From the sequence record MK310183: 64,000 nucleotides of DNA; one strand, 5' to 3'. Position numbers and translations under genes: made by a program. The notes beneath the pieces were generated by a model, which was not told the origin of the DNA, made no database searches, and saw nothing but the letters and a program-made list of their open reading frames with translations. Positions 1 through 64,000 of this stretch are shown piece after piece. How positions within the stretch are numbered: position 1 is the stretch's first letter; every line of letters starts with the position of its first letter. The stretch is from Phage NC-B.

Positions 1-35
1 AGCCTTTCATCCCTTCTCAACATGAGTAAGAGAAA

Positions 36-160
36 TACGGGTAGGAAATCACTGGTTAGATATACATGGGTAGATAATCAATGTCTAATATTAATGGGTA
101 GGGTATTTATGGGTAGGCGTACCACTGAACGCAGGTAGGGCAGGGCTTAGGGCTTAAAGG
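36..160. repeat. cluster of short direct repeats, core GGGTAG(G), plus tandem GGGCTTA x2
   Basis: GGGTAG at 39-44, 68-73, 96-101, 111-116; AGGTAGGG 133-140; GGGCTTA at 143-149 and 150-156. Confidence 0.5.
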
Positions 161-310
161 CTGATTGATTTCCTAAAGGCAATTGCATTGGTAATAACCC
201 TTTTTTAAATGAGGACTCCCCCCCTTTTAGGAAACGCGCTCGGAGAGGCTAGGTCCATCCGGTCAAATTGAAATTTTAAACTGTTATATATAAGCATAAG
301 GAATAACTTA

Positions 311-475
311 ATGTGGAAATTGAAGATGATTATTCGTCAACTTAAATGTCAACATGAATACTACCCGATACGAATATCGAGAGGTGATGAACGGTTACAC
401 GCTTATTACAAGAGTACATGGAGATGCGCAGACTGTGGTAAGGTTAGGAATAGTAAATGGGTGGACAAGCCTTAA
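311..475 (+). CDS. hypothetical small Cys-rich protein (54 aa), not in ORF track
   Basis: ATG at 311 with AAGGA 9 nt upstream; open to TAA 473-475; KCQHE...CADCGK cysteine pattern. Confidence 0.25.
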   Translation: MWKLKMIIRQLKCQHEYYPIRISRGDERLHAYYKSTWRCADCGKVRNSKWVDKP

Positions 476-600
476 CATGATATGGCCTTAATGGGTATGC
501 CTTAATGTGGGGTAGCCTTTATGAAGTCCCCTTTACATCAGCGTACATGGGTTAGTACACGGGTGGGCCTTTAGATGAGTACGCCTTTATGGGTTGATCA
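455..600. repeat. degenerate tandem repeats, unit about 14-16 bp, core GCCTT(A/T)A followed by TGGGT-like
   Basis: GCCTT(A/T)A at 469, 485, 499, 515, 567, 583 with 14-16 bp spacing, interleaved with ATGGGT/GGGTAG-like cores. Confidence 0.5.
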
Positions 601-626
601 CTCTCGTTTATCAGAGGAGAACAAAT

Positions 627-887
627 ATGTTTCTAGACTTTTTATCAGAGGTACTTCCCTACTTCCGTACTGAGAAATGTGCATTTGTATTTGATGAAGG
701 GGAGGAGTCAATGACTTGTTTGGGTAGATTAGTAGACCTAGACGACGATGAAGATTTTGATGCTACGATGGACATTAGTTCATTGGGCTGGTTGTACATG
801 CGCTGCTTTGTAAGTTACAAGGCTGAAACGTTTAAAGATTATCGTTATGGTGATAACGTAAATACTGAAGGAGAGAATGATGAATAA
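627..887 (+). CDS. hypothetical acidic protein
   Basis: ORF 594..887 trimmed to internal ATG 627 with GAGGAGA SD 7 nt upstream. Confidence 0.5.
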   Translation: MFLDFLSEVLPYFRTEKCAFVFDEGEESMTCLGRLVDLDDDEDFDATMDISSLGWLYMRCFVSYKAETFKDYRYGDNVNTEGENDE

Positions 888-1536
888 CAATATGACAGGA
901 ACTAATACACTGAATGCAATCTATGAGAACATGGGATGTAAAGGCGAGGTTGTTTACAATGGTTCACTCCGTCCTTTATCAGAGGACACTTTTTATCTGA
1001 ATCGTGTTCATGAAACTACTGGAGGTAAATCCCAAGTTGAGATGGTAAAACAACTGGCTCATGGTTCTGTGTATGGTTATGCTCCTTCAACCCGTGAACT
1101 ATGGGAAGGTTTGATTCCTCGTACAGAAGCTAAAGATGTGAAAGACTATTTCACTGTAGCAAAAGAAGTTAAACGTAAGTGTCCATCCAATTTAGAAGTT
1201 GTTCCGTATGTAGCTGACAAACATGCACACCTACCGGATTATGCCCGTGAAATGATTGAGATGATTGAAGAAGCCGAGTATGAAGCTCTGAATAATTATT
1301 TAAATTCAAAAGATCAATGGTCACGTAATGTAGTAATTGATGAAGAAGGTAATGAAGTAGTTACGTGGGTACATGCTAGTGAACAAGCTCTGGACCCCGA
1401 GCTTGAAGAATACAAAAAATTTTTGGCGTCCTCTTCTTTTGATGTAGAGAATGACAAATCTGTTCCAGTTAGCTGGGAAGGTGAAACTGTAGCTCTCCAG
1501 ACTTTGTTCAACCTACACGTAGGTGATGTAGATTAA
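877..1536 (+). CDS. hypothetical protein (219 aa)
   Basis: ATGATG start after AGGAGAGA SD; followed by terminator hairpin. Confidence 0.6.
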   Translation: MMNNNMTGTNTLNAIYENMGCKGEVVYNGSLRPLSEDTFYLNRVHETTGGKSQVEMVKQLAHGSVYGYAPSTRELWEGLIPRTEAKDVKDYFTVAKEVKRKCPSNLEVVPYVADKHAHLPDYAREMIEMIEEAEYEALNNYLNSKDQWSRNVVIDEEGNEVVTWVHASEQALDPELEEYKKFLASSSFDVENDKSVPVSWEGETVALQTLFNLHVGDVD

Positions 1537-1545
1537 TAAAAGGTG

Positions 1546-1573
1546 TTGCCTCCTCTCGTGGGAGGCTTTTTGT
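1546..1573 (+). terminator. rho-independent terminator
   Basis: GCCTCC(1548-1553)-loop-GGAGGC(1561-1566) then TTTTTGTT. Confidence 0.65.
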
Positions 1574-1601
1574 TATAACGATAATGTAGAAGGAGTATAA
1601 G

Positions 1602-2069
1602 ATGTTTGGAGAAAAAGGAGAACTCACGCCTGCACAGGTAGCTGAGATTACAGGAAGACTGCCCGGAGTAACGGAAGAACTTGAATCCAAGGGCATGGAA
1701 CCAAGCACAGGGAAGTTCACTAAAGGTAATAAATTTGGACGTCCCAAAGGTAGTAGAGGTAAATTGACACAGCTCATGCTCGATCGTGTTGCTGCTAGTC
1801 ATCTGTCTCCTGATGAAGTGTTGATTCAGATTTATGAAGATCCAAATATTCCACCCGATCTTAGATTCAAGGCTGCAAGTAAAGTCGCTGATCTGGTATA
1901 TCCTAAGGCAGCTTCTGTTGAGGTTAAGATTGAGGAAGAGAATGTAATCAATGAAGAGTCACTGAACGCACAGATTCGAGACTTCTTGACTGGTGCACTG
2001 AAAGTGGATGTGCTACCTCCAGAGGACTCTGAGGACGCTGAAAAGGGGGAGGAAGCGGACGAGAGTTAA
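1602..2069 (+). CDS. putative terminase small subunit
   Basis: 155 aa ORF immediately upstream of large terminase; HTH-like segment LTPAQVAEITG; basic KGNKFGRPKGSRGK stretch. Confidence 0.45.
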   Translation: MFGEKGELTPAQVAEITGRLPGVTEELESKGMEPSTGKFTKGNKFGRPKGSRGKLTQLMLDRVAASHLSPDEVLIQIYEDPNIPPDLRFKAASKVADLVYPKAASVEVKIEEENVINEESLNAQIRDFLTGALKVDVLPPEDSEDAEKGEEADES

Positions 2070-2123
2070 TAGGAATAAAGGGGAGGGTTCTTTTCGCGAG
2101 GGATCTCTCCCTTTCTTATTTTA

Positions 2124-3677
2124 TTGGAGGAATATATGTCGTTAGATAAAGAAATCTATGAAGCTCTAACTGGAGACAAGTTGAGTATAGAGGAAAAGAA
2201 AGCTTTGCTCAATATGTTAAAAGAAAGGGACCAGTGGAGAAAATATAACAAGATGTTGGCTTTTAAAGCTTACGACTTTCAGAAGAAATTCTATGCAGCA
2301 GGGTTGAAGCATCGCTTTCGATTCCTGTGCGCAGCTAACCGTGTTGGTAAATCTTACAGCGAGGCATATGAGTTTGCTTGTCATGTCACAGGTCGCTATC
2401 CAACTTGGTGGACAGGTTACAGATTTAATCGACCCATATTGGCTTGGGCAGTAGGGATTACAGGGGACTCTACAAGAAAGGTATTGCAAAAGGAGTTGTT
2501 TGGAACACCTATCGGAAAGGATATGAATCTAATAGGAACAGGTGTTATTCCTCGTGATGCTATCGTATTGGACACGATAGAACGAGATGGGAATAAATTA
2601 CAGATTGTACAAATTAAGCATCAAAACGCGAGAGGCGAGTTTGACGGTTTAAGTACATTAGAGTTCCGTTCTACCCAACAGGGTGAACATACATTGATGG
2701 GTGCTACAGTTGATTATATTTGGCTGGACGAAGAAGATCCATATGAATCTATGGCAATCTTCTCTCAGTGCGTAACACGTACACTTACAACTAAAGGTTT
2801 AGTTACAATTACAGCTACACCAGAGAACGGTTTAACAGAGCTGGTGGATAAGTTTATGAAAGGTGAAGGAGATGAGAACACAGGTTCTCTGTATTTCCAG
2901 AATGCTTCTTGGTGGGATGCTCATGTAGATTTAGGTGGACATATCACTGACCAAGATATTAAAGACATGACTGAAGGTATTCCAACATGGCAGTTAGAGA
3001 TGCGTTCAAAAGGTATGCCGTTGCTTGGTTCTGGTTTGATTTATGACGTATCAGATGACATGATTAAGTGTGATCCCTTTGAGATACCTGATACGTGGAA
3101 ACGTGTTTGTGCTATTGATATTGGTATCGATCACCCGACAGCCGCTGTTTGGACAGCATATGATGCTAACACTGATACGATTTATGTTTATGACTGCTAT
3201 AAAGAAGGTGGGTTTACTCCGGTGTACCATGCACCAGCTATTAATGGTCGTGGTCAGTGGATTCCAGTTATTCTTCCTCACGATGCCGATAATATTGAGA
3301 AGGGAAGTGGTTCGTCTGTTGCTCAATTCTATAAGAATGCAGGAGTTAATGTACAGAGTGAGACCTTCTACAACAAGATTGGAATGGATGGTAAGAAGAA
3401 CTTCTTTGTAGAGCCGGGAATTACTGATATTCGTGAACGTATGATGTCGGGTCGTTTTAAAATCTTTAACATTGCATCTTGTGCTAAACTCTTTGAAGAG
3501 AAAGCTCGCTATCACCGTAAGGTTGGCAAGATTGTTAAGGAACATGATGACTTGATGGATGCTATGCGATATTCAGCTTGTTCTGTAACACATCGTGGAC
3601 GTAGTAAGCATGATGCTAGTTATGGTAGTTCATCGCTTTATCAAGACAATATTAACAGATGGAATCAGACCTACTAA
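2124..3677 (+). CDS. terminase large subunit
   Basis: Walker A-like CAANRVGKS, Walker B-like DYIWLDEED, C-terminal nuclease-like region; 517 aa. Confidence 0.9.
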   Translation: MEEYMSLDKEIYEALTGDKLSIEEKKALLNMLKERDQWRKYNKMLAFKAYDFQKKFYAAGLKHRFRFLCAANRVGKSYSEAYEFACHVTGRYPTWWTGYRFNRPILAWAVGITGDSTRKVLQKELFGTPIGKDMNLIGTGVIPRDAIVLDTIERDGNKLQIVQIKHQNARGEFDGLSTLEFRSTQQGEHTLMGATVDYIWLDEEDPYESMAIFSQCVTRTLTTKGLVTITATPENGLTELVDKFMKGEGDENTGSLYFQNASWWDAHVDLGGHITDQDIKDMTEGIPTWQLEMRSKGMPLLGSGLIYDVSDDMIKCDPFEIPDTWKRVCAIDIGIDHPTAAVWTAYDANTDTIYVYDCYKEGGFTPVYHAPAINGRGQWIPVILPHDADNIEKGSGSSVAQFYKNAGVNVQSETFYNKIGMDGKKNFFVEPGITDIRERMMSGRFKIFNIASCAKLFEEKARYHRKVGKIVKEHDDLMDAMRYSACSVTHRGRSKHDASYGSSSLYQDNINRWNQTY

Positions 3678-3682
3678 AAATA

Positions 3683-3706
3683 GGGGAGGCTTTGTCCTCC
3701 CTTTAG
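3683..3706 (+). terminator. weak hairpin, possible attenuator after terminase
   Basis: GGGAGG-CTTTGT-CCTCCC then TTT only. Confidence 0.3.
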
Positions 3707-3742
3707 TAGTTCCTTCCAAGCTATCACCGAGGGAGAGATTAG

Positions 3743-5986
3743 ATGGCTAAGAAGAAATTTAGTGAAGATGTTTTGGATGAATTACGCGTTGACCTTCAAC
3801 GTCGATTCAATTATGCTCAAGGTTATGTAGACTTAGCTGTAAAAGGCTATGCTCGTGAGGCTTGGGAATACTTCTATGGGAACCTTCCTGCTCCAGTTAC
3901 TGCTGGTAGCTCTAGTTGGGTAGACCGTACGGTATGGGAATCAGTGAATGGTACGCTCCAAGATATCATTAATGTGTTCTGTTCTGGTGACGAAGCGGTA
4001 ACTTTCGTAGCCGATAACCAAGAAGATAGTGATGCTGCTGACGTAGCCACTAAACTTGTCAACCAAATTTTGTTACGTGATAATCCGGGATACAATATTA
4101 TCTCTTCAGCGGCACAAGAGTGTCTGGTTACACGTAACTCTTTTATTAAATATTATTGGGATGAACAGACTTCTACTCAAACAGAAGAAGCAGAGGGCGT
4201 TCCTCCGGAAGCTTTGGCTGCATATGTCCAAGGTTTAGAAGCTGGTGGGCTTCAAGATTTAGAAATCTTTACCACTGACAACGAAGATGGTACAGTGGAT
4301 GTTAAAGTAACTTACAAACAAACAGTAAAACGCGTTAAAGTAGAATATGTTCCTTCAGAACAGATTTTTGTTGACGAACATGCTACCTCTTTTGCAGATG
4401 CTCAGTATTTCTGTCATCGCACACGTAAATCTAAAGAAGATCTGGTTGCTATGGGCTTCCCTAAAGACGAAATTGAAGCTTTTAATGACTGGACTGATAC
4501 AATGGACACCACTCAATCTACTGTTGCATGGTCACGTACTGACTGGAGACAGGATACAGATGCTGATATTGGTGTTGACACTGAAGATATCGCAAGTATG
4601 GTATGGGTTTACGAGCATTACATTCGTACTGGTACGCTCGATAAGAACAAAGAATCAAAACTCTACCAAGTTATTCAAGCAGGTGAGCATATTCTCTCTT
4701 GTGAAGAAGTAACTAGCATTCCTTTTGTAACATTCTGCCCCTATCCTATTCCGGGTTCATTCTATGGACAATCTGTTTATGATATCACCAAAGATATTCA
4801 GGATTTGCGTACCGCTTTGGTTCGTGGTTATATCGATAACGTAAACAATGCTAACTATGGTCGTTATAAGGCTCTTGTAGGTGCTTATGACCGTCGTTCT
4901 CTACTGGATAACCGTCCGGGTGGTGTAGTAGAAATGGAGCGTCAGGATGCGATTGATCTCTTTCCTTACCACAATCTACCTCAGGGTATTGATGGCTTAC
5001 TAGGAATGTCAGATGAGTTGAAAGAGACTCGTACTGGTGTTACTAAGCTTGGTATGGGCATTAACCCTGATGTGTTTAAGAATGATAACGCATATGCAAC
5101 TGTTGGATTGATGATGAATGCTGCTCAGAACCGTCTCCGTATGGTCTGTCGTAACATTGCTCACAACGGTATGGTTGAATTGATGCGTGGTATTTATAAT
5201 TTAGTCCGAGAAAATGGTGAGGTTCCTTTACAAGTACAAACCCCTCGTGGTATGGTTCAGGTTCATCCTAAACAACTGCCTGCTCGTCACAATCTACAAG
5301 TTGTTGTAGCTATCTCTCCTAGCGAGAAATCAGAACGTGCCCAGAAACTAATCAGCCTGAAGCAATTGATTGCTGCTGATGCTCAGTTAGCACCTCTGTT
5401 TACTCTGGAGCAAGATCGTTACATGACTGCACAGATCTTCGAGTTGATGGGAATTAAAGATACTCACAAATACTTAATGCCTCTGGAACAATATCAACCG
5501 CCAGAACCTTCTCCGATGGAAATCCTCCAGCTTGAGATGACTAAAGCACAGGTTGAGAACGTACAGGCTTCTTCTCAGAAGATGATTGCTGATGCATTCG
5601 ACCAGCGTGAACGCACTACGTTTGAACAGCAGAAAGCTGCGGACGAGTTCAGCTTACGTCAAGAAGAACTGCAATTTAAGCAAGAGAATGCTGCTGATCA
5701 GATGACTTTGGAGAATCGTAAAGAAGACAACAGTGCTACACTTGAACAAGCTAAGCATAAGTTGGCTCTGCTCCAGCAACAGGTCCGTCAGTATGAATCT
5801 GTACTTAAAGAATTGCAGATGACTCTTAATCACCAGGTCGATGTTGAGAAAGTTGCAAATCAGGCTAAGATTCAAGATAAGACTTTGGAACTCCAAAAGA
5901 AAGAAGCAAATGAAACTAAGAAAGAACAGCAGAGTTCAATCAAAGATTCACGGATTCCTAACCGTCGTCTTGGTAGTAGAAAATAA
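3743..5986 (+). CDS. portal protein
   Basis: 747 aa gene directly after terminase; charged coiled-coil C-terminal tail; synteny. Confidence 0.75.
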   Translation: MAKKKFSEDVLDELRVDLQRRFNYAQGYVDLAVKGYAREAWEYFYGNLPAPVTAGSSSWVDRTVWESVNGTLQDIINVFCSGDEAVTFVADNQEDSDAADVATKLVNQILLRDNPGYNIISSAAQECLVTRNSFIKYYWDEQTSTQTEEAEGVPPEALAAYVQGLEAGGLQDLEIFTTDNEDGTVDVKVTYKQTVKRVKVEYVPSEQIFVDEHATSFADAQYFCHRTRKSKEDLVAMGFPKDEIEAFNDWTDTMDTTQSTVAWSRTDWRQDTDADIGVDTEDIASMVWVYEHYIRTGTLDKNKESKLYQVIQAGEHILSCEEVTSIPFVTFCPYPIPGSFYGQSVYDITKDIQDLRTALVRGYIDNVNNANYGRYKALVGAYDRRSLLDNRPGGVVEMERQDAIDLFPYHNLPQGIDGLLGMSDELKETRTGVTKLGMGINPDVFKNDNAYATVGLMMNAAQNRLRMVCRNIAHNGMVELMRGIYNLVRENGEVPLQVQTPRGMVQVHPKQLPARHNLQVVVAISPSEKSERAQKLISLKQLIAADAQLAPLFTLEQDRYMTAQIFELMGIKDTHKYLMPLEQYQPPEPSPMEILQLEMTKAQVENVQASSQKMIADAFDQRERTTFEQQKAADEFSLRQEELQFKQENAADQMTLENRKEDNSATLEQAKHKLALLQQQVRQYESVLKELQMTLNHQVDVEKVANQAKIQDKTLELQKKEANETKKEQQSSIKDSRIPNRRLGSRK

Positions 5987-5995
5987 GGATACTGA

Positions 5996-6232
5996 ATGAA
6001 TACAAGACAGCAATTCAATAAAGAGCACGCCGCCGCTTTGGCGGCTCTCAATCACAACGGCATTCTTGACGCAGCATTAGAGGCATTAAAAGAAACCCTC
6101 ATGAGAGATATCGTATTAACCGAGGCTCATGAGAATAAGAAACGCGAAGAGTGTTATCAAAAGTATAAAATGGTTGGTAGCTTAAAAGAGGTCATAAAAG
6201 CTGCTATCAATAATGCAGGAGATATTTCCTAA
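5996..6232 (+). CDS. hypothetical protein
   Basis: 78 aa ORF between portal and scaffold; stop overlaps next start. Confidence 0.45.
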   Translation: MNTRQQFNKEHAAALAALNHNGILDAALEALKETLMRDIVLTEAHENKKREECYQKYKMVGSLKEVIKAAINNAGDIS

Positions 6233-7314
6233 TGGCAAATGATTATATTGACCCGAACGATTTTAAATCTTTCCTCCAACTAGACGACTTAAAAGGCTCC
6301 TTCAAAGAAGAGCTTAGTCAATTAGAATCAGAACGTGAACCAGAAGTGAACATTGATGATGAATTCCCAGAACAGTCTGAGACTTTTGATCTTGATGCTT
6401 CCGACCTTCTCGGTGATGACGATACGTTAGCGTTCGAAGATGAAGATGGTTGGGAAGATCGTGAAGAGGAAGGCGAAGAAGAAGAGGAAGAGTCGGAGTT
6501 CTCTGATGAAGACGATGAAGAAGATGATTCCGGTGAAGCAGATCACGATGAAGCTGCTAACAGTGATGAAGATGGCGAAGAAGGTGAAGTCTTTGACGTA
6601 GATTATGAAACTGTTATCACCCTTCCTGATGGTCGTGAGATGACTATTGAAGAGTTGTCTAATGGCTATTTGACTGGTGCAGAAATGTCCGAACGTGAGA
6701 CTACTTTGCAGCGTCATGTTGAAGCTTTTGAAGAACGTGTTGCTGGCTTGGGGGATGTATTAGAACTAGCTGCCCTAGAAGCAGACCGAGTAATTGAAGA
6801 TTACAACGGTTTTGATTGGGACAAACTCGCACAAGAAGATCCTCAAGCTTATGTAGAAAATAAACGTTTCTTAGAAAAATATACAGCTCGTCGCCAACAG
6901 CTTGAACAAGCTCAGCTTAAAATCAAGCAAGAAGCACTAGCAAAAGAACAACAGCTCTTCCAAGCTAAATGTACTGAGTGTGTAAGCGTACTTAAACGTG
7001 AGATTCCTAATTGGGATGACAACTTGTATCAGAACCTGATGCAGTATGCAATCGACTTAGGTGCTACAGAAGAAGAAGTGCTGAAAGAGAACCGTCCGTC
7101 AATCTTCCTAGCTCTACACAAAGCATACCAGTTTGATAAAGGTAAGCAGCAGGTGATGGCTAAGATTAAACGTCCCGGCTCTCCACGCAAGGTTGTGAAG
7201 TCCGATGCTTCTAAGTCTCGTTCTTCCAATACGCCAGACAACGCTAAGGTTGCCAAGGCATTCTCAGAGGGTCGTATTCGTCACGAAGACGCATTTAAGT
7301 ATCTCGTAGATTAA
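6232..7314 (+). CDS. scaffolding protein
   Basis: extremely acidic N-terminal half (D/E runs), helical coiled-coil C-terminal half, sits between portal and capsid. Confidence 0.7.
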   Translation: MANDYIDPNDFKSFLQLDDLKGSFKEELSQLESEREPEVNIDDEFPEQSETFDLDASDLLGDDDTLAFEDEDGWEDREEEGEEEEEESEFSDEDDEEDDSGEADHDEAANSDEDGEEGEVFDVDYETVITLPDGREMTIEELSNGYLTGAEMSERETTLQRHVEAFEERVAGLGDVLELAALEADRVIEDYNGFDWDKLAQEDPQAYVENKRFLEKYTARRQQLEQAQLKIKQEALAKEQQLFQAKCTECVSVLKREIPNWDDNLYQNLMQYAIDLGATEEEVLKENRPSIFLALHKAYQFDKGKQQVMAKIKRPGSPRKVVKSDASKSRSSNTPDNAKVAKAFSEGRIRHEDAFKYLVD

Positions 7315-7354
7315 TCGACAAATTTATTTTTAATAGTATAGGAGCTAATATAAC

Positions 7355-8413
7355 ATGGCAAATCCAACTTTATTTGTATCTTACGACCAGAATGGTAAAA
7401 AACTTTCTTTTGCTAACTGGATTTCTGTCCTGTCTCCGCAAGACACTCCGTTTGTGTCTATGACTGGTAAAGAGTCTATCAATCAGACTATTTTCAGCTG
7501 GCAGACCGATGCTCTGGCGAGCGTAGATGCTAACAACGCCCACGTCGAAGGTTCTCGTGCTGAAGACGGCGAAATGAAACCGACTGTAATCAAGTCCAAC
7601 GTTACCCAAATTCTGCGTAAAGTTGTTCGTGTTTCTGATACTGCTAACACCACCGCTAACTACGGTCGTGGTCGTGAACTTATGTATCAGCTGGAGAAGA
7701 AAGGTAAAGAGATTAAACGTGACCTCGAGAAAATCTTGCTGTCCGGTCAGGCTCGTACCGATATTCTGGCAGACCAGTATCTGACCAACTCTGCAACTGA
7801 TCCTGCTGTTGTAGGTCAGAATGATACCTCAGCTGCTCGTAAGACTGGTGCTTTCCAGTTCCTGTGTGCACACAACGGTGTTGCTGGTGGTGTTGTTAAG
7901 AAAGAAGATGGTCCTGCTGACCCGGATACTGGTGCAGTAACTGTTAAAGTTGCACAGAATGCTTCTAACCCGACTACGAACATCGGTTTTGATGAAGCTG
8001 ATATCTTTGATATGACTCTGCAACTGTATACCGCCGGTTCTGAAGCAGACATCATCATGATTAACCCTGCTCACGCTAGTATCTTTGCTAAGCTTCAGGA
8101 AAACTCTGTTGGTTCTCGTCAGCGTATCTTTGAGAACACCAAACAGTTCATCTATGAAGTTAACAGCATCACTGACCCACTGGGCCAGAGCTATAAAATC
8201 ATCGTTAACCGTTGGATGCCTGCTGATGCAGTTTACTTCTTCCGCAGCTCTGACTGGACTCAGATGGTTCTTCGTGCTCCGAAACGTACTGAACTGGCGA
8301 AAGATGGTTCTTACGAGAAATGGATGATCGAAATGGAAGTTGGTCTGCGTCACCGCAACCCATATGCTTCCGGTGTACTGTTCACTGCTGCGGGAAAGGT
8401 GGAAGCGGCGTAA
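7355..8413 (+). CDS. major capsid protein (short form)
   Basis: 352 aa ORF after scaffold, strong AGGAG SD, stop TAA 8411-8413. Confidence 0.85.
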   Translation: MANPTLFVSYDQNGKKLSFANWISVLSPQDTPFVSMTGKESINQTIFSWQTDALASVDANNAHVEGSRAEDGEMKPTVIKSNVTQILRKVVRVSDTANTTANYGRGRELMYQLEKKGKEIKRDLEKILLSGQARTDILADQYLTNSATDPAVVGQNDTSAARKTGAFQFLCAHNGVAGGVVKKEDGPADPDTGAVTVKVAQNASNPTTNIGFDEADIFDMTLQLYTAGSEADIIMINPAHASIFAKLQENSVGSRQRIFENTKQFIYEVNSITDPLGQSYKIIVNRWMPADAVYFFRSSDWTQMVLRAPKRTELAKDGSYEKWMIEMEVGLRHRNPYASGVLFTAAGKVEAA

Positions 8414-9192
8414 CAGTAGATTCCGTAACTGTTAGTCCTTCGTCGGTTGCAAGCCTTCCGACGGGGGCTACTCAGCAGTTTACAGCTACAGCAGAAATGA
8501 GCGACGGCTCCACAAGCACAACCGGATTTAATTGGTCCGTTGAGGGCGGTGGGGCTGTTTCTGTTTCTGGGCTATATACTGCACCGAGTACGTCGCAAGA
8601 AACCCCAGCAACTATTACGGCTATTAAAGGTGGTAAGTCAGGTACTGCTACAGTTCTATCTGTTTTTGAACCTGCTACTATTGAAGCCAAAGCTAACATC
8701 TCGGGTAAAGTAGGTGGAAGCACCACAGCTTTTACTACAATGTTTACAGCAACTAACTCTTCAGCAGAAGATTATTCTTTTGTTGTATCTCCGACGTCAG
8801 CAGGAACCGTTAGTGCCGCAGGAGTTTTAACTTTAAGTAATGATGCAACTGGCACAGTTACTGTTAAAGCAACTCATAAAACTCAGTCAGGTGTTGAAGC
8901 TACTATAACCTTTACAGGTGTTGTTGCTAAAGCAGCTATTACTGGAAAAACCGTCACTGGTAAGGTTGGTGGTGATACTATTACGTTTGCTGAGTTATTT
9001 ACAGCAACTAACTCTTCAGCAGAAGATTACAACTTCGTATCAAGTCCTCCTGAAATGACTTCATCTATCGATGAGAGCACTGGTCTTGTTACCTTGGCTG
9101 CTGGCGCTACAGGTGATATCACAATTACTGCTACTCACAAAACACAAACGTCTGTGACAGCAACTGCTACGATTACGGTGGTATCAGAGTAA
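7355..9192 (+). CDS. major capsid protein long form (capsid fused to three Ig-like Big_2-type domains via -1 frameshift at 8392-8398)
   Basis: -1 frame ORF 8320..9192 has no independent SD; contains tandem repeats ...FTATNSSAEDY...TVKATHKTQ... Confidence 0.55.
8392..8398 (+). other. -1 programmed ribosomal frameshift slippery heptamer G_GGA_AAG
   Basis: X_XXY_YYZ heptamer 5 codons before the capsid stop; the -1 frame is open from here to 9192 and encodes Ig-like domains. Confidence 0.6.
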
Positions 9193-9295
9193 CTGTTATT
9201 CTACTAGCACTTATTATCAGTGCAGGTGTGAAAATTACATTTAGAAAGAGTTCTGGTGTTTTCTGTAATCACTGTTAAATCTAGTACATAAGAAT

Positions 9296-9326
9296 AAAGC
9301 CGCCTTCGGGCGGCTTTTCTCATTTT
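9296..9326 (+). terminator. rho-independent terminator
   Basis: GCCGCC-TTCG-GGCGGC then TTTTCTCATTTT. Confidence 0.8.
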
Positions 9327-9390
9327 AAGACCCTTATAAGGAGATATGTAATGTATTCTCTTTGTCTATACACAACTAGGAGGACAAGTT

Positions 9391-10137
9391 ATGGCAATGC
9401 CTGACGTTCAATATCCCATCAATACCTACGGATGGCTTAAGAAAGCTGTGTCCCTCTGGGCTGACAGGGATGATGATGAATTTGTTAATCAGATTCCAAA
9501 CTTTATTAATTTTGCAGAGAAAGAAATCTATCGTAACTTACGAATTCCTCCTCTGGAAAAAGAAGTATACTTAGATATTAAAGATGGTGTGGCTTTTATT
9601 CCACCAGACTATTTAGAAGCTCAGTGGATGATGAGAGCAAGTAATGGACATATGTTCCGAGTAACTTCTCCAGAAGAATTAGATTGGTTGAAAAGAAATA
9701 ACTCAGTAAACCCAACTAACTGGAATCAGGGAGAAGTAAATTTTACTAGGTTGGGAAGTCGGTTCCTGTTCTACCCAGCTATCAACGCTGATACTCCAGT
9801 CTATCCTGATGATGGAAGTCCAATTATTCCGGCAGAAAACTCTGTTATCCTAAGCTATTATGCTGACCCTCCGGAATTTCATGAGGATTCTGATACAAGT
9901 GCAATTTTAACAATAGCTCCAGAGCTTCTTTTGTACTTTACTCTGCGTCATGCAAGCTTGTTTGTCCAAGATGATAATGGGGTTCAGAAATGGTCTGCTT
10001 TAGGGAAAGCTATTCTAGATGAGGTAGTTGAACAGAGTAAGAAAGCTGAATACTCAGGCTCTCCTCTAGTTATTCCTAGAACTATTGACCGTCTTCACAG
10101 CTCTCGTGAGTTGTATGGAATCAAACACTACAGTTAA
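9391..10137 (+). CDS. virion structural protein (possible head-tail adaptor)
   Basis: 248 aa ORF with AGGAGGA SD, first gene after capsid terminator. Confidence 0.45.
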   Translation: MAMPDVQYPINTYGWLKKAVSLWADRDDDEFVNQIPNFINFAEKEIYRNLRIPPLEKEVYLDIKDGVAFIPPDYLEAQWMMRASNGHMFRVTSPEELDWLKRNNSVNPTNWNQGEVNFTRLGSRFLFYPAINADTPVYPDDGSPIIPAENSVILSYYADPPEFHEDSDTSAILTIAPELLLYFTLRHASLFVQDDNGVQKWSALGKAILDEVVEQSKKAEYSGSPLVIPRTIDRLHSSRELYGIKHYS

Positions 10138-10146
10138 GGAGAGATT

Positions 10147-12924
10147 ATGATCGTTTATAACAACCAAGCACCAGCTAATCCTAATAATGTTGGTCAGTTT
10201 GGTGCTACAGAAGGTTCTATTGGAGCCTATAAACAAGCAGCGGAATATGCTGCTGATTCTAAATATTGGGCACTTTTAGCAGAATCTAAATTTGGGACAA
10301 CTGATGACCTGATTGCACAGGTGGAGCGTTTATACCAACAAGGTGTTTTACTCCGAGAAGATATTGAAGATCTGAAGCAGGATTTTGCTGCTCAAGACAT
10401 TCGCTTAATGAATTTGATTGCTCAAACAAATGCTGCTGTTGCAGATGCCAATAACTCAGTTGCACTTATTGATCAAAAGATTGTAGAAGTCCAGAAGCAA
10501 TTGGATATTCTAATGGATATGAAGGTTACTGTCACTACTCTGCCTCCGGGTTCTCAAGCTACTGGCTCTTTTGATAACCAAACTGGTGAGATTAAGCTGG
10601 GAATTCCTGAGGGTGAAAAAGGTGCAGATGGCTCTGTAACAGATCTGTCAACTGTATCTTCTGGGACTCCAGAGCTTGGGGATTTAGGTTTTTATGTAGA
10701 CAAAGATGACAATACTGTACACAAAACCACTCTAGAAAACATTGCTAACCTGATTCCTTCTGTTCGCTCTATCTCTGTCAATGGTGGAGAGGCTCAGGAT
10801 GGTGACGTTGCTTTGGATATTAATAAAACCACAGTGGGTTTAGGTAATGTTCTTAACGTGGCTCAATATAGTCGTCAAGAGATTAATGACAAGTTTGACA
10901 AACCTGTTAAGATTTATCAATCTAAAGCAGAAGCCGATGCAAATGCTCAATATCGTCAAGCCGGAGAATCTGTTTTAGTTTGGGAAGATACTCAGTATGT
11001 ATTCTACACTGTTGCTGCTAATAAAACCTTAACTCCAGTTAAATCTGAAAGTCGTATATTGACAGTAAACTCAAGATCTCCCGACTCTACAGGTAATATT
11101 GATATTACAATACCTACAGGGAACCCTTCTCTGTATTTAGGTGAAATGGTGATGTTTCCTTATGACCCTAATAAAACTGTATCGTATCCCGGTGTGTTGC
11201 CTGCTGATGGTAGATTAGTTTCTAAAGAAAACGCCTCTGATTTAGGTCCATCTCTTGTTAGTGGACAGCTTCCTGTGGTCTCTGAAACAGAATGGCAGGC
11301 CGGTGCTAGACAATACTTCTCTTGGGGTAAATTGGCAGATGGGGTTACTGATGCAGATTCTACTAACTTTATAAGTATCCGACTTCCTGACTGGACTGGT
11401 GGTGAGGCTATCAGGTCTCCTGATTCAGATAAAGATGCTAATTACAAAGGTCGTGTTCAATCTCAGATTCCTTACATTGTAACCGTAAACGGAAAAGCCC
11501 CTGATGATGCTAATGGTAATGTAGTCCTCACAGCTGCTAATGTTGGTGCAGCGGCATCTGGGGCAAATTCAGATATTACCTCTCTTAGTGGACTGACTAC
11601 TCCTCTCTCTGTTGCTCAGGGTGGTACGGGTGTCACCGATATTGGCTCGCTTCGTAGAGCGGCGTTGGTTCAGGGGGTTCTGTGTAATGATCAGGCCGGA
11701 CCTCAATCTTATAACAGTTATAGATCTCCTAACGGGGAATATGCTTTCAAAGTGGATAACTCGGGACTTGTTGCTTCTATTAATGCAGGGACGGAAAATG
11801 TCGTACCTTTTGCTATAGAATCGGGTGGTACAGGAGCCACTTCTGCTTATGATGCCCGTATTTCTTTGGGTTTAGGGAGATTCAGGGAAGAGGGTGTAGA
11901 AACTAAAATCTTCTCCCCAGATTTCGGAACGTATGTATATGTCAACGATACCTCTTGGGGTTGCTATAATACAGAAAGAGGGACTGTACCTTTAGGTATT
12001 GTTCAAGGAGGTACGGGAGCGATAACTGAGGCCGCTGCTCGCGTCAACCTGAAAGTTGATAAACTTATCCAGAGTTCAACTGACACTAAGCTCTTAGATG
12101 GTTCTGGAGAACATACCTTCTTTATTACAGATGCAGATTGGGGGTATTTCAATAACTCTGATTCTTCTCGAGTAGCATTACCGATTATAAGTGGTGGTAC
12201 AGGAGGGAAGACTCCAGCCGAGGGTTCTGAAAAACTAGGAGCTATGCACTGTCAGTATGGTCAATCGACTTTTTATGGTAGCGAAGATTTGCCAACAGGT
12301 ATTGGCTTCTACAATCAAGATGTTTCCCCGTTCCCCGGGGGTAGTGGAGCACCCTACTCCTATGCAGAGATTATGACCATCTCTGAAGGAGGTCGTGGTG
12401 GGAATTGGTCTCAGATTGGTTTCTCTACCATCACCAACCAAGCTCCTCGGTATCGTCAAAGAACTAATGACCCAGCTTTAATTACAAACTGGAGAGATTT
12501 CTTAATCCGAGATTTAAACACAACAGTAGATGTTAATGGTTTTGTCAAAATAGCGTCGCCTATTGTGAAAGTTAAGTCTGACGGCTCTTTTGAAGTTAAC
12601 GATGCAGCGGTTGGTGCGACAGTAGAGAAGCTGGGGGTTGGTATTTATAAGGTTTCTGGTGTCTTAGGTTTTAACTCTGACCCTTCTTGGGGAGGGACTT
12701 CTGGTGGATTCTCAGTTCCTTACAACTCTAACGGATTGGCTCTGCTCTGGGTCGACTATGAGATTGAAGAAACTGGTGATATTATCCTGAAAACCTACCA
12801 TCGTGTCCATGCTGATGCTCCTGTTTTTGCTAGAAATGAAATAGATGGATTAGCGGATGGGGATCCTGTAGATATTCCAGAAGGTCGGTGGATTGATCTT
12901 CGTGTCGAAATGCCATCCAAGTAA
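10147..12924 (+). CDS. tail fibre protein
   Basis: 925 aa; four copies of the tail-fibre repeat GGTG...(A/S)..AR..L(G/K) e.g. SVAQGGTGVTD, IESGGTGATSAYDARISLGL, IVQGGTGAITEAAARVNLKV, IISGGTGGKTPAEGSEKLGA. Confidence 0.7.
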   Translation: MIVYNNQAPANPNNVGQFGATEGSIGAYKQAAEYAADSKYWALLAESKFGTTDDLIAQVERLYQQGVLLREDIEDLKQDFAAQDIRLMNLIAQTNAAVADANNSVALIDQKIVEVQKQLDILMDMKVTVTTLPPGSQATGSFDNQTGEIKLGIPEGEKGADGSVTDLSTVSSGTPELGDLGFYVDKDDNTVHKTTLENIANLIPSVRSISVNGGEAQDGDVALDINKTTVGLGNVLNVAQYSRQEINDKFDKPVKIYQSKAEADANAQYRQAGESVLVWEDTQYVFYTVAANKTLTPVKSESRILTVNSRSPDSTGNIDITIPTGNPSLYLGEMVMFPYDPNKTVSYPGVLPADGRLVSKENASDLGPSLVSGQLPVVSETEWQAGARQYFSWGKLADGVTDADSTNFISIRLPDWTGGEAIRSPDSDKDANYKGRVQSQIPYIVTVNGKAPDDANGNVVLTAANVGAAASGANSDITSLSGLTTPLSVAQGGTGVTDIGSLRRAALVQGVLCNDQAGPQSYNSYRSPNGEYAFKVDNSGLVASINAGTENVVPFAIESGGTGATSAYDARISLGLGRFREEGVETKIFSPDFGTYVYVNDTSWGCYNTERGTVPLGIVQGGTGAITEAAARVNLKVDKLIQSSTDTKLLDGSGEHTFFITDADWGYFNNSDSSRVALPIISGGTGGKTPAEGSEKLGAMHCQYGQSTFYGSEDLPTGIGFYNQDVSPFPGGSGAPYSYAEIMTISEGGRGGNWSQIGFSTITNQAPRYRQRTNDPALITNWRDFLIRDLNTTVDVNGFVKIASPIVKVKSDGSFEVNDAAVGATVEKLGVGIYKVSGVLGFNSDPSWGGTSGGFSVPYNSNGLALLWVDYEIEETGDIILKTYHRVHADAPVFARNEIDGLADGDPVDIPEGRWIDLRVEMPSK

Positions 12925-12932
12925 ATTTAAGA

Positions 12933-12954
12933 ATGCCCTCTTCGGAGGGCTTTA
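12933..12954 (+). terminator. terminator-like hairpin
   Basis: GCCCTC-TTCG-GAGGGC then TTTA. Confidence 0.5.
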
Positions 12955-12967
12955 TGGAGGATTATAA

Positions 12968-15199
12968 ATGTCTAGAGAGTTAATGCCCAAATCTGGGATA
13001 ATGATGCCTCACGTGGTAGTTACTAGAGATGCCGCAGTAGTGGGTGTATCTACTGTAGATGGGGCCGCTGGTGCTATCAACTTAACAGAAAAATACCTTC
13101 AGAAGTCTGACGCTGAAGCAACCTATCAAACGAAAGCAGAAGGGGCTACTAAGCAATATGTAACCGACGCTATCAACCCCATTATGACAAATGCTCTTTT
13201 TAAAGATGACCCCTTTGTTAATAATGACACACCTATTCGCTCTGGCGGTGGTAATGGTGTTGAATCGGTAGATATGATTAAAGTCACCCCTGAGAACACC
13301 ATCAAACTAGGGAGCTATGCTTCTTCTGTTCAGGGGGTTGAGATTCATTCTGCTGGTCGTCTTCAGGTTGTTGATCAGAACGATTCTGGAGTCGAAACTA
13401 AATATCCGGTATACTCCAAAAGATATCGCCCAGAAGTTGAGGATTTACCTTTCGCTTCAATTGGCTCCTATGTTAAAGACTCCAAAGGACGCACTATTGG
13501 TGTAACTCGTACTGGTATCAACTCTGATATCAAACAGCTCACACAGAAAGTTACTTTCACTCAACCAGTAACTGTCCCTGATGCAGTTGGTGATTATGAT
13601 GCGGTTACTTTGAGACAGCTTCGAAACAGTGGTGGCGGTTCTGGTGGTCCTACCATGAGCGGTATCTCTAACTTCGGAATTGGCGACTTTCATTTACGTG
13701 ACAGCCGTGCTTTCATCCCAGCTTTTGAGGTAGTGTCTGATGGGCAGCTTTTGAATCGTGCTGACTACCCAGATTTATGGGCTTATGCACAACTGCTATC
13801 TCCAATCGAAGACTCTCTTTGGTTGAGCGATTGGTCGCAGCGAGGTAGATATTCCAAAGGAGACGGAACAACAACTTTCCGTGTTCCCGATAGGAACGGG
13901 GTTCAGAGTGGTTCTATTAAGTCTTTATTTGCTAGAGGTGACGGTGGCAACTCAGCTAACAACGGAGAGGTTAGACAATCTTCCATTCCTAATATTACTG
14001 GTAAGATTGGTTTTCATGGAAGTGGTGGTGATAACTCGGGTACAGTTTTGGCGAATGGTAGCGGTGCTTTTTCAGTGTCTCAGACAATACCTAGATATTT
14101 AAGCGGTGCAACAATAGTAGCCGCTGGGGCTAGTTCATACGGAGAAGCTAACCTTAATGCGTCTACTGTTAACCCTGTTTATGGTAGGTATCCTGAACTG
14201 GCTGATGAAGTCTTACCTCGCAATTTTACAGGTGTCTGGACTATTCGAGCACACGGTGGATTTACTGCTGCTAACACTTCTTGGTCTGTTATTAACAGTG
14301 ATGCTACAGTGACACCTGACGTGTATGCGAAAGGTGGTTTAATATCATCTGAATATAAAGTATCAGGGGTTGTTAGAGGGTCTGCTACTTTCCAATCGTC
14401 ATACAGGTTAATGAATGATGGAAAGTCTGAAGCATTTGGTGATATCGATGTTAAGACTTCCGAAGGTGGTCTTGGTCATTACTCTTTTAATGAAAAAGGA
14501 AGGCTACAGATAACTAACAGTGGTCCTGATGCTGCTGGTACTTCAGTTTCACTGAAGGGGGTTAATCGAGGCTGGAATGACATACAATTAGACCCCGGAT
14601 ACTCAAGAGAGACCACAGGAGGTGGGATTAACGTTATTAGTGATAATCAGGTTCGAGATAAAATCACAACTGGTATTAACATCTTCTCCTCAATAGACAC
14701 CGGATATCCTACCAAGACTGGTTTTGGGGCATACTCTCCTGGTTCAGATGATTTCGCCAAAGGTTTAATTTATGTCAGTGGGGATGGTGGATTTTTCTCT
14801 CGTTACTTCTTCGACCACTTTGGACAGATTAATGGTACAAATAGAGATGGTCAATTTAGTTATACGAAAAATGGACCATCAGACGAAAGAATAAAACGTG
14901 AGATTAGAGATATTTCCCCAGAGAAAGCCATTAGTGTTATTAAGGGTTTAAATTTCAAATCTTTTATATACACTAATGATGAACAAGAAAGAGTTCGCCG
15001 TGGGGTTATTGCCCAACAGGCAGAGAAAGTGGAACCTCTTTATGTTAAAACTCGAAAATACCCAGGAATGAAGGAAGGTGATCCAGAGATCGAGCAGAAA
15101 GAGCTAGACACTACTCCAATGCTTTTAGATACCATGCAGGTTGTTCAAGATCTGCTGAAGCGTATTGAAGTTCTAGAAGCGAAGTTAGCAGAGAAGTGA
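12968..15199 (+). CDS. tail fibre/tailspike with C-terminal intramolecular chaperone (peptidase S74-like) domain
   Basis: C-terminus PSDERIKREIRDISPEKAISVIKGL...RGVIAQQAEKVEPLY then coiled coil, matching auto-cleaving chaperone domains of phage fibres. Confidence 0.75.
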   Translation: MSRELMPKSGIMMPHVVVTRDAAVVGVSTVDGAAGAINLTEKYLQKSDAEATYQTKAEGATKQYVTDAINPIMTNALFKDDPFVNNDTPIRSGGGNGVESVDMIKVTPENTIKLGSYASSVQGVEIHSAGRLQVVDQNDSGVETKYPVYSKRYRPEVEDLPFASIGSYVKDSKGRTIGVTRTGINSDIKQLTQKVTFTQPVTVPDAVGDYDAVTLRQLRNSGGGSGGPTMSGISNFGIGDFHLRDSRAFIPAFEVVSDGQLLNRADYPDLWAYAQLLSPIEDSLWLSDWSQRGRYSKGDGTTTFRVPDRNGVQSGSIKSLFARGDGGNSANNGEVRQSSIPNITGKIGFHGSGGDNSGTVLANGSGAFSVSQTIPRYLSGATIVAAGASSYGEANLNASTVNPVYGRYPELADEVLPRNFTGVWTIRAHGGFTAANTSWSVINSDATVTPDVYAKGGLISSEYKVSGVVRGSATFQSSYRLMNDGKSEAFGDIDVKTSEGGLGHYSFNEKGRLQITNSGPDAAGTSVSLKGVNRGWNDIQLDPGYSRETTGGGINVISDNQVRDKITTGINIFSSIDTGYPTKTGFGAYSPGSDDFAKGLIYVSGDGGFFSRYFFDHFGQINGTNRDGQFSYTKNGPSDERIKREIRDISPEKAISVIKGLNFKSFIYTNDEQERVRRGVIAQQAEKVEPLYVKTRKYPGMKEGDPEIEQKELDTTPMLLDTMQVVQDLLKRIEVLEAKLAEK

Positions 15200-15202
15200 G
15201 AT

Positions 15203-15225
15203 AAGCCCCTTCGGGGGCTTTTAGG
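15203..15225 (+). terminator. rho-independent terminator
   Basis: AGCCCC-TTCG-GGGGCT then TTTTA. Confidence 0.7.
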
Positions 15226-15288
15226 AGTGAAACTGGTGAATAAGTAATGAAACTACTATATCCAAAAGGAAAATGAAAGGAGAAGAAA

Positions 15289-15507
15289 ATGAAAATGATG
15301 AAACAGGTAACTTATGGTCTAGCTTGCTTAGGGACAGGTTTTGTGATTTCCACAGCAGTACCTGTAAATGCAGTAGGCTCTCATTCTATTATAGAAGCTC
15401 CTGTAGAGAAGCTTAGTTCTCAATGTAAACAAAGGACCATTCAAAATAATTTGGTTGTTATTTGCCCAGACGCTCAATCTTCAGCTCTGAGAAAAATTCT
15501 TCCTTAA
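15289..15507 (+). CDS. small membrane/secreted protein, holin candidate
   Basis: 72 aa, N-terminal hydrophobic segment VTYGLACLGTGFVISTAVPV, strong AAAGGAG SD, immediately upstream of lysozyme. Confidence 0.35.
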   Translation: MKMMKQVTYGLACLGTGFVISTAVPVNAVGSHSIIEAPVEKLSSQCKQRTIQNNLVVICPDAQSSALRKILP

Positions 15508-15540
15508 TTGACCTAAAATAACAACAAAAGGAGGTCAAAG

Positions 15541-16032
15541 ATGGACGCTATCGCATTGCCGCCTGTACAGATGAGCCTAAGTCCGGCTGGTATGGAGTTT
15601 ATCATGAAGCATGAAGGCATGAGAACTAAAGCCTATAAAGACTCCGCTGGAATCTGGACTATATGTGTAGGGGCTACGCGCGATATGAATGGGTATCCAG
15701 TAAGACAAGGATTAACGTATTCTATAGAGGATTGTCTAGCTCTGCTAGATAGAGACACACAAGACTCTGTTCGTGCTACTCAGAAAAACATAAGAGTTCC
15801 TATGCTAGCTCATGAATTTGATGCTGTCACTTCTTTCAACTTTAATGTTGGTGGTGGTGCTTTGTCAACTTCAAAACTTAGGAAAGTGATCAACGGAGAT
15901 GTGAAGGGTGATGTTTACTCAGAGTTCTTACGTTGGGATAAGATAACTGTTAAAGGTGTAAAACAGCAGAGTCCGGGGCTTCACAATCGTAGGGTTGCAG
16001 AAGCAGACCTATACACCACAGGAAAATATTAA
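15541..16032 (+). CDS. lysozyme (glycoside hydrolase family 24, T4-lysozyme-like), likely endolysin
   Basis: catalytic-region motif HEGMRTKAYKDSAGIWTICVGAT. Confidence 0.85.
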   Translation: MDAIALPPVQMSLSPAGMEFIMKHEGMRTKAYKDSAGIWTICVGATRDMNGYPVRQGLTYSIEDCLALLDRDTQDSVRATQKNIRVPMLAHEFDAVTSFNFNVGGGALSTSKLRKVINGDVKGDVYSEFLRWDKITVKGVKQQSPGLHNRRVAEADLYTTGKY

Positions 16033-16044
16033 TGGAGGTGCCTT

Positions 16045-16848
16045 TTGGCTATCGAAACAACTGCGGTAGTAACTACCGACTTAAACCCTCTGTACCCACG
16101 GGACAGGGATTATCTTTATGAAGGGGCTGCCCAGATACGACTGGTCAAACAAGTATTAATTAACACCTTTCCTAACATCACAGAGCCAGTTCAACTTGAC
16201 TCAGATTCTTTCAACATTCTAGCAAACAAGGTCTCCTTTACTGGAGATTCTATGGATGTTGGAGGTTTGATGATCAAAAACTTAACTCCGGGAACAGGAG
16301 ACAAAGACGCTGTAACCAAAGGTCAGATGGAAGCTTTCATGTTGAATTGGATGCAGAATAAACTATACCGTATTGGTGCTTACTACATCACTGAAGAAGA
16401 TATCAACCCCGGAGATTCTAGCTCTCTTGGTTTTGGTTCTTGGGCTAAAGTAACTGGTGTTATTATGGGTACTGGTGTTGTTAACCCTGATGGATCTGTT
16501 CCTAATGCTCAGCGTGTTGAATTCCAAGCAGGTGGCACAGGAGGTCGAGTATTCAACACAATCCGTGCTGACAATATGCCTCTTACTACAATCAATGGTT
16601 CCAGTTTTCAAGTTAGTTCTTATTCTCACTCACATAATATCACGATGGGTCGTGGAGATGCTAGCGGTCACAACAGCAGTCCTAATTGGTATAGTCCGGG
16701 TGGTGGTTATACTCAGGTAACTGATACTAACACTCACTCTCACTCGATTACAGGTTCTGTTAGTTTTGGACGTGATGATGTATCGAGACAACCTATCAAC
16801 ACTTTGCCGCCTTTCAGAGCAGCGCATATCTGGAGACGTATTAGCTAA
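16045..16848 (+). CDS. tail fibre protein (short)
   Basis: DAVTKGQ motif, Gly-rich, paired His motifs HSHNIT / HSHSIT typical of fibre tips. Confidence 0.55.
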   Translation: MAIETTAVVTTDLNPLYPRDRDYLYEGAAQIRLVKQVLINTFPNITEPVQLDSDSFNILANKVSFTGDSMDVGGLMIKNLTPGTGDKDAVTKGQMEAFMLNWMQNKLYRIGAYYITEEDINPGDSSSLGFGSWAKVTGVIMGTGVVNPDGSVPNAQRVEFQAGGTGGRVFNTIRADNMPLTTINGSSFQVSSYSHSHNITMGRGDASGHNSSPNWYSPGGGYTQVTDTNTHSHSITGSVSFGRDDVSRQPINTLPPFRAAHIWRRIS

Positions 16849-16857
16849 GGAGGAACT

Positions 16858-19800
16858 ATGGCGCTTTATCCAATAAAATCTTTAGGGGCTGTAGGGGTTA
16901 TTGCTGACCAAGCTCCGACTGATTTAGCACCTAATGCTTTCACTAATGCTATCAATGCCCGCTTTGTAGAGCAAAGAGTTTTTAAGACGGGGGGCAATGC
17001 CCCTCTTTCTTATGTAGAAGAAGATAAAGAGATTACACCACTTTCTTTTATATCAATGCCTTTTGACTACTATAGTGCAGGTAATAGCTTTCTGATTGTT
17101 GGTACAGACAAAAAGCTATACAAGCTAACAGATGAAAGTTTGACAGATATTAGCCGAAAGGTTGCTACTGTCACAAAAAGAGCTTCCGCTTCTATTAAGA
17201 TATATCCGGTTGTTTCTCAGATTGTTCCTAAAGAAACTTCTATTTCAATGAATTTCAATCAAACTAAAGCCTTGGAAGTTTCTATTCTTCCTGAAGATGC
17301 TAATAACACAGCTTTAGTTTGGGAGGTTAGTAATTCTTCTTATGGTAAAGTAGAAGCTGACACCGAGAACCCTAAAACTGCAACTTTGACGTCTTATGAA
17401 AAAGAAGGGAATTTAGTAGTTACTGTATCAACAGCTGATAAATCTATTAGTGCTCAGATTGCAGTAAACATCATAGATGGTGATTCTGGTATCTTCTTAA
17501 GTCAGGATACAATAACTGTCCGCAAAGGTGGTAACACAACGCTAACTGCTGTTACTGGAAAAACTCCTGTAACTTGGGTCTCTAGTAATGCTTCTGTTGT
17601 GTCTGTAACACCTAATGCTAATACACTGACAGCTACTTTGTCTGCTAATGGTGAGGGTACTGTAACAATAACTGCTGATAACGGAACTAAGAGTGCTTCT
17701 TGTCAAGTTACTGTTATACCTCAGATAGACAGTATCACTCTGAGTCAGACAAGCGTTCAAATGAGCAGGGGTACTCAGTATGTTTTAACTGCTACGGTTA
17801 ATCCTTCAGATGCTCCCAATAAAAGCATAACTTGGACTTCCTCTAATCCTACCATTGCCACAGTTTCTGGAAATAGTACAGAAGCGGTAATAACAGGGTT
17901 ACTAGCTGGGTTTACTGAAATCACAGCTGTTACTCAAGAGGGTGATAGATCAGCAACCTGTACAGTGAGAGTTGATTTAGCTGGGAGAATGATGCGAACT
18001 TCTGCAATGGCTTTATCAGAACCTGTTGTAGATTCTATACAAGAAGAAGAAACCAATAATACTCCTATCGAATCAGAAGAGGTTTTATATTTTGTTAATG
18101 AGCCATCTGGAGTTGATACCTCAGGAATGTATGAAGGTAACAACTTCTATGATTACTCAAACGTCAACGATATGGAAGGTTTTGCACGAGCTGCACTCAT
18201 GTCCAGCGATACTCCGTTGCAATCTTTATCACTAGATATCATCGATGCCTCTCTTGATGTTGGGGAAGATATTGTAATTACAGCCAATGCTTTGCCTGAG
18301 GGAGAGTATTTCTATCAGTGGACAGTGGACAAAGCAGGATATGTTTCAACCACATCTACTACCGGGAAATCTCTAAAACTGACAGCTATTCGTAAAGGTG
18401 AGATCAAAGTTACTTGTACTGCTAGTCAAATGACTCAGAAAGATTATGATGCTTTTGACGACTATCCTTGGTATCACACCATAATCTCTAACTGTGCAGT
18501 GGCTACCACTCACTATGAAACACCACAGGTCAAAGAGTTTGAATCTGAGTATTTCGTAGATCTTCCGGGATGGGGTGAGCAAACAGTCGTTGATAATGAT
18601 GGCAACCCTTCTGTTAAGAAATTTAACTGGAAGTGTGAGCGTATTCGTGCATTCAACAACAGACTTTTTGCTCTGAATATGAGGGAATCTAATGCATCTG
18701 GTGTAACTACTCACTACCCTCTAAGACTTCGGTGGTCGAATTTCGCTAACGAAAACAAAGCTCCATCTCTTTGGGATGATTATGCTTATGATCGTTTAAC
18801 AACTTCAGACCTATCAGCAAACATCGTTGGTCAAACTGAGGCTTTGGAAAATGGGTACGCTGGGTATATAGATTTAGCAGATTCTAACGGAAGCTTGATT
18901 GATGTACTTCCTCTGAAAGATTACCTTTTTGTTTACACGGAGTTCGAAACCTACATTGGCTCTCCAACCAATAACACATATCAGCCCCTTATGTTTAAGA
19001 AGCTGTTTAATGACTCTGGCATACTTGCTCCTGAGTGTGCAGTTGAAGTCGAAGGTGGACACTTCGTAGTAACTCAAAATGATGTGATCTTACATAATGG
19101 TGCATCTAAAAAATCTATAGCATCTAACCGAGTCAAGAATCTTCTCATTAATGAGATCTGTCTAGTAAACCCTCTAGCTACTAGAGTTCACCTACACCAA
19201 GACAAGAAAGAGGTTTGGGTTTTATATGTAGGTCCGGGAGAGCCTAAAGAGAGTTTTGCTTGTAATAAAGCCGCTGTTTGGAATTATGAGTTTGACACTT
19301 GGTCTTTCCGTACAATACCATATGCTCAGTGTATTGGGTTAGTCGATCCACCAGTTCTTGAGAGAGGTCCAATCTGGGCAGATTTTCAAGAGATCACTTG
19401 GGATGATCCCTCTATTAACCAATTAGTCTGGAGAAAGGATGCTAATAACTTCCGTCAAAGGATTACAATAGTTGGCTCTTTCCTGAAGGGATTCTATCAA
19501 GTGGATGTTGGTGCTCTGGACTACATCTATGATAGAACCAATGATAGGATTATAGAAAAACCTTTAGAAATGAGGCTAGAAAGAACTGGTATTGATTTTG
19601 ATAATGTCACTAATGAGTGGAATCAAAAACATATTAATAGATTTAGACCTCAAGTTACTGGTACAGGTACTTATACTTTTGAAGTCGGTGGAAGTCAATT
19701 CTCAAACGAGTATGGACACAATCACTCAACTAAAGAGTTTAGGGTAGGCTCAGATCGTCATGTATCCGTGAGACTGAACCATCCATACCTATTCTATAAT

Positions 19801-19878
19801 GTTATAGATAATGATGTTAACAGTAATGCTTCTATGAATGGTTTAACCATAGAGTTTAGTGTTGGCGGTCGAAGATAA
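16858..19878 (+). CDS. large tail protein with tandem Ig-like (Big_2-type) domains
   Basis: 1006 aa; N-terminal third has repeated approx 85 aa Ig-like units (…TLTA…VSS/TSSN…VTV…). Confidence 0.55.
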   Translation: MALYPIKSLGAVGVIADQAPTDLAPNAFTNAINARFVEQRVFKTGGNAPLSYVEEDKEITPLSFISMPFDYYSAGNSFLIVGTDKKLYKLTDESLTDISRKVATVTKRASASIKIYPVVSQIVPKETSISMNFNQTKALEVSILPEDANNTALVWEVSNSSYGKVEADTENPKTATLTSYEKEGNLVVTVSTADKSISAQIAVNIIDGDSGIFLSQDTITVRKGGNTTLTAVTGKTPVTWVSSNASVVSVTPNANTLTATLSANGEGTVTITADNGTKSASCQVTVIPQIDSITLSQTSVQMSRGTQYVLTATVNPSDAPNKSITWTSSNPTIATVSGNSTEAVITGLLAGFTEITAVTQEGDRSATCTVRVDLAGRMMRTSAMALSEPVVDSIQEEETNNTPIESEEVLYFVNEPSGVDTSGMYEGNNFYDYSNVNDMEGFARAALMSSDTPLQSLSLDIIDASLDVGEDIVITANALPEGEYFYQWTVDKAGYVSTTSTTGKSLKLTAIRKGEIKVTCTASQMTQKDYDAFDDYPWYHTIISNCAVATTHYETPQVKEFESEYFVDLPGWGEQTVVDNDGNPSVKKFNWKCERIRAFNNRLFALNMRESNASGVTTHYPLRLRWSNFANENKAPSLWDDYAYDRLTTSDLSANIVGQTEALENGYAGYIDLADSNGSLIDVLPLKDYLFVYTEFETYIGSPTNNTYQPLMFKKLFNDSGILAPECAVEVEGGHFVVTQNDVILHNGASKKSIASNRVKNLLINEICLVNPLATRVHLHQDKKEVWVLYVGPGEPKESFACNKAAVWNYEFDTWSFRTIPYAQCIGLVDPPVLERGPIWADFQEITWDDPSINQLVWRKDANNFRQRITIVGSFLKGFYQVDVGALDYIYDRTNDRIIEKPLEMRLERTGIDFDNVTNEWNQKHINRFRPQVTGTGTYTFEVGGSQFSNEYGHNHSTKEFRVGSDRHVSVRLNHPYLFYNVIDNDVNSNASMNGLTIEFSVGGRR

Positions 19879-19883
19879 CAAAT

Positions 19884-19912
19884 AGGGGCTTCGGCCCCTT
19901 TTATTGTTTTTA
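19884..19912 (+). terminator. rho-independent terminator
   Basis: GGGGC-TTCG-GCCCC then TTTTATTGTTTTT. Confidence 0.7.
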
Positions 19913-19913
19913 A

Positions 19914-20894
19914 TTGGAGGTACTTATGGGTGCTGGAGGTTTTCGAAAGAATACTGGTAGAAACAACACCACACTTCCGTACAATGTTGGTTTTCTAAAC
20001 AATGTGCAGGATACAGAAACTTACAACGTTGCCGTCTATGATGAACTACAAAAAGTTAGTACAGCAACTAATCAGATGTTTCAAGCTATTGATGAAATAC
20101 ATGAAGAAATTGATGTTAGGATTAAAGCTCTTAATGCAATGAATCTTCAATTTGATGAACTTGAAAACAGAATTACTACAGAGATCGAAACAGCTATTGC
20201 TGATATTCAAACACAGATGGGCAATCTGTCCACTGAAGATATTTGGGATAATTCAGTACAACCGCCAGTTAAGCTAGAAAGTTCTATGGCAGGGTTTAAA
20301 ACTTCTATAGAAGGTAATGAGGTTAAGATACAGTCTGTTGAGGGAATCGTAAACCAGCAGGGAGAGGAAATTGGCTTAGTTCAAACAGAGATCTCCAACA
20401 TTAACAGCAGTCTATCTTCTTATATGAAGCTATCTGACTACGAAGCTACGTGGGGAATTAACTCAAACGTCAACGGCAGGTATGCTGGTGTCAAACTAAC
20501 TAACAACGGCACGAATAGTCAGTTCCAAGTTACAGCTGATAAGTTTGTTGTAGGTGATGGTAACTCAGGTAATACACCTTTTGTGTTTGAAGGAGGTCGA
20601 GCTAAGATAGAGTTTGCTGATATTAAGAATGTCAATATCACAACTGCTCAGATTGCTAATGCTCGTATCCAGTTTGCTCAGATAGATAACGTGTGGATTA
20701 CTGATGGTCAGATTGCCAATCTTACAGCTAACAAGATCACTGCTGGCTCTATGAGTGGTTCAAACTGGAGACTTACTGTTGGCGGGGATTTTGTGATGGG
20801 TGGTACAGGTGGAGCACAGCTCTGGATGAATGGGAATAGAATCGATTTCTATGACGGGAGTGGTGCACTGAGAATCAGGATAGGGAGTTGGTAA
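19914..20894 (+). CDS. tail fibre-like virion protein
   Basis: N-terminal coiled coil; C-terminal repeats AQIANARIQFAQIDNVWITDGQIANLTANKITAG. Confidence 0.45.
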   Translation: MEVLMGAGGFRKNTGRNNTTLPYNVGFLNNVQDTETYNVAVYDELQKVSTATNQMFQAIDEIHEEIDVRIKALNAMNLQFDELENRITTEIETAIADIQTQMGNLSTEDIWDNSVQPPVKLESSMAGFKTSIEGNEVKIQSVEGIVNQQGEEIGLVQTEISNINSSLSSYMKLSDYEATWGINSNVNGRYAGVKLTNNGTNSQFQVTADKFVVGDGNSGNTPFVFEGGRAKIEFADIKNVNITTAQIANARIQFAQIDNVWITDGQIANLTANKITAGSMSGSNWRLTVGGDFVMGGTGGAQLWMNGNRIDFYDGSGALRIRIGSW

Positions 20895-20895
20895 T

Positions 20896-21927
20896 ATGGC
20901 TTATGGAATATGGTGTCAACCTGTAGGACCGGGACCAGCTTCCCCGGCTCCTCTCTTTATTGATAGCGGAAGTACTTTTCCTCAAATAAAAAATTCAATA
21001 AGTGGGAGTTTTAACTTTAATGGGGCTGGAAGGTCTTTTCCTATTAGCGGGTGGGATGGGAGTGGTCAGATAGTGATTGTACCAACAGGCTCTCTTTGTT
21101 GGCAATGGGAGGTTCCTCCTAACTTAATTCCTGATGTATATTGTGTCAACAATATTTATGTAGAGAATAACACATCGTTCAGGGTTACATTAAATCAAAA
21201 TCCGGGAAGCAACCCTTTGTTTGACTGTGGTTTCAATGTATATCAAATCTACCCAAGAGCTGATAGGAACTATGGAATAACCTTCTCTAATACAGCTGAT
21301 TATTTCTCTATCTCAGATGCTGGGATTGTGGGTCAATGCATCTGGGCTTGGCAAGGAACTATAAACAACGCTCTACAGATACCTGATATTGGTGGTTTCT
21401 ATATGCCTAATGCTGTAGTTTTTGCTAACTGGTCTGATGGTGGTGTTGGTTTATCTTATACATCAGGAGATAGGGTGATTCGAGTTTATCAAAACAGGTC
21501 TTATAACAATGGCAACACTAATGAAGGTGGTTCTGTGTTTGCTAGGGTTGCTGTATTTTGTAATGGTGCTGGGGTTCCTGAACACAACGGCGGTTTAAAT
21601 ATATATTCTCCCGGAACTACTCAGTGCGTATTCTCTACTTATAGGTCTCCTTTTACAGTAGACACTTTCGTAGGCTCAGCAGGTGGAAATACTGGCTTAG
21701 CTTATCCTATGATTCCTCTGTCTTCTGGAGTTGGAGCTATCAGAGGAAGTGGGAGTGGTTGGTATTATCAACAAATGCGTTCTCATACCATGTCAGGGTC
21801 TTCAATAGGAACTGGATATGGTAGATATATGTTCCAATGGTCTAACAGTTATGACTTAGGTTCTAATGCTGCTGTTAATATCTCCATCCCTGTAATCAAC
21901 GCTGCTAAGATTTTTGCAGGTTTATGA
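20896..21927 (+). CDS. virion protein (hypothetical)
   Basis: 343 aa, Gly/Asn/Ser-rich, in structural operon. Confidence 0.45.
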   Translation: MAYGIWCQPVGPGPASPAPLFIDSGSTFPQIKNSISGSFNFNGAGRSFPISGWDGSGQIVIVPTGSLCWQWEVPPNLIPDVYCVNNIYVENNTSFRVTLNQNPGSNPLFDCGFNVYQIYPRADRNYGITFSNTADYFSISDAGIVGQCIWAWQGTINNALQIPDIGGFYMPNAVVFANWSDGGVGLSYTSGDRVIRVYQNRSYNNGNTNEGGSVFARVAVFCNGAGVPEHNGGLNIYSPGTTQCVFSTYRSPFTVDTFVGSAGGNTGLAYPMIPLSSGVGAIRGSGSGWYYQQMRSHTMSGSSIGTGYGRYMFQWSNSYDLGSNAAVNISIPVINAAKIFAGL

Positions 21928-21939
21928 TAAGGAGTTTTT

Positions 21940-22737
21940 ATGACAAAAATAATGGGAGTGTCAGAGCTTGACCCTTTGGTCCAACAAGCTTCTAAGAAAT
22001 ATGGCATTCCTGCTGCTCTTATACATGCAGTGATTCAGAGAGAGTCTAATGGAAGACCTTCTGTTGAATCTGGTACAGGACCAGTAGGTTTAATGCAAAT
22101 CAGTAAGGGGTTGGCTAAAGATTATGGATATAAACTTGAAGATAGGTTAGACCCTGCAAAGAATATTGACATGGGTGCTAGATATTTAAGAGATAACCTG
22201 AAAGCTTTTGATGGTGATGTGAGGAAGGCTTTGGTGGGGTATTCAGAAGGAACTGGTGGTGCTAAGCAAATGTTTGCTGGTAAGAGAGGGTTTACACCTC
22301 AAGCTTTAGATTCAATGAATAATAAGCTGTTCCTACCATTCTTTGATAAGAATACAGCAGCGGCACAAGTGGCTAATCCTGTAGGTGCTTTGAAAGCAGT
22401 TCAGCCTGTGGACCAGTTTGATTCTAATACACTGACTAGAGAAGGTGCTGCAAACGCTCCTACTCAAGCAGAGATAGCTGCAAGCAAGGCTGGAGCTTTA
22501 GGTGGTCGTCCTGTAGAGTTTTACTCTGATGAACAATCTACTGGGGAAAATCAAAAACCTCAACAGAACTTTGGAAATGCTGTATTGGCAGCTGCTTCTA
22601 TGCTTGCAGGAAAACAGCCTAACTCTCAAACCGTACAGAGAGCACATGCCCCTACTCAAGCAGGTTCTCGATACAGTCCACAAACACAAGCCGTGCTGAG
22701 ACGTTTGTCTAGCATAGGTACTGATATTTACAGATAA
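21940..22737 (+). CDS. virion-associated lytic transglycosylase (SLT domain) protein
   Basis: SLT signature AVIQRESNGRP...GPVGLMQI with catalytic Glu. Confidence 0.8.
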   Translation: MTKIMGVSELDPLVQQASKKYGIPAALIHAVIQRESNGRPSVESGTGPVGLMQISKGLAKDYGYKLEDRLDPAKNIDMGARYLRDNLKAFDGDVRKALVGYSEGTGGAKQMFAGKRGFTPQALDSMNNKLFLPFFDKNTAAAQVANPVGALKAVQPVDQFDSNTLTREGAANAPTQAEIAASKAGALGGRPVEFYSDEQSTGENQKPQQNFGNAVLAAASMLAGKQPNSQTVQRAHAPTQAGSRYSPQTQAVLRRLSSIGTDIYR

Positions 22738-22746
22738 GGAGGACGT

Positions 22747-23799
22747 ATGTCTCTTTTCGGTTCTGCTCCTAAATCTAAGACTACGGTAGCTCCGTCTTCT
22801 CAGGTTGATGCTCTTCTGAAACAGATTGTAGCAAATGCTCAGGCTATGAATCAAAACGATCAAGGTTTTATTGGTCGTAACGTAGCGGGTTTTAATGAAA
22901 ACCAAACAGCAGCTCTTTCTAATTTAGCAAATTCTAACACACTCAACCAACTCAGTCAGATGTACACCCCTAGAACTCAACAAGGGTTGGACCAGATGAA
23001 TGAGTTGGCTCAGAAATATCAAAACCTAGTTAATAAAGGTGGTATCACTGCTCAGGATGTTAATAATTTTAGCTCTGGATTGAATAGCTCTGCTTTAGCT
23101 AAGTCTACAGGTAAAGCTGCTGCTAATGTATCTCTTGGTAATGGTTCTGATTCAGGTTCTCTTAGACGTGCTGCTGCTCAAGGTGCTGCTCTCTCTTCAG
23201 CGAATACAAACCTTTCTCGTTCTATTCAAGGTAAAAACATGGGTGTTAGCAATCTTATGAATAACAACTCCTATCAGCAAGGTTTGCTCAATGCTCAATC
23301 GGGTCTAGCAAATCAGAATCTGAATCTAGGAGCTGCTGGGGTACAAGCTGGTCAACAGGCAATACAGAATCAGCTCACTGCTGGGAATCTTCAACAACAG
23401 CAAGATCAACTCCAAGCTAACAACAATTGGGAGAATGCTATTGGCAATCAGCAGTATGGTTGGAATCGGCTTAACAACCAGCTTAATGTATTAAACTCAG
23501 TAAGCCCAATGGCTGGGTACACCATTACTAACAAAGGTGCTGCCCCTAATGTTTCACAACAAATCCTTGGTGCTGGGGTTACTGGTCTTGGTATTGCTGG
23601 ACGTCTAGGTGCTTTTACCCCTAATCAGCAAACTACTAATGCTTGGAACTCATACAATGCTTCTGGAGGTCAAGCTGGGATGGCTGGTCCTATGATTGGT
23701 GGCTCAAACCTGTCTCAACAGAATGGTCAGAGCAACTGGTTATCTACCGCAGGAAGTAATATCTTAGGTGGTGTTCTAGGAGCCTTTGGAGCAAATTAA
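22747..23799 (+). CDS. Gln/Asn/Gly-rich internal virion protein (paralog A)
   Basis: starts MSLFGSAPKSKTT; low-complexity Q/N/S/G; paralogous to next gene. Confidence 0.55.
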   Translation: MSLFGSAPKSKTTVAPSSQVDALLKQIVANAQAMNQNDQGFIGRNVAGFNENQTAALSNLANSNTLNQLSQMYTPRTQQGLDQMNELAQKYQNLVNKGGITAQDVNNFSSGLNSSALAKSTGKAAANVSLGNGSDSGSLRRAAAQGAALSSANTNLSRSIQGKNMGVSNLMNNNSYQQGLLNAQSGLANQNLNLGAAGVQAGQQAIQNQLTAGNLQQQQDQLQANNNWENAIGNQQYGWNRLNNQLNVLNSVSPMAGYTITNKGAAPNVSQQILGAGVTGLGIAGRLGAFTPNQQTTNAWNSYNASGGQAGMAGPMIGGSNLSQQNGQSNWLSTAGSNILGGVLGAFGAN

Positions 23800-23808
23800 G
23801 GAGGAGCT

Positions 23809-24777
23809 ATGGCTTTATTTGGTGGTGGGAGTAGCAAGACTACTTCTAAAATGACAAGACCTGACTACATTCAATCCTATATTGACCAGTTGGTCAATCA
23901 GGTTAATAACACTAGTTCAGGTGATTATGTGTATCGAGAAAATGTTGGACTTAATCAAAACCAACAAGAAGCTCTGAACAATCTATCACAATCTGGTGCA
24001 TTAGGTGCACTTTCTTCTCAATACATGGATGCTGCTCAATCTGGCTTAGGTTATCTAGATAACGCATACTCTGGATATAACAACCTATCTAACTCTGGTC
24101 AAATCACTGGGGAACAGATTGGTGCTCTTGCAGGCCAGCTCTATGACGATGAGGCTGTGCAAGCAGCTATTGCAGCGAATAATGAACAAACCCAACAGAG
24201 TTTGGCTAGGAATGCACTTCCTCAAATCTCTCAGCAGTTTGCTGGTCAGCAAGGTTCTGGTGCACGTATGGCTAAATCTTTTGCTCAAGGTGATGCTCTG
24301 AACCAGATGCAGAACACAGCAACCAATATTACTAATAGTGCTTATGACTCCGCTCTAACTCAAGCACAGAACATTCTTTCTGGTAATAGACAAACACAAG
24401 CATCTGCTTTGGGTGGTTTATCTAACATTGGCTCCAATCTTGCTAATCTAGGAAACCAAGCTGGTCAGTTATCACAACAGCAAATGATGAATCAGTGGAA
24501 TGCAGGACTGCAACAGCAGCAACAACAGCAGTCTGATTTGAACAATGCTTATGAGAATGCTCAGAATGCCGCTAATTGGGGTTGGCAGGATATTAACAAT
24601 CAACTAGGTGCTGCCGGGGTTCTTAATGGAGCTTTAGGGACAACCACAACTACTAAAACATCTGGTGGTAGTGGAGGCTTCCTAGGTGGTGCTGCTAGCG
24701 GTGCTGCTGCTGGCTCAGCTTTTGGCCCTTGGGGTGCTTTAGCTGGCGGTGTTATCGGTGGCTTAGCTAGCTCTTAA
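23809..24777 (+). CDS. Gln/Asn/Gly-rich internal virion protein (paralog B)
   Basis: starts MALFGGGSSKTTS; poly-Q stretch; Gly-rich C-terminus. Confidence 0.55.
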   Translation: MALFGGGSSKTTSKMTRPDYIQSYIDQLVNQVNNTSSGDYVYRENVGLNQNQQEALNNLSQSGALGALSSQYMDAAQSGLGYLDNAYSGYNNLSNSGQITGEQIGALAGQLYDDEAVQAAIAANNEQTQQSLARNALPQISQQFAGQQGSGARMAKSFAQGDALNQMQNTATNITNSAYDSALTQAQNILSGNRQTQASALGGLSNIGSNLANLGNQAGQLSQQQMMNQWNAGLQQQQQQQSDLNNAYENAQNAANWGWQDINNQLGAAGVLNGALGTTTTTKTSGGSGGFLGGAASGAAAGSAFGPWGALAGGVIGGLASS

Positions 24778-24791
24778 TTAGGAGAATAATT

Positions 24792-26459
24792 ATGCAACAA
24801 ACTTCTTATGCGTATCTTCGCAGTCAAGACCCAAGAAATCAGATTTATGGTGTTAAACAAGGGGCCGCTTCGGCCTCTCCATACATGGCAAGACCTGCTT
24901 ACCCAGCTGCTGATGTTTCAATGTATAGTCAGAGACCTCCTGCCTCTCCTGTAGGTTTATCCTCTCTTGTTGCTACTGCTCAAGAAGACCAAGAAGCTAT
25001 GTTAAATCCGGGATTTAGGCAGCGCCTTATGGAAGCAGAGAATCAAGGGACTCCTACAAGCCTTCAGGGTATTGATATTGGCGAACCAGCTCCTGCTATG
25101 AATAACCCAGATCTATCCTCTGATGAGGGTCTACAAGCTGCTGGGTTGATGCCTAGTGACCCACTTCCTGTTACTCCTCCTCGTAAACCTCTGGAAGAAA
25201 CAGATAAAGAGTTCTCTCCAGTTCAGGTGGAACAGGCTCAGAATGTTATTAACACTTTAGCTAATAGTAATCCAGCTCCTGAAGGTATGGCTGGTGCAAC
25301 TCGTGCTAAAGACCAAGAACGTATTAATAATGATATTATGGAAGTAGCTAAAGCTAAAGATCCAGCGCAAGCTTGGAATGAGCTTCAGAAGCAACCGTTC
25401 TACCAGAAGTCTAGTTTCTATACTGGCTTAATGGGTGTTGGTCTTTCTATCATGTCAGGTAAATCTCCTATTGAAGCTTTCCAGATTGGTTCTGGCTTAG
25501 CTGCTCAGGATGAAACTAAACAACAACTAGAAGCCAATCGCGATGCTCTGTTAGAACAAGGCTACTCTCAAGATTCAGTTGCTGCTGCAATTGCTTCGGG
25601 AGATCCTTCTCTTCTCAAGATGCGTCAGATGAGTCCTCAGGAGAAAATGGCTCTTGCTGCTCAGGATGAAGAACGTGCTAATCGTGAGTGGGATAGACGT
25701 CAACAGATTCAGGATCAATCAGTTCGTGAACGTGCTGCTGAGACTCGTCGTGCTGCTGAAGAACGTGCTGATGCACAATTTGCTAAACAGAAAGAGCTTA
25801 TTGAATATCGTGATAAGGTTAAAGCAGACCGCGCTGAACAAGCTGCTCAGAGCTTCAACTTCAGTACGAAAGAGCTTCGTAACGTTCAGAATACTGCTGA
25901 AGGTTCTGTTGCTAAGCAGTGGGCAGAAAAAGCTGCTCTGTTTAAACAGTCTCATAAGGACTTGGATTTGGCAGATCAGGCTATTAAAGATAAAGACTAC
26001 CAATCCGCTCGTACCGCTTACATGCAGGCTATTATGAACTCCGCAAGGGCAGAAATTGGTGCTAACCGTTCTCTCCAAGCTGATGACTTGGCCCACTTTG
26101 CAGAAGACCCATCAATCTTTGTTAAGGTTGGTAACACTTGGTCCCTTAAAGCAGGCTATCGTCCTTCTGATGCTGCTCTGTCATACGCTCGTAAGCAGGC
26201 AACTGTTGGTGCTTCTTCGGCTGACAAAGGTGTTCTGGAGTCTAAGAAATCAACTATTGATGCTTATGTGGGTTCTGGCATGAATAAGAAACGTGCAACA
26301 GCTTTGGTTAACCGTGGTATACCTTCTGGCGGTTTCTATGACCCATACAAGACTTTTGATGCAGAAGCTGAAGAATCTGTTGGTGGAGATGCAACCAATC
26401 CTCGCTTAACAGGTGCTCTTTCTTCTTCAGCGGCAGATACGAGTTGGATGTTCCAGTAA
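24792..26459 (+). CDS. internal virion protein (putative)
   Basis: 555 aa in structural operon, charged helical central region. Confidence 0.5.
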   Translation: MQQTSYAYLRSQDPRNQIYGVKQGAASASPYMARPAYPAADVSMYSQRPPASPVGLSSLVATAQEDQEAMLNPGFRQRLMEAENQGTPTSLQGIDIGEPAPAMNNPDLSSDEGLQAAGLMPSDPLPVTPPRKPLEETDKEFSPVQVEQAQNVINTLANSNPAPEGMAGATRAKDQERINNDIMEVAKAKDPAQAWNELQKQPFYQKSSFYTGLMGVGLSIMSGKSPIEAFQIGSGLAAQDETKQQLEANRDALLEQGYSQDSVAAAIASGDPSLLKMRQMSPQEKMALAAQDEERANREWDRRQQIQDQSVRERAAETRRAAEERADAQFAKQKELIEYRDKVKADRAEQAAQSFNFSTKELRNVQNTAEGSVAKQWAEKAALFKQSHKDLDLADQAIKDKDYQSARTAYMQAIMNSARAEIGANRSLQADDLAHFAEDPSIFVKVGNTWSLKAGYRPSDAALSYARKQATVGASSADKGVLESKKSTIDAYVGSGMNKKRATALVNRGIPSGGFYDPYKTFDAEAEESVGGDATNPRLTGALSSSAADTSWMFQ

Positions 26460-26529
26460 TCTAAGACCTAAGTCCTATCTCTTATAATGTATATAGGAGG
26501 TAGGACATTTTTATTTATAAGGAGACGTT

Positions 26530-29500
26530 ATGGCTAATTTAAAATCGTGGGAAGAAGCTTCCAAAGCTCCTGCGTATCTGAACGCCTCTCCAGAGCAACA
26601 GGCTCAAATGAGAGAACAATACAAGGCAGCAGGGGGCACTATTCCTGAGACTCAACCACAAGAGCAACCACAACAAGAAGAACGAGGTGCTATTGGGGAG
26701 TTTGCTCAAGGTGTGTCTAACGCTCTTCAATCAGGTGGTGCTAACATTGCAGCTAGTGCTGCTAAAGGTTTAGGTGGGCTGGTAGAGATTGGTGAAAACT
26801 TAACTGGTTCAGAAACAAGCTATGGTAAGCGCATTCAAGAGAACTCTAAGCAATTGCTGGAAGAACGCTTATCCAAGATAGAAGACGGTTTTGGTAAAAC
26901 AGCTGGTCAGTATGCTGGTGTTGCTGCTGATATTGGTTTGACAGTTGCAAACCCTGCTGTTGCTGCTGCTGTTATCGCAGCTCGTGAAACAGGTCGTGCT
27001 TATGCTGATCAAACTCCTAAAGAAGATGAAGATAAGTCAGTCTTAGATGCTGCTCTTGTTGGTGGTGCTAACTACGCTGCTCAGAAGATACTTCCGGGCA
27101 TGACTGGTACAGCTTCTACTACTCTTGGTCGTGTAGGACAAAGCGTAGCCTCTAACGCAGTTGCTGGTGCTAAGGGTGGTGCTATTGTTGGTGCTGCTGA
27201 AGCTCAGAACAAATATGGGGATGACACTACTCTAGCTAACGTATTAGAAGGGGCTATTGAAGAGGGTGCACTCGGTGCTGCTTATGGTGGGGCGATTGGT
27301 GGGGTTCATGGGTTAATAAGCCGTCCTAGCCCTCAAGTGTTTGATCGTACTCCTGAGCATGTTAAGACTGACATTGCTGCTGAAGATGAGGCTATTCGTA
27401 AAGCTGCTAACGCTGATGAACTTCGTGAAGCCTATGCTAAAGCTGAGAACGCTAATGCTGCCTCTGCTTTAAACCTTCTGGATGAAAATGGTTTCCGAAT
27501 CACAGATGCAGTTGCTATGGACTCTCCTGCTGTTCAGCGTATTTTAAATACAGACCAAAGCCGCGCTGAGAAGGCTGCTACGGTTCAGAAAGATAGCTCT
27601 AATGTTCCCGGTCTTAATCCTCTCGCTTCTCCTAAGAAGACTCAAGGTAAAGCTTTTGCTGACAATGAGTACAACCAGAAACAAGCTGTGGCAATGAAAG
27701 ATGCAATGGCTGACTACACTAAAGATAACACCAAAGCCCTTACTGATGTTCTAGACAATCTAGACCGAGAGTTAGTAGCTCTGAGAGCAAGTGGTGATTT
27801 TACTGGTAGTACTATTGACATTAAAAACCGTACTCAAGCTGATCGTGATTTTATTGATGCTTATAAAACTTTCTACAGCGAAGCTAATCGTTTCAAAGCT
27901 CGTGATGGTGAAGATCTAAACAACTTCATTGATAAAGCTACTCAGTTGCAGAAGCTATCTGAGAATGTTTCTCCAGAGATGAAGAAGGCCATTGGTGGAT
28001 TAAAGAAACTGAAAGGTATGCCTGAAGGTTTTAACCCTATTCAAGATGCTTTCACTCTGAATAATACAGCTAAGTTCATGAGTAACCAAGACCGTGGTTG
28101 GACCTCTCTGACTGATGATGGTTTTCGTGAAGCTCCGGCTCCTGTGCTAGTTAAGAACCCTCTCGGTGCAGCCAAGTATGTGCTTAATCGCTTTACTTCT
28201 GACCGTGCTCGTGCTCAACGTGAGAAGCAACAGTCAGCTAATAGTGAAGCTATCCGCTCTTTGGCTAGGGCTGATTTAGAAGTACAACGAGCTAGGACTC
28301 AGGCTGAAGAAGCAAGAGCAAAAATGGAAGAAGAACCAACCACAGAAGACATCAAATTCCGTACTCAAAATGATGCACCTTCCGAACCGGTTCGTGAGGA
28401 GCCTTCTGCTACTACTGTGACGGAAGAAATTCCTTCCTCTCCAGCTCCAACTGAAACACCTCTTACTGCGAGGGATTTAGTTGCTCAAAGACGTGCTATC
28501 CAACAAGCAGAGCTTAGACGTCAAGAAGCTGAAGCTGCTCAGGCTCAAGAAAGTGCTACACCAGAACCTGAACCACAGCAAGAAGCTCTTACAGCTAGAG
28601 AATTAGTAGCTCAGCGTAGGGCTGTAGCAGAGGCTAAGAAACGTCAAGAGGCAGAGGAAGCAGAACGTGCTAAAGAAGCTCCTGAGGAAGCCGTAGAAGA
28701 GCCTAAAGAGAAACCTGAGCCATTACCTGCTCGTGCTCCTAAAGCTCCTGAGAAGGCTCCTGAGCCTGTTAAACCGTCCCTTGGTGTAGAACGTCTAGCT
28801 TCTATGTCAACTGCTGCTCGTCAAGCAACAAAAGACCGTGCTGATCGATTTGCTCGTTCTTTGTATTCGGCTGCTGCTAAAGCTAAAGCCACTGCGGAAA
28901 ACTTCCTTTCTTACAAGGGAGATCCTAAAGAGCTTATGCGTCGTATCCGTCAGGAAGACCAAGCAAACAACACACAGCGTCATGAAGAGATGGCTAGAAA
29001 CCAACTAGCTTCCCAGCAAGGCATTGCTTCTGCTAAATCTCAACATGTTCGTGCTTCTTTTGCTGATTGGGTGAAAGAACGTGGGTTGCCTTCTGATATT
29101 GCTACTAAGGCTTTACGGGCTGAAGAGAAAGGTTTAGGTGGGAACGTCACAAGTCTAGATTCACTGAAGCGAAGAGCTGAGCGTTTATATCAGAAACAAA
29201 GAGATGATGAGTTTGACCGTCTCTATCGAGAGGCTCTGGAAGAGAATAAAGCTTTTGATAAGAGAGATGCTCCTAAACTGGTAGACCAGAAGAAAGAGCT
29301 TCAGGATGAAATTGGTGCGTTGCTTGATGCTGAACCGTTACGTCCTGCTCAGAAAGATGCTATGCGTAGGATTATGGAAGACTTCGTGGAGAGTAAGTTT
29401 AAATCTTCAGAGAAAGCTGGAAGGGTTGAGGCTTTGGAAGTTGGTCAGATGAAGGATGTGTGGGATGGGTTTATTAATACCTATAACCGAGAAGTTAACA

Positions 29501-30975
29501 TGTTCAACAAGGCTAACAAGAATTCTCAATACGAAGCAGCAGCTAAACACTTGCAAGCACGTCAAGAACGTCTTGAGACGCTCCGTAACAGAGCTAAGGC
29601 TCGCAGTGATGCTAAGGCAGCCATGGAGGCTGAGAAGCAGTCCTTGGAGGCTATAGCGGCTCAGAAATCAGAGATAGAGAAGATGTTCAAAGAATTGCCT
29701 GAAAGTGTCAGAGAGGCTCAGGAAGGGCGTACTTTGAAACAGCTTGCTGCTCACCATGATAAGAACTCTCCAGTACCACCAGAGCGTTTCCGTAGTATCA
29801 TTGAACGTATTCACAACGCTGAGAGTGATTACCTCGATCGAAAACGCCGTTTGACCGAAGCAGAGGAAGATGCTCGTGAAGCTAAGTGGAATAGGATGTA
29901 TGAACAGGCTGAGGAAATGAACCGTAAGTTTGATATCGATGCTAGAGTGAAGAGAGATAAAGCTCTAAAGGAAGCTCAAGAACGAGAGAATGACTTAATG
30001 GCAGTTCAACGTCAGCGTGATGACATTCATAAGCGTTTAGTCAATACTCTGGAAGAGAAGGGAGTTTCTAGGGAAGATGCTGAAGCGTATGCTGGGTCTT
30101 ACATGGATAATCGGTATGCTTTGTTAGAGAAACCAATGACTCCAGTGGAACATCAGAATGCTCGTGCTCGTATCGAATCTGACGTAGAGAAGTTTGTTAA
30201 GAAATACGAAACAGCTACTCCAATCGAAAGAGAGATTGCTAAGGCAACTGGTGATGCAGATGGGAAGGCTTCTGATCTGGATGCAGAAACAGCAAAAGCT
30301 ATTGAAGATGCTCGTAAAGTGGATTCTGACTTTAAGAAACTTTTAGATGAAGAGAAGGAAATGGAGAAGATTCGTTCGGCTCTACCTGAAGATGAAAGAT
30401 CTCAGGCGAACTCTGATATTCTGGAAAGTATCAAGAAACAGGAAGATGATTTTGCTAGCAAAGCAGAGAAAGCTTTTATTGAAGGGAAGGACTTGCAGGA
30501 GTTAGCGAGTGTTGCAGAAGTTCTAGATAGGGTTCATGGTGCAGACAAGGCTGGTAACAACCGTCGATTTGTACGTGCTCTACAGACTGCTGCCGAGAAC
30601 AAGAAACGTTATGGGGATAATCCAGTGGCTTGGTTTAGTGCTGATGATTATTCTGCTATTGCGAAACTTGGTGCTGCTTCGGCAGGTGGTAACAAATCTC
30701 GAGCACTTGAGAAGATCTTTGGTTCTACAGCAGAACAAGCTAAAGGGAAACTTTTAGGGCGGGATGATGTAGCTAAGATTAGGCGTGTGATTGAAGCGAA
30801 TCCTAATGTTAAGATTCCTTCTTACAAGACAACTACTAGACAAGAGTACATGCAGTTCTTGGAGAAGTATAATGACGAGGGAGAGTTGAAAGTCAAACGT
30901 GGTTCTCTGTCTGACAAGTTGGAGAGAGGTAAGCGTCAAGCCAAACTCCGTGTTAGAGTTCGAGCTAAGGAGTAA
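26530..30975 (+). CDS. large internal virion/ejection protein (1481 aa)
   Basis: A/E/K-rich coiled-coil protein, last gene of structural arm; no polymerase motifs. Confidence 0.5.
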   Translation: MANLKSWEEASKAPAYLNASPEQQAQMREQYKAAGGTIPETQPQEQPQQEERGAIGEFAQGVSNALQSGGANIAASAAKGLGGLVEIGENLTGSETSYGKRIQENSKQLLEERLSKIEDGFGKTAGQYAGVAADIGLTVANPAVAAAVIAARETGRAYADQTPKEDEDKSVLDAALVGGANYAAQKILPGMTGTASTTLGRVGQSVASNAVAGAKGGAIVGAAEAQNKYGDDTTLANVLEGAIEEGALGAAYGGAIGGVHGLISRPSPQVFDRTPEHVKTDIAAEDEAIRKAANADELREAYAKAENANAASALNLLDENGFRITDAVAMDSPAVQRILNTDQSRAEKAATVQKDSSNVPGLNPLASPKKTQGKAFADNEYNQKQAVAMKDAMADYTKDNTKALTDVLDNLDRELVALRASGDFTGSTIDIKNRTQADRDFIDAYKTFYSEANRFKARDGEDLNNFIDKATQLQKLSENVSPEMKKAIGGLKKLKGMPEGFNPIQDAFTLNNTAKFMSNQDRGWTSLTDDGFREAPAPVLVKNPLGAAKYVLNRFTSDRARAQREKQQSANSEAIRSLARADLEVQRARTQAEEARAKMEEEPTTEDIKFRTQNDAPSEPVREEPSATTVTEEIPSSPAPTETPLTARDLVAQRRAIQQAELRRQEAEAAQAQESATPEPEPQQEALTARELVAQRRAVAEAKKRQEAEEAERAKEAPEEAVEEPKEKPEPLPARAPKAPEKAPEPVKPSLGVERLASMSTAARQATKDRADRFARSLYSAAAKAKATAENFLSYKGDPKELMRRIRQEDQANNTQRHEEMARNQLASQQGIASAKSQHVRASFADWVKERGLPSDIATKALRAEEKGLGGNVTSLDSLKRRAERLYQKQRDDEFDRLYREALEENKAFDKRDAPKLVDQKKELQDEIGALLDAEPLRPAQKDAMRRIMEDFVESKFKSSEKAGRVEALEVGQMKDVWDGFINTYNREVNMFNKANKNSQYEAAAKHLQARQERLETLRNRAKARSDAKAAMEAEKQSLEAIAAQKSEIEKMFKELPESVREAQEGRTLKQLAAHHDKNSPVPPERFRSIIERIHNAESDYLDRKRRLTEAEEDAREAKWNRMYEQAEEMNRKFDIDARVKRDKALKEAQERENDLMAVQRQRDDIHKRLVNTLEEKGVSREDAEAYAGSYMDNRYALLEKPMTPVEHQNARARIESDVEKFVKKYETATPIEREIAKATGDADGKASDLDAETAKAIEDARKVDSDFKKLLDEEKEMEKIRSALPEDERSQANSDILESIKKQEDDFASKAEKAFIEGKDLQELASVAEVLDRVHGADKAGNNRRFVRALQTAAENKKRYGDNPVAWFSADDYSAIAKLGAASAGGNKSRALEKIFGSTAEQAKGKLLGRDDVAKIRRVIEANPNVKIPSYKTTTRQEYMQFLEKYNDEGELKVKRGSLSDKLERGKRQAKLRVRVRAKE

Positions 30976-30981
30976 ACAAGA

Positions 30982-31022
30982 AAAGCCCCCAACCTGTAAA
31001 AAGGAAGGGGGCTTCTTTATTT
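30982..31022. terminator. bidirectional terminator at convergence of the two arms
   Basis: GCCCCC(30985-30990)-16 nt loop-GGGGGC(31007-31012), T-rich on both flanks. Confidence 0.7.
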
Positions 31023-31080
31023 CTAGATGTTAGAATCCATCAAATTCATCATACATCCCAATTTTCTTCTTCAAAGTCAA

Positions 31081-31347
31081 TCATAAAACCTCCCAATCAT
31101 CTGCAAATAGATCACCTTGAGATGGAACCCATCCGGGCTGTACAATACCTTGAGCATTCTTTAAAACCAGATGAGGGGCAATATAGAACTGACCTACAAT
31201 ATCAGCTTTTTCGTAAAGAGAACCCGGTAGAGCTTCTTCTACTTCATAACCACCTGCTTTAAAGACAAACTGGTTTGCACCATTCCAACCAGAGCGAGTG
31301 ACCTTTTTCCCTTCTTTTACTTTAATAAGCGCTGAACTAAAATCCAT
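31081..31347 (-). CDS. hypothetical protein (possible DUF2829-like)
   Basis: 88 aa; N-terminal ALIKVKEGKKVTRSGWNG resembles a motif I associate with DUF2829 phage proteins (memory only). Confidence 0.5.
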   Translation of the reverse strand: MDFSSALIKVKEGKKVTRSGWNGANQFVFKAGGYEVEEALPGSLYEKADIVGQFYIAPHLVLKNAQGIVQPGWVPSQGDLFADDWEVL

Positions 31348-31355
31348 TTGTTCTC

Positions 31356-31655
31356 CTAGATTAAATCATAATACTTAATAATATCGGAGAGCTTAAACTC
31401 TCGAATGTCATTCTTGTCGTTGTCCCAAGCGGTCATTATCCAACAAGGTTTGCCCCCATTATGATAACGGGAAGAAGCAACTGAGGTTCGTAAAGGAATA
31501 ACGGAGCGGTCTGCAATTTCACCTCTCCAATTACGATAGCTAAAACGAAGAGTTTGTGTCGTAGATACTTGATCATTTGTGCTTTCCTTGTTCATGGATT
31601 CAAAGACTTCCTTTTCTTCAGGAGTCTCTAGATTTTTTAAATTCACGTCTTGCAT
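31356..31655 (-). CDS. hypothetical protein
   Basis: 99 aa ORF. Confidence 0.5.
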   Translation of the reverse strand: MQDVNLKNLETPEEKEVFESMNKESTNDQVSTTQTLRFSYRNWRGEIADRSVIPLRTSVASSRYHNGGKPCWIMTAWDNDKNDIREFKLSDIIKYYDLI

Positions 31656-32022
31656 CGTTTTCCTCTTTAGTTTTTATCTTATGGCAAGGCTCTTTGCATA
31701 AGACTTGAAAACCATCTTTCTCAACTAAAGCCCTCTCGATGATTTCATCCCAAGTAGCTTCATGGTCCACTGGAACAATAGGCTTTATATGGTCTACTGC
31801 TACGTCTTTAAGAGGAGAATCATTACCACACATGGCGCACTTGTAATGCATTGCCAGTTTGCCAGTTTTAGGGTTGATTTTACGTTCTGTCTGAGCCTCT
31901 TTGAGAGAATCAAACATAGGTTTCCATTTCCTAGTCAGAGAACGAATCCCTGACTTAATGAAGGAGTTATAACGTGCTTCAGTCCACTGACCAGAGCATC
32001 TTGTCTTCTCAGCTTTCGCCAT
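31618..32022 (-). CDS. HNH endonuclease
   Basis: HYKCAMCG...VDHIKP...LCKEPCHKIK HNH/zinc-finger pattern. Confidence 0.75.
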   Translation of the reverse strand: MAKAEKTRCSGQWTEARYNSFIKSGIRSLTRKWKPMFDSLKEAQTERKINPKTGKLAMHYKCAMCGNDSPLKDVAVDHIKPIVPVDHEATWDEIIERALVEKDGFQVLCKEPCHKIKTKEENDARREFKKSRDS

Positions 32023-32200
32023 AACCTACATCCATATCAGCATCTTCCCAAATGCGTTTATTGACTCGGTGTGATTCTTTATCAGCACGAGGGATACGAC
32101 CTGTGCGACGATCAAATGCTTGGTGCTTAATCTTTTGATCTTTACGAGATTCACGAGTAGAGAAGTTTTCATCATACGAACGATAGTCAAATTTACCCAT
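32009..32200 (-). CDS. hypothetical basic protein
   Basis: 63 aa ORF. Confidence 0.35.
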   Translation of the reverse strand: MGKFDYRSYDENFSTRESRKDQKIKHQAFDRRTGRIPRADKESHRVNKRIWEDADMDVGYGES

Positions 32201-32210
32201 TATAATATCC

Positions 32211-33032
32211 TTATTCCCAAGTTTTATCTAACCATGACCAATCAAAGAGGTCACCTTCAGCTTGTCCAACGAAGAGCAATCGAGCGTTTTCTAACATCTT
32301 ATCTTCTGCTTCTTCCTCGAACCTCTTATAGTATTCCATTCGTATAATATGATAAAGAGTCCACTTATCGAATACCTTCTCAATAAGTTTGATTGCAGCC
32401 TTGCTACCAATGCCTTTACGACGCATTACTAGATTGCCACCCCATATCATTTCAACCTTCTCACCACATCCGGGAATGTTATCTGTGCTATCCCCGATCA
32501 GCATCTGGTAGAAGAAGTTCTGCCATGCTACTTCCTCTGGTACATAGTGAGGAGGTACTTCTTTCTGTCTCTCCCCGCAAGCCCAACGGTAATGCCATCC
32601 GGGGGTGATTAACAAATCTTTATCACGGGTGCAAATGATAGTGTTCTTATCACGTCTCTGTCTTTCAGCTAAGGCATCATCTGCCTCTCTCCCAAAAACT
32701 TCAACGAATTCATAATTCTCTTTAATGTAATCGCTGACATTTTGCCAGTGGTGAGGTCTTTCTCCCGGTGGTCGATTAGCTTTATAACCTTGCTGCTTAG
32801 CAATATCAAACCGAAAATTACCACCTTCGCTGAAGTAAAAGATTGTTTTCTCGCAACCAGACCTTGCAATGATTACATCTATTTTATGTTGAAGTCGTTC
32901 AATCAAGAATCCATAATCAACTGGAACACGACCTGTGTCTAGAAAAGGATGCTCTTGTGTAAGAGCACCGACTTCATATCGCAGAACATCTGCATCTACA
33001 ATTGCTACTTCCGGATAGATTACATCAGACAT
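32211..33032 (-). CDS. 5'-3' exonuclease / flap endonuclease
   Basis: motifs IVDADVLRYE, GREADDALA, TRDKDLL, GDSTDNIPG; start moved to internal ATG 33032 (overlaps upstream stop by 8 nt). Confidence 0.85.
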   Translation of the reverse strand: MSDVIYPEVAIVDADVLRYEVGALTQEHPFLDTGRVPVDYGFLIERLQHKIDVIIARSGCEKTIFYFSEGGNFRFDIAKQQGYKANRPPGERPHHWQNVSDYIKENYEFVEVFGREADDALAERQRRDKNTIICTRDKDLLITPGWHYRWACGERQKEVPPHYVPEEVAWQNFFYQMLIGDSTDNIPGCGEKVEMIWGGNLVMRRKGIGSKAAIKLIEKVFDKWTLYHIIRMEYYKRFEEEAEDKMLENARLLFVGQAEGDLFDWSWLDKTWE

Positions 33033-33621
33033 AGAGACCTCTCCGTGTCCCTTCAATAATCCACTCCAAATCCTCCACTGCCTCTTCTACAGAACGGTCG
33101 TTAAAGAGGAGATAGGTTGGTAGATTTGTTCCTTCAATATAAGAACGAGAGTCCCCTTCAAAGGAGCAGCCATCTCGGAGAATCTGAACTACTCGAACAT
33201 GGAAGTGTTTCTCTAGTTCTTCAACTTCTGCTTTAAATCCACCATCAGAGAAGACGATAACATCATTCTGTGATGGGATACGTTGTTGAATATTGCTAAC
33301 AGCAAGTTTACCCATGCAGGTCTCACCAAACATGGGCTTCAGATAGTTCTCACTAGTTGCAATCATCAAGTCTCGAACTGACTTACCGTCCCATTCAGGA
33401 CGGCTATGTTCTTTCCACTCACGATCGTTGTACAGCTCCATGAACTCATAAAGAGGTAGACCTAATGCAGCAGCAGCCACTCGATACATAGGCTCCTTAA
33501 AAGCCTTTACATGCGGCCTAAACTCGGTGTTACCAAGTGTTTTCTCTAACCAAGAATTAGCGATTGTGTCTTTACCACAACCCGGTGGTCCATTCAGAAT
33601 TACTACTAATGGTTTACTCAT
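33025..33621 (-). CDS. P-loop kinase, putative (d)NMP kinase
   Basis: Walker A LNGPPGCGKDT. Confidence 0.55.
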   Translation of the reverse strand: MSKPLVVILNGPPGCGKDTIANSWLEKTLGNTEFRPHVKAFKEPMYRVAAAALGLPLYEFMELYNDREWKEHSRPEWDGKSVRDLMIATSENYLKPMFGETCMGKLAVSNIQQRIPSQNDVIVFSDGGFKAEVEELEKHFHVRVVQILRDGCSFEGDSRSYIEGTNLPTYLLFNDRSVEEAVEDLEWIIEGTRRGLYV

Positions 33622-34271
33622 TATTGAATCATCCCTTGAAGATCTTCTTTATCAAAGTGCTTCTCTACTACCGCTTCATACAGATCACGATTCTCTGAAT
33701 AACGACGATAGAAGGTTCCGTGTGAAATTCCCAACTCTTGCTGGATGTGATCATGTGGGATGCCGAGAAAGAGCATTGAGAACATGCTTGCCATCTTACG
33801 GTTTTCCATAATGTCACTCAGGTCTTGGAAGAAGAAAAAGATTCTAGATTCCAAGAACGGATCTCCAGTAGAATCATGCTTATCCATCGCAATCTCTAAA
33901 GGACTTTCCCATGAATTCATCTCAGGAGGTCTAAACATATCAGCCTCTGGAATAGAGTAGATACGTCGGTCTCCAACTGTCTGACGATTAGAACGAATCG
34001 ACCAGATGATATTCTTGACACGATAAGTCATGTGCTCAATATCTTTTTCATCAGTGAGCAGAAGTTCTTCTTGCTTTGCAAACACAAAACGCCAAGCGTT
34101 CAGTAATACTTCCTGAGCAACATCCTCTGCCTCGTGATAGTCTTTAATGTCATACATAAAATACTTATGCACAACTTTCCAGTTCTCTCGATAAAATTCA
34201 TCGAAGGTTGGATAATATTTAATAGGTATGCCATGAATACGATAGCGTGTGGGTGTTGTCTTTTTCTTCAT
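33621..34271 (-). CDS. phage-encoded sigma factor (sigma-70/ECF-like)
   Basis: region-2-like [18 protein letters not shown] and C-terminal [24 protein letters not shown]. Confidence 0.7.
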
Positions 34272-34295
34272 AAGTCGTCCTTAACTTACTTTACA

Positions 34296-34520
34296 TTAAA
34301 CTACACAGAATAAATACATTGCTGTATCAGGACAAGGGATGGCTGTCTGAATGCCACTTACTTTAATCCACATATCCTCTTCAGAGTCATAATAAGCCCA
34401 ATAGGACTGATCTCCATCTACAAAGAATTTAAAGGTTCGTCCCCAAACCTGATTATTGTATTCCCATACTGCATGAAGCTGAGTAACACCTTCTGGTATT
34501 GTAAGTTCCGCTCTGATCAT
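34296..34520 (-). CDS. hypothetical protein
   Basis: 74 aa ORF; start overlaps upstream stop (ATGA). Confidence 0.45.
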   Translation of the reverse strand: MIRAELTIPEGVTQLHAVWEYNNQVWGRTFKFFVDGDQSYWAYYDSEEDMWIKVSGIQTAIPCPDTAMYLFCVV

Positions 34521-34777
34521 TGTATTCCTCTCTCCTTGAGAGCTTTAAGCAAACCGTTGTGGTTAGCGGCACAGGTTGTATAATTGTCCTGATACCACTC
34601 GAGTGTTGTTGCAAGTGCTACTCCCTGTCCACTCTGAAGTAAAGGGAGGTCTACATCACATTCAGCTTTTAGGTTTGTTGGTAAGGGCATTAGCTGCCTG
34701 CTGTTGTCGCTCGTTGAACAAGCTGACATACTCATCACTAGCACACACATTGTAAAAAACTGGCTTAGTCTTTTCAT
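34517..34777 (-). CDS. o-spanin (Rz1-like outer-membrane lipoprotein)
   Basis: signal peptide with lipobox ...VMSMSAC; Pro-rich mature part; gene overlaps i-spanin 3' end in another frame. Confidence 0.6.
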   Translation of the reverse strand: MKRLSQFFTMCVLVMSMSACSTSDNSRQLMPLPTNLKAECDVDLPLLQSGQGVALATTLEWYQDNYTTCAANHNGLLKALKERGIQ

Positions 34778-35009
34778 AATGCATCTCTTTGTAAATAGTT
34801 TCCGTGTTCTTCTTCCAGTTTGATAAACCAGTCAGAACTTTCTGAGCCACTTCATCAGCAGCCTTAGCTCTCTCAATCTCAATCTCTTGCTGTTTCTTCT
34901 CTTGGTCAAGAGCATTGCTGTCATTTCGATATTGCTCAAACTTGACACCACCAAAGAAAATCAGAGCTGTGAAGATTAAAAAACCTATATTGTTTTGAAG
35001 CTTTTCCAT
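34662..35009 (-). CDS. i-spanin (Rz-like)
   Basis: N-terminal TM (IGFLIFTALIFFGG) then coiled-coil periplasmic domain; start set to ATG 35009 (GGAG SD) because GTG 35033 lies inside the upstream terminator. Confidence 0.6.
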   Translation of the reverse strand: MEKLQNNIGFLIFTALIFFGGVKFEQYRNDSNALDQEKKQQEIEIERAKAADEVAQKVLTGLSNWKKNTETIYKEMHYEKTKPVFYNVCASDEYVSLFNERQQQAANALTNKPKS

Positions 35010-35021
35010 TTTAACTCCAAC

Positions 35022-35049
35022 GAAAAAAGCCACCCGAAGGTGGCTAAGC
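35022..35049 (-). terminator. rho-independent terminator
   Basis: minus-strand AGCCACC-UUCG-GGUGGCU then UUUUUUCG. Confidence 0.75.
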
Positions 35050-35067
35050 TATTACAAGGAGAGATTC

Positions 35068-35808
35068 TTAGAATGGAGAGTCATCCTCTTCAAAGGTTGA
35101 TTGCGGCTCTTCATTAATGGTAGGGATGCTTGGAGTAGCATCTTTCTGTTCAGTGTCAGAAGCTTTAGTAACTTCACGACCAGCCAGAGGGATATTCTTA
35201 GCATCGTTAGCTTGAGTCAAGAGGTTACGTTGGAATGGGAAGATTGCTTGATAAGCAGCTAAGTTAGCGTCAGTCTCAGCATACGGTTCGAAGAAGATCA
35301 ACTCACTACGAGGAGCACCTACCGCGTCACGATATTTAGTCGGGATTGGAGTGATGCTTTTAATGGAGTTTTTCTTCTCACCAGCTTTGTTTACATAGGA
35401 ATTAACCAGAATGTTAACAGGCTGACCTAACAGCATATCTTTAAACCAACCCAAATCACCTTTCAGTGCTTGAACACTTGGGTCGATCATTTTAATCAGA
35501 TTTAGAATACCAGAGTTCTTAGCTCGTGGATTTACATCGAAAGATTTAAACTGGCAAGCAGGACGAGGGTCCAGAGGTTTGCCTTCATTATCAGTCCCTG
35601 TTGCATCTACGCCAATCAGCTCAAAAGCTAAGTCCATACGGAAAGCTGGATTCTTAGGAGTAACTGCTTTGGTTTTAGGGTCAATCCAAGGGTCACGATT
35701 GTGAACACCCAAACCTACAACACGAACAATACGTGCTTCGTACTCACCATCAGGGATTACATTGTAGTTGGATTTACGGGATACAGACAGTTCAGGGATC
35801 ATAGACAT
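35068..35808 (-). CDS. putative single-stranded DNA-binding protein
   Basis: 246 aa; acidic C-terminal tail ending ...FEEDDSPF (SSB-like terminal Phe); first gene after AT-rich intergenic region. Confidence 0.5.
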   Translation of the reverse strand: MSMIPELSVSRKSNYNVIPDGEYEARIVRVVGLGVHNRDPWIDPKTKAVTPKNPAFRMDLAFELIGVDATGTDNEGKPLDPRPACQFKSFDVNPRAKNSGILNLIKMIDPSVQALKGDLGWFKDMLLGQPVNILVNSYVNKAGEKKNSIKSITPIPTKYRDAVGAPRSELIFFEPYAETDANLAAYQAIFPFQRNLLTQANDAKNIPLAGREVTKASDTEQKDATPSIPTINEEPQSTFEEDDSPF

Positions 35809-36141
35809 ATTAATATTTCCTTATATAGATTTAAGATTGTTGCTCTCTTTGAGCGGTTTGTATACTATATACATTACACTTATACAGATAAGGTTCTATT
35901 ATACTATAACCTTTTTGGTAGTAGATAATGACAAGTAGTAATGTATATATGGTATAGCTAGTAAAGCTATTGCAGGCTTGTATATTGGGCAATCATTGTA
36001 ACCCTTGCAAGTACCGAAGGGCAGGAGACACCTGCGAGATAAAAATAGAGAATTAAGGAAATCCTTGATTTAGGTTGAGGACTCCTAGGACTTTGATTCT
36101 CTATTAAAATCAAAAGAAAACTTAACTTAAAACAATAACTT
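35809..36141. promoter_or_regulatory. long AT-rich intergenic region, candidate promoter cluster or origin
   Basis: 333 bp non-coding; repeated TATAC/TATACT motifs; inverted repeat AGAGAAT...ATTCTCT around a CCTAGG palindrome. Confidence 0.35.
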
Positions 36142-36780
36142 CTACCATTCTAAAAGACCTTTAAAACTAGTTTGTTCTACTGTTCTCTGATAAGGTAAGT
36201 TAGATTCTGCTTGTTTGCTTAACATCTCTTGTACTTTATCAGTAATTGGATAATCTTTTTGTAATAAAGAAGCTATCCACTCTTTCCTACTTTCCAGTTC
36301 TTTTCTAATCTCTTGCAGAGACACAGCTTTGTAATCAATTTGTTCCATAGAGGTACAAAAATATCTCCAATCTTTGATAGTAGAGTTATGAGTATGAGCA
36401 TAGATATTATACTTTCCTCTCATTTCATCAGAGTGAATAGGAATATGAGTTACCCAAAATTCTTTGTATTTATAATCACCACTGATGTGTCTAAAGACTT
36501 TCATCATATCAGGGAGAAGTTCTAATCTGTCATGATTTCCTAAGACAAGATGTTTCTCTCCCTTTACTTCAGCGATAATATCAAGTGCATATTTCTCAAA
36601 CACCCAATCACCTGTAAAGAAAGTTTTATCACGTTTAGTAACATGGTCGAACGCTGCTAAGATAGCTTTGTCATGTTCTTCAATACTACTAAACTTCTTT
36701 CTAAAATTACAGATGTTACGATGGCCTAGGTGACCATCACCTGCAAAATAAACTTCAGCCATTCTCGTATGTGTCCTCAT
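36142..36780 (-). CDS. calcineurin-like metallophosphoesterase
   Basis: motifs GDGHLGHRN (GDxHG), GDWVF, LVLGNHD (GNHD). Confidence 0.75.
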   Translation of the reverse strand: MRTHTRMAEVYFAGDGHLGHRNICNFRKKFSSIEEHDKAILAAFDHVTKRDKTFFTGDWVFEKYALDIIAEVKGEKHLVLGNHDRLELLPDMMKVFRHISGDYKYKEFWVTHIPIHSDEMRGKYNIYAHTHNSTIKDWRYFCTSMEQIDYKAVSLQEIRKELESRKEWIASLLQKDYPITDKVQEMLSKQAESNLPYQRTVEQTSFKGLLEW

Positions 36781-36922
36781 AATATGAGTAGTTGAAGGAT
36801 TCAGCTTTCGTTTCAGCCTCCTCCATATCGTCTGTTTCCAGAATCACTTTCCAGCCAGAACCTTCAGGATACTCAGCCCCTTCGTCTAGCCAGACTTTAT
36901 ACCGTTTAGATAGTGCAACCAT
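36755..36922 (-). CDS. small acidic protein (paralog of 37490..37669)
   Basis: shares K(R/K)YxVW...GxGGWxxILxTDxxEEAExxAxxxNxxYYE with 37490..37669; start set to ATG 36922. Confidence 0.45.
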   Translation of the reverse strand: MVALSKRYKVWLDEGAEYPEGSGWKVILETDDMEEAETKAESFNYSYYEDTYENG

Positions 36923-37109
36923 CGCAGATATAATCTCCACTCAAGGATTCTTGTAAGAGACGAGATTGCTCATCGGCATACAAAGCATCAATTTCTTCCT
37001 TGAGCTTTGCAAGCTCTACAAAGTTGATAAGTTGCCCATAATCTGTCGCATCTGTGATAAATTGAAACAAACCTGTCGCATCATTTTTAATAATATATTC
37101 ATTAGACAT
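36906..37109 (-). CDS. hypothetical protein
   Basis: 67 aa ORF. Confidence 0.4.
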   Translation of the reverse strand: MSNEYIIKNDATGLFQFITDATDYGQLINFVELAKLKEEIDALYADEQSRLLQESLSGDYICDGCTI

Positions 37110-37333
37110 TATAGCAACTCCCTTTGTTTACTGTTGATAACAGTCATCGCTGTTACTGGGTTGTTTGTTCCAAGATATTCTAGAACAGAGACACCCTTAG
37201 TCGGTTTATCAGCCTCTATGTAATTCTTAACCTTGCCACCAAGAACCGCTAGAGAAGCCTGAGCTTCTGCTTCATCAGTATGAACTCGGTCAACTGTTTT
37301 CTTTCCAATCGTGTAAGTGTGAACGTAAATCAT
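37109..37333 (-). CDS. hypothetical protein
   Basis: 74 aa ORF. Confidence 0.4.
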   Translation of the reverse strand: MIYVHTYTIGKKTVDRVHTDEAEAQASLAVLGGKVKNYIEADKPTKGVSVLEYLGTNNPVTAMTVINSKQRELL

Positions 37334-37536
37334 TTAACTTCCTCAATATCGACTAATTCAAAACTTCCTATTTCTTCAAGTTTGATAATCTCTTTAACCT
37401 TCTCAACAGCTTTAATAGGGTTTTCTTCTTCTACAACTTTACACCCTGACACTTCAAGACTTCCTGTTCCACGAAGGTATAAATTTAACTTATAAACTAC
37501 TTTGTAGTATTTCATCGTGCTCCCAATTTCTTTCAT
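37330..37536 (-). CDS. hypothetical protein
   Basis: 68 aa ORF. Confidence 0.4.
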   Translation of the reverse strand: MKEIGSTMKYYKVVYKLNLYLRGTGSLEVSGCKVVEEENPIKAVEKVKEIIKLEEIGSFELVDIEEVK

Positions 37537-37669
37537 AATATCCAGAGTTGTAGTTTAGGGCGCATTTCTCGGCCTCTTCTATGTTGTCTGTGTTTAGGAT
37601 ATTAACCCAACCACCAACTTCATCAAAACCCTCTTCTTCTTCATTAAACCATACGCTGTATTTCTTCAT
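37490..37669 (-). CDS. small acidic protein (paralog of 36755..36922)
   Basis: start set to ATG 37669 (MKKYSVWF...). Confidence 0.45.
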   Translation of the reverse strand: MKKYSVWFNEEEEGFDEVGGWVNILNTDNIEEAEKCALNYNSGYYERNWEHDEILQSSL

Positions 37670-37841
37670 CTTGATAAGACTCTCCCCCAATCCTTGATGT
37701 AACAGCGACCGTCAACCCACTTGGTCTCTGATTTAAACTCTTTTGAGATTCGAGTCTCGCAATCTTCTTTACTGTAATCTCCAAGAGCATCCATCGCCCA
37801 AAGAAACAGAGCAATTACAATAGACCAGATTAGAAACTTCT

Positions 37842-38234
37842 TCATCGTATCACCAGAGGCTCTTCAGAGTATACAGGAGAGGCTATTTCTACCGGAGGTG
37901 CTGCTCTAAGGTCATTAAGCCTTACGCCCTTCAGCATACCATCTAGGTGGTCCATTTTAGGGATACCTACAGGGAAGTCATCAATCCAAACATCCACAAA
38001 GAAACCCAAGCTCTGGGTGACGGAATCCTTCTGAACACCGTTGCAAAAGATAACAGGAATATCTAGACTTGCTGCATCTGCTAGAAGCTCCTCATTTGAA
38101 TACCCATTGGGTTGAGCAAAACGATAGGTGACAATACGTACATCATGTCCACGAGATTTCATAAGACCTACAATGTGGGTCCACATCTCTTTGTCCACTG
38201 TAAAAGTATCATCATAATCTAAACCAATATTCAT
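37842..38234 (-). CDS. HAD-superfamily phosphatase (putative nucleotidase)
   Basis: N-terminal MNIGLDYDDTFT contains the DxDxT motif. Confidence 0.55.
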   Translation of the reverse strand: MNIGLDYDDTFTVDKEMWTHIVGLMKSRGHDVRIVTYRFAQPNGYSNEELLADAASLDIPVIFCNGVQKDSVTQSLGFFVDVWIDDFPVGIPKMDHLDGMLKGVRLNDLRAAPPVEIASPVYSEEPLVIR

Positions 38235-38244
38235 ATTAGCCTCT

Positions 38245-38272
38245 TAGACAAGAAAAGCCACCCGAAGGTAGC
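38245..38272 (-). terminator. rho-independent terminator
   Basis: minus-strand GCUACC-UUCG-GGUGGC then UUUUCUUGUC, right after stop of 38273..38518. Confidence 0.7.
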
Positions 38273-38518
38273 TTATTTATTCTGTGTTTCCAGTTCGCTG
38301 ATACGAACTTTCAAACCGTTAATCTCAGCCTGAGCAGCTTCTAGTTTAATTAGAGCTTCTTCAGCGTCAGCTTCTGTTTGAAGAACCGCAGTGGTTAGTT
38401 CGTATAAAGCTTGGCGGAGAGAGTCTTTGCCCATAGCATGAATCTGTGCAACAAAGAATTGCTTACCTTCCGTGGTTTCCAAAGTCTCTTTTAATTCTTT
38501 AGATGTTAAAGTCATCAT
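38273..38518 (-). CDS. hypothetical coiled-coil protein
   Basis: 81 aa helical protein; start shares a base with upstream stop (TAATG). Confidence 0.5.
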   Translation of the reverse strand: MMTLTSKELKETLETTEGKQFFVAQIHAMGKDSLRQALYELTTAVLQTEADAEEALIKLEAAQAEINGLKVRISELETQNK

Positions 38519-38685
38519 TACTCCCTTTCATAAATTTTAAGAACTGTACCGCCATCTGCTTCAATCTGAGCAACTACTTCATCGCGCTCTTCATCAGAAT
38601 AAACCAGTTGGTTGTGAAATTTGCCTGTACTATCTTGGAAATATACATTCCATTTTGGAGCAGGTTTACGAATCAAATCCATCAT
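38518..38685 (-). CDS. hypothetical small protein (55 aa), not in ORF track
   Basis: ATGATG start with GAGGAGA SD 7 nt upstream; stop TAA overlaps next gene start. Confidence 0.35.
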   Translation of the reverse strand: MMDLIRKPAPKWNVYFQDSTGKFHNQLVYSDEERDEVVAQIEADGGTVLKIYERE

Positions 38686-38873
38686 TGATCTTTCTCCTCT
38701 CGTTCAACCCATGTACGGAAAAGCTCCCCATACACTTTGGCATCATCAAAACGTCCTTCTTCCTGTGCGAGTTTTTGTTGCTTCAAGCACCATTCAGAAC
38801 TTTTTACTTCTTCCACTTCCTTGTCTCCTTAAAAAGAACTAATCAATAAGACTAGTTCATTTCGTAATACGAT

Positions 38874-39065
38874 TCAGCTCTTCCACGGGAGGTTGATGGT
38901 TAAATTCTTAATGGAGAAATCTTTATCAGGAAACTCTTCCATTAACTCAGCCGCTTCTTGAATAGCTTTTCTTTCTGTGTTATAGATGCAGAAATGTCCA
39001 TTACAGCAAACAATTGCATCTTTTGCTCCCGTAATGGCCCATGTTTCATGTACATGTCTAGTCAC
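38874..39065 (-). CDS. hypothetical protein
   Basis: 63 aa ORF. Confidence 0.45.
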   Translation of the reverse strand: MTRHVHETWAITGAKDAIVCCNGHFCIYNTERKAIQEAAELMEEFPDKDFSIKNLTINLPWKS

Positions 39066-39082
39066 TATTCCTCCACTACAAA

Positions 39083-40930
39083 TTAGTGAGTGTGATTCCA
39101 GTTTAACCCAATCTTACAGTCAGATGCCAGAGGGCATTCCATTTTGAGATACTCACCTGCTTTACGAACACACTCTTCAGTGAGGGTACGAAGTTTGTTA
39201 ACATCGTCACGATGTACAGTGAACTGGCCTTCATCATGCATGTCAATAACCTTCGCACAACGAACACCATCACGCTCAATCCATTTATTAAGGAATAGCA
39301 TTGCATACTTCATAACAATCGCCCCAGCGCTCTGTAAGAGAGTATTTAAGGCTTTATGAACCATAACCTTTCCAGTTGCATCTCTTCTCATTGTAATACG
39401 ACGTCCATCCACACCGTAGATGTATCCACTTTGTGCTTTCTCTGTCATACGTTCAATAAGAATTGCAATACAAGGATTCTCTGCTAAGAATCTTGCCCTC
39501 ATGACAGCTCCTTCATCAGAGCCACCGCCTACGATGCTTCCTAACTTAGCGTCACCAGCTCCGTAGTTGAATGCGTAGATAAATGTTTTAGCATTATCAC
39601 GAGTAGGAAGGCCAGCAAGTTTTTGGTTATGTGAGTGAATATCTCCTTCTAAAAGAATATCTCTGTACATAACAGCAGAAGCTAGACCGCGTTCAGCTTC
39701 TCGTTTCTTAGCCGGGTTGTTTTCTCGCTCTGCTTCAGCGAGCATCTCACGACATTCTTTAATAAGGTAGTGAGCTAGCATCCTCAGCTCAAGACCAGAG
39801 CCATCGTAACCTAAGAAGATTTCACGACCAGCAGGAACATAGAACTTATAGGCACCTACAGGTTTGTCTTTCTTGCCCGGTTTTCCCACTTCGTAGATAA
39901 TGTTAGTACCCTTTCGTACGTAACACCCATCAGGGATATGGTTGGTAATGATGAAAGGATGGTTATGACTATCGTCTGAGGAATAGTCAGATTGAAAAAG
40001 ACTGCGGCACTCGTGACCAAACAAACCGCGAGAAGGAATATTAACAACAATGCGATGTTTAAAACGAAATGTCGGAGTAGCGCAGCTATTAGCTTCGGCG
40101 GACAACTTACCATCTTTACGTTCCTTGTCGATAAGCCCGCTAATCAAACCTAGCCTGTGAGCCGCTACAACGCGTCTCTTAAGCAAACTTCCTACACCCC
40201 CTAGCTCACCCCCAAGCCCTTCTTCAAGAGTCTCCTCAAGGTTTGTAGGGGCTGTAGGCCACTTGTTTGATGTAGCCAAAGCTTTTTTGATTTCATCAAA
40301 GGTTACAGGCTTCTTCCTATTAGGGTTAAGACCTAAACCGCTGACATAAGCTTTCATATAATTGACAGTGTGATAACGGAAGTGCTTATCCAAAAACCTT
40401 CGGATATCAGCATCTATCATCTCTGCTGTCTGTTTCTCTTTAGCGTTACCTCGAATCCAAGCAGAATACCATGCAGAGTATGTACCATACTTCTTCATAG
40501 CTTTACGAATTTCAAAAGTATTCCAAGGTTTCTTAGAATAATTCCACTCTGGAGGTATAAAACCTTCATCCATCAAGGCTTCTTTAATACGTGCATCTTT
40601 TGATGGGTCAAAATCTACATACTCAACGCAAGTAAACGCCCCACCGATATCTTCTCTTTTAAGACCAACCCTATCGCAATAGAGCTGAGGCCACTTCTGT
40701 AAAGCACCTGACTTCTTAAAAGGCTTAGCATAAGTTGAACCATCCACCCGCATTTTAGGGAGGAGAGGAATCAGTTCTTTATCAATATTGACAATAATCT
40801 CTTTGAGAAGGTGAACAAACCACCGAGCGTTTCTTCTGTTGAAGTTGACTCCATGCTTCGCTTGTTTTGAGATTATATCAGCGACTGTCATCTCCGTTAT
40901 GAAAGGTAACTTATCAGGGTTATCCATCAC
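39083..40930 (-). CDS. DNA polymerase, family A (polymerase domain only)
   Basis: motif A DGSGLELRMLAHY, motif B RDNAKTFIYAFNYGAG, motif C VIDMHDE; no exonuclease motifs in this ORF. Confidence 0.85.
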   Translation of the reverse strand: MMDNPDKLPFITEMTVADIISKQAKHGVNFNRRNARWFVHLLKEIIVNIDKELIPLLPKMRVDGSTYAKPFKKSGALQKWPQLYCDRVGLKREDIGGAFTCVEYVDFDPSKDARIKEALMDEGFIPPEWNYSKKPWNTFEIRKAMKKYGTYSAWYSAWIRGNAKEKQTAEMIDADIRRFLDKHFRYHTVNYMKAYVSGLGLNPNRKKPVTFDEIKKALATSNKWPTAPTNLEETLEEGLGGELGGVGSLLKRRVVAAHRLGLISGLIDKERKDGKLSAEANSCATPTFRFKHRIVVNIPSRGLFGHECRSLFQSDYSSDDSHNHPFIITNHIPDGCYVRKGTNIIYEVGKPGKKDKPVGAYKFYVPAGREIFLGYDGSGLELRMLAHYLIKECREMLAEAERENNPAKKREAERGLASAVMYRDILLEGDIHSHNQKLAGLPTRDNAKTFIYAFNYGAGDAKLGSIVGGGSDEGAVMRARFLAENPCIAILIERMTEKAQSGYIYGVDGRRITMRRDATGKVMVHKALNTLLQSAGAIVMKYAMLFLNKWIERDGVRCAKVIDMHDEGQFTVHRDDVNKLRTLTEECVRKAGEYLKMECPLASDCKIGLNWNHTH

Positions 40931-40943
40931 CCACTCCTTATAG

Positions 40944-41297
40944 TTATTGGTATATTAAATCTGTGAATGCTTGGTTGTCTTCAACAATATCTAAAGCTTC
41001 ATATGAATCAGCCAATTCATCCACATAAAAGACTGCTGGAATATCTTCTGCTCGTTGTCTACGAGCTTCTCTCTGTTCGTTGCTGTTTCTCTGAACCTGT
41101 GCAAGTTTCATACCCCACACCTGCTCATATAACTCTGGATACTTGTCACTAACCACTACATAGTTTCGAGCTGATTGGTTTCTATTAATCTTCGCTGTCA
41201 ACTCAATAAACTGGCGAAACTCTTGAATAGAGAGGTTGTCATGAATATTATCCCACTTGAGAACGCAGTGACGTTCTAGGCGTTGAGGTACTGGCAT
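40944..41297 (-). CDS. hypothetical protein
   Basis: 117 aa ORF. Confidence 0.5.
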   Translation of the reverse strand: MPVPQRLERHCVLKWDNIHDNLSIQEFRQFIELTAKINRNQSARNYVVVSDKYPELYEQVWGMKLAQVQRNSNEQREARRQRAEDIPAVFYVDELADSYEALDIVEDNQAFTDLIYQ

Positions 41298-41300
41298 AAC

Positions 41301-41558
41301 TTACTCCACTGTAGGGAATGGTTTTAGGTTGTTCATGGCTGTACGAACATCAGCACAGATTTCAGGGTCACGATAAGAGAGGAATTTACCATCCTTACCA
41401 CGAATCATTACATTAGTCCGTGCTGTTTTATTAGGCAATAAAGAAATCCCTTCAATAAGATGGTTGGTAGGGTGTTGTCCTTGATTAACCTTGTAGTCAT
41501 GAGTCTGAGCGTCACCATTAAAGAGATGATCACGAATTTGGATTAAGCTAATCTTCAT
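41301..41558 (-). CDS. hypothetical protein, TARTNV-motif family (paralog 1)
   Basis: …NKTARTNVMIRGKDGKFLSYRD…NLKPFP; start set to ATG 41558. Confidence 0.5.
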   Translation of the reverse strand: MKISLIQIRDHLFNGDAQTHDYKVNQGQHPTNHLIEGISLLPNKTARTNVMIRGKDGKFLSYRDPEICADVRTAMNNLKPFPTVE

Positions 41559-41559
41559 A

Positions 41560-41811
41560 TTATGCACCAAAGTTAGGGAAAGGTTTCAGATTTTCAATAG
41601 ACTTAGCAATACGCTTAGGAACATCCTTATCACGGAAGGAGATGAACTTTCCATCAGGACCACGAAGGGCTACATTAGTACGAGCTGTTGTTTTGTTAAA
41701 CTGAATCATCTCAACAGAGCTTGTAACATTTTCTACAGGAAAAGTATAGCTCTCAGTTGTGTTCAGAGAAGGGAGGAAATCAGTTACAGTGATGTAAGTT
41801 ACTTTAGACAT
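41560..41811 (-). CDS. hypothetical protein, TARTNV-motif family (paralog 2)
   Basis: …NKTTARTNVALRGPDGKFISFRD…NLKPFP; start set to ATG 41811 because GTG 41847 lies inside the terminator. Confidence 0.5.
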   Translation of the reverse strand: MSKVTYITVTDFLPSLNTTESYTFPVENVTSSVEMIQFNKTTARTNVALRGPDGKFISFRDKDVPKRIAKSIENLKPFPNFGA

Positions 41812-41829
41812 ATTTATTACCTTAGGTTC

Positions 41830-41862
41830 TATAAAAGAAAAGGCCACCCGAAATGGGTAGCC
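41830..41862 (-). terminator. rho-independent terminator
   Basis: minus-strand GGCUACCC-AUUUC-GGGUGGCC then UUUUCUUUUAU. Confidence 0.75.
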
Positions 41863-41867
41863 TTATA

Positions 41868-42185
41868 TCAACTTGAGCTTAAAGCTCCTTTGCGACCGCC
41901 TGCTGATTTTCCAGCACGATCTCCACTTTTGCCGCCGTTCGAGCGATTTCGAGAGACTGATTCAACACGTAAGTTACTTGACGCATTAGAACCTCCCGAC
42001 TTGATTGATCGTTTGTGTCCAACATCTTTACCTCGGACAGCAGCTTTTCCATCGCGCTTTTCAACGATGCGACGTGCACGGTGGCGCTGAGCATCTCCGC
42101 TCTTGCTACCAACGCCGGTCTCACCCCTTGCGATTGCAGTTCTTCGTTCTTGTGCATAATCACGTTTCGCCTTATCGGTCATCAT
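41868..42185 (-). CDS. basic Gly/Ser/Arg/Lys-rich low-complexity protein (KGG-repeat-like?)
   Basis: 105 aa ORF with strong TAAGGAG SD; locally GC-rich; a second long ORF (41879..42163) overlaps in another frame. Confidence 0.4.
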   Translation of the reverse strand: MMTDKAKRDYAQERRTAIARGETGVGSKSGDAQRHRARRIVEKRDGKAAVRGKDVGHKRSIKSGGSNASSNLRVESVSRNRSNGGKSGDRAGKSAGGRKGALSSS

Positions 42186-42187
42186 AA

Positions 42188-42217
42188 CTCCTTAATATAT
42201 CAGTGTACACTAAGGAG
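42188..42217 (-). promoter_or_regulatory. SD-sequestering hairpin upstream of 41868..42185
   Basis: inverted repeat CTCCTTA (42188-42194) / TAAGGAG (42211-42217); in the mRNA the anti-SD arm pairs with the SD. Confidence 0.4.
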
Positions 42218-42229
42218 TATACATTATGT

Positions 42230-42967
42230 TTATGATTTTTCAGATTCCATTGCTTTAACAATAGCTTTACAGAAACCTGAACGAACAATATCATCCGATT
42301 CGCCATCTACTAGAGCGGCAAATTCAAATAACTGGTGACGGTAGATGAAATCAGTAGCCCAATCAAGACCGCTCTCACCACGCATGTCGTGCTGGTTAGT
42401 GTCCCCCATACAGAACATCTGAGAGGTTTCACCAAGACGTGTCATGATTGAATATGCTTCATCAGGAGTAGTGTTCTGGAACTCATCAACAATCACGATA
42501 GCATCGTTGAACGAGCGACCACGTAGATATTCCAGAGGTACGAACTCAATATTACCATTACCTACTTGACATTCGTAGAAACCTTTACCGTAGCGCTGAG
42601 TAATAACATCAACGATTGGCATTAGGTATGGTTCAAACTTCTCACGAAGCCCACCGGGAAGTAATCCAAGACTATTACCCATACCAACAGCAGGTCGGCT
42701 TAGGATAATCTTCTCAATCTTCCCACTCTTCAGAGCATCAATCACTGTAGAAGTGATTACGAAGGTCTTACCACAACCAGCAGGAGCATCTGTGAATACA
42801 ACCTGTTTGGTTTTAATTGCATCAAGCAGCTCACTCTGGAATTGGTTCTGAGGTACTACCGGCTTAGCAAGAACTACTTCTTCAAATTCCCGCTTTCCTT
42901 TCTTGGTGACGAGAGCTTCACGACGTAATTCTCTCCGTGATGCTTTCCGAGATTCTCTACGACTCAT
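42230..42967 (-). CDS. phoH: PhoH-like ATPase
   Basis: DAPAGCGKTF Walker A, ILSRPAVGMGNSLGLLPGGLREKFEPY PhoH signature. Confidence 0.85.
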   Translation of the reverse strand: MSRRESRKASRRELRREALVTKKGKREFEEVVLAKPVVPQNQFQSELLDAIKTKQVVFTDAPAGCGKTFVITSTVIDALKSGKIEKIILSRPAVGMGNSLGLLPGGLREKFEPYLMPIVDVITQRYGKGFYECQVGNGNIEFVPLEYLRGRSFNDAIVIVDEFQNTTPDEAYSIMTRLGETSQMFCMGDTNQHDMRGESGLDWATDFIYRHQLFEFAALVDGESDDIVRSGFCKAIVKAMESEKS

Positions 42968-43145
42968 TTCCTACCTCCGTGTTCTTCATATAAGAAGCTA
43001 CAGGATTTACACTCTGAGCAATGGATACCTATAACCTTAATTTCGACAAACTTCTTATTCTTCCCTTTAGTCGGGGAGCCTTTGGCAAGCTCCCGTATTA
43101 CTTTCGAGTCCAAATGGAGAAGAGTTGATTCACATTTAAAACATT

Positions 43146-43466
43146 TCAGATTGATTTGTCCTTATGTAAACGGTATACTTCAGTAGCCATACAAGCTATA
43201 CGCTCGTCATGAGGAAGATGCATACCAGTGGAGCCATTCCATCCATTGAACTCTGAATCAAAGAATCCGATAGGCTCAGGATACATCTCTTGCAAAGTGG
43301 TTAAGTCATCGGCCACTTGTTGCCATTTGTCATCAGACCAGATTGGGTCATCCAACCAATAATACAAATAGGAGTGGATAAGCATCTGTGTTCTGTATCG
43401 TTTAATCACTTCAGCAGGACTAATCTCGTTTCCGTTACCAGTCCTAAATGTATTATCGTTGATCAT
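43146..43466 (-). CDS. hypothetical protein
   Basis: 106 aa ORF. Confidence 0.5.
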   Translation of the reverse strand: MINDNTFRTGNGNEISPAEVIKRYRTQMLIHSYLYYWLDDPIWSDDKWQQVADDLTTLQEMYPEPIGFFDSEFNGWNGSTGMHLPHDERIACMATEVYRLHKDKSI

Positions 43467-43775
43467 TTAGATAACCTTGTGCTCGTAGATGCTGGGGTTG
43501 AAATAATGCAACCAGTTTATATATTGTTTCTGTTCAAGGTAGTGTCTGCAATCATGACAAAAAGCATGACCCAAACCTGTTTCCTCGTTCAGCTTGAAGT
43601 TGATAAGAAGCTTCTGCTTTTGACAGAAGCTACATGCTTTAGTGGGCTTCACGTAGTGCATCCCATGAGATTGGGAAAAGTTTACGAAGCTCTTCATCAA
43701 CAGTTGATGCGAACACTCGTACTTCATACTGAGCATGGTCTGACAGCCGCTGACGACATAACTCTGACCAACCAT
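43467..43775 (-). CDS. hypothetical Zn-ribbon protein (start uncertain)
   Basis: Cys pairs CSFC...CHDC; 5' part overlaps the 3' end of thyX, true start probably internal (ATG at 43697 or 43661). Confidence 0.4.
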   Translation of the reverse strand: MVGQSYVVSGCQTMLSMKYECSHQLLMKSFVNFSQSHGMHYVKPTKACSFCQKQKLLINFKLNEETGLGHAFCHDCRHYLEQKQYINWLHYFNPSIYEHKVI

Positions 43776-44289
43776 ACAAAGAGCCTGTCCACACCCATTC
43801 AGTGATCATGCCCTGAGGCAATACAAATCGAGCTTGCTCTGGAGCAATAAACTTAATTAATTCATCATACGACTCAAGAGCTGTTTCATATGCCCGATTA
43901 ATCAGAACTAGTGCAGAGTTTTGTGCTCCTGTGGTGAGGAGATTCCCCGCACCTGCATGGAGGTCCGAAGGTCTTTCAAAAATCTCTTTAGGGATGAAGA
44001 GTTCAACTGCTCCATCTTTATACCGCCGGGACATTTCGTTCCACGAGAATCCAACTTGATGCTTGCCCAGCTGTCTCGCAATTGCGATTGGCGCTTTGCA
44101 TCGGAAGCTAATTGTCGGATGACGGAATGGTGTGACATGCTTTTCTCTGGCAAGGAACTTGATAAGGCGTTCATCTCGTTCATTTAACTCTCCTTCACGA
44201 GTAACCCCAAAAGAAACTCGAGCTGCATTAACAACAGATTTATCAGAACCCATTGCTTCGATTAGTGTTGCTTGTAATTGTTCATTCAT
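43639..44289 (-). CDS. thyX: flavin-dependent thymidylate synthase ThyX-like (divergent)
   Basis: AARVSFG..., HVTPFRHP, RLSDHAQYEV match ThyX; canonical RHR motif replaced by KHQ (LGKHQVGFSWNEMSRRY). Confidence 0.75.
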   Translation of the reverse strand: MNEQLQATLIEAMGSDKSVVNAARVSFGVTREGELNERDERLIKFLAREKHVTPFRHPTISFRCKAPIAIARQLGKHQVGFSWNEMSRRYKDGAVELFIPKEIFERPSDLHAGAGNLLTTGAQNSALVLINRAYETALESYDELIKFIAPEQARFVLPQGMITEWVWTGSLYGWSELCRQRLSDHAQYEVRVFASTVDEELRKLFPISWDALREAH

Positions 44290-44303
44290 CCTTGAACTCT
44301 TCC

Positions 44304-44519
44304 TTAATAATGAATCTTTTTATAAACCATATTGCTTCCGCCTTCTGTTTCAATCCCTTTCTGAATTGTAATCTTAGAAGCGCCAGTGTTAGCAATTTTC
44401 AAAGCTCGCTTAAATCTGCGAGCCTCTTTCCGTGTGGAGTATGTTGAGAAGCTAGGGATTGTACTATCAAAATTAAACCACTTAACTACCCAAAAAGTAA
44501 TCCAAGGTTTCTTTGCCAT
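44304..44519 (-). CDS. small basic protein, TRKEAR-motif family (paralog 3)
   Basis: 71 aa; shares W.V..W...F.TRKEAR..K and C-terminal Tyr with 46386..46598 and 46598..46813. Confidence 0.5.
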   Translation of the reverse strand: MAKKPWITFWVVKWFNFDSTIPSFSTYSTRKEARRFKRALKIANTGASKITIQKGIETEGGSNMVYKKIHY

Positions 44520-44520
44520 A

Positions 44521-44796
44521 TTACTTACCTTTCAGAGCCGTGTCTAAAAATGCACGGAGATTAGATTCAGTTTGCATACCTGACAAGCTGTAGTGAGCAC
44601 CACTATTCTTATCAGGGACTACAAAGGCTGGGATACTGCGAACACCGTATTCAATAGCTCGCTCTCGACCATCACCTTCAGAGATGTTTACCTCTTCAAC
44701 TTCAACGTTGTAATCAGCCACAACCTTCTTAAACACAGGAGCCATAGCTGCACACGGAGCACATGAATTACTATAAAACTTAATTACTTTACTCAT
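44521..44796 (-). CDS. thioredoxin-like protein
   Basis: VIKFYSNSCAPCAAMAP (CxxC), YGVRSIPAFVV, NLRAFLDTAL; start set to ATG 44796 (AAGGA SD). Confidence 0.7.
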   Translation of the reverse strand: MSKVIKFYSNSCAPCAAMAPVFKKVVADYNVEVEEVNISEGDGRERAIEYGVRSIPAFVVPDKNSGAHYSLSGMQTESNLRAFLDTALKGK

Positions 44797-44986
44797 TCTA
44801 TTCCTTGTTAATAAACAGGTTGATATGACGCTGGGTAGCAGGAACAACAATAAAAGATTTATACTGACCTTTTGCTAAGTCATGAGCAATCTTCTTTGTC
44901 TGACCAAGACCCATCACACAGCCACTAACGATAATGGCATGTGCTTGTAATTCTTCAGGTAGGTTTAGTTTCACTCTTTGGATTCC

Positions 44987-45172
44987 TTATAGCATACAAA
45001 GAATAATAACAAGAGGTAGTGTTATAGCAAAATGTACCAGAACAACACTACCTAGCTTGATAGCTTTAACATCCTCTTCTGCTGGGTTTTCTTTAATTGC
45101 TAAATTTCGAGCTTTATATATAACAGTACCAACTATTAACGACCACACGGCCCACACAATCAGTGAAATCAT
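44987..45172 (-). CDS. small two-TM membrane protein (paralog 1)
   Basis: MISLIVWAVWSLIVGTVIY...KENP...LGSVVLVHFAITLPLVIIL. Confidence 0.5.
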   Translation of the reverse strand: MISLIVWAVWSLIVGTVIYKARNLAIKENPAEEDVKAIKLGSVVLVHFAITLPLVIILCML

Positions 45173-45181
45173 GTCAAACCC

Positions 45182-45361
45182 TTATGCAGTCAACAGGTGG
45201 AGAAGGAAAGGAATGACAACAGAGAAAACTACCAGAGCAATGCTACCATGTTTAATAGGTTTGGCATCATTTGGATTTTCTTTAAGCATCTGTTTCTGAG
45301 CCAGATAAACGATACCACCAACAAGAATTGCCCATACAGACCACACGATTGCTGAAAACAT
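45182..45361 (-). CDS. small two-TM membrane protein (paralog 2)
   Basis: MFSAIVWSVWAILVGGIVY...KENP...HGSIALVVFSVVIPFLLHL; start set to ATG 45361. Confidence 0.5.
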   Translation of the reverse strand: MFSAIVWSVWAILVGGIVYLAQKQMLKENPNDAKPIKHGSIALVVFSVVIPFLLHLLTA

Positions 45362-45424
45362 ATTCATATCCTTATAAAGAAGTTCGCCCCACCTCTTAAA
45401 CAAAGAGACAGGGCGGAGGTTTGA

Positions 45425-46000
45425 TTAGTAAGACACGTCACCACTGGAGTGGGACATGTTGCTCTTGACGAAGTAACAGAACTTGCCAAGACCTTCATTA
45501 ATTTCTTGAAGCATACTCTGATCAACTGGATAGGTGCACAAGTCTGAATCAAACTCGTCCATCTTCTCAATGATACACATAAGAGTCATGCACATGTCGG
45601 AAAGCATACCGTCCATGTCGAGATCAGCGTTACCTTCTCGGAACCAAGCATGACCTAAATAGTTACTAGCAGTAGCATCCACTTTAACACAGTGAAAGCG
45701 CATACGCTCTGCTATTCGGTCGCCTGCCTCACGAGCATAATCTTCTAGTTCATCGAACATACCATGAACACCTTGGAAACCAGCTCCAGAGACGTTCCAG
45801 TGGTAGTTCTTTGCTTTGATGTGTAGAAGTTCAAGGTTAGCTTGCACACCACACAAGATGTGTTCTAAGCTGTTACCACTAATCAGTTTATTCATTCCCT
45901 CAAGACGAGAAATAGAAGAGTCAGTAGTAGAGAATGGGTTGCTAGGACCCACTCTTGTTAGCTCTGGTAAATCGAAGACATTATTATGCATTAGGTGCAT
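45425..46000 (-). CDS. dps: Dps-like ferritin-fold protein
   Basis: LELLHIKAKNYHWNVSGAGFQGVHGMFDELEDYAREAGDRIAERMR closely matches the Dps ferroxidase-centre region (H, H, D, E positions conserved). Confidence 0.8.
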   Translation of the reverse strand: MHLMHNNVFDLPELTRVGPSNPFSTTDSSISRLEGMNKLISGNSLEHILCGVQANLELLHIKAKNYHWNVSGAGFQGVHGMFDELEDYAREAGDRIAERMRFHCVKVDATASNYLGHAWFREGNADLDMDGMLSDMCMTLMCIIEKMDEFDSDLCTYPVDQSMLQEINEGLGKFCYFVKSNMSHSSGDVSY

Positions 46001-46313
46001 CCCCTTCTAAGTTAGTTGAATTAGCTACATTACGAGCAATGTTATCCATGACCTGCTGTGTGATAACAATGCAATTCTGAGGGTCTACTGATTTAGAACG
46101 CCCCATTTCAGGGTCATAGACTTTGACTCGCTTGGCTGTTGAGCCAGTAACTTGCAACACTTTGAGAAGATAACCTTGATTTCCAATAGACCATGCAACA
46201 ACATCACGATTCTTGATATAACGACCAAGCATATCCCGATGATAGAACTGCTGCATAACTTTAGCTTTGCTAATCTCTTCAGATGGCGGAGCCACTTTAC
46301 TCAAATCTAACAT
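45984..46313 (-). CDS. hypothetical protein
   Basis: 109 aa ORF. Confidence 0.5.
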   Translation of the reverse strand: MLDLSKVAPPSEEISKAKVMQQFYHRDMLGRYIKNRDVVAWSIGNQGYLLKVLQVTGSTAKRVKVYDPEMGRSKSVDPQNCIVITQQVMDNIARNVANSTNLEGDAPNA

Positions 46314-46385
46314 TTCACTCTCTCCTGTTTAACACAATATTCTTATACTGTATATACATTTGAGAGTGATCATATCTACTACCAA

Positions 46386-46598
46386 TCAGTAGTAAACATA
46401 TCCAGAGATATATGAGCCTTTATCCCCACTAAACTCAAACCATCGATGCATGTCAGCACGTTTAACCGTACCGACTAGAGCTTTCATATTCTTCTTAGCA
46501 ATACGAGCCTCTTTACGAGTGTTAAACAGTTTGATACTATCTTTACCTAGATGGACACCATCTTCCCAAACAACACGAACAGCCCACATCTTTTTCAT
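46386..46598 (-). CDS. small basic protein, TRKEAR-motif family (paralog 2)
   Basis: MKKMWAVRVVWEDG...FNTRKEARIAKK...SGYVYY. Confidence 0.5.
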   Translation of the reverse strand: MKKMWAVRVVWEDGVHLGKDSIKLFNTRKEARIAKKNMKALVGTVKRADMHRWFEFSGDKGSYISGYVYY

Positions 46599-46813
46599 TA
46601 GTAATGTACCTTTCCGCTGATATAAATACGGCCTGAGGTATACTCATAGCCCTTGAGAATCTTAACAGAGATAAGATATCCAGTGTGTAATTCACTGAAT
46701 GATTTCTTAAGCCTACGTGCATCTTCTCGTGTTTTCTGGTAGGTCATGGTCACACCCCCACTTGTCCACTCTGTCTTAACTAACCAAATTCTTTTCATAA
46801 GACCTGCTCTCAT
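46598..46813 (-). CDS. small basic protein, TRKEAR-motif family (paralog 1)
   Basis: ...WLVKTEW...YQKTREDARRLKK...SGKVHY; stop/start overlap with paralog 2. Confidence 0.5.
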   Translation of the reverse strand: MRAGLMKRIWLVKTEWTSGGVTMTYQKTREDARRLKKSFSELHTGYLISVKILKGYEYTSGRIYISGKVHY

Positions 46814-47347
46814 TTAGACACCCTTAGAAGCAACTACACCTTCGCTACCATTATAGCGACCCTTAACTGCATAGGAATGTTCACCAGCATGTGAATGCTC
46901 AAACATCACCATCTGACCAACACGCATACCAGCACGAACTCGTAAGCTGTGGTGCTTGGTTACGTTATGAAATTCGAATGTCAGCTTGCTGTTGTTAAAC
47001 CCAGCGTCTGCCCAACCAGCATGTAAATGGTTCAGGCCACAACGAGCCATCGAAGATCGCAAAACAAACAAACTGGAGATGTTATCTGGAAGGTTGAACT
47101 CTTCCATTGAGTGAGCCAAGAAGAATTGTCCCGGAGTGATGATAATACCATCTTCAGGGATTTTTACTTCTTTCCACTTGAGGTTTTCTTTAGCATCAAT
47201 GTCAACAATACCATCAGCCTGTTCTTCAACAAGGATAGTATCACCAATGCGGATATCCACGCTAGCAGCGTTAACATATTTATGCTCCGCATCTAAAAAG
47301 CCATTATCAATAACGCTGTGTAATTCTTGAGAACCTAAAAGACTCAT
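46814..47347 (-). CDS. dcd: dCTP deaminase (Dcd/dUTPase superfamily)
   Basis: AASVDIRIGD, RSSMARCGLNHLHAGWADAGF, LRVRAGMRVGQMVMFE match Dcd. Confidence 0.8.
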   Translation of the reverse strand: MSLLGSQELHSVIDNGFLDAEHKYVNAASVDIRIGDTILVEEQADGIVDIDAKENLKWKEVKIPEDGIIITPGQFFLAHSMEEFNLPDNISSLFVLRSSMARCGLNHLHAGWADAGFNNSKLTFEFHNVTKHHSLRVRAGMRVGQMVMFEHSHAGEHSYAVKGRYNGSEGVVASKGV

Positions 47348-48789
47348 GAGTTTCTGTTTCCTTGTACGGATGATGCCAAATTATTAATCATGTTGCGAGC
47401 TGTTTCACGAGATAGTGTAACACCTGCTAAGTTGTTACGAAGCTCACCAGATAGTTCACGAGCAGTAGCTCGAAGTTCTGCACCAAGTGCAGTGTCAGAG
47501 TGAGCCAGACCGTTACGACGACCAACAGGTCGAGGAGCTTCGTTAGCGTCATTAGCTAATGATGCAAAACCAATATGAGCAGCTTCACGAGCCGCTATAG
47601 CTGATACTCGATCTTCTGTAGGGGTTGGTAAATCACCAACGTCTACACGTTCGATATCACTAGCACGAATTCCACCAACAACAGATCTTACTGTTTCCCA
47701 TGAACGACGAGAACGCTGCAAATCATCCATTGATGGAGAAGAAACAGGACGAGCAGTTCCCCCTGAGACATGCCATGTATGGTTGTGGGTGTCCGTCCCG
47801 GAAGAGCGTGAACTAACACGTAAGTCACCGGTAAAAGTTTCACGAGGTGCCACTGTAGAAGGAGCTGCGAATCTTGCCTGTTGCCAAGAATCACGTCTGT
47901 TGGTTCCCGGAGTCCAAGGCTGCGTGATTGCTTCAGCACCTATAGTGGTTAATCCGCTAGACCATTCTGTCTGTAGATTAACTTCCTCGTCCAGATAACT
48001 ACGACCCCTTTCCTGAGGAATGTTTAATATAGTTTCCATCATCTTCAGGGTATAATGACGACGCTGATTCTGATATAAATTTACACCAGCCATAGGTCCA
48101 ACTAAATCACTAATCAGGTGAACTTCTGGCTCACCGAAAGCTCCCATTGCAAGGTGCATATATTCAGTAGAACTGCTATAAACTGCAACAGTTGCTTCAG
48201 GCCACTTCTTGTGAACATACTTCATTTCACGACTAGATACCACAGGAATGTCACGAGTGTATGACATTGCAAACAAACCTTCGTTTGACACATACAGATT
48301 ACCAAGAGTCATAAACCCTTGACAGATCATAGGGAAGCGACGGCTTAAAGTGTCCATATCCAAAGGTAGATTAATCATCATCTGGATTTTAACTTGATCA
48401 ATCTCAATTTCCAGAATCTCTTGGAAAGTGAAAAGCGCTTCAGCATAAGTTGTCCCGTTAACAGGTTGAACTAGTCGAGATGTTACTTGAAGTCCCTTAC
48501 TCTCTGTCCAAGACAAGAAGTTGTCGAGGAACAGTGCAGCATTGCCTACGTTAGCAGGGCTATTTTCCTGACGAGTGTTCCAACGAAGACCGCCTTGAAC
48601 TAGGAAGATATCAACATCATTCGGAGTTCTATTTTGGAAGAACGTATCACGGATAGCACCACCTGCAATAACAGGATAGATGCCATCAGGGACTACGTTA
48701 TCTCTGATCAAATTACGAATCAGGTCAAGCCCTACACTGAGGGCTTCTCCTTCTTGAAGGTTCAATTCAGACAATGGAATCTTAATCAT
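47344..48789 (-). CDS. nucleotidyltransferase (CCA-adding / poly(A) polymerase head-domain type) with disordered Arg/Ser-rich C-terminal half
   Basis: VIAGGAIRDTFFQNRTPNDVDIFLV matches the GGxxRD...DxD head-domain signature; C-terminal about 230 aa are R/S/T/A/G-rich low complexity. Confidence 0.6.
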   Translation of the reverse strand: MIKIPLSELNLQEGEALSVGLDLIRNLIRDNVVPDGIYPVIAGGAIRDTFFQNRTPNDVDIFLVQGGLRWNTRQENSPANVGNAALFLDNFLSWTESKGLQVTSRLVQPVNGTTYAEALFTFQEILEIEIDQVKIQMMINLPLDMDTLSRRFPMICQGFMTLGNLYVSNEGLFAMSYTRDIPVVSSREMKYVHKKWPEATVAVYSSSTEYMHLAMGAFGEPEVHLISDLVGPMAGVNLYQNQRRHYTLKMMETILNIPQERGRSYLDEEVNLQTEWSSGLTTIGAEAITQPWTPGTNRRDSWQQARFAAPSTVAPRETFTGDLRVSSRSSGTDTHNHTWHVSGGTARPVSSPSMDDLQRSRRSWETVRSVVGGIRASDIERVDVGDLPTPTEDRVSAIAAREAAHIGFASLANDANEAPRPVGRRNGLAHSDTALGAELRATARELSGELRNNLAGVTLSRETARNMINNLASSVQGNRNS

Positions 48790-48791
48790 TT

Positions 48792-49340
48792 CTACATTTT
48801 CCAGTTGAGAGATGGGGGATTTCTATAATCAAATCCTGCCATTTGGCAAAGACACATGTAAACCTTAACTGTTAAGTTAACGTCTTGCTCACAATACGTG
48901 AACATGTCTTCAGTGAAAGCATCCCATGCTTCTTCCTGTTCACCATAGTCACCCTTCAGCTCTCCCAGAAATTCGCCCCATTGCTTGAGGCCATGACCGC
49001 GAGGGCCATGTCTAGGGTCGCCTTTGGGGTATTCTGGACTGTCACCAATACGGTCAGGCTTGAGGTATCGACTCAGGCACAGGGTATCAAAGACATTAAA
49101 ACGAAAAGGTATCACATGAGAGTAGAATTTAAAGAGAGCACATAAATCATAATCAATGATGTTATGTCCAATCACAACATCAGCCTCTTTGAGTTTATAA
49201 AGAGCATCCTCAATCTCATGTGGTCTAAACCCCCAACGCTCTCCTGAGAGAACATCAAAAATCCAAACACACCAGATATCAGAGACTTCTTCATACAACC
49301 CGTTGGCTTCTATGTCAAAAGCGTAAAGTTTCTTATCCAT
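48792..49340 (-). CDS. 3'-5' exonuclease (DnaQ/DEDD, Pol I proofreading type), separate gene
   Basis: Exo I FDIEANGL, Exo [10 protein letters not shown], Exo [11 protein letters not shown]; start set to ATG 49340. Confidence 0.8.
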
Positions 49341-49776
49341 AAGATTTTTCCAGATACCGCAAGGCGGAGCGTATAATCTCAAGGTCATCTTTTAAATAAC
49401 CTATCCCTGAATTGCACGATCTGCATAGGATTCCTCTAACAACACCTGTTTCGTGACAATGGTCCACACAAGCAATTTTACTTATGTTTTTCATTTCATC
49501 CGAGATGCTTAACTCTTTGCCGCAAATAGCACAAGAGTTATCCTGAGAACCCAATAGAGCTTTGACGTCATCAAGACTTAAACCATATTGCTTCAGTGAG
49601 TTTTTCCTAGAAGCTTTTCGGTGAATCTCTTTAACACCCTCTATATTGTGATATCTGAACATAGTCCTGTCATTCATGCAGACTTTACAAGAAGACCTAT
49701 ACCTGCCAGACTCAGACCTCTTATAGAAAGCGTCTAGGGGTTTTTCAACCCCACACTTACTACAGGTTTTTACCAA
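49333..49776 (-). CDS. endonuclease VII-like Holliday-junction resolvase
   Basis: [24 protein letters not shown] matches the T4 endo VII core; N-terminal zinc-ribbon cysteines. Confidence 0.8.
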
Positions 49777-51560
49777 GGCCGTGCCTCCCCATCTTGTGTT
49801 AGAAGGGAAGCTGCATCTTCTCCGTTGGTGACTGTAAACGGATTATCTTCATCAACTTCATGATCTTCTCGTTCCACAAGACGACCTGTTTCGTTGATGT
49901 ATTTGGTATAGCAAACCCCTGTCTGTCCATAGTTACGCTCTTTGAGCAGACGTATGATTGACAAGTTTTTACCTAACCCATCCGCTTGCTTATTACGTTC
50001 GAAACCGATAATACATTGACACCAGCGCATTAATGAACGTGAGCCAGTAAACTGTACTTCTTTAACCTGACCACCTTCTTCGTGAGGGGCACCGCCCGCC
50101 GGAGCATTCAAGTGAGATAACACAAAAGCAGTGAAGTCTAATTCCTTACACATACCAGCAAGCTCTGAAGCAATCTTACTGATTTCTGTATTCACTTCGG
50201 ATGGAGTTAAGTGAGATACCAATGCAGTGATGTTATCAAGGATGATAAACTTACACTGATTCTCAACTACCCAAAAGCGAATACACTGCTTAATGTCTTC
50301 CCACTCATTCTGTCCAAAGTTGTCGTATAAGAAAAACTTATCAGCGTATCGAAGTGCTTCATCTCGTAGCTGACTTTCTTCATACTCAACATCTGGTCGG
50401 TGAAATGGAACAGATGCAGACTTACCAGCAATGTTCTTAACAGACATGCCTACCTTCTCTTCCAAGAAGAAGCCACCACCATTAAAACCATGCTCAAGGC
50501 AAAGCCATGCTACCAGTTCGTGTGCGATTAAGGTTTTACCTGAACCAACACCACCTCCGATTGCAACCATCTCTCCCCAACGAATACCAAAGGTCATGTC
50601 ATTGAGAGTTTTCCACGGATAAGGGATACCCCATTCCGCTTTCTTCAGAGCGTCTTCAAGGCAGTCAAAAACTGTAACAGCTCCAGCAGGAGATTCCCGC
50701 TTAGCTGAATACTTCAGATTATTGAAAAGCTCTTGACCTCTCCCTGCCAGTAACATGTCGTTTGCATCTTTGATTTCCTTTTCCTGTCCGTTGTAAGTAA
50801 ACGTACCTTTTGGAATTCTTGCAAACTTGACATGTGGGTACAGAGAACGACCTTTAGTCAATGCAATCTCACCTGCATCATCATTGTCCATGCAGAGTAC
50901 AATCTCCTCGAAACCGTTAATAAAATCACGATTTCTTGATAACACAGAAGAGATTGAACCTGCACCGAACGGAAGAGAGACACAAGCAGGTTTGATATTA
51001 GTTGCGTTTGTGAACGCAGTAAGTACGTGGAATCCAGACATACAAGAGAGTGGGTCTTCAAAGATGAAGAGCTTCTTATTGTAAACATCGCCACGTTGTG
51101 CTTGAGCCATACCAAATAAGTCGGCTTCTTTCACATTACCTACATAATAGAACTTCTTGCTGTCTAGAAGTTTTACTTCATATCCAACAATATTCCCATC
51201 ACGTTCACGAGGGAAGAAGTAGCTGTCAGGAGTTTGACCGTCTGTTTGACTTAAACCAATACGGCATCCATAACGTTCAGATACAGCTTTAGGAATTAAG
51301 CGACGAGTCAATTCTCCCTGAGGAAGCTCTAAGCAATCGTCTAAGACTTCTCGGAGTTCTTCAGGGGACAGCTCTTTCTTTTCATTAGGAGTGGGCGTCG
51401 TTCCTTTCTCGAAGATTTCATACGCACCACATCTGTTACATGAACCCCACTCCTCACCGGACTCTTCATTTCGGAAGAGAATCATGTGATTGCGGGTCTT
51501 ATCACGACCATGAGAGATACACTCTTTACAGCCCGTGTCTCCCAAAATGATCTTTGACAT
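49770..51560 (-). CDS. DNA primase/helicase (T7 gp4-like)
   Basis: N-terminal zinc ribbon CKECISHG...CNRCGAY; helicase Walker A GGGVGSGKT, Walker B FIILDNIT. Confidence 0.85.
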   Translation of the reverse strand: MSKIILGDTGCKECISHGRDKTRNHMILFRNEESGEEWGSCNRCGAYEIFEKGTTPTPNEKKELSPEELREVLDDCLELPQGELTRRLIPKAVSERYGCRIGLSQTDGQTPDSYFFPRERDGNIVGYEVKLLDSKKFYYVGNVKEADLFGMAQAQRGDVYNKKLFIFEDPLSCMSGFHVLTAFTNATNIKPACVSLPFGAGSISSVLSRNRDFINGFEEIVLCMDNDDAGEIALTKGRSLYPHVKFARIPKGTFTYNGQEKEIKDANDMLLAGRGQELFNNLKYSAKRESPAGAVTVFDCLEDALKKAEWGIPYPWKTLNDMTFGIRWGEMVAIGGGVGSGKTLIAHELVAWLCLEHGFNGGGFFLEEKVGMSVKNIAGKSASVPFHRPDVEYEESQLRDEALRYADKFFLYDNFGQNEWEDIKQCIRFWVVENQCKFIILDNITALVSHLTPSEVNTEISKIASELAGMCKELDFTAFVLSHLNAPAGGAPHEEGGQVKEVQFTGSRSLMRWCQCIIGFERNKQADGLGKNLSIIRLLKERNYGQTGVCYTKYINETGRLVEREDHEVDEDNPFTVTNGEDAASLLTQDGEARPW

Positions 51561-51595
51561 GCTCTATCCTCCTTGGAATTCCTTGAGCAATCTTC

Positions 51596-51802
51596 TTAGT
51601 AAAACGATCGTATTTCTTCCCACACATCATCTTGCAAGTTTCTAAAACCCTGCAAGGTTTGCTTTGTTCTGTGAATAAATTCTTCAGAGTGCTTATCAGG
51701 TGTGAGCATACTGACAAACTTTTCATAGCGATTAATCTTCCACCGCATCTTCAAGTAGTCAGATTCCAGCTTTCTTAACTTCTGCCTGTCAGTTACTGTC
51801 AT
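51596..51802 (-). CDS. hypothetical protein
   Basis: ORF 51596..51898 trimmed to ATG 51802 to limit overlap with upstream gene. Confidence 0.4.
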   Translation of the reverse strand: MTVTDRQKLRKLESDYLKMRWKINRYEKFVSMLTPDKHSEEFIHRTKQTLQGFRNLQDDVWEEIRSFY

Positions 51803-52220
51803 CCTTCTCACCTGCCAGATATGCTGTCCAGTCACCAGATTCAACCAGAACATCTTGTTCTTCGTCGATGTGATAAATCCACGCTTCCACAGTTTCACCG
51901 CTGTCCAATAATACTGGAATCAGCGTACGCTTGTAAAAGGTGTATGGGTTATCATTACCACGATGACCTTCCAGACCGTCATACGGACCTTCCAGACCAG
52001 CTTGGGTTGTTTCAAAGACCTCTACACGAACAGGCTTACCGTTGCTGTCATGCTCCAGAGATACACTTGGGAAGTATGCTGTGCAATACTGATACAGGTT
52101 ACAGTTGTTTACTGTCCACCCTTCACCAATAGACACACCACCTGCGCGAGCATTGATAGCGTGGTTGTGTTGACCTTTACGAAGAGAACCATACGTTGCA
52201 ACTAATACTTTATCAGACAT
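51789..52220 (-). CDS. gamma-glutamyl cyclotransferase-like (AIG2/GGCT family) protein
   Basis: N-terminal VATYGSLRKGQHNH (YGSL motif). Confidence 0.7.
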   Translation of the reverse strand: MSDKVLVATYGSLRKGQHNHAINARAGGVSIGEGWTVNNCNLYQYCTAYFPSVSLEHDSNGKPVRVEVFETTQAGLEGPYDGLEGHRGNDNPYTFYKRTLIPVLLDSGETVEAWIYHIDEEQDVLVESGDWTAYLAGEKDDSN

Positions 52221-52224
52221 TACA

Positions 52225-52422
52225 TTACCTTTTGTTTAAAATTTCTTTTGTACAAGAAGTCCCGTTACACACGAGAACTGTTTGAGTTATAGAATCGACA
52301 ACTGTTACATGGCTGCCGCATTGAGTTATGATTTGACCTCTCCCTGAATCTTTAGAGATGCATTCATCAGCGGCGATTGCTGACACACTGAATAAGGAGA
52401 GGAAAAATAGAATCTTTTTCAT
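52225..52422 (-). CDS. small secreted Cys-containing protein
   Basis: signal peptide MKKILFFLSLFSVSAIAADE; 5 Cys in mature part. Confidence 0.45.
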   Translation of the reverse strand: MKKILFFLSLFSVSAIAADECISKDSGRGQIITQCGSHVTVVDSITQTVLVCNGTSCTKEILNKR

Positions 52423-52428
52423 TGCTGC

Positions 52429-52845
52429 TTACCAATCATGTTGGAAACCAGAATATCCAGAGAAGATGATTGATCGGATTGGCTTTTCAGGGAATTCTTC
52501 AAAACATCCCTTAATGGCTTTCTTGGTTTCATCAGACATTGACTCTTTTTCGCCAAACCAGTATTCTTCAAAAATATCAGAGAAGATATAAGTTCGGTAT
52601 CTTTCCAAGTCATAAAAACCTTCCACTGCACCTGTAACAGCTCGACTGATCGTACTAGAAGCTACAGGAAATAAATCACTGTGCTCCATAAATAAACACC
52701 AACGATCAAAGAGTGGAATCTCTTCATCTTTCAGAAGACTCTCTAATTCTTCCTTTGCCTCTTTCTTATTCTTCTCAAAGAGGTTTTTGGAATATTCTAC
52801 ATCTAAGATACGACTCTTAAACATATCCAGTTTATTGTCAACCAT
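52429..52845 (-). CDS. hypothetical protein
   Basis: 138 aa ORF. Confidence 0.5.
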   Translation of the reverse strand: MVDNKLDMFKSRILDVEYSKNLFEKNKKEAKEELESLLKDEEIPLFDRWCLFMEHSDLFPVASSTISRAVTGAVEGFYDLERYRTYIFSDIFEEYWFGEKESMSDETKKAIKGCFEEFPEKPIRSIIFSGYSGFQHDW

Positions 52846-52901
52846 TTACAACCTCCAGTTAAATTCGAACTAGCCTCCTCTTTCGAAGAGGCTAAAGCAA
52901 A

Positions 52902-53087
52902 TTATTCTACTTCGAAGTGTTTGATCACACCAGTTAGTACATCAGATTGGAATGTACCCACTAGCTCTGCGCCTCGGAAGAAATTGACATTTGTTCCTAG
53001 TGTTTCAAAGCGCTCTGCTTGAATGTCCAGAGATTGAATATTCCCTTCTGATGTTACTGTACGAAACATGATTGTATATTTATTCAT
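52902..53087 (-). CDS. hypothetical protein
   Basis: 61 aa ORF. Confidence 0.4.
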   Translation of the reverse strand: MNKYTIMFRTVTSEGNIQSLDIQAERFETLGTNVNFFRGAELVGTFQSDVLTGVIKHFEVE

Positions 53088-53326
53088 AGACTTGTTACTC
53101 CCTTATCTGCTTGTGCAATAGCAAAAATTCGCTCTACACATTCCATTGAGTCTTTATCACCACGCTTTAAGAAGGTGACGATAGCAGAGAATTGATTACC
53201 AATCATTCTCTTATTGGTGATACCAAACTCTTCACAGAGTTGGTTAATCATTTTACGAGAGCCTACAATCAGAGGCTCTTTTTCTTCAGTCATTCCACGG
53301 CTGATCAAATCTTCGATAGACAACAT
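53084..53326 (-). CDS. hypothetical protein
   Basis: 80 aa ORF; ATGA overlap with downstream gene. Confidence 0.45.
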   Translation of the reverse strand: MLSIEDLISRGMTEEKEPLIVGSRKMINQLCEEFGITNKRMIGNQFSAIVTFLKRGDKDSMECVERIFAIAQADKGVTSL

Positions 53327-53352
53327 TACAAATTCCTTTTTGTTTAATTTAA

Positions 53353-54588
53353 TTATAGAGTTACTGCTACTTCGCTACCTTCAACATTGACAGACTCTAA
53401 CTTGCGAGGGTTATGAATCTGGACTGGATTGACCGGAACGTTCCAACCACTGCGGTAGAAGTTACGACCATCACAGAACAGGATGACATTGGCAGACATT
53501 GCATTCGGTTGCAGGTTGTTGTGGACATGACGGATATTTGCAATCCAGTAGCCACGAGACAAAGTGTAGCCAGTAGGTGCATTACGAATAGTTTGAGTAT
53601 TCATCTGACCTTCCAGTTGCATTTCTTCAGGAACCATATCAACTGAATCAATCGGCTGTGCTACTTGTCCTTCCAGTGCAAAGTTTTCATCATCAGCACT
53701 TTCACTGTCATCAACCAACTCACCATCTCCGTCTTCAATCGGAGTCTGGTAAACCACTTTATACTGAGGAGTATAGAGAGGGTTCTGAGCTTTAACAAAC
53801 TCAAGAATGTTATGACGGTAGGTATCCAGAGTTGTACCAGTCAGGCCCGGTGCTGTATTAACTTCCAGTACCCACGCTTCTTGACCTTTGGTGATAATAT
53901 CAACTGCACCGAAATCCAGACCCATTGATTCAACAGCTTTCACTGCATTGATCAGAGAGGCGTCATTCGGAGCATCTGTGAAGGAGCTTGAGTAAACCCA
54001 GCCAGTGTGGTGATTACGAATATCTTCACGATAGTTAGGGTCTTCGCGATAACCATTGCGACGAATCTTCTTCTGAACATAGGTGATTACACCTTTGAAC
54101 ACATGGACACGCCACTCACGACGTGGGCCTTGAATGCCTTTAGTGTACAGTTCAGCTCGACCAAGACCATCACCCGGTTCTACAACAACAATGCCCGAAC
54201 CAGAGTGACCAGTCAGCTCATGGCGCTCATACACAATATTACCAGTGTTTGACCACTCTTGAGCAGTCTCTTGAGCATCTGTGTATTCCACAGTTTTAAC
54301 ACCTGCTTGGTCCATCACGCTGAAAGCACGACGTTTGTTCGCTGCCATATGTAAGGCTGCGGTACGGTTAAGGACGGTTGAAGAACCAAAGAATGATTCA
54401 GGATAGCGACGGTTCCCGTAGTTAACAACCACATCACCTTCACGAGAACGCCAGCGGCTATTCTCTGAAAGAAGACCCATCACGTTAGCATTGATGCGTT
54501 CATCACGGATAGTATCACTGATAGCAGATACTAGAGCGTTAACAGAATCAGACGGGCCATACGGAAGAACACGGATACGAGTAGTCAT
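53353..54588 (-). CDS. ATP-grasp ligase (RimK/glutathione-synthetase-like)
   Basis: C-terminal GLDFGAVDIITKGQEAWVLEVNTAPGLTG matches the ATP-grasp Mg/ATP-binding signature; HSGSGIVVVEPG. Confidence 0.7.
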   Translation of the reverse strand: MTTRIRVLPYGPSDSVNALVSAISDTIRDERINANVMGLLSENSRWRSREGDVVVNYGNRRYPESFFGSSTVLNRTAALHMAANKRRAFSVMDQAGVKTVEYTDAQETAQEWSNTGNIVYERHELTGHSGSGIVVVEPGDGLGRAELYTKGIQGPRREWRVHVFKGVITYVQKKIRRNGYREDPNYREDIRNHHTGWVYSSSFTDAPNDASLINAVKAVESMGLDFGAVDIITKGQEAWVLEVNTAPGLTGTTLDTYRHNILEFVKAQNPLYTPQYKVVYQTPIEDGDGELVDDSESADDENFALEGQVAQPIDSVDMVPEEMQLEGQMNTQTIRNAPTGYTLSRGYWIANIRHVHNNLQPNAMSANVILFCDGRNFYRSGWNVPVNPVQIHNPRKLESVNVEGSEVAVTL

Positions 54589-54591
54589 TTT

Positions 54592-54813
54592 TTAGATACC
54601 TTTTAGTTTAAGAATTTCGTTACGACAGGATTGAATTTTAGCTTCGATTGCCCAATACTCAGCGAACATTTCGTCTTCTTGGGCATCGCTTGGAGAGTCG
54701 ATTAAGTTAAAAGCAAACGGATACAGCTTTCGCTGCTCCGTTACCAGTTGTTGAAGTCGGAGTTGTTGATACTCCAGCATTGTCAGGTGAGGCTTAGCTC
54801 CCCTGTTTGACAT
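54592..54813 (-). CDS. hypothetical protein
   Basis: ORF 54592..54822 trimmed to ATG 54813. Confidence 0.4.
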   Translation of the reverse strand: MSNRGAKPHLTMLEYQQLRLQQLVTEQRKLYPFAFNLIDSPSDAQEDEMFAEYWAIEAKIQSCRNEILKLKGI

Positions 54814-55027
54814 GAGGCTCAACTTTAATCCCCTTCATTTTAACATAGTCAGCCAACACGTTATTAATAACGGTTGGAAAAGGGATTTCTACTGGAGAGT
54901 CAACCAGCTTCCCAATACCTTCTTGCATCCACTTCTGGATTGCTCGGAGGTTATCACATCCTGTGCTTGTCATCGGAATACGGCGGGTAGTTACCACGTT
55001 ATCCAACATCAGTTTACGAACTTCCAT
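54794..55027 (-). CDS. hypothetical protein
   Basis: 77 aa ORF. Confidence 0.45.
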   Translation of the reverse strand: MEVRKLMLDNVVTTRRIPMTSTGCDNLRAIQKWMQEGIGKLVDSPVEIPFPTVINNVLADYVKMKGIKVEPHVKQGS

Positions 55028-55038
55028 AACTATACCTC

Positions 55039-57072
55039 TTAGTGTTTACCTTTACAGTAATCTGAATTACAGATCACCCTGTTTTCTTTGTTCAGTGAGC
55101 AAGTTTCTGCATCACGCCACGGAATTTGTTTATAACAGACTGCACAAAACCCAATTGAAGTCCAGAGGGCTTTTGTAAACTCAGCTGTTCGTTGTCCATC
55201 GTAACTGACAACTGTTTTTCGGAGAGAGGTTGACTTTTCTGGAAATGTCTCCGCTTTCTCAGCGGGTACCTCCTTTGGGGCATTCTTTGGACCATAAACA
55301 GAGATGGCATAGGTATCACCACCACGTTTTTCCAAATACGAATTAGGAACATCTGCAAGTGTGATATCCCCTGAACGTTTTGCTGAGCTAACCATTACAA
55401 TCATACGGCTAAGCATACGTTCATCAACACGAACAGCTACTTCAGGACGACGTGGGTTGGTTGTGTCCACTGCTTTAGTCCAAATATAACCCTCAGACAG
55501 CGTAACATTCTTTACTTTGTCTTTGATTTCTTTGGAGCAGATATAACAAACGTCTTCACCACGAAGTTTACTCATTTCGTTGTCAAACTCGAAATCAGTC
55601 TTGACTTCACCACAGATAGCACATACACCCAAAGGCACATCTTCTTCCTCTTCAGAGGTTTTAGATAACGCTTCGAAGCATTCTGGATGCCAGTATGCCT
55701 GATAAGCAAACACAGCCTTACGAGCATCTTTCCAGTCAATGTGCTTATCACAACCACCACAGTCACCATGAGAGTGAGACTCCCAGAACTTACGAGTGAC
55801 TTCTACACCATTCTTAGTGATGAAGGAGTCCTCTGCATCAAAAGGGATATCATCATCAAAATCAGCAGTAGTGCTTTGAGGCTCCTTATCTGTAGCATCA
55901 ACAAACAGCCCTGAAGTTAGTACGAGGCGAATCATACTGTCCACTTCGGAGATACAAGCAATCGTCCCGCGATATACTACCTTTGGGTTTTCAAGAGCCT
56001 TAAGATATTCATCTTTGGCTACGTTGTGAACATCCCCTTCGACATACTCTTGGGCTTTATCATCGTAGATGTAACCAACCATCTTACCACGATCTGTGTT
56101 GTTATAAGCATGGAACTCGTGAGGAATAATATCCACACGACCATCACGACGATAAGGAAGACCACGATCGGCAGCCAGTTTGTTCTGGTCTTCAATCGCT
56201 TTACGACGACGAATGTCTCCGCTTGTCACGCCGGGCTTGTCGTCTTTGTTTCCGTAAATGTCGCTTGTGCTGCTGCTTGATTTGTTTGTCTGTTGGTTCT
56301 GATATAGAGAGGAGTTCGAGTAATAGCCGCCCCAGCGACTCGTTATCGTAAAAACCGGAAGCTTGTGCTCCACCTCTTGAACCAGAGTCATACGACTGTT
56401 AGACACATCAAAGATATACTCAGTTCCCACTTTACACTCGAAGTGGTCATTGATACGGTTCTTATGGGACTTAGAACGCTCTAAAATCCACATAAGCATA
56501 GCTTCTTCAGAAGCCCCAAACCAATCTAAACCACAACGGGCTAGGTGGAAAGGACGCTCATCATTACGGATAATGTGAAGCGTGTTGTCTTTAGCATCAT
56601 GCCAAATCAAAGTGAATGCACCATCCAGTTTTTGGATAGTCTCTGCTGCTCCAATGGTGTTAATTGAGTGGCAGATGTTTTCACTATCAACTTCGAAACG
56701 TTTACTGTCAGGAAGGAGATCTTGATCTAACAGGGTTCCATTATGAACCAGAGTGATATCACCGTGAGTAAATGGGTGAGCGTTTCGAGCATTGACAGCC
56801 CCACGAGTGGCATGTCGGCTATGACCAACAATCCACGAAGGAGGAACTACGTAGTTCGTAAGTCCTTTGGTAATATTCTTATATTCTGTCTGGAGCATAA
56901 AAGCGTAAGAAGGAAGAGCTTCTTTGTAAGAGAAGACTTGCTTTTCACCTTTACGCTGACCAAACACACCAGTTGAGTGCTGTCCACGGAAAACACCAGC
57001 ATACAGAAGTTGGTTGAAAATATCCAAATCTGTTGAGGTCATGTTGCCGCCAGCTAATACGATACCACAAAT
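55039..57072 (-). CDS. class-II glutamine amidotransferase (Ntn-hydrolase) domain protein with Cys-rich C-terminal extension; predicted non-AUG (ATT) start
   Basis: GVFRGQHSTGVF, GHSRHATRGAVNARNAHPF, LVHNGTL match the GlmS/PurF-type GATase domain; in-frame codons just upstream of the ATG read K-I-C-G-I-V-L-A-G-G-N, i.e. the conserved (M)CGIV N-terminus, bounded by a stop two codons further up. Confidence 0.75.
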   Translation of the reverse strand: MCGIVLAGGNMTSTDLDIFNQLLYAGVFRGQHSTGVFGQRKGEKQVFSYKEALPSYAFMLQTEYKNITKGLTNYVVPPSWIVGHSRHATRGAVNARNAHPFTHGDITLVHNGTLLDQDLLPDSKRFEVDSENICHSINTIGAAETIQKLDGAFTLIWHDAKDNTLHIIRNDERPFHLARCGLDWFGASEEAMLMWILERSKSHKNRINDHFECKVGTEYIFDVSNSRMTLVQEVEHKLPVFTITSRWGGYYSNSSLYQNQQTNKSSSSTSDIYGNKDDKPGVTSGDIRRRKAIEDQNKLAADRGLPYRRDGRVDIIPHEFHAYNNTDRGKMVGYIYDDKAQEYVEGDVHNVAKDEYLKALENPKVVYRGTIACISEVDSMIRLVLTSGLFVDATDKEPQSTTADFDDDIPFDAEDSFITKNGVEVTRKFWESHSHGDCGGCDKHIDWKDARKAVFAYQAYWHPECFEALSKTSEEEEDVPLGVCAICGEVKTDFEFDNEMSKLRGEDVCYICSKEIKDKVKNVTLSEGYIWTKAVDTTNPRRPEVAVRVDERMLSRMIVMVSSAKRSGDITLADVPNSYLEKRGGDTYAISVYGPKNAPKEVPAEKAETFPEKSTSLRKTVVSYDGQRTAEFTKALWTSIGFCAVCYKQIPWRDAETCSLNKENRVICNSDYCKGKH

Positions 57073-57149
57073 TTTCTAATCCACCTGAAGGGTAAACCCT
57101 TTCATCTAATTAACCTTTAAATGCGCCCTTTATCAGAGCGCCCATTGTG

Positions 57150-58250
57150 TTACAGCAGTCGTTCTAACTGCATTTCCAGATGATCTGGAATATAACCAGT
57201 GACATTATCATCACTACTGCCTGATTCACGCATCAATGCAAACATGTGACGAATCTCACCAACCGTTGCGGTTCGTGTATTCTCAATCTGGTTAGAGTAA
57301 TGAGATAAGATTTCTTCATAGACACGGTTAGCATTACCACGAACATATCCCAAGAAACCATAGAAGTCATTCATGTCACGAAGATTAATCAAGATTTCTC
57401 CATCAGAACCTGTCTGATGTACACGAACTCGACCGACCAAAGTTACAGATCGCTCACGACAGAACAGAATATCTCGAGCAAGACGATACCCTTCAGTGAG
57501 ATCACTATCTCTTGGGGTGTAGTCTAGAGGTAGATGTTGAATCATAGGAGCGAAGCGCAGCTCATTCAACTTCTCAACATAAGCTTCATTGTCTAAATCT
57601 GCATATTCAACAGCCAGTTTCTTGAGAACCAAGAAACGATTGACCAGATTTAGCAGCTGACTCTTTTTCCACTTCGGCTCTGAGATACGGAACTCAACAG
57701 AACCAAACTGAGAGAGAGGTAACAGATTAAGGGAGGTGTACTTGTCCCAGCTATTAACAAGAGTACGGAAGAAATCTTCCCCATCTCGGTTGAACGCTGA
57801 TGAAGCATTCATAACTTGAGCTTGAACAACAGCAAAAGCTGGGCAGAAGTTACTACGGTAACGATGATATCCAGAACATTTGAACATCATCTTTTCATAG
57901 AACGTCCACCCAAGAATAACTTTCTTAAGGATATTACTATCAGCGTCCCGCATATCCATATGAACGTGAGTGGAGCAGCGCCAAGTTCCCTCGGCTCCAG
58001 AATCCTGTACCGCTTCACTCAGATTGTTAATAGCACGAAGTAATTCTTCACCGTTGTAAGGTCGTGAACAAACTAACTCACAACCATCACGAAGAGAGCC
58101 GTCTTCAGTACAAACCCACATATCGACGTCAATGTCAGTCGTACCTTCAACCTCTAACTCAATACCAACACCACACTGAAAGGCAATACTTGGATGCGGT
58201 TCAGATAAGCGAGGGTTACGGTATCCAAAAACTTGTGCTACGGTTGTCAT
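57150..58250 (-). CDS. amidoligase-like protein (glutamine-synthetase-like fold)
   Basis: GVGIELEVEG and STHVHMD motifs; sits next to the GATase and near a GGCT gene, the neighbourhood I recall being described for this family. Confidence 0.6.
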   Translation of the reverse strand: MTTVAQVFGYRNPRLSEPHPSIAFQCGVGIELEVEGTTDIDVDMWVCTEDGSLRDGCELVCSRPYNGEELLRAINNLSEAVQDSGAEGTWRCSTHVHMDMRDADSNILKKVILGWTFYEKMMFKCSGYHRYRSNFCPAFAVVQAQVMNASSAFNRDGEDFFRTLVNSWDKYTSLNLLPLSQFGSVEFRISEPKWKKSQLLNLVNRFLVLKKLAVEYADLDNEAYVEKLNELRFAPMIQHLPLDYTPRDSDLTEGYRLARDILFCRERSVTLVGRVRVHQTGSDGEILINLRDMNDFYGFLGYVRGNANRVYEEILSHYSNQIENTRTATVGEIRHMFALMRESGSSDDNVTGYIPDHLEMQLERLL

Positions 58251-58873
58251 AATGATTCCACCAACTCTACATTATATGATGACAGGTCTGAAGAAATATG
58301 CTTGAACTTCTCCAGAAGGTTTAAAGATTGACGACCATTGTCGCCATAACCAGCTTCAAGAAGCACGTTTCCAACGTAAGCCCCTTTGTAATAAACTTTT
58401 CCATCGACAGGATTGATATAGATGAAACGAGTAACCAACCCTTCAAACTCTGGATTAAACAGGTTGTACACCAAATCACCCGGAATCGAACGTCCGAGAG
58501 AAGGTGGAGCACCACGAAGTTTATTCCCCATCAAGCCTTTAGCTCGCTGACGAACAGGGTTAATATGGGTCCAGCTCACCATGTTATTACCATGCTGAAG
58601 GTATCCTACATCTGGAGACTCCAGAATGAGGTTGTGATCAAACACTGGGATATTACTAACAATCTGACGTTCAAACTGACCTTCAGAGTTTTTAGTCCAG
58701 CGTTCCGCCTCAAACACTAAAGACATTTCAGCGTCGTGTGAGTAGTCGTCGATATCAAAGTTACCTTGCTGACGAACATCAAGCACATATAGAGGGAGGT
58801 TTTTACCATCAGGTGATCGCTGAGCAATCCATGTTCCACAATAATAGTGTTGAAAATCTCTTAACAGGCTCAC
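58247..58873 (-). CDS. hypothetical protein
   Basis: 208 aa ORF, ATGA overlap. Confidence 0.5.
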   Translation of the reverse strand: MSLLRDFQHYYCGTWIAQRSPDGKNLPLYVLDVRQQGNFDIDDYSHDAEMSLVFEAERWTKNSEGQFERQIVSNIPVFDHNLILESPDVGYLQHGNNMVSWTHINPVRQRAKGLMGNKLRGAPPSLGRSIPGDLVYNLFNPEFEGLVTRFIYINPVDGKVYYKGAYVGNVLLEAGYGDNGRQSLNLLEKFKHISSDLSSYNVELVESL

Positions 58874-58882
58874 AATATCACC

Positions 58883-59689
58883 TTATACAATCTGGAGTTT
58901 AGAGGAGAATTTATCCGCTTCTTTAACATCGTTACTGTTGATGATGTTGTGAAGCTTTTCAATTGGAAGGCGAGAGTGAAGTGACATCAATACTTCTATA
59001 TCACAACCCTGAACAACCTTATCCACTTGCTCATAAACAAACTTGCGAGTGGACTTATCACCAATCCAGAAGTTAGAAAGAGAACGATATTCAATACCGT
59101 AATCTTTGTAGCGAATGGCAGAAGCCTTTCCGTACAACTCTTTACGACGAGTGTCTTTATCCATGATCACAGCTGGCAAGGACAGGAAGTAATCACACAA
59201 CACACCCAACATCATTTGAGTTTGTCGAGTAATCTCTAAAGTCCCGGAGACACCAAGGTGCACATGACCCCCAGCAGTACGCAAACCTTTATCAGTTGCG
59301 ACCGGTGAAGGGTTCTTTTGTCCAGTGAAGGCATTGAAATCAGGAGTACAACCAAATACAAAGGCTGACGGATGGAAAGATTCAAGCTCTTCTGAAGTGA
59401 ACACATGAGAGCTAATCCCAAGTGCTGCCTCCATGCCACGTTCATTGAGAACTTTGTTAGTCAGATCAATACCGCGCTGAATGTTATCATCAAACGCTTC
59501 AAACCCTTTCTGTGGGTTAATATCAAACTCGGCCAGAACGTTGTCTTCTTGAAGACGAACATCAGGAGCCAGATCAATTTTATTATCTTTAGAACAGCCC
59601 AGCTTACCAGCCACAGAGGTGATAATACCGGAAGCAGTACGAACAAACATTTCAGGGTCAGAGCCAATAAGGAAAGCGCGCTTAGTCAT
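58883..59689 (-). CDS. hypothetical protein (possible second ligase-fold protein)
   Basis: AFLIGSDPEMFV and GGHVHLGV resemble the acidic-strand plus HVH pattern of 57150..58250; start set to ATG 59689. Confidence 0.45.
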   Translation of the reverse strand: MTKRAFLIGSDPEMFVRTASGIITSVAGKLGCSKDNKIDLAPDVRLQEDNVLAEFDINPQKGFEAFDDNIQRGIDLTNKVLNERGMEAALGISSHVFTSEELESFHPSAFVFGCTPDFNAFTGQKNPSPVATDKGLRTAGGHVHLGVSGTLEITRQTQMMLGVLCDYFLSLPAVIMDKDTRRKELYGKASAIRYKDYGIEYRSLSNFWIGDKSTRKFVYEQVDKVVQGCDIEVLMSLHSRLPIEKLHNIINSNDVKEADKFSSKLQIV

Positions 59690-60632
59690 TGTAATACTCC
59701 ACGAGTTCATCAAAAAGGGAAACAACACGAGCACCAGCTTCTTCTGGTGTCATTGAGGAAGGTACTGCTTGCATCAGACGTTCGATAAAACTTCGAACAG
59801 TAATTCTGTCCATACGCTGATCTAATACTTCTCGCTTGTGACCTGCACAAGTTGACCAGAGACGTAACCACTCACTCATACTCTCATAATGGTCAGGGTC
59901 TTGGTCACGACGACGTGCCATACGACGGAGAACTCCATCATTATGGTTTCGTACATAACCATCTCGGTTGTCATCAACACCGAATACATTCTGAACCCAT
60001 ACGTTTTCAGAAAATTCATCAGTGGTGCAAATTAATGGCAGAAATGCAATTGCACTCATGTCGCCATCAAAATAAGTCGCTGCTGACTCATCGGTTGAGT
60101 CTACGTCATTACTATAACACCAGCGACCAAAGAAGTTACGACTTAAACCAGCTAAGCGTAGAGCTAAACCGATTCGTTGTCGCTTAAGCAACTCTTCCTT
60201 GTCTTGTACGCCTTCCTGAAGGAACTCCATTCCATTAAAATCACCATCCAAATAGCTACGGATGGTCATTAGTCCAGTAAACACCTTGTCTGCTGGATGG
60301 TTTCGAAGGTTCACGGCAATGGAGTTCACCGAAGTGACAGAGAACATATCTTTATAGCAAGACATTGAGTTAAAAATATCTGTTGCTTCAACTAAAGCTC
60401 TTTCGATATCTTTAGCTGGCACGCCATAAAAATTGTGAGGCCAGAAGTTAATAACTTCAATTTCTGAAGTTCTATCACGAAGGCTTGTTCGGTTACGACT
60501 TTCACCGTTAATGTCTGTAACAGAATACATGTGCATGCAGTTAAAAGTACCAAAGCAAGCTCTTCCTTTGAACACTGACTCACCGAAATCCTCTGCCGGT
60601 GTTACCGGAGCAATCGATGCGGAGATTGACAT
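59682..60632 (-). CDS. hypothetical protein
   Basis: 316 aa ORF. Confidence 0.5.
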   Translation of the reverse strand: MSISASIAPVTPAEDFGESVFKGRACFGTFNCMHMYSVTDINGESRNRTSLRDRTSEIEVINFWPHNFYGVPAKDIERALVEATDIFNSMSCYKDMFSVTSVNSIAVNLRNHPADKVFTGLMTIRSYLDGDFNGMEFLQEGVQDKEELLKRQRIGLALRLAGLSRNFFGRWCYSNDVDSTDESAATYFDGDMSAIAFLPLICTTDEFSENVWVQNVFGVDDNRDGYVRNHNDGVLRRMARRRDQDPDHYESMSEWLRLWSTCAGHKREVLDQRMDRITVRSFIERLMQAVPSSMTPEEAGARVVSLFDELVEYYND

Positions 60633-60640
60633 ATTCGCCT

Positions 60641-61858
60641 CTATTTATTAAAGAATAGTTTTTCCATAATGGTTTCCCACTCTTCTGAGGGGAGGGTTGA
60701 GAACCCGTTTCCGTGAAGCCTGTTTGTCATGCAACTAATAATATTGTACATGTTGTAGCTTCGGGTGGATTCTGTTCCATTGTTCCAGTTATAACCGAAA
60801 ACAATTTTATCGAAGGAGGTTTTATCCGTAGTTACTTCTCGGATAAACTCAACCAAGAGCGATTTCTCTGTGATGACCGCACGTTCACCATCTGGCAGAT
60901 TGCAATACTGAGGAAGAAGGATTGGTAAGAACATCGAATTGTTCACTCGACAATCACGAACACCTTCACTGCGATAGATTAGGCTTGAGAAGTCTTCATC
61001 ACGCAGGTGTCCTTCACCTTCAGTGTATTCACACTGTCGCCACTTGGTCTGGCGAGGCTCAATCATTGTACTACCAACGCCTACTGTATACAGAGACGCT
61101 TGGAAAATACATGAATCGTAATCATTCCCCGTTAAAGCAACTTGCTCGTTGCCGAACACATCCACTGAAGAGTTAATCAGTCGGCTGAATGCAAGAGAGG
61201 CTAAAGGGGACCAGCCTTTCTTATACATCTTGTTCAGCATTTCATACACAGCAGATTTTTCATCATCTGTATAGAATGTACGATTCAGCATCAGATAGAA
61301 CAGAGCGCGATCAGCAGGACAACCATCAGTACAAACACCCATGAATCCTACTTCATGCCATACCAGACATGAGTCAGAATCTTTATCCATGAATGCTTCA
61401 AAGGCTTCCATTACAGCCCTGTCAGTAACATCAGGACGGTTGTTTTCTTCTGCCCATGTTTCTACATGAGAAGGAGGACGAGGGTCTCCATTCTCCACCC
61501 CTTCGCGGAAATATTGAGTGGTAATAGGCTTTTTATCACCATAACGTTTTACACCATAAGCGGGAAGGTGTGTACCAGAGTTCCAGATGTACTTAATTTC
61601 GGACATAGGCATCATGTTTTCGAGAACGTTCTCTTCAGCAGTGCCTTGACGAACCATCATATTTTCACTCCACACCTTAATGCGGATATTCCAGCCGTAG
61701 TTGCTGTCGTATGTGCAGTAGTAGTCAGGATCACCGTCTTCATCTTCACCATAATCACCACCCTGATAGTAACCCGCTTTCAGGAAACCATAACAAGGAG
61801 GCCAAACAGTTACAACGTCTTCTGATTCTTTCCAGCTTTGAAGTGTTACAGGGAACAT
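60641..61858 (-). CDS. hypothetical protein
   Basis: ORF 60641..61957 trimmed to ATG 61858 (AGAGG SD, no overlap with upstream gene). Confidence 0.5.
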   Translation of the reverse strand: MFPVTLQSWKESEDVVTVWPPCYGFLKAGYYQGGDYGEDEDGDPDYYCTYDSNYGWNIRIKVWSENMMVRQGTAEENVLENMMPMSEIKYIWNSGTHLPAYGVKRYGDKKPITTQYFREGVENGDPRPPSHVETWAEENNRPDVTDRAVMEAFEAFMDKDSDSCLVWHEVGFMGVCTDGCPADRALFYLMLNRTFYTDDEKSAVYEMLNKMYKKGWSPLASLAFSRLINSSVDVFGNEQVALTGNDYDSCIFQASLYTVGVGSTMIEPRQTKWRQCEYTEGEGHLRDEDFSSLIYRSEGVRDCRVNNSMFLPILLPQYCNLPDGERAVITEKSLLVEFIREVTTDKTSFDKIVFGYNWNNGTESTRSYNMYNIISCMTNRLHGNGFSTLPSEEWETIMEKLFFNK

Positions 61859-61868
61859 TTTTACCTCT

Positions 61869-62231
61869 TTACTCTGATACCAGAAGGCCCAGAGATTTGC
61901 GAATGTAGTCAATACTACGGAAGTTTCGATAGTTCTCTTGGAAGCGCATCTTTTCAAACTCTGCTTCCTGAAGCTCTACCTCTGCTGCTTTATATCCCGA
62001 TAAAGCTAAACTCACCACATCCTGAGGCAAGACATTACGACGACGAATAAGATATTTATTCGCTTTTAATTTACCTTGTGCACGAGCCATTTTGGCCTTT
62101 GCCGCCTTGATTCCATGAGAAATCCAAAGCAGTTGCTGCTTCAGGTCTTCCTCGTCCATACCACCTAAATCGTTTGCTACTTTATGCAGCGTAGACAGGT
62201 TTACATGGCCTTTAATGGGGCGTAGGTTCAT
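61869..62231 (-). CDS. hypothetical protein
   Basis: 120 aa basic helical ORF. Confidence 0.5.
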   Translation of the reverse strand: MNLRPIKGHVNLSTLHKVANDLGGMDEEDLKQQLLWISHGIKAAKAKMARAQGKLKANKYLIRRRNVLPQDVVSLALSGYKAAEVELQEAEFEKMRFQENYRNFRSIDYIRKSLGLLVSE

Positions 62232-62395
62232 AACTTCTCCTGTTTGTCACATTGATTGGTTAGCCAGTTGTAAGACCCTCTGTTATTCTTGCTTAACTCA
62301 CAAGATACAAAGGAAGTCACACGGGCAAACCCCACAGTGGCTAAGCAAATAAAGATTGCTGCCAATAAGAATTTAGCTTTCAACTTATTATCCAT
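62228..62395 (-). CDS. hypothetical small secreted/membrane protein (55 aa), not in ORF track
   Basis: MDNKLKAKFLLAAIFICLATVGFA signal-like N-terminus; AGAGG SD; stop TGA overlaps next ATG (ATGA). Confidence 0.35.
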   Translation of the reverse strand: MDNKLKAKFLLAAIFICLATVGFARVTSFVSCELSKNNRGSYNWLTNQCDKQEKL

Positions 62396-62636
62396 ACAAC
62401 CTCTTCTTTGAACTTAAAAAAGGACTCTCCTAAGAGAGCCAAGCTTTAAGGCCAATTAAATAGATATCACCCAATATCTGTGGATAACCTGCTCTTAAAA
62501 TATTCTATCCGACGGATGTTCGAGGATTACTCCTCTCCCTAGCATCGGCCCCATACGGGTAAGATTAAATTAAGTTTAGGTTAGTTGAGCCAGAATAGCT
62601 CACATAGCCCTCTGATACTCACAAGGGCTATAGATG

Positions 62637-62888
62637 TTACTCTGTGGCTCCGTCGAATCGGAGGATTGCTGTTGGAACAGGAATCACCACCATGTCAATC
62701 TCTAAACGGAAGAGATGACCTGTACTTAGCTGAACTGCTGTTACAGGTTTAGCGATACCCCCAACAGAAGCTGAGGGGATTCGAATAAAGAACTCCCCCG
62801 GATATTCAGTTGCACGGAATACATCTCCCGGTGTCATGTCCTTTACTTGGACAACCAATTCAGGAGGTTGTTTATTAGCAATTTGCAT
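62637..62888 (-). CDS. hypothetical protein
   Basis: 83 aa ORF after a 240-bp non-coding region. Confidence 0.45.
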   Translation of the reverse strand: MQIANKQPPELVVQVKDMTPGDVFRATEYPGEFFIRIPSASVGGIAKPVTAVQLSTGHLFRLEIDMVVIPVPTAILRFDGATE

Positions 62889-63121
62889 TACAGACCTTTC
62901 TTAGCACGATCTTTGGCAGTTTTGCCGGTGCGAATACGGTGGGAAACATTAACCAATTCGCCGCCTTCGACGATGGTTACGCTTTTGTTTTTCGCAATAT
63001 CGAATACAGTCTTCTCTGTACCGCCCAGACGAATCTGTTTAGGTTCGCTGTGGGTCTGAGTTGATTTAGACCGGAACTGGAACGGCTGACGGATGGCATC
63101 AATTGCGCTAACTTTAGACAT
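62888..63121 (-). CDS. hypothetical protein
   Basis: 77 aa ORF. Confidence 0.45.
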   Translation of the reverse strand: MSKVSAIDAIRQPFQFRSKSTQTHSEPKQIRLGGTEKTVFDIAKNKSVTIVEGGELVNVSHRIRTGKTAKDRAKKGL

Positions 63122-63148
63122 GTTTTATTACCTTACATTAAAGAGAGA

Positions 63149-63562
63149 TTAAACAACAAATTGGAACGCTTTGTATCCAAACTTGTAAGAGAAGTCGTGC
63201 TTGAATTTCACTACACGACCACGATCACGGAAAGATTTCAGACGGCTAATAAAGCCAGCCATCGGCTCAGGGTCAATAGGGCTACGAATCTTCATAGCTA
63301 CAGAGTGCAGCTTGAAGCGTTTACCAGTGCTACAGGCCATCATCACATACTCCATACGAGTAGTCCAGATGTTGAGCACCATGCTTGTTTTCTCCGCTGA
63401 CCAACCAGTCTTGCGGGCGATTTCCTTGTGGACATTAAGCTCCAAAGGAAGAGGGAATTGCTTGTTGAATGAAGCCGGATATAGCTTGACCAGAAGGTCA
63501 ATGTTTTCTTTATACGTTAAATAAGCCAATTTCTTGCTTACGTTGGGGAATTTCCCAGCCAT
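63149..63562 (-). CDS. ProQ/FinO-domain-like RNA-binding protein (putative)
   Basis: LVKLYPASFNKQFPLPLELNVHKEI and VLNIWTTRMEYV...GKRFKLHS align with the ProQ N-terminal domain pattern; start set to ATG 63562. Confidence 0.5.
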   Translation of the reverse strand: MAGKFPNVSKKLAYLTYKENIDLLVKLYPASFNKQFPLPLELNVHKEIARKTGWSAEKTSMVLNIWTTRMEYVMMACSTGKRFKLHSVAMKIRSPIDPEPMAGFISRLKSFRDRGRVVKFKHDFSYKFGYKAFQFVV

Positions 63563-63761
63563 TTTTTGAAGCTCCAAAACAGCGCCGAAAAGAGAGGCGT
63601 CATAGTAGCTAAAGGGAGGAGAGAAGAGGGCTTATTTACTTGCCTTTTTCTGTCCGTTAATGTACCAGATAACTGAGCCATCAGGCTGTCGCTGACCAAA
63701 GCCTTTCAGGTTAACCATTTCTTCTTCAGAGTAGGCACGTTTTCTCACTGAGTTTCTCCTG

Positions 63762-63992
63762 TCAATAGAAGGTGTGTGTAGAGTCATCGTTCATACATAA
63801 CCAAACGAAGAAGACAATCACACAGAAAGCAATAACACCGAGAATTGCAAGGATTATAGTGTTAGCTAATGTGATATCTAACACGCTTTGCAGATACATA
63901 AAGAACTGTACGACACCACATATCATTAGCACGACACCAACAACAATGAGGAGCCAATATGTGCAGAGAAGGGCTGCATCCAATAGTGACAC
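63762..63992 (-). CDS. small hydrophobic membrane protein (two predicted TM segments)
   Basis: 76 aa, LLCTYWLLIVVGVVLMICGVV and IILAILGVIAFCVIVFFVWL. Confidence 0.5.
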   Translation of the reverse strand: MSLLDAALLCTYWLLIVVGVVLMICGVVQFFMYLQSVLDITLANTIILAILGVIAFCVIVFFVWLCMNDDSTHTFY

Positions 63993-64000
63993 ATATTTTG

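Follow-up and report, generated by a model that had tools for sequence, protein, structure and literature searches.

Conserved short repeat arrays in and near a predicted terminal repeat: candidate packaging sites in a phiEco32-like coliphage

Introduction

Apart from T3 and T7, in which the minimal packaging signals are located within or adjoining the repeat, little is understood, to our knowledge, of the way in which phages with short direct terminal repeats (DTRs) recognize and cut their concatemer junctions. The T7 arrays beside the 160-bp repeat are presumably those that were named SRL and SRR (Dunn and Studier 1983). The motif CCTAAAG or CATAAAG is present in 3 copies before this repeat, in 3 copies inside it (at positions 17, 41, and 60), and in 11 copies after it, mostly at a spacing of 13 bp. 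We know of no established function for the T7 arrays, nor of any role assigned to the arrays beside the terminal repeat in T3 and T7, and an analogy with T7 therefore transfers no mechanism.

The R sites of lambda cosB, the hexamers of P1 pac, and the pacL and pacR regions of SPP1 are likewise short sites around the terminase cut, and their presumed role is the loading of a small terminase multimer. Terminase binding has been shown for these sites, which lie about 150 bp or less from the cut. The LUZ24 group (Bruynoghevirus), which has short DTRs of 184 bp and a TerL protein with 38% identity to the large terminase studied here, contains the repeats CCYTTKATCC and GGGTAT/ATACCC before, inside, and just past the DTR.

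The terminal repeat of the phiEco32 group has been described in several phages. The phiEco32 record contains identical ends of 193 bp, and the YF01 paper (PMC9965538) summarizes the repeat as having been mapped by experiment. The same ends have been obtained for SU10 from read drop-offs, with blunt ends (PMC4281155), for YF01 from full-length nanopore reads, and for Paul with PhageTerm. The published descriptions of the repeat that we consulted are limited to a T-tract pair and a conserved region at positions 130 to 170 (PMC4281155, PMC9965538), where the pair in SU10 is CCCTTTTTTA, 10 nt, and CCCTTTTTTA again, located 21 nt from the repeat end (PMC4281155). The terminal repeat of the family and arrays of the T7 type were already known, whereas the arrays, the common motif, and the third array reported below are not part of these descriptions.

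Results

Features of the left genome end

The window, by which we mean the whole stretch of DNA analyzed here, covers 64 kb out of the approximately 76-kb genome of a phiEco32-like coliphage, a podophage of the Gordonclarkvirinae that is nearest to Suseptimavirus; the right genome end is located beyond the window. The first 1,500 bases matched 26 coliphage records with 83% to 95% identity, of which the closest were vB_EcoP-101114BS3, UKE3, and SU7 (genus Suseptimavirus), and a more sensitive search extended the matches to 90 records from the phiEco32 group (Gordonclarkvirinae). When IMG/VR was scanned for exact matches to the conserved core of the repeat, only 3 stretches were obtained, 2 of which were phiEco32 itself. 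The Salmonella phage 7-11 is a distant relative with a large terminase of 62% identity and has other repeat families in a long non-coding region; its ends are unmapped, and it was left out of the comparison of genome ends. The features at the left end of the window are the following:

1 to 250, no strand: predicted left DTR, by homology, with AGCCTTTC at 1-8 and CT|AG at 249-252
37 to 116, plus strand: array 1, 4 AYGGGTA(G) motifs at 37-43, 66-72, 94-100, and 109-115, from motif search and shuffles
134 to 140, plus strand: degenerate GGTAGGG, followed by the GGGCTTA doublet
143 to 149 and 150 to 156, plus strand: tandem GGGCTTA doublet, kept in relatives as GGCTTAGAGCTTA
155 to 161 and 174 to 180, minus strand: 2 inverted array 2 heptamers TAAAGGC (GCCTTTA on the minus strand), inside the DTR
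198 to 229, plus strand: block of CCCTTTTTTA, 10 nt, and CCCCCCCTTTTA, with near-invariant alignment columns
311 to 475, plus strand: gene 1, 54 amino acids, zinc-ribbon-like with C-x-H...C-x-x-C, PHROG 7696 (an uncharacterized family)
457 to 595, plus strand: array 2, 7 SCCTTWA and 5 AYGGGTD motifs interleaved, from motif search and shuffles
627 to 887, plus strand: gene 2, 86 amino acids, PHROG 12698 (an uncharacterized family), ribosome-binding site AGAGGAG at 613-619
1548 to 1566, plus strand: intrinsic terminator closing the left-end operon (genes 1 to 3)
1583 to 1588, plus strand: AATGTA hexamer, candidate core of a gp36-type late promoter before the packaging genes
1602 to 2069, plus strand: putative small terminase, 155 amino acids, directly 5' of the large terminase gene
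2124 to 3677, plus strand: large terminase, Pfam Terminase_6N and Terminase_6C

Two repeat clusters that exceed chance

The GGGTAG cores of array 1 start at positions 39, 68, 96, and 111, which corresponds to spacings of 29, 28, and 15 bp, and Tandem Repeats Finder (TRF) gave periods of 29 and 15 for the array. The first-pass annotation, which had been made from the sequence alone, described these cores as spaced by 25 to 35 bp; this agrees with the first 2 spacings but not with the last. The tandem GGGCTTA doublet that it reported was recovered as 2 adjoining copies. In array 2, the SCCTTWA units start at 469, 485, 499, 515, 567, and 583, where they are exact copies of GCCTT(A/T)A, and at 529, where a degenerate seventh unit reads CCCTTTA, while the AYGGGTD motifs start at 457, 491, 547, 559, and 589. 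The 6 exact units named in the annotation were thus all present, within positions 469 to 589. The spacings of 16, 14, 16, 14, 38, and 16 bp bear out the regular distance of 14 to 16 bp claimed for this array for most units, with the exception of a single 38-bp gap, in which 2 AYGGGT motifs are located.

The 2 arrays have a motif family in common, which can be written as (GCC)TTWA-YGGGTAG. The unit of array 1 is TTWATGGGTAG, whereas the unit of array 2 is GCCTTWA followed by a (T)GGGTAG-like sequence. This common motif was absent from the first-pass annotation, and so was the inverted TAAAGGC pair, of which 1 or 2 copies were identified in the terminal repeat of 20 of 20 relatives.

Both repeat clusters are genuine and conserved. 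The comparison to shuffled sequences that the annotation had suggested was clear, in that the observed counts were reached by 0 of 2,000 shuffles that preserved the dinucleotide composition: GGGTAG occurs 5 times in positions 1 to 620 versus a shuffle mean of 0.35, and GCCTTWA occurs 6 times versus a mean of 0.10. The plus strand of the 64-kb window contains 12 copies of GGGTAG and 13 copies of GCCTTWA in total, and beyond the first 700 bp there is a maximum of 1 copy per stretch of 90 to 130 bp (2 copies for CCTTWA). The largest clusters in 100 shuffles of the whole window contained 3 copies of GGGTAG and 2 copies of GCCTTWA.

A few other candidates were rejected. The ATGGGTAGCCTT sequence at 41853 represents one arm of a terminator hairpin on the minus strand and GCCTTTAATGGGG at 62208 falls within a coding ORF; both were regarded as chance matches. 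The KOPS-like GGGNAGGG at 96 and 138 is probably incidental, and is unconserved in repeats of the Kuravirus type.

The predicted terminal repeat

The terminal repeat of the window is predicted from homology to cover positions 1 to 250. The octamer AGCCTTTC at position 1, itself a variant of the array 2 heptamer, is also found at the start of each of the 193-bp ends in the phiEco32 record and was shared by 19 of 20 genomes, the exception being Bas90 with GGCCTTTC. In phiEco32, the repeat ends on the right side in the middle of CTAG, and the right cut in the window is predicted between 250 and 251, within CT|AG; both window boundaries, AGCCTTTC and ...GGCT|AGG, align to positions 1 to 193 of phiEco32. 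When defined from AGCCTTTC to CT|AG, the repeat was 192 to 194 bp in 10 genomes of the Kuravirus type, for which the published figure is 193 bp, and 249 to 250 bp in the window and 8 close relatives. In TH42, where one additional unit of 31 bp is present, it reached 280 bp. The best-conserved portion of the DTR is the block with CCCTTTTTTA and CCCCCCCTTTTA.

In the closest database records, the duplication of the ends is partial, with 53 nt in SU7 and UKE3 and about 95 nt in EK010, and the SU7 authors stated with caution that the repeat is 53 bp. The 275-bp repeat annotated in PAS59 was set aside as evidence for the DTR; it is an identical overlap that consists of 208 nt of the right arm and 67 nt of the repeat, and it resembles an assembly overlap.

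Since the repeat is predicted at 1 to 250, array 1 would be located inside the terminal repeat and array 2 outside. The earlier suggestion of a terminal-repeat region is consequently supported for array 1, which lies inside the repeat defined by homology, but array 2 falls outside it. Array 1 begins 36 bp inside the left boundary, with a copy of the heptamer at the terminus itself, whereas array 2 is located 207 to 345 bp past the predicted repeat, in the short left-end operon.

Genes and signals next to the arrays

The small Cys-rich ORF at 311 to 475 is a real gene, here called gene 1, which was intact in 20 of 20 genomes and in which substitutions were concentrated at the third codon position, such as 2/1/14 in the comparison to SU7. 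The residues C13, H15, C39, and C42 are invariant, and with 3 cysteines and 1 histidine the protein is better described as zinc-ribbon-like. The first-pass annotation had placed the gene between the arrays, which is not strictly correct because array 2 begins its series of units with the final codons of the gene and its stop codon (469-475).

Between the repeat and gene 1, a conserved block rich in A+T, TTTTAAACTGTTATATATAAG, was identified at 274-294. A simple scan for sigma-70 promoters in positions 1 to 2200 yielded no sites in 1 to 700, so that the promoter ahead of gene 1 is a putative one, represented by this conserved A+T-rich block. The gp36-dependent promoter has an AATGTA core that is centered near -11.5 (PMC12276001; the consensus is also given in PMC4281155). 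This hexamer was absent from both strands of positions 1 to 620, and its nearest copy, at 1583-1588, corresponds to the homologous place where a promoter is annotated in the SU7 record. The idea that a sigma factor binds to the arrays is thus unsupported. Since the hexamer occurs past the terminator, immediately ahead of the putative small terminase gene, the packaging genes seem to have a late-promoter-like signal of their own, of which the arrays are not a part. It follows that the arrays are upstream of the terminase operon, as initially described, in a loose sense only, with 2 genes, the terminator, and the separate AATGTA in between.

The gene order downstream is putative small terminase, large terminase, and portal. 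The assignment of the 155-amino-acid protein as a small terminase is putative and weak. In a profile search against PDB, the top match was a small terminase (7joq, E=0.0028), followed by the PaP3 TerS protein (6w7t) with an E-value of 0.15; this weak match agrees with the HMM result of the YF01 authors, who obtained a match of the small terminase to PaP3 TerS. The AF2 model of the protein was poor (pLDDT 64, pTM 0.27), and a Foldseek search against PDB with this model gave no significant matches. The PaP3 TerS protein is a nonameric helix-turn-helix ring that binds specifically to cos DNA (PMC7672466).

Conservation and turnover of the repeat units

Both arrays were present in 20 of 20 genomes, which represent at least 2 genera. 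In array 1 of 10 close relatives, 2 of 28 motif columns were variable (7%), as compared to 30 of 79 spacer columns (38%; Fisher p=0.0017), and the same trend was seen in the Kuravirus set, where it was non-significant. In array 2, the variable columns were 13 of 82 for the motifs (16%) versus 30 of 90 for the others (33%; p=0.009). These alignment patterns indicate that the motifs are under purifying selection. The array 2 consensus, inferred from 125 units in 20 genomes, is ATG-N5-SCCTTWA, with spacings of mostly 16 bp (39 times) and 14 bp (23 times), and every one of the 20 genomes contained 4 to 7 SCCTTWA units 3' of gene 1.

The number of copies has changed by whole units, as seen in the additional 31-bp unit of TH42, the 57-bp difference between the genera, and the indels of 14 to 30 bp in array 2. 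Insertions and deletions of whole units were located in the left half of array 2, while the right half was colinear. Small ORFs have been inserted in or beside array 2 in phiEco32 (gp2/3), TH38, MLP3, the IMG/VR contig (UViG), Bas90, and pEC-N1203.

A third array in related phages

In all 15 relatives with sequence available in this region, an array of AYGGGKA motifs on the same strand was identified 330 to 430 bp before the left repeat boundary. This third array has the form ACGGGTA-29-ACGGGGA-29-ACGGGGA in phages of the Kuravirus type, and about 7 units of ATGGGTA and ACGGGTA, approximately 15 bp apart, in phages of the Suseptimavirus type. The variant tracks that of the array inside the repeat, with ACGGGGA in the Kuravirus type and ATGGGTA in the Suseptimavirus type, although this co-variation represents essentially one split between 2 clades. 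A long A-rich tract (AAAAGAAAAAAGAAACGCTGAAAAAGAAAAG...) was located within about 70 bp after the right-arm array in the relatives, many of which also contained a GCCTTAA heptamer 20 to 27 nt ahead of the left cut. Because the third array precedes the repeat in the relatives, the arrays in a concatemer would flank both of the predicted cut sites. The AYGGGKA copies of all 3 arrays are located on one strand only, which fits a directional process.

Comparison to described systems

The 193-bp repeat of phiEco32, SU10, YF01, and Paul (Kuravirus) is homologous to that of the window, with the same terminal octamer, T-tract block, and CT|AG right boundary, and contains 4 AYGGGKA motifs in an array that starts from position 37. 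The repeat in the window is nevertheless predicted to be 250 bp, owing to an additional 57 bp in and around array 1, and it has ATGGGTA as the motif variant in place of the ACGGGGA of Kuravirus.

The likeness to T7, another podophage with a short DTR, is that a 7-nt motif occurs on one strand before, inside, and after the repeat, with irregular spacing inside the repeat near the left end followed by a regular array past the repeat. The window contains 4 copies in array 1 and 7 copies at mostly 14 to 16 bp in array 2, with the array ahead of the repeat known from the relatives. The motifs, CCTAAAG versus AYGGGTAG/GCCTTWA, have no sequence homology, and the terminase is of another family. Furthermore, the array after the repeat abuts the repeat in T7, whereas a promoter-like block and a gene intervene here. 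A lone CCTAAAG at 172-178 in the window belongs to the inverted GCCTTTAGG. The resemblance to T7 is one of layout, not of descent.

The repeats of the LUZ24 group are less regular than the arrays in the window, with copies in either orientation. That CCCTTTATCC resembles CCCTTTA/GCCTTTA may be due to chance. As in lambda cosB, P1 pac, and SPP1, several short sites are located beside the terminase cut, here a predicted cut. In contrast to these systems, binding is putative here, and 2 cut sites are predicted, at a distance of 250 bp from each other. The arrays also reach farther, to a maximum of 345 bp away from the nearer predicted cut and, for the right-arm array of the relatives, of 430 bp.

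Discussion

We tentatively propose that the arrays are cis-acting sites to which a protein binds for the recognition of the concatemer junction and for packaging, a reading that we regard as the best of those considered and as quite possible, while it stops short of being probable. The arrays would constitute one terminus-associated set of short protein-binding repeats on the same strand, in which a protein of several subunits would engage the sites at their period of about 15 bp or 29 to 30 bp; the most plausible candidate is the ring-shaped small terminase putatively encoded at 1602-2069. Once bound, it would direct the large terminase to the CT|AG boundaries of the repeat for cutting. Packaging would begin at the left end, beside the terminase genes, so that the right end and the leftward gene block located there would be packaged last and ejected first. 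Arrays 1 and 2 would be located just downstream of the initiating cut, which is also the location of cosB in lambda. The leftward gene block at the right end represents the early class according to the SU10 paper (PMC4281155).

Several lines of evidence argue for a role in packaging. The clusters are far above what is expected by chance and unique in the 64 kb, the terminal octamer matches the ends of phiEco32, the CT|AG rule agrees with the published length of 193 bp in 10 genomes of the Kuravirus type, and the motifs vary less than the spacers in both arrays. A third array is present in the relatives and its variant shifts with that of the in-repeat array, while the heptamer is found also at the terminus and, in many relatives, 20 to 27 nt before the left cut. 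The three-part layout is the same in T7, and LUZ24, with its related TerL, has repeats around its own terminal repeat. Finally, the readings based on RNA and on sigma promoters failed their tests. Evidence on the other side is that the distances from the arrays to the cuts (345 and 430 bp) exceed those of the classical cosB and pac sites, that the assignment of the small terminase is weak and the 250-bp repeat is defined by homology only, and that array 2 is transcribed, located upstream of a ribosome-binding site, and a hot spot for the insertion of small genes. Array 2 could, for the latter reasons, serve gene expression or recombination.

Direct repeats of a single orientation and of variable copy number are also typical of iterons, and the arrays may be thought of as a replication origin, at which a phage or host initiator would bind, a nearby A+T-rich tract would open, and replication of the linear genome, or a renewed initiation on concatemers, would start near the junction. 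The A-rich tract AAAAGAAAAAAGAAACGCTGAAAAAGAAAAG... after the right-arm array in the relatives and the A+T-rich TTTTAAACTGTTATATATAAG at 274-294 would be suitable for opening, but the cores of only 7 to 8 bp and the spacings of 14 to 16 or 29 bp differ from the helically phased 17 to 22 bp that is typical of iterons. Moreover, genes 1 to 3 contain no recognizable replication domain, the replication genes are located in the other arm, and T7, which has the same layout, has promoter-dependent origins elsewhere than in its arrays. We therefore consider an origin unlikely. A role of the arrays as operators or enhancers of early transcription is, in our judgment, distinctly unlikely. Here, a DNA-binding protein of the phage or the host, for example the product of gene 1, would control inward promoters at the ends or genes 2 and 3. 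Array 1 is located about 150 to 230 bp upstream of the promoter-like block before gene 1, and the right-arm array in SU7 about 120 to 220 bp upstream of an annotated leftward early promoter, although these distances are long for promoter control. Gene 1 is small and conserved, has the look of a metal-binding protein, and overlaps the first unit of array 2, and regulators are often encoded next to their sites. However, DNA binding by its product is putative, and the gene is strongly divergent in Paul, pEC-N1203, and Bas94, which have yet kept the motif variants of phiEco32. The blank simple sigma-70 scan in 1 to 700 and the absence of AATGTA in 1 to 620 also speak against operators.

The turnover of the units could alternatively indicate that the arrays are a neutral by-product of slippage or unequal recombination of a unit of about 15 bp near the genome end. 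Such a process would account for copies that differ by whole units (31 bp in TH42, 57 bp between the genera, and 14 to 30 bp in array 2) and for the tolerance of array 2 to small-gene insertions in phiEco32, TH38, MLP3, the UViG, Bas90, and pEC-N1203. It is improbable in view of the significantly higher conservation of the motif columns than of the spacers, the presence of the arrays in 20 of 20 genomes, the recurrence of the motif at 3 places around the junction, and the similar layout in the unrelated T7. Still less credible, and to our minds very improbable, is a function of array 2 at the RNA level, in which a structured leader or repeated protein sites in the early mRNA would control the translation of gene 2. 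Array 2 does lie between 2 genes of an operon and extends to the gene 2 ribosome-binding site, and each half of the split array in phiEco32 is located ahead of a ribosome-binding site. However, the predicted fold of positions 460-630 was weaker than that of shuffled sequences (z = +1.35), of which 181 of 200 folded as well or better, and a search of positions 1-2200 against Rfam, even at E<=1, gave nothing relevant, the single match being a sub-threshold one to Termite-leu at 2074-2163. In addition, the motifs recur away from annotated genes, both within the repeat and in the right arm of the relatives.

For the packaging role, a more far-reaching version can be envisaged, in which the 3 arrays would act as one distributed packaging signal. 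One or several small-terminase rings would then wrap around or span roughly 700 bp of the junction, by way of AYGGGKA and GCCTTWA sites with a period of about 15 bp, and set both CT|AG cuts. We hold this extension of the packaging model to be rather doubtful.

Several database records in the group start at arbitrary positions or have terminal duplications that are incomplete or spurious. An invariant AGCCTTTC at the start and CT|AG at the end provide a simple rule by which genomes can be oriented and repeats annotated. The many sequenced relatives vary naturally in the number of units, the motif variant, and the length of the repeat (193, 250, and 280 bp), so that the function of the arrays can be tested by comparison and by binding and packaging assays. 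If the signal were distributed over the 3 arrays, the number of array units would fix the length of the terminal repeat in these phages, and arrays of the T7 type would gain a general function across unrelated phages with short DTRs.

Boundaries and length of the terminal repeat

Both boundaries of the direct terminal repeat, which was predicted by homology, were found to lie in the middle of a CTAG tetranucleotide. The right boundary is located within the window, whereas the left boundary involves the sequence preceding position 1 and was read in the relatives (stretches L003, L004, L007, L008-L010, and L018-L026). The boundaries, marked by a slash, are as follows:

Right boundary, window 249-252: ...GAGAGGCT/AGGTCC
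Left boundary, relatives: ...GTGCT/AGCCTTTC or ...AGTCT/AGCC

Comparison of the relatives showed that the CTAG at the right boundary was kept even where its flanks had diverged, and exceptions at the left boundary were TH38 (TAT/AG) and Bas90 (CT/GG). It was also noted that CTAG is rarer in the window than expected from base composition, with 145 observed versus about 238 expected occurrences.

The number of array units and the length of the terminal repeat went together across the group, with repeats of 193, 250, and 280 bp. The 280-bp length was predicted for TH42 (L020), in which duplication of a 31-bp unit, at positions 66-127 counted from its AGCCTTTC start sequence, has produced a fifth motif inside the repeat.

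The annotation of the ends was inconsistent among the database records of this group (PAS59 L002/L028, SU7 L004, UKE3 L005, EK010 L032). The 275-bp "repeat_region" annotated in PAS59 is an identical overlap across the junction, the terminal repeat breaks off after 53 nt in the SU7 and UKE3 records and after about 95 nt in EK010, and the EK010 end adjoining gene 1 carries 40 nt ahead of AGCCTTTC with no match to its own right arm.

Related arrays and other motif occurrences

In the relatives, a third array of AYGGGKA motifs was identified 330-430 bp before the terminal repeat, in a region whose Phage NC-B homolog lies beyond the 64-kb window:

SU7, L004 1001-1105: third array
phiEco32, L007 ~958-1030 (record 77012-77084): third array
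vB_EcoP-101114BS3, L003 1075-1175: third array

In each of these genomes the third array and the array inside the repeat contained the same motif variant, and the third array was followed by a long A-rich tract. For the distantly related Salmonella phage 7-11, with a large terminase of 62% identity, no physical ends are annotated. Ahead of its packaging genes, this phage contained its own repeat families within a non-coding region of 1.7 kb:

Phage 7-11, L014 840-1110 and 1500-1660: (C/G)TGT(A/G)TGGATAG in 3 copies, GATGTTATAACGTAACA in 4 copies, and CCATCAAT/ATCAGTG units

The FtsK-orienting KOPS consensus, GGGNAGGG, had 5 exact matches on the + strand of the window and none on the - strand. 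Two of the 5 were located in the predicted repeat, at 96-103 and 138-145, and were not conserved in the Kuravirus-type repeats. The composite array motif ATGGGTAGCCTT was contained by chance in a hairpin, AAGGCCACCCGAAATGGGTAGCCTT (41830-41866), which is likely an intrinsic terminator between 2 - strand ORFs, since it is followed by a T-run on that strand. Tandem Repeats Finder identified 2 copies of a 22-bp unit (TCTTCAGAGTATACACCAGAGGC) at 37839-37884.

Start of the putative small terminase gene

The ATG at position 1602 is preceded by AAGGAG at 1590-1595 and by AATGTA at 1583-1588. If the latter were a promoter of the type recognized by the phage sigma factor gp36, with its centre at -11.5, the transcript would begin near 1597. 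This would place AAGGAG upstream of the transcript and the ATG only about 5 nt into it, so that the true start may be a later ATG. Many homologs are 117-140 amino acids long, and the PHROG match starts at residue 16.

Surroundings of array 2

The region 608-985 contains all 3 copies of TTATCAGAGG that the window has. One copy forms the ribosome-binding region of gene 2, another is located in codons 4-7 of the same gene, and the third lies within gene 3, where it also makes a small hairpin (971-987).

Stretches of the window concerned: 604-618, 637-649, 972-986, and 988-1000

In PAS59 and EK010, the final array-2 unit was fused with TTATCAGAGG, giving CCCTTTATCAGAGGAG. Small lineage-specific ORFs have repeatedly been inserted at array 2, as seen in phiEco32 (L006 489-629), TH38 (L022), MLP3 (L019), an IMG/VR contig (L018), and likewise pEC-N1203 and Bas90 (L024, L026). 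Each inserted ORF was followed by a new copy of the ...TTATTCAGAGGAG ribosome-binding region, a sequence pattern which suggests that the ORFs were acquired by recombination at the array-2 repeats.

Follow-up and report, generated by a model that had tools for sequence, protein, structure and literature searches.

The major capsid gene of phage NC-B (sequence record MK310183) is followed, one base out of frame, by a long open reading frame (ORF) for Ig-like domains. We asked whether this region is a gene with a start of its own or is joined to the capsid protein by programmed -1 frameshifting, as an earlier note made from the letters alone had proposed. All coordinates refer to the 64,000-nucleotide stretch of DNA that was analyzed (the window). 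We found that the phage very probably makes a 612-aa capsid-Ig fusion by -1 ribosomal frameshifting, the proposal of the note being supported by the conservation of the slippery heptamer, the lack of a suitable start for the Ig region, selection in the -1 frame, the predicted Ig folds, and the proteins reported from related phages. A -1 frameshift that adds Ig domains to the capsid protein is already known for this phage group: capsid frameshifting at GGGAAAG has been published for phiEco32 (2008, as cited in later papers), SU10 (2014), Privateer (2021), and YF01 (2023), with mass spectrometry or gels as evidence.

The capsid gene and the open -1 frame behind it

NC-B is a Kuravirus-like E. 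coli podophage of the phiEco32/SU10 group (Gordonclarkvirinae). Over positions 7300 to 9350, its nearest relative is Escherichia phage vB_EcoP_HC-25922, with 98.7% identity, and dozens of other members of the group are 84 to 94% identical to NC-B in this region. The capsid ORF (7355 to 8413) has SU10-type portal, scaffold, and adaptor genes as neighbors, and the locus contains the following features.

7340-7344, + strand: AGGAG, Shine-Dalgarno sequence for the major capsid gene, located 10 nt 5' of ATG 7355 (anti-Shine-Dalgarno duplex, -6.5 kcal/mol)
7355-8413, + strand: major capsid protein gene, zero frame (352 aa, 38.7 kDa; HK97 fold, SU10_MCP family)
8392-8398, + strand: slippery heptamer G_GGA_AAG, predicted site of the -1 shift (frame verified; the sole in-frame X_XXY_YYZ of the capsid gene)
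8398-9192, + strand: -1 frame extension, 264 codons plus TAA (9190-9192) (predicted fusion product, 612 aa, 64.3 kDa)
8411-8419, + strand: tandem zero-frame stops TAA CAG TAG, ending the short capsid form (read in the sequence)
9296-9327, + strand: intrinsic terminator ending the capsid/Ig transcription unit (9-bp stem, 6 GC pairs, T-rich tail)

The capsid protein belongs to Pfam family PF17236 (E = 2.6e-79, 267.2 bits against a curated cutoff of 24.1), and its residues 1 to 350 match the SU10 major head protein (PDB 7z45_A, E = 1.6e-221). We found no terminator between the capsid stop and the Ig region, and the one located 3' of the Ig ORF was rated strong.

The 3' end of the capsid gene reads GCG GGA AAG GTG GAA GCG GCG TAA, which places GGGAAAG (8392 to 8398) in the zero frame as G_GGA_AAG, and four sense codons separate it from the capsid stop TAA at 8411 to 8413. 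In one relative, Bas93, the first of the tandem stops is lost and the TAG does the terminating. After a slip, the -1 frame would continue as GGT GGA AGC GGC GTA..., encoding GGSGVTVDSV..., and the predicted junction of the fusion is ...FTAAGKGGSGV..., with ...VLFTAAGK and then GGSGVTVDSVTVSPSSVASLPTGATQQFTATAEMSDGSTSTTGFNWSVEGGGAVSVSGLYTAPSTSQETPATITAIK as the predicted tryptic products. Direct reading and translation thus bore out the heptamer, the long open -1 frame, and the junction given in the earlier note, and corrected its estimate of a long form about 27 kDa larger than the short one, since the computed difference is 25.6 kDa (38.7 versus 64.3 kDa).

G_GGA_AAG is an X_XXY_YYZ heptamer on which both tRNAs can re-pair in the -1 frame, and it ranks with the sequences most prone to shifting in E. 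coli. For an internal null, we collected all in-frame X_XXY_YYZ heptamers from both strands of the window, taking every ORF with 150 aa or more (16,738 codons in total). Among the 41 heptamers found, only the capsid site is followed by a long -1 extension, 264 codons against 33 for the runner-up, so that chance is excluded as the source of a heptamer combined with an open -1 frame at the end of the capsid gene.

Transcriptional slippage, or a mistake in sequencing or assembly, could in principle also produce a difference of one base between the two frames, with nothing specific pointing to either. Slippage by RNA polymerase needs homopolymers far longer than the three G and three A present here. 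Both explanations are further opposed by the same frame arrangement in over a dozen genomes and metagenome contigs that were sequenced independently, and by the 352-aa short form, of which the solved SU10 capsid is built. We therefore regard the chance that either accounts for the locus, in place of ribosomal slippage, as negligible.

Ig-like domains and the start of their translation

In the earlier note, the extension was described as three Big_2-like Ig repeats, two of them nearly identical. We assigned the domains as follows.

8410-8661, + strand: Ig-like domain 1 (Big_2), extension residues ~5-88 (Pfam match to residues 7-84; AlphaFold2 strands E7-E86)
8671-8928, + strand: Ig-like domain 2, extension residues ~92-177 (AlphaFold2; Big_2 score of 19.7 bits, subthreshold)
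8932-9186, + strand: Ig-like domain 3, extension residues ~179-263 (AlphaFold2; Big_2 score of 18.7 bits, subthreshold)

Against the Big_2 profile (Pfam PF02368; gathering threshold, 22.8 bits), domain 1 alone scored 27.9 bits and the entire extension scored 40.9 bits; domains 2 and 3 cover nearly the full profile at scores just under the threshold. An AlphaFold2 model of the extension, calculated with 39 homologues, has a mean pLDDT of 96.4 and consists of three all-beta domains. In a Foldseek comparison with the PDB, the extension matched the Leptospira LigA Big_2 tandem 8gyr with a probability of 1.00 (TM 0.45/0.60), and other matches included SU10 nozzle Ig domains, S-layer proteins, and cadherins. 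Since the AlphaFold2 model and the Foldseek matches agree, the presence of three Ig-like domains is confirmed at the level of predicted structure, with domain 1 as the only one above the Big_2 cutoff. The near identity of two repeats did not hold, as domains 2 and 3 are only 53% identical (41/77), and we detected no sequence similarity of domain 1 to domain 2 or 3. The Ig array begins 5 residues past the slip site, after a Gly/Ser linker.

These domains could instead be the product of a separate gene that starts at ATG 8497 or ATG 8320, in which case they would form a free decoration or minor capsid protein bound noncovalently to the capsid. Most GenBank records, that of HC-25922 included, call the Ig region in this way, as a separate, N-terminally truncated gene; the database proteins of the region are all called as stand-alone ORFs, and the SU10 structure paper describes gp10 as possibly a minor capsid protein. 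The region nevertheless offers little to begin translation with. Within the 33 codons from 8398 to ATG 8497, we found no ATG, GTG, or TTG in the -1 frame. Translation from ATG 8497, the first downstream start and the one annotated in HC-25922, would begin 33 codons inside the Big_2 domain and would omit the first 33 residues of this domain, including its first beta-strands. No Shine-Dalgarno sequence was found for this ATG, in line with the statement in the earlier note that the Ig ORF has no ribosome-binding site of its own. Its predicted anti-Shine-Dalgarno pairing is +0.7 kcal/mol, compared to -4.2 kcal/mol at ATG 8320 and -6.5 to -10.2 kcal/mol for the capsid, scaffold, adaptor, and fibre genes. 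ATG 8497 is also absent in many relatives, in which the candidate starts differ, are scattered, and are equally unsupported. The upstream -1 frame ATG 8320 is present in the window and is not conserved; in 7 of the 12 Gordonclarkvirinae loci of our first set (window included), a -1 stop located 22 codons 5' of the heptamer eliminates it, and the frame has no start upstream.

We also compared codon differences in all three frames over the stretch from the heptamer to the first start, using 13 distinct sequences. In the -1 frame, 66% of the codon differences are synonymous, compared to 16% and 7% in the other two frames, and the -1 frame contains no stops across the 13 sequences, compared to 46 and 18 in the others. 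Judged by this comparison of sequences, purifying selection acts in the -1 frame on the stretch between the heptamer and ATG 8497, which encodes a portion of Ig-like domain 1, and the codon-substitution pattern of this stretch argues that it is translated in that frame, though no start codon can serve it. We rejected ATG 8320 as an independent start because it is unconserved and the upstream -1 frame is closed in the 7 loci, and ATG 8497 because it has no Shine-Dalgarno sequence, is unconserved, cuts the Big_2 domain, and has selection acting upstream of it. Translation of the Ig ORF from its own start, which the earlier note had named as one of the findings that would overturn its proposal, is thus opposed by Shine-Dalgarno pairing, start conservation, and codon selection alike, and long capsid forms have been seen in the relatives SU10 and Privateer. 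A separate Ig gene is consequently very unlikely in our judgment, and the evidence favors one capsid gene with two products.

The predicted fusion, its conservation, and related systems

If a single capsid gene is expressed by frameshifting, most ribosomes would stop at TAA 8411 to 8413 and yield the 352-aa capsid protein, and a minority would slip back one base on G_GGA_AAG (8392 to 8398), as the tRNA-Gly in the P site re-pairs with GGG in place of GGA and the tRNA-Lys in the A site with AAA in place of AAG. The slipped ribosomes would then read the -1 frame to 9192 and produce the 612-aa protein, which would consist of the complete capsid fold, a short Gly/Ser linker, and three tandem Ig-like domains. 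The long form would presumably be a low-copy component of the prolate capsid, assembled together with the short form and displaying its Ig domains on the exterior. That the longer protein enters the virions of NC-B is suggested by the papers on its relatives. For the efficiency of the shift, the sole benchmark is the lambda G/GT value of about 3.5% as quoted in the YF01 paper, from which we infer that a few percent of ribosomes may shift; with the 715 subunits reported for the SU10 capsid, such a rate would give some tens of long subunits per capsid.

The loci that we examined came from 17 Gordonclarkvirinae (window included), comprising Kuravirus, Suseptimavirus, BASEL isolates, and metagenome contigs, and from 2 members of Privateervirus. 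The heptamer is in frame in all 17 of the former and in both of the latter, and the -1 frame is intact in 18 of the 19 loci. The slip site is fixed, whereas the extension varies from 169 to 545 aa and in domain content, with Ig arrays of two to six domains across the group. It contains 264 aa and three domains in the window and in HC-25922, 178 aa in phiEco32, 459 aa in Bas86 and Bas89, and about 545 aa in Paul and YF01. In SU10, a 1-nt indel cuts the -1 frame to 11 codons. A search of IMG/VR with the capsid protein returned 11 loci, few of them new. A pattern scan of metagenomes gave 116 matches and, among the matches listed, most were chance 18-mers; when the scan and the earlier loci were pooled, 31 matches, representing 17 distinct sequences, had capsid context.

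The published work on these relatives covers both the frameshift and its products. The SU10 genome paper reported GGGAAAG in the major head gene, likened it to the phiEco32 site, and used mass spectrometry to identify one form of 38.5 kDa and another of 55.4 kDa. The Privateer paper described two gel bands and mass spectrometry for the capsid forms, and it states that the frameshifted product had been seen in phiEco32 and SU10. The YF01 paper gave the frameshift and the extension sizes for YF01 and other phages of the group and noted a premature -1 stop in SU10. Cryo-electron microscopy of SU10, the only Kuravirus capsid that has been solved, showed no Ig density and no long band, and the missing density is accounted for by the premature stop in the -1 frame of that phage. 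The GenBank records of Paul and YF01 annotate a joined coding sequence, and the note in the Paul record cites the phiEco32 paper.

The case of SU10 bears on a further explanation, in which the fusion is negligible or is kept out of virions and the Ig extension is dispensable baggage maintained by recombination. Since SU10 is viable with its truncating indel and has a uniform capsid, the extension is dispensable in the laboratory, and no classical stimulatory element lies beside the heptamer, as described below. Against this explanation stand the heptamer and the -1 protein, which are conserved across genera with only one interrupted locus in 19, and more distant relatives that keep a capsid-Ig form by means of a second capsid gene. 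In Salmonella phage 7-11, Cronobacter phage GAP52, and Aeromonas phage BUCT695, which have SU10_MCP capsid proteins, the short form and the Ig-bearing long form are adjacent, as in NC-B, but there is no frameshift: the heptamer is absent from their capsid genes, and the long form is an adjacent paralogous capsid gene with Big_2 in frame. The maintenance of short and long capsid forms by two different genetic routes argues that the long Ig-bearing form is selected, and we consider it very unlikely that the fusion is negligible or kept out of virions.

Among systems that do shift frame, the closest to a capsid-Ig fusion in NC-B are phiEco32 gp11/gp12, SU10 gp9/gp10, Paul, and YF01, which share the gene, the heptamer GGGAAAG and its place, and a first Big_2 domain behind a Gly-rich linker. 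PhiEco32, Paul, and YF01 differ from the window only in the number of Ig domains, and SU10 differs by its truncating indel. Privateer and Cronobacter phage vB_CsaP_009 (Privateervirus) have a homologous capsid protein, GGGAAAG, and an Ig-type -1 extension, but in these phages the heptamer abuts the stop codon, the extension combines I-set with Big_2, and a hairpin is predicted 6 nt past the heptamer, a classical spacing unlike that in the window. In T7 (10A/10B) and T3 (gene 10), a -1 shift near the end of a podophage capsid gene likewise yields a minor, longer capsid protein, and the T3 extension is also Ig-like; however, both capsid proteins belong to a family unrelated by sequence, the slippery sequence is a different one, and the T7 extension is short and non-Ig. 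Lambda G/GT uses the identical heptamer G_GGA_AAG in the same host, but its product is a tail assembly chaperone that is absent from the virion. Frameshifting that appends Ig-like domains to structural proteins is common in phages and recognized as a general pattern. The window adds no new principle, and what remains of value in it is a corrected annotation for the Ig ORF and an unreported distal hairpin.

The earlier note had suggested that surface Ig domains may mediate adhesion to cell-surface or environmental carbohydrates. An adhesive role is the standard hypothesis in the literature, and the domains would probably be exposed on the capsid exterior. ES17 is the one Kuravirus with glycan-binding data, and its binding of mucin and heparan sulfate has been assigned to the tail fibre and not to an Ig domain; we therefore rejected these data as functional evidence for the Ig domains.

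RNA structure around the slip site

The earlier note had called for a prediction of a downstream stimulatory RNA structure, and this check had a mixed outcome: nothing at the classical distance and a conserved hairpin farther downstream. At 5 to 9 nt downstream of the heptamer, we found no significant or conserved hairpin or pseudoknot, and a search for a Shine-Dalgarno-like motif 10 to 14 nt upstream of the heptamer found none. To our knowledge, lambda G/GT shifts without a strong stimulator, and such elements are frequent, not obligatory. The sequence just 3' of the heptamer encodes the Gly/Ser linker, which varies among relatives by 3-nt indels.

Two other structures near the site were considered. 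The SU10 paper proposes a stem-loop that encloses the slip site (CTGCTGC...GCGGCG), corresponding to positions 8386 to 8410 of the window. We rejected it as a stimulator, as its folding is no better than that of shuffled sequences (z = +0.69); its 3' arm lies in the variable linker and shows no compensatory change, and the structure is unfit for this role because a ribosome on the heptamer would melt it. A 7-bp stem, UAACAGU (8411 to 8417) paired with ACUGUUA (8428 to 8434), lies 12 nt downstream of the heptamer and is moderate in strength (z = -2.07). Both of its arms are nearly invariant, which leaves covariation no signal, and the 5' arm is also accounted for by the tandem stops TAA CAG TAG.

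Using RNAalifold and per-sequence folding, we found one further structure.

8427-8480 (core, 8433-8470), + strand: conserved RNA hairpin within the Ig coding sequence (MFE of -24.1 kcal/mol, z = -3.95)

The hairpin starts 28 nt downstream of the heptamer and its core 34 nt downstream, and all of the haplotypes found fold alike, at -23 to -33 kcal/mol. Across 13 distinct sequences, 92.9% of the structure cells are paired, a figure that covers the hairpin plus a small stem around the heptamer, compared to 33 to 53% when the partners are slid. Five further GenBank relatives contained no new hairpin haplotypes. Three pairs of the hairpin are changed on both sides (GC/UA/AU, GC/UG, and UG/GC). In one covarying pair, one partner is the third position of a Ser codon, where the change is synonymous, and the other is the second position of a variable codon (Pro/Leu/Gln/Glu); on the sequences compared, this pair appears hard to attribute to protein constraint. 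Because only about six haplotypes are available, the covariation is suggestive and not conclusive.

At 28 nt from the heptamer, the hairpin lies beyond a ribosome on the slip site, which makes it ill suited as a classical stimulator, and it sits just ahead of a ribosome terminating at 8411 to 8413. It is the only element described here that is absent from the papers that we consulted. We tentatively raise the possibility, doubtful as it is, that the hairpin is a distal element regulating either the frameshift or what becomes of the mRNA 3' of the capsid stop codon. If so, it could, for instance, pause frameshifted ribosomes and thereby hold a trailing ribosome on the slippery site, or it could keep Rho or RNase from attacking the Ig region, which would be poorly translated.

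RNA structure and stop codons near the capsid slip site

Beyond the G_GGA_AAG slip site near the 3' end of the major capsid gene, we found a conserved RNA hairpin at 8427-8480 (+) that begins 28 nt 3' of the heptamer and lies within the coding sequence of the first Ig domain. This hairpin has a z score of -3.95 and shows compensatory base-pair changes across approximately six haplotypes, and we found no mention of it in the papers that we consulted. The short form of the capsid protein is terminated by tandem zero-frame stop codons, TAA CAG TAG, at 8411-8419 (+), and these may account for the invariant GTAACAGTAGA in the -1 coding sequence. In the related phage Bas93, the first of the two stop codons is gone and the TAG serves instead.

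The same GGGAAAG heptamer is present in Privateervirus (loci L008 and L017, 2725-2775), where it immediately adjoins the stop codon of the capsid gene. A predicted hairpin (-11.4 kcal/mol; z score, -1.7) comes next, after a spacer of 6 nt, and the extension in this case consists of an I-set domain and a Big_2 domain. Within the window, the only other in-frame heptamer whose -1 frame outruns the zero-frame stop is A_AAG_GGG at 2042, in 1602-2069 (+), with a -1 frame of 33 codons, 26 of them past that stop. This occurrence is probably due to chance.

The Ig reading frame in GenBank records and in SU10

In the nearest GenBank relative, HC-25922, the Ig region is called as a separate coding sequence (2698-3393 of locus L001, equivalent to 8497-9192 in the window) that starts at an internal methionine and thereby cuts into the first Ig domain. 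Similar starts, inconsistent with each other, are found in most records of the phage group. Compared with phiEco32, the record of SU10 carries a 1-nt indel right after the capsid stop (locus L004, approximately 2300-2325). With this indel, the -1 frame ends after 11 codons, and the Ig open reading frame falls in the zero frame, behind the capsid stop. This arrangement agrees with the SU10 cryo-EM map, which shows no Ig density, and is at odds with the 55.4-kDa form identified by mass spectrometry in 2014.

Capsid paralogues and the region downstream of the Ig reading frame

Unlike the window, three distant relatives are without the slip site and have instead an adjoining second capsid paralogue with an in-frame Big_2 fusion, which is a gene-duplication alternative to frameshifting:

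L010, 1788-3545: second capsid paralogue with Big_2, Salmonella phage 7-11
L009, 2818-3918: second capsid paralogue with Big_2, GAP52
L012, 2760-3992: second capsid paralogue with Big_2, BUCT695

In phages Bas86 and MLP3, an HNH endonuclease gene is inserted between the Ig open reading frame and the adaptor gene. In the window, this interval has no such insertion and contains a terminator:

9296-9327 (+): strong, bidirectional-looking intrinsic terminator with a 9-bp stem containing 6 GC pairs

Follow-up and report, generated by a model that had tools for sequence, protein, structure and literature searches.

The window, that is, the whole 64,000-nucleotide stretch of DNA analysed here, belongs to a phiEco32/Kuravirus-like podophage of the Gordonclarkvirinae and is ~97% identical to phages SU7 and Bas87. 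The locus under study comprises two adjacent genes on the plus strand. One is a small ORF of 72 amino acids that encodes a putative holin (positions 15289-15507), and the other codes for a GH24 lysozyme of 163 amino acids (15541-16032). They are orthologs of phiEco32 gp16 and gp17 and of SU10 gp14 and gp15, respectively. A spacer of 33 nt separates them, and both ribosome binding sites are recognizable, with GGAG located 6 nt before the ATG of the small ORF and GGAGG 6 nt before the start of the lysozyme gene. Upstream of the pair lies the distal long-tail-fibre gene (12968-15199), whose 743-residue product carries a Peptidase_S74 chaperone domain. Downstream, the short-tail-fibre gene (16045-16848), with a product matching SU10 chain 7z47_I (7e-157), is followed by the gene of a Big_2 nozzle protein (16858-19878). 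An earlier reading made from the sequence alone had placed the lysozyme between tail-fibre genes and, ahead of it, a 72-residue protein with a single hydrophobic N-terminal segment. Both statements agree with the gene map.

The order fibre, small gene, lysozyme, short fibre is common to SU7, SU10 and phiEco32 and is found in all 98 phage records (98/98), as well as in the most distant metagenomic relatives. In nearly all relatives, the annotation of the pair reads "holin | endolysin". Moreover, the related phages 7-11 and GAP52 lack both genes (PMC4281155). The two genes hence behave as a fixed module, present or missing jointly across the phage group. In the Felixounavirus lysozymes, which are the nearest ones outside the family (~40% identity), no small membrane gene was found upstream. 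The holin/lysozyme arrangement has already been published (PMC7881722; PMC9965538; PMC12733307), and the pair represents the ordinary Kuravirus-like layout, known since the description of phiEco32 and SU10.

The region between the long-tail-fibre gene and the pair contains two conserved elements. A terminator-like hairpin on the plus strand (15203-15222) immediately follows the fibre gene, with the stem AAGCCCC/GGGGCTT (7 bp by RNA fold), the loop TTCG and a short T tract. Because this tract is short, the hairpin was missed by a consensus terminator scan. Its conservation extends over SU7, SU10 and phiEco32 to distant metagenomic relatives, and one base pair has undergone a compensatory change from G-C to A-T. 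The second element, AGTAATGAAACTACTATAT (15243-15261, plus strand), is a degenerate look-alike of the promoter recognized by the phage sigma factor gp36 (tAATGTAtA; consensus taken from PMC8948821). It is similar to two sites with the exact consensus (35860 and 35937), and its block AAGTAATGAAnnTAnTATAT is invariant at six loci. No canonical phage-sigma promoter TAATGTATA with at most 1 mismatch was found directly upstream of the pair, the nearest ones being located at 9349 and 26485. Upstream of the pair lies a late promoter that corresponds to P13 of phiEco32, which was mapped by experiment, and the succession of a hairpin and a promoter is also seen at the validated P13 site. Judging from its sequence, the element at 15243 may function as a weak internal late promoter.

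The identity of the lysozyme is clear. It matches PF00959 (Phage_lysozyme) over profile positions 2-125 of 125 (5e-31; 108 bits, the curated cut-off being 22.3) and the endolysin family phrog_7 (2.8e-46), and it is 91% identical to SU10 gp15. The catalytic triad E25-x8-D34-x5-T40 is found in HEGMRTKAYKDSAGIWT, and this EG...D...T motif aligns with those of the endolysins of PDB entries 8app (~1e-27) and 7m5i (3e-24). The enzyme consists of a single domain, without any structural domain. We found neither a SAR domain nor an export signal in its N-terminus, as judged by hydropathy and PDB alignment: the maximal 19-residue Kyte-Doolittle value (KD19) is 1.01, residues 7-15 include three prolines, and only ~10 residues precede the first conserved helix. 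The SAR lysozyme 3hde has ~13 more N-terminal residues, its alignment starting at chain residue 28 against query residue 15. A system composed of a SAR endolysin and a pinholin was considered and is ruled out by the lack of a hydrophobic N-terminus in the lysozyme. The "SAR-endolysin" label that GenBank gives in the case of MN03 looks wrong. By these sequence criteria, the lysozyme is a soluble, non-SAR GH24 endolysin of the T4/P22 type.

The position of this gene within the late tail operon, between two tail-fibre genes, would fit a virion enzyme that digests the wall at infection, a role that the earlier reading had proposed as an alternative to lysis. The location is the sole observation in favor of such a role, which we consider highly improbable. 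The SU10 ortholog was not found, even in a crude PEG preparation, in the SU10 proteome with its 17 detected late products, nor in the virion list obtained by cryo-EM and mass spectrometry (gp6, 9, 11-13, 16-18 and 20-24); the same holds for the ortholog of the small protein, gp14. These absences refer to SU10 proteins that are 91% (lysozyme) and 78% (small protein) identical to those of the window phage. In addition, the PDB matches include no SU10 lysozyme chain, while the neighboring short-fibre protein has one, and a single-domain enzyme of 163 residues without a structural domain is not what a virion role would lead one to expect. The virion is already equipped with a wall-degrading enzyme, namely an SLT-domain transglycosylase ejection protein (21940-22737, plus strand; PF01464, 1.5e-24; phrog_12507, 4e-156). 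Its SU10 ortholog, gp20, has been detected in virions and assigned to peptidoglycan degradation at entry. The virion reading is therefore unsupported, since the SU10 lysozyme is absent from the particle and the wall enzyme found there is the transglycosylase.

The remaining lysis genes are encoded on the other arm of the genome, on the minus strand and 18.5 kb away from the lysozyme, close to the ~19 kb given in the sequence-only reading. The Rz-like i-spanin (34662-35033; phrog_1152, 1.5e-36) has an N-terminal transmembrane domain, IGFLIFTALIFFGGV. The o-spanin (34517-34777; phrog_2425, 6.7e-25) is a lipoprotein of 86 amino acids with a signal and the lipobox-like sequence MSMSAC. Both genes overlap by 116 nt and out of frame, which corresponds to the overlapped Rz/Rz1 architecture, and the phiEco32 orthologs of both spanins are catalogued in a spanin survey (PMC6139136). 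The lysis functions are thus dispersed, as had been noticed earlier; such dispersal is also normal for many virulent phages and was already described for this group.

Regarding the small ORF, it is a real gene and not a chance ORF, because it is present once per record in 98 phage records and evolves under purifying selection. Compared with SU10, dN/dS amounts to 0.13 for the whole gene and to 0.03 for residues 40-72, indicating strong purifying selection. The protein shares 78% identity with SU10 gp14 and 100% with the products annotated as "holin" in Bas86, Bas87 and HC-25922. It matches the "holin" cluster phrog_11161 (1e-40), which is made of these same orthologs. Neither a Pfam family (E<=0.01; at E<=10 only chance-level matches appeared) nor an NCBIfam family was detected. 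Outside the phage group, no relatives were found among PDB sequences at E<=10 or in a word search of 5.8 billion proteins. An exhaustive profile search of 1.84 billion representative proteins added just two relatives, each encoded in this same gene neighborhood. The matches to two long repeat proteins (P0027 and P0028) in the searches with the small protein look spurious. The small protein thus appears, from these comparisons, to form an orphan family known only beside this lysozyme. We found no experimental report on this putative holin family in the literature searched; a paper on the holin and endolysin of UE-M6 deals with an unrelated system. The PHROG label is inherited annotation.

The protein starts with the n-region MKMMKQ, followed by a hydrophobic helix from about residue 7 to 29. 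Over 19 residues, its Kyte-Doolittle score peaks at 1.66 (1.5-2.1 across the family), values to be taken as a rough guide because this crude scan missed the i-spanin helix at its 19-residue threshold. The comparator sequences used for hydropathy are illustrative only. The helix is only weakly hydrophobic by this measure. The uncharged run comprises 30 residues, Gly, Ala, Ser and Thr make up 44-56% of the helix, and a crude estimate of the insertion energy is positive (+1.4 to +4.6 kcal/mol). In the family alignment, the invariant residues Y9, G10, C13, G17, S21 and A28 share one face of the helix. The end of this segment, P25-V26-N27-A28 followed by V, has the features of a signal-peptidase I site, including the n-region, an h-region of ~18 residues and a helix breaker. 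At the putative cleavage site, A28 (-1) is invariant, the -3 position is V or T, and the -2 position is free. Two other interpretations of the N-terminus were discarded. A lipoprotein reading of Y-G-L-A-C13 fails on the residue before the Cys, which is A, V, I or L in the family, and on the position of the Cys at residue 13, where only 6 uncharged residues precede it, too near the N-terminus for a lipobox. A lambda-S-like dual start (M1-K2-M3) is seen in the window phage and is not a family trait, because M3 and M4 vary (L, I, T, N, A or V in the relatives).

Residues 29-39 form a variable linker, hypervariable in the alignment, that leads to a conserved C-terminal domain defined by C46-x12-C59. 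Both cysteines are invariant, and the hairpin region C46-KQRTIQNNLVVI-C59 is almost so. The strongest constraint within the protein falls on residues 40-61, in this predicted periplasmic domain and not in the helix. An AF2 model based on a 25-sequence alignment has low confidence (pLDDT 53) and shows a helix at residues 3-23 and a hairpin at 47-51/54-58. The C-terminal part has a net charge of +2 across 44 residues and lacks the charged, hydrophilic cytoplasmic tail of the class I/II holin type. Class I and II holins typically carry a charged C-terminal tail, and class III holins are also devoid of one. Because K2 and K5 lie at the N-terminus and the invariant Cys pair at the C-terminal side, a periplasmic location is predicted for the C-terminus. 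Together, the helix, the signal-peptidase-like site and the Cys-x12-Cys domain are compatible with a holin that crosses the membrane once (N-in/C-out), with a periplasmic peptide made by cleavage, or with a peptide released from the membrane in the manner of SAR domains. No other small protein encoded by the late genes has a hydrophobic helix. Other small membrane proteins with two helices are encoded elsewhere in the genome, such as the tandem paralogs at 44987-45403.

Taken together, these data favor the holin-endolysin reading over the virion-associated one. We propose, with a probability of roughly 0.6, that the pair is the holin and endolysin module of the late tail operon and that the 72-residue protein is most likely the holin. 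Of the original suggestion of a holin-endolysin unit, what stands is a co-inherited module with a signal-less lysozyme and the only small membrane protein among the late genes. What does not stand as evidence is the name "holin", which is an annotation, and the signal-peptidase-like site speaks against it. The outcome that the sequence-only reading had set against a holin, a cleaved secreted protein without membrane retention or lysis phenotype, retains some probability because the small protein carries that site. According to the proposed mechanism, the GH24 muramidase, cytoplasmic and without a signal, would accumulate during late expression with no access to the wall on its own. The small protein would insert with its short, positively charged N-terminus on the cytoplasmic side, one helix (about residues 9-29) across the inner membrane and a small C-terminal domain, probably disulfide-stapled, in the periplasm. 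Oligomerization could proceed by packing of the helices through the invariant small-residue stripe G10, C13, G17, S21 and A28. At a set time, these helices would open the inner membrane and release the lysozyme, and the Rz/Rz1-type spanins from the other arm would then break the outer membrane. Digestion of the wall at entry would be the task of the SLT transglycosylase ejection protein, and not of the lysozyme.

Several observations count against a holin: the small protein has no curated family match, its helix is weak, and a good signal-peptidase I site precedes a hypervariable stretch. Constraint peaks in the C-terminal domain, a charged tail is missing, the AF2 pLDDT is 53, and other two-helix proteins exist in the genome.

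These observations lead to a less probable explanation, which we judge unlikely on balance, namely that the 72-residue protein is exported, either through a Sec signal cleaved after A28 or as a SAR helix that leaves the membrane. In the periplasm, its disulfide-stapled domain would serve as a lysis-timing regulator like T4 RI, as a modulator of the lysozyme or the spanins, or as an anti-superinfection factor like T4 Spackle, and the true hole-former would be encoded elsewhere, for instance by the two-helix paralogs at 44987-45403. The n-region with K2 and K5, the h-region and P25-V26-x-A28 are consistent with export, the -1 residue being invariant and the -3 residue V or T even in relatives of ~40% identity, and the hypervariable stretch begins directly after the site. 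The weak hydrophobicity of the segment and its 44-56% content of Gly, Ala, Ser and Thr are as in SAR domains. In the same direction point the constraint peak at residues 40-61, where two invariant Cys flank a predicted beta-hairpin, and the third invariant Cys, C13, within the helix. This last feature recalls the thiol-switch arrangement of the SAR domain of P1 Lyz. Further small multi-helix membrane proteins in the genome could supply the hole. However, four invariant residues on one helix face are unusual for a mere targeting signal, and the invariance of A28 needs no signal peptidase because this residue lies on the same face as the stripe. Likewise, an uncharged run of 30 residues and an h-region of ~18 residues are at the long end for cleaved signals. 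The alternative holin candidates belong to the early/middle arm, have no charged tail either and adjoin no lysis gene. Finally, a signal-less endolysin needs a holin, and no other is evident among the late genes.

We regard as very unlikely that the small protein works with the adjacent fibre in receptor masking or superinfection exclusion, like T5 Llp or Cor, with its adjacency to the lysozyme being incidental. The gene does lie directly 3' of the distal long-tail-fibre gene, and its product looks exported and has a disulfide-type domain. However, the protein and the fibre do not covary: Bas86, Bas87 and HC-25922 have the small protein at 100% identity, whereas their DNA similarity to the window starts only at 14908, in the C-terminal chaperone part of the fibre. 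There is no lipobox, as C13 follows A, V, I or L and sits too near the N-terminus, and the gene co-occurs or co-disappears with the lysozyme. A more speculative idea, to which we give a minor share of credence, is that the small protein is a new minimal lysis effector or regulator, and not a conventional holin. Such an effector would combine a SAR- or signal-like helix (with an invariant Cys and a heptad small-residue stripe), a hypervariable tether and a stapled periplasmic beta-hairpin, and it would be triggered by signal-peptidase cleavage, membrane release, or thiol-disulfide exchange among the three invariant Cys. In that case, no smaller N-in/C-out (class III-type) holin would be known that can release a folded lysozyme, or else the protein would be a novel controller of lysis in the periplasm.

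For genome annotation, the gain is small, as nearly all relatives already carry an annotation of the pair. Two small corrections emerge: the lysozyme is best not taken for a virion enzyme or a SAR endolysin, and the "holin" label is positional. The 72-residue family itself mixes features of anchored holins and exported peptides and could represent a new family of single-helix holins or a periplasmic lysis regulator. Kuravirus-like phages are often put forward as therapeutic agents against pathogenic E. coli, and the timing of lysis would depend on this putative holin.

The closest known systems are the direct orthologs phiEco32 gp16/gp17 and SU10 gp14/gp15, which are alike in gene order, spacing, upstream hairpin and tail-gene flanks. 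Nothing material differs from them, and it is the receptor-binding part of the long tail fibre that varies between phages. As for the lysozyme, endolysins of the P22, R21, RrrD and FAHEc1 type (2anv, 3hde, 4zpu, 7m5i and 8app) belong to the same fold family and have the same Glu-8-Asp-5-Thr spacing, with E-values from 1e-14 to ~2e-27. Unlike that of R21, the enzyme encoded in the window has no N-terminal SAR helix; it carries a short conserved extension at its N-terminus, xxALPPVQ.

Among holins, T4 T is of class III, with one transmembrane helix, an N-in/C-out topology and a periplasmic disulfide domain. The 72-residue protein resembles it in its predicted topology, with an N-terminal helix and a Cys-containing outside domain, and in being paired with a soluble GH24-type lysozyme. 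The two proteins differ in that they share no sequence similarity, with no Pfam match above chance level even at E<=10, and in their size (218 amino acids for T, 72 here). The lysis genes of T4 are likewise scattered (PMC6139136). The cytoplasmic N-terminus of T comprises ~30 residues and its periplasmic part ~160, whereas here they would comprise ~6-8 and ~44. In T7, likewise a podophage, the holin gp17.5 has 67 amino acids and is encoded directly after the tail-fibre gene, with the muralytic enzyme and the spanins located elsewhere, so that the lysis genes are dispersed there too. This holin shows no sequence relationship to the 72-residue protein, has its hydrophobic segment in the middle or toward the C-terminus and not at the N-terminus, and is not encoded beside the lysin. 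T4 RI, SAR proteins and Sec-exported periplasmic proteins such as T4 Spackle have a weak N-terminal helix rich in Gly, Ala, Ser and Thr, an A-x-A-type site and a small periplasmic domain with a Cys pair. The features of RI and Spackle resemble those of the 72-residue protein, yet there is no sequence similarity and no T-type holin partner in this phage. Unlike RI and Spackle, the 72-residue protein displays the small-residue stripe along its helix, which suggests a function inside the membrane.

The lysis system of Phage NC-B is, in function, a putative holin, a soluble endolysin and a two-component spanin; some of its parts lie in the late structural operon and the others in the middle-gene arm. 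The late part comprises two plus-strand ORFs in one frame, separated by a 33-nt spacer: a 72-aa ORF (15289-15507; GGAG 6 nt 5' of the ATG) and a 163-aa ORF for a GH24 lysozyme (15541-16032; GGAGG ahead of the start). The sequence-only reading had placed this pair between tail-fibre genes. This location is borne out, with a 743-aa tail fibre carrying a C-terminal S74 chaperone domain (12968-15199) upstream and a short tail fibre (16045-16848), almost identical to the SU10 chain in PDB 7z47, downstream; a nozzle protein with Big_2 and then a needle protein follow. The small upstream protein is also as described there, with 72 residues and one hydrophobic segment close to the N-terminus. The spanins lie where they had been noted, on the minus strand: an Rz-like i-spanin gene (34662-35033) overlaps an o-spanin lipoprotein ORF (34517-34777), which satisfies the definition of a two-component overlapped spanin.

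The gene pair and its layout are already known and annotated. The pair region is ~97% identical to that of Escherichia phages Bas87, MLP3, SU7 and IME267 (Gordonclarkvirinae, genus Suseptimavirus), as against 78-83% for Kuravirus members, and the GenBank annotation beneath the match reads tail fiber, holin, endolysin, tail protein. A single copy of the small protein is encoded in each of 98 phage records, all of them from Escherichia/Shigella phages of the group; Bas86, Bas87 and HC-25922 carry it at 100% identity. DNA similarity of the long tail fibre gene to the closest phages starts only at ~14908, within the S74 chaperone part. Thus, the receptor-binding part of the fibre has been exchanged, whereas the downstream lysis pair stayed identical. 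The gene order is the same in phiEco32 (phi32_15 fibre, phi32_16 holin, phi32_17 endolysin, phi32_18 tail protein, with phi32_39 as the Rz-like spanin) and in SU10, and the arrangement of the pair has been given in print. The phiEco32 spanins were catalogued in a spanin survey, and T4 spanins are likewise kept apart from the T4 holin and endolysin (PMC6139136). Therefore, the dispersal of lysis functions to which the sequence-only reading drew attention is real, with the spanins on the other arm, but it was already known in this group and is not unusual among virulent phages.

The lysozyme belongs to GH24. It matches Pfam PF00959 (5e-31) and phrog_7 'endolysin' (2.8e-46), solved endolysins score 1e-14 to 2e-27 against it with the catalytic motif aligned, and the triad E25-x8-D34-x5-T40 is located in HEGMRTKAYKDSAGIWT. 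The enzyme is not self-exporting, and a cytoplasmic endolysin requires something to open the inner membrane. Only ~10 residues (MDAIALPPVQ) come before the fold's first conserved helix, the best 19-residue hydropathy window (1.01) holds three prolines, and the SAR lysozyme R21 (3hde) has ~13 more N-terminal residues in the alignment. The N-terminal feature that defines a SAR endolysin is absent, which rules out this identity. The label 'SAR-endolysin' given to the ortholog of phage MN03 (GenBank MT129653) appears to be an annotation error, because a SAR domain would need a longer and less polar N-terminus. Outside the phage group, the nearest relatives are Felixounavirus endolysins (~40% identity; locus L007 of phage HY02, 3001-3465), whose genes likewise adjoin a tail protein gene. 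The phiEco32 i-spanin has been placed in one family with FelixO1-like phages (PMC6139136). A shared origin of the phiEco32-group and Felixounavirus lysis genes is hinted at.

The location among tail genes had also raised the idea that the lysozyme is a virion component, which we now regard as highly improbable. The evidence comes from SU10, a relative of Phage NC-B, whose gp15 and gp14 are 91% and 78% identical to the window proteins. For SU10, proteomics of a PEG preparation that was kept crude on purpose recovered 17 late products (CDS 3, 5, 6, 8-13, 16-18 and 20-24), and CDS14 and CDS15 were not detected in it. Nor do they figure in the virion defined by cryo-EM and MS, which consists of gp6, 9, 11, 12, 13, 16, 17 and 18 plus the ejection proteins gp20-24. 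According to the latter study, it is the transglycosylase gp20 that degrades peptidoglycan at entry; the gp20 ortholog here (21940-22737) carries an SLT domain (1.5e-24). Moreover, the lysozyme is a single domain without a structural module. Altogether, these data lead us to reject a virion-associated role. Besides gp14 and gp15, the only gp11-gp24 late-operon product missing from the SU10 virion lists is gp19. Its ortholog (20896-21927; 343 aa, phrog_1265, Pfam DUF6453) is called a 'membrane protein' in relatives, but it showed no strongly hydrophobic segment in our hydropathy scan.

Late promoters of the phage sigma factor gp36 (consensus tAATGTAtA) were mapped experimentally upstream of phiEco32 genes 6, 13 and 26 (PMC8948821), and the corresponding matches in the window lie at 1582, 9349 and 26485. 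Therefore, the lysis pair is inside the late unit that begins at the adaptor gene. The stretch that separates the fibre gene from the 72-aa gene contains a conserved GC-rich hairpin (AAGCCCC-TTCG-GGGGCTT, 15203-15222), in which distant relatives show one compensatory change. About 20 nt after it comes a conserved element, AGTAATGAAnnTAnTATAT (15243-15261), which resembles a gp36 promoter in degenerate form. The same layout is found at the adaptor gene (9299-9357), where phiEco32 P13 was mapped experimentally. Judging from the sequence, 15203-15261 may act as an internal attenuator and transcription restart ahead of the lysis pair. Elsewhere, the major head gene (7355-8413) has a slippery heptamer, GGGAAAG (8392-8398), at its end and is overlapped in another frame by an Ig-domain ORF (8320-9192); this programmed frameshift has already been described for phiEco32 and SU10.

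The 72-aa ORF is a genuine gene under purifying selection. Compared with SU10, dN/dS for the whole gene is 0.13; it is 0.16 in residues 1-28 and drops to 0.03 in residues 40-72, while the linker 29-39 is nearly saturated. Its family is an orphan: 24 clusters were found in 5.8 billion proteins, every one at least 61% identical, the sole phrog match was phrog_11161, labelled 'holin', and no relative appeared in Pfam, NCBIfam or the PDB. When 1.84 billion representatives were searched exhaustively with a profile, only two more distant members came to light, and these too are flanked by a tail fibre gene on one side and a GH24 lysozyme on the other. Homology to P0027, a 662-aa metagenomic repeat protein with ~11 copies of a motif KL(S/T)TDC(R)QHT(V)KFTLVFS like the core KLSSQCKQRTIQNNLVVIC of the 72-aa protein, was not accepted, as its score is probably inflated by the repeats. 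The family alignment has five zones: a basic n-region, MKxxKQ; a helix with Y9, G10, C13 and G17 invariant and S21 and A23 near-invariant; P25-V26-x-A28, with A28 invariant; a hypervariable stretch (29-39); and an almost frozen C-terminal domain, KLSxxC46-KQRTIQNNLVVI-C59-PD (11 of 22 columns invariant). AlphaFold2 modelled, at low confidence (pLDDT 53), a helix (3-23) and a beta-hairpin (47-51/54-58) whose strands are directly flanked by C46 and C59; a C46-C59 disulfide staple would suit this model. The positive N-terminus and the conserved cysteine pair argue for an N-in/C-out topology.

Three minus-strand mini-proteins of 55-65 aa (37666-37845, 52225-52422 and 62228-62395) share this general layout, an N-terminal hydrophobic or signal-like segment followed by several cysteines. 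The small multi-helix membrane proteins seen were the product of 63762-63992 and two tandem paralogs of 61 and 73 aa (44987-45172 and 45182-45403, minus strand; phrog_9296), each with two strongly hydrophobic helices. By their sequence, these paralogs could be alternative holin/antiholin-type candidates, but their genes belong to the early/middle arm and they have no charged tail.

We consider it probable (about 0.6) that the 72-aa protein is a holin. No other small protein with a hydrophobic helix is encoded among the late genes. That its gene is locked to a signal-less endolysin counts toward an anchored, oligomerising holin. In addition, G10, C13, G17, S21 and A28 fall in one 80-degree arc of the helical wheel (spacing 3-4-4-7), a helix-helix packing signature that is unexpected for a disposable targeting signal. 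We regard it as rather unlikely that the protein is an exported or SAR-type regulator and that another protein forms the hole, although several features fit an exported peptide: the helix is weakly hydrophobic (44-56% Gly/Ala/Ser/Thr), P-V-x-A, with V, G, I, T or D as the next residue, agrees with the -3/-1 rule with position -2 free, the hypervariable stretch starts exactly after this motif, and selection is strongest on the predicted periplasmic domain. The invariance of A28 does not help to choose between the two readings, since this residue is part of the small-residue face. As T4 RI illustrates, such a site can occur on an uncleaved SAR domain. A fibre-linked exclusion factor deserves little weight, because the 72-aa protein is identical while the adjacent fibre diverges.

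The remaining interest is modest and concerns a lineage-restricted protein with mixed features of a holin and an exported peptide. It is a tentative, rather doubtful idea that it represents a new type of minimal holin, or of periplasmic regulator of lysis, that is switched through its cysteines. No curated holin family in Pfam or NCBIfam accommodates it, and on sequence it falls outside the T4 T family. T4 T itself illustrates that a large-hole holin can take the form of a single-helix N-in/C-out protein whose periplasmic domain is conserved, and in its working the 72-aa protein would most resemble a miniature class III (T4 T-like) holin.

Follow-up and report, generated by a model that had tools for sequence, protein, structure and literature searches.

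Results and discussion

The DNA analysed here (the window) is a 64,000-nucleotide stretch from Phage NC-B (sequence record MK310183), a phiEco32/SU10-like podophage of the Gordonclarkvirinae that infects E. coli. The window is 97% identical in nucleotide sequence to SU7/Bas87, and by protein the window phage is closer to SU7/4E8 (>99% protein identity) than to SU10. Two adjacent genes, referred to here as A and B, lie between a gene for a lytic transglycosylase (SLT) and the genes for a mid-sized protein, C, and a giant one, D (Table 1). An initial annotation, made from the DNA letters without database searches, had delimited both open reading frames exactly, had described their products fairly as roughly 330 aa long, and had correctly placed them right after a lytic transglycosylase, as the upstream product matches Pfam SLT (E 1.5e-24) and phrog_12507 transglycosylase (E 4e-156) and is syntenic with SU10_020. 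A Shine-Dalgarno sequence, AAGGAGGA, stands 3 nt upstream of the ATG of A and again of B. The gene order short fibre, nozzle, needle, gp19, SLT, A, B, C, D is common to the window, SU10, and phiEco32; its part from the needle gene to the 555-aa and 1481-aa genes is also the order in Bas87 and in a distant E. coli contig.

Table 1. Genes and features of the ejection-protein cassette, in window coordinates.
Feature	Position	Strand	Basis or counterpart
SLT lytic transglycosylase, first gene in the cassette	21940..22737	+	ortholog of SU10 gp20
Shine-Dalgarno AAGGAGGA of gene A, overlaps SLT stop codon	22736..22743	+	read from sequence
Gene A, 350 aa, ejection protein	22747..23799	+	ortholog of SU10 gp21 / phiEco32 gp23
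A aa 1-16, conserved N-terminal motif MSLFGSAPKSKTTVAP	22747..22794	+	M1, F4, V14, P16 invariant (alignment A1)
A aa 18-255, body predicted as helical (137-255 a long helix)	22798..23511	+	AF2, mean pLDDT 56.8, blocks here 50-79
A aa 272-291, Gly/Ala-rich hydrophobic segment QILGAGVTGLGIAGRLGAFT	23560..23619	+	top hydropathy of A (KD19 1.29 at 273)
A aa 330-350, second hydrophobic tail, of small residues NWLSTAGSNILGGVLGAFGAN	23734..23796	+	small-xxx-small repeats
Shine-Dalgarno AAGGAGGA of gene B, overlaps A stop codon	23798..23805	+	read from sequence
Gene B, 322 aa, ejection protein	23809..24777	+	ortholog of SU10 gp22 / phiEco32 gp24 ('DNA injection protein')
B aa 19-272, body predicted as helical, with the Q7 run (nt 24511-24531)	23863..24624	+	AF2 at low confidence (pLDDT 41.7 on average)
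B aa 285-322, conserved glycine-zipper-like C-terminus SGGSGGFLGGAASGAAAGSAFGPWGALAGGVIGGLASS	24661..24774	+	continuous small-xxx-small register
Gene C, 555 aa, next ejection protein	24792..26459	+	phrog_12130; SU10_023 syntenic; ortholog of SU10 gp23
Gene D, 1481 aa, giant ejection protein	26530..30975	+	phrog_14629; SU10_024 syntenic; ortholog of SU10 gp24

Paralogy and composition

That A and B are paralogs, as had been proposed, is borne out far above any effect of composition. BLASTP with composition adjustment aligns 270 aa of the two with 30% identity and an E value of 1e-13, and a profile-profile comparison with hhalign joins them over 280 columns (probability 99.9%, E 2.8e-32). Their Smith-Waterman score of 292 falls to 96 +/- 12 when B is shuffled (z 15.8) and to 116 +/- 15 when it is shuffled in 20-aa blocks (z 12.1). 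The common N-terminus described in the annotation is likewise real (MSLFGSAPKSKTTV versus MALFGGGSSKTTSK; family consensus MGLFGG...TT...P), and the N-terminal motif of A recurs not only in B but also in distant relatives.

The compositional bias for which the pair had been singled out is genuine as well, with Q, N, S, and G together making up 49% of A and 48% of B, compared with 23.4% +/- 4.7% in 38 other long open reading frames of the window; K, R, D, and E account for 7-8% in A and B, and Cys is absent. The annotation had called this composition unusual for structural proteins; it is no peculiarity of this phage but a trait of the whole family, with 39-49% Q/N/S/G in distant members. The 'poly-Q runs' exist, but the phrase overstates them, as there is one Q7 (B, aa 235-241) and one Q4 (A, aa 216-219). 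Repetition at the DNA level is limited to a 21-nt stretch, GCAACAACA repeated 2.3 times, at 24510-24530.

To call the proteins 'low-complexity' and 'flexible' is misleading, since their positions are conserved, dN/dS is about 0.1, and most of their length is predicted, with low confidence, to be helical. Specifically, dN/dS is 0.115 for A and 0.098 for B, indicating purifying selection on both copies, 27-29 columns are invariant in alignments spanning to about 40% identity, and AF2 predicts helices, at low confidence, for about 75-80% of residues. A place for A and B among Q/N-rich disordered 'prion-like' gel-forming proteins was considered and does not agree with this conservation, the low dN/dS, the predicted helices, and the lack of DNA-level repeats other than the short one just given.

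Predicted architecture

The best-conserved stretch of A covers aa about 200-290, and in its hydrophobic segment G275, G277, G282, G285, and G288 vary little or not at all; the second tail of A is kept among close A-family members only. In the B family the C-terminal glycine-zipper-like segment is the best-conserved part. The similarity to Pfam glycine-zipper families is one of resemblance only, at scores below the curated gathering thresholds: the B C-terminus scores 14.9 bits against Glycine zipper 2TM (PF05433; cut-off 24.2, E 0.026), and the relative P0107 scores 24.7 bits against Gly-zipper_YMGG (PF13441; cut-off 28.9, E 1.9e-5). The best 19-residue hydropathy is 1.07-1.29 in A and B and occurs at the C-terminus only; for a transmembrane helix the usual KD19 level is 1.6. 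In the models, the C-terminal tails alone look unstructured or membrane-like.

Fourier analysis of hydrophobicity along the predicted helices gave no heptad peak above the 99th percentile of shuffles, a result that speaks neither for coiled coils nor against them. Searches of solved-structure sequences with A, B, and the family profile returned nothing relevant, and Pfam and NCBIfam assign no family to either protein. A Foldseek search of the PDB with the model of A gave no match below E 0.2, and only generic long-helix proteins, so Foldseek was not used as evidence.

Orthologs in SU10

A is 77.4% identical to SU10 gp21 (SU10_021, both 350 aa) and B is 82.0% identical to SU10 gp22 (SU10_022, both 322 aa), and both pairs are syntenic; nothing of substance differs between the SU10 proteins and those of the window. 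Both also match the 'DNA ejection protein' family phrog_4287, A with E 1.4e-104 (residues 1-350 on profile 1-392) and B with E 4.3e-99 (residues 1-310 on profile 1-321). A study of SU10 virions detected gp21 and gp22 in purified particles by MS, with coverage of 53% and 49% (PMC4281155), which bears out, for the orthologs, the virion location that the annotation had given A and B; absence from virions, which it had named as what would speak against it, had thus already been examined in SU10, and both proteins were found there. Genome-release intermediates of SU10 are without gp20-24 (PMC9509320, with its Supplementary Fig. 4C and Table 1), and the 'ejection conduit' of the annotation agrees with the model published for SU10. 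In the passages of the SU10 literature considered here, gp21 is called hypothetical and neither the paralogy nor the domain features are mentioned.

The A/B family is therefore a known one, with orthologs that are experimentally ejected virion proteins, and the finding is real but ordinary because A and B belong to an already annotated family. With the genes of close relatives annotated 'DNA ejection protein' and the SU10 orthologs ejected, there is little discovery value in the assignment itself. The remaining interest lies in the biology of podophage genome delivery, for which SU10 offers cryo-EM and cryo-ET systems.

The wider family

An exhaustive search at E <= 1e-3 placed 1107 cluster representatives in the family. 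When the family profile was run against viral contigs, only close relatives came up. The tandem pair is kept in L004 and L012-L014; complete E. coli genomes yielded no cassette of the L004 type.

By sequence comparison, the A/B family is a distant homolog of Pa223 gp56, a putative outer-membrane channel. Pa223 gp56 matches phrog_4287 with E 1.5e-10 and, by hhalign, the family profile with E 4.4e-5 (probability 69%), and phmmer ties it to the family members P0168, P0052, and P0141, with E values from 1e-9 to 2e-6 when calculated for 1.8 billion sequences. The relationship must be called distant because a direct hmmsearch of Pa223 gp56 with the A3 profile did not reach E 1e-3. Pa223 gp56 has been detected in virions by MS and modelled with AlphaFold3 as a nonameric channel, its channel role being a prediction from MemBrain and the AlphaFold3 nonamer (bioRxiv 10.1101/2025.06.11.659172).

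The gp56 protein of Pa223 (Bruynoghevirus; PHROG 7477) is 313 aa long, is similarly rich in G, Q, N, S, and A, and resembles A and B at the C-terminus, where W/Y...N..L, a T/S-rich stretch, poly-Gly, and a Gly-zipper are found. Its gene is downstream of the tail-needle gene, with one small open reading frame between them, and upstream of genes of about 500 aa and about 1000 aa. It differs from A and B in being present as a single copy rather than a tandem pair and in having an extra 25-aa N-terminal extension. BLASTP found no detectable similarity between C and Pa223 gp54 or between D and gp53, so the analogy between the two cassettes is one of order and size only.

Comparable arrangements are found more widely. 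In distant relatives, too, the module is followed by a protein of about 450-600 aa and this by one of about 1100-1800 aa, and the gp14-gp15-gp16 order of the three-part ejection cassette mirrors this succession of module, mid-size, and giant protein (PMC8954989). By order and size only, C is in a gp15-like and D in a gp16-like position. A and B share with the T7 gp14 / P22 gp7 class a place as the small first member(s) before a mid-sized and a very large protein, packaging in the head and expulsion at infection (as shown for the SU10 orthologs), and the possession of hydrophobic segments. They differ from that class in length (322-350 aa versus about 180-240 aa, or about 1.6 times the size), in having 1-2 weak Gly-zipper segments rather than 4-5 predicted transmembrane helices, and in being duplicated, and the lytic transglycosylase, which is a separate upstream protein in the window, forms the N-terminus of the giant gp16 in T7. 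Comparison by hhalign with T7 gp14 (probability 0.1%), P22 gp7 (2.5%), and P22 gp20 gave no similarity, with all probabilities at or below 2.5%.

In several relatives (such as P0188, P0192, P0222, and P0047) an N-terminal module of ~300 aa like A and B closes with a T-rich stretch and a Gly-zipper and belongs to a longer protein. Peptidase_S74 follows the module directly, with significant matches, in P0188 and P0192, and an S74 domain is present in 13 of 96 short family members. Module-hydrolase fusions occur too, with Hydrolase_2 in P0188 and SLT in P0222, so that the hydrolase that is a separate gene in the window is a fused domain in some relatives. The contigs carrying these fusions belong to SU10-adaptor-type podophages. 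B stops where S74 starts in the fusion relatives, whereas A continues about 60 aa beyond. A and B themselves carry no hydrolase domain and no S74 domain with its SDxRxK cleavage motif; Pfam gives no S74 match for them even at E <= 10, and an S74 HMM custom-made from sequences of the family gave E values of at least 0.17 on A- and B-family sequences. The tail of A (aa 292-350) was considered as a vestigial S74. A few A-family tails resemble S74 by eye (PVYKYDNQ), but the custom HMM scored A-family sequences no better than those of B, and the idea was rejected as unsupported.

A proposed role in genome ejection

We suggest that A and B, two diverged copies of one ejection module of phiEco32/SU10-like podophages, form, with better than even probability, the membrane-proximal component of the ejection channel. 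As such they would be the counterpart of T7 gp14, P22 gp7, and Pa223 gp56. The orthology to SU10 gp21 and gp22 and the findings on those proteins, the module fusions, the family link to gp56, the cassette order, the Gly-zippers, the dN/dS of about 0.1, and the retention of the tandem pair count for this reading. Against it count the low hydropathy of the hydrophobic segments (KD19 1.1-1.3), the AF2 pLDDT of 57 and 42 with no significant Foldseek match, the sub-threshold glycine zippers, the larger size and lack of sequence similarity relative to T7 gp14 and P22 gp7, the failure to match P22 gp20 or any solved structure, and the dissimilarity of C and D to Pa223 gp54 and gp53. An outer-membrane role in particular would derive from the distant homology to gp56, whose own role is bioinformatically predicted.

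In the proposed sequence of events, A and B would be products of the late structural operon that are packed into the head, and upon release of the tail needle they would exit through the portal-tail channel with the SLT enzyme, C, and D. Their long polar, nearly uncharged helical bodies may then form an oligomeric tube as an extension of the tail nozzle, and the conserved C-terminal glycine-zipper segments would insert in the outer membrane; the assembly would probably contain both A and B. SLT would open the cell wall by cleavage, with C bridging the periplasm and D extending to the inner membrane. That the trimer-dependent, self-cleaving S74 follows the module in many relatives suggests a module that assembles as a trimer or with a copy number divisible by three, an indirect argument, as A and B themselves are without the domain.

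It is conceivable, if on balance doubtful, that SU10 gp21/gp22 and Pa223 gp56 form a superfamily that is a structurally new class of outer-membrane ejectosome component, without sequence relationship to T7 gp14 or P22 gp7 and about twice as large. Its members would ancestrally have been matured by S74, and the SU10 lineage would have lost S74 and duplicated the module, giving an A/B hetero-oligomer that is anchored by its glycine zippers and prolongs the 28-nm nozzle; an ancestral maturation by the trimer-dependent Peptidase_S74 would then imply a build in multiples of three. The gp56 homology, the S74 and hydrolase fusions, and the lineage-specific duplication in any case supply hypotheses on stoichiometry and membrane insertion.

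An alternative is that A and/or B are soluble tube subunits, extending the nozzle or forming part of a periplasmic tunnel without inserting in a membrane, in which case the two copies might form successive segments of a longer conduit. Most of A and B is indeed predicted as long polar helices, their hydrophobic segments are weak, and Foldseek, though without a significant match, ranks long helical bundles and channel shafts of Tc toxins as the nearest structures. We nevertheless consider this unlikely, as the best-conserved part of the family is a C-terminal Gly-zipper of a type typical of membrane-embedded or membrane-associated segments, the slot of a tunnel protein, the gene of about 500 aa after the module, is already filled by C, and the distant homolog Pa223 gp56 is a predicted membrane protein.

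It is less probable still that A and B are mainly internal parts of the head, whether as 'gel-like' filler, DNA spacer, or portal-barrel plug, and are expelled passively. The 'gel-like internal core' offered in the annotation found no supporting evidence, and a mere filler would not be expected to show such strong positional conservation and purifying selection. The module also always lies within the ejection cassette, and in relatives it is fused to peptidoglycan hydrolases, which work outside the capsid. The Q/N/G/S-rich, very low-charge composition and the low AF2 confidence of the C-terminal tails would suit a filler, and absent density would as well, but according to the P22 passages considered here this is usual for P22 ejection proteins too, and those form a conduit.

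That A and B are external trimeric fibres or 'neck appendage'-type proteins is highly improbable: although one GenBank record (H31) names the A ortholog 'neck appendage protein', relatives carry Peptidase_S74, best known from tailspikes and fibres, and P0192 weakly matches tail-fibre PHROGs over the same region, the SU10 tail is made up, in the passages that describe it, of gp11, gp12, gp13, gp16, gp17, and gp18, and gp21/gp22 leave the SU10 particle on genome release with the other core proteins in the portions of PMC9509320 cited above.

Results and discussion

A and B belong to a known family of ejection proteins

At the DNA level this region shares 97% identity with Escherichia phages vB_EcoP_SU7 and Bas87; with other phiEco32/SU10-like phages (Gordonclarkvirinae) the figure is about 75%. 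The gene order of the window is that of SU10 and phiEco32. A is the counterpart of SU10_021 and phi32_23, and B that of SU10_022 and phi32_24, annotated 'putative DNA injection protein'; relative to the SU10 orthologs, A is 77.4% and B 82.0% identical, and the lengths do not differ. Full-length matches to PHROG 4287, 'DNA ejection protein', were obtained for A (E 1.4e-104) and B (E 4.3e-99), and searches of Pfam, NCBIfam and PDB sequences with A and B gave no match.

Locations of A, B, neighbouring genes and relatives that carry the shared ~300-aa ejection-protein module
Feature	Location	Strand	Length	Description
Overlapping ORF pair	7355-8413 and 8320-9192	+		94-nt overlap; major-capsid position
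DUF6453 protein	20896-21927	+	343 aa	PHROG 'membrane protein'; between tail needle and SLT gene
SLT lytic transglycosylase	21940..22737	+	265 aa	Precedes A and B; Pfam SLT domain, E 1.5e-24
A	22747..23799	+	350 aa	ORF in long plus-strand structural operon
B	23809..24777	+	322 aa	ORF in long plus-strand structural operon
D	26530-30975	+	1481 aa	Giant protein of the ejection cassette
P0188	L015 9834-13295			Module + Peptidase_S74
P0222	L017 9001-12930			Module + SLT
P0047	L018 9001-10272			Module + Peptidase_S74
L004 locus	GCA_023211535.1 (E. coli, 389,554-bp contig), 204317-225285			SU10-type capsid, terminase and portal; complete SLT-A-B-498aa-1113aa cassette

Virion proteomics, which the initial annotation had proposed as a check, already places orthologs about 80% identical to A and B in the particle: LC-MS/MS of purified virions detected SU10 gp21 (35.9 kDa) with 53.4% coverage and gp22 (33.3 kDa) with 49.1% coverage (PMC4281155). 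According to a cryo-EM study of SU10, gp20-24 are present in virions and missing from genome-release intermediates, and were therefore named ejection proteins; the virion map, as described there, has no resolved density attributable to them (PMC9509320). In the model proposed in that study they exit once the needle gp18 detaches, gp20 degrades peptidoglycan, and gp21-24 prolong the nozzle into a periplasm-crossing channel (PMC9509320). As the family is known and annotated and its orthologs are experimentally characterised, the novelty of A and B is low. The gene preceding the SLT gene encodes a protein that is 37% Q/N/S/G; its SU10 ortholog, gp19, is absent from the virion proteome list of PMC4281155.

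Paralogy, composition and constraint

The proposed paralogy of A and B holds, and goes beyond what shared composition explains. BLASTP with composition adjustment aligned them at 30% identity over 270 residues (E 1e-13), profiles built from the relatives of each aligned end to end (hhalign probability 99.9%, E 2.8e-32), and their Smith-Waterman score of 292 lay 15.8 SD above that for shuffled B and 12.1 SD above that for B shuffled in 20-residue blocks. The N-termini are similar (A, MSLFGSAPKSKTTV; B, MALFGGGSSKTTSK), and an identical strong Shine-Dalgarno sequence, AAGGAGGA, precedes both start codons, in each case overlapping the upstream gene's stop codon.

Together Q, N, S and G account for 49% of the residues in A and 48% in B; in 38 further long ORFs from the window they reach 23.4 +/- 4.7%. 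In A and B charged residues are scarce, at 7-8%, and cysteine is absent from both. The reported poly-Q runs exist but are modest, a single Q7 in B and a single Q4 in A, and DNA repeats were ruled out as their source at the DNA level. The description of A and B as flexible, low-complexity proteins did not stand: they are biased in composition yet constrained. In alignments whose members are as little as about 40% identical, 27-29 columns are invariant, and comparison with SU10 gives dN/dS of 0.115 (A) and 0.098 (B), comparable to the adjoining SLT gene, although these values are rough because dS is saturated. AF2 monomer models, of low confidence (mean pLDDT 56.8 for A and 41.7 for B), draw some 75-80% of the chains as helical, including one helix spanning A 137-255, and leave the C-terminal 70-100 residues unmodelled. 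No significant heptad periodicity was detected in A or B, and a gel-like core found no support.

Conservation is best at the C-terminus, where a W..N..LN motif is followed by a T-rich stretch and a Gly/Ala/Ser-rich hydrophobic segment. The segment in B (aa 285-322) runs in an uninterrupted small-xxx-small register and weakly resembles Pfam 'Glycine zipper 2TM' (E 0.026, below threshold); one relative matched Gly-zipper_YMGG at E 1.9e-5.

Breadth of the family and fusions of the module

When 1.84 billion cluster representatives were searched exhaustively with a profile, 1107 proteins matched at E <= 1e-3, of which 183 reached E <= 1e-10, and most of the alignments covered the entire module. The tandem pair is lineage-specific: side-by-side copies are seen in the window, in one E. 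coli contig and in three viral contigs of 82-90 kb, and remoter relatives have a single copy. Distant members score higher with the B profile than with the A profile (91 vs 35), and B is therefore probably closer to the ancestral form. The E. coli contig (L004) also carries SU10-type capsid, terminase and portal genes, and may belong to a relative that is temperate, or resident in some other way, within a phage group mostly considered lytic; its type of cassette had no match among complete E. coli genomes. Large contigs of Enterobacter and E. coli likewise encode the B-like proteins P0040 and P0046.

In many relatives, P0114 and others included, the module is directly followed by a Peptidase_S74 intramolecular-chaperone domain that opens with an SDxRxK motif. 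The domain is significant in P0188, P0192 and 13 of 96 short family members, and the motif is found in 20 among the matches listed; neither A nor B was found to contain an S74 domain. Such domains, familiar from endosialidase and tail-fibre chaperones, generally fold and self-cleave only as trimers, a hint that the module may build up in threes and be freed as a ~300-aa polypeptide that would end at the Gly-zipper. B ends exactly at that point. Among the papers searched, none tied S74 to ejection or internal virion proteins.

Cell-wall hydrolases are joined to the module in some long proteins: P0188 has a Hydrolase_2 domain and P0222 an SLT domain. Both are single giant proteins with a long C-terminal region, uniting functions spread in the window over the SLT, A/B and C/D genes (C, of 555 aa, and D follow B in the cassette). 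The P0188 contig has two SU10_adaptor genes, and P0205 (471 aa) carries a Hint/intein-like N-terminal domain (Pfam Hom_end_hint, E 7e-6) ahead of the module.

A putative role in the ejection channel

The family is distantly related to gp56 (313 aa) of phage Pa223, as judged by the matches of gp56 to phrog_4287 (E 1.5e-10), to the family profile (E 4.4e-5) and, with phmmer, to individual members (E 1e-9 to 2e-6, scaled to 1.8 billion sequences). Pa223 gp56 is found in virions, has been proposed as the 'gp14-like' outer-membrane channel of the ejectosome, and was modelled by AlphaFold3 as a nonameric channel (preprint 10.1101/2025.06.11.659172). No similarity was detectable between C and Pa223 gp54 or D and gp53.

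The cassette SLT, A, B, C, D resembles the gp14-gp15-gp16 scheme described for T7-like and P22-like phages (PMC8954989), except that the lytic enzyme is here a separate protein. Position, the Gly-zipper and the relationship to gp56 together make a membrane-proximal channel component the likeliest reading of A and B, which probably act jointly, with C and D as the presumptive tunnel and inner-membrane parts. Against membership in the gp14/gp7 family, A and B show no sequence similarity to it, are larger, and have weak hydrophobic segments; that they are instead soluble tube-building subunits seems unlikely beside the Gly-zipper and the gp56 relationship. A mainly intracapsid role is improbable as well. 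A role as external fibre proteins is contradicted by the SU10 data and hardly credible.

The core of the initial annotation, paralogous virion proteins engaged in ejection, is upheld, the paralogy here and the rest through SU10: release of such virion proteins on ejection is established in the SU10 orthologs only, and the other mechanistic steps are inferred. Useful leads for structural work on this ejectosome come from the fusions to S74 and hydrolase domains and from the Pa223 gp56 link.

D is extremely Ala/Glu/Lys/Arg-rich (33% charged), with an internal repeat at about aa 645-700 (LTARDLVAQRRAIQQAE... and LTARELVAQRRAVAEAK...). The overlapping ORFs at the major-capsid position correspond to the SU10 gp9/gp10 pair, for which a longer capsid form arising by ribosomal slippage is described in PMC4281155.
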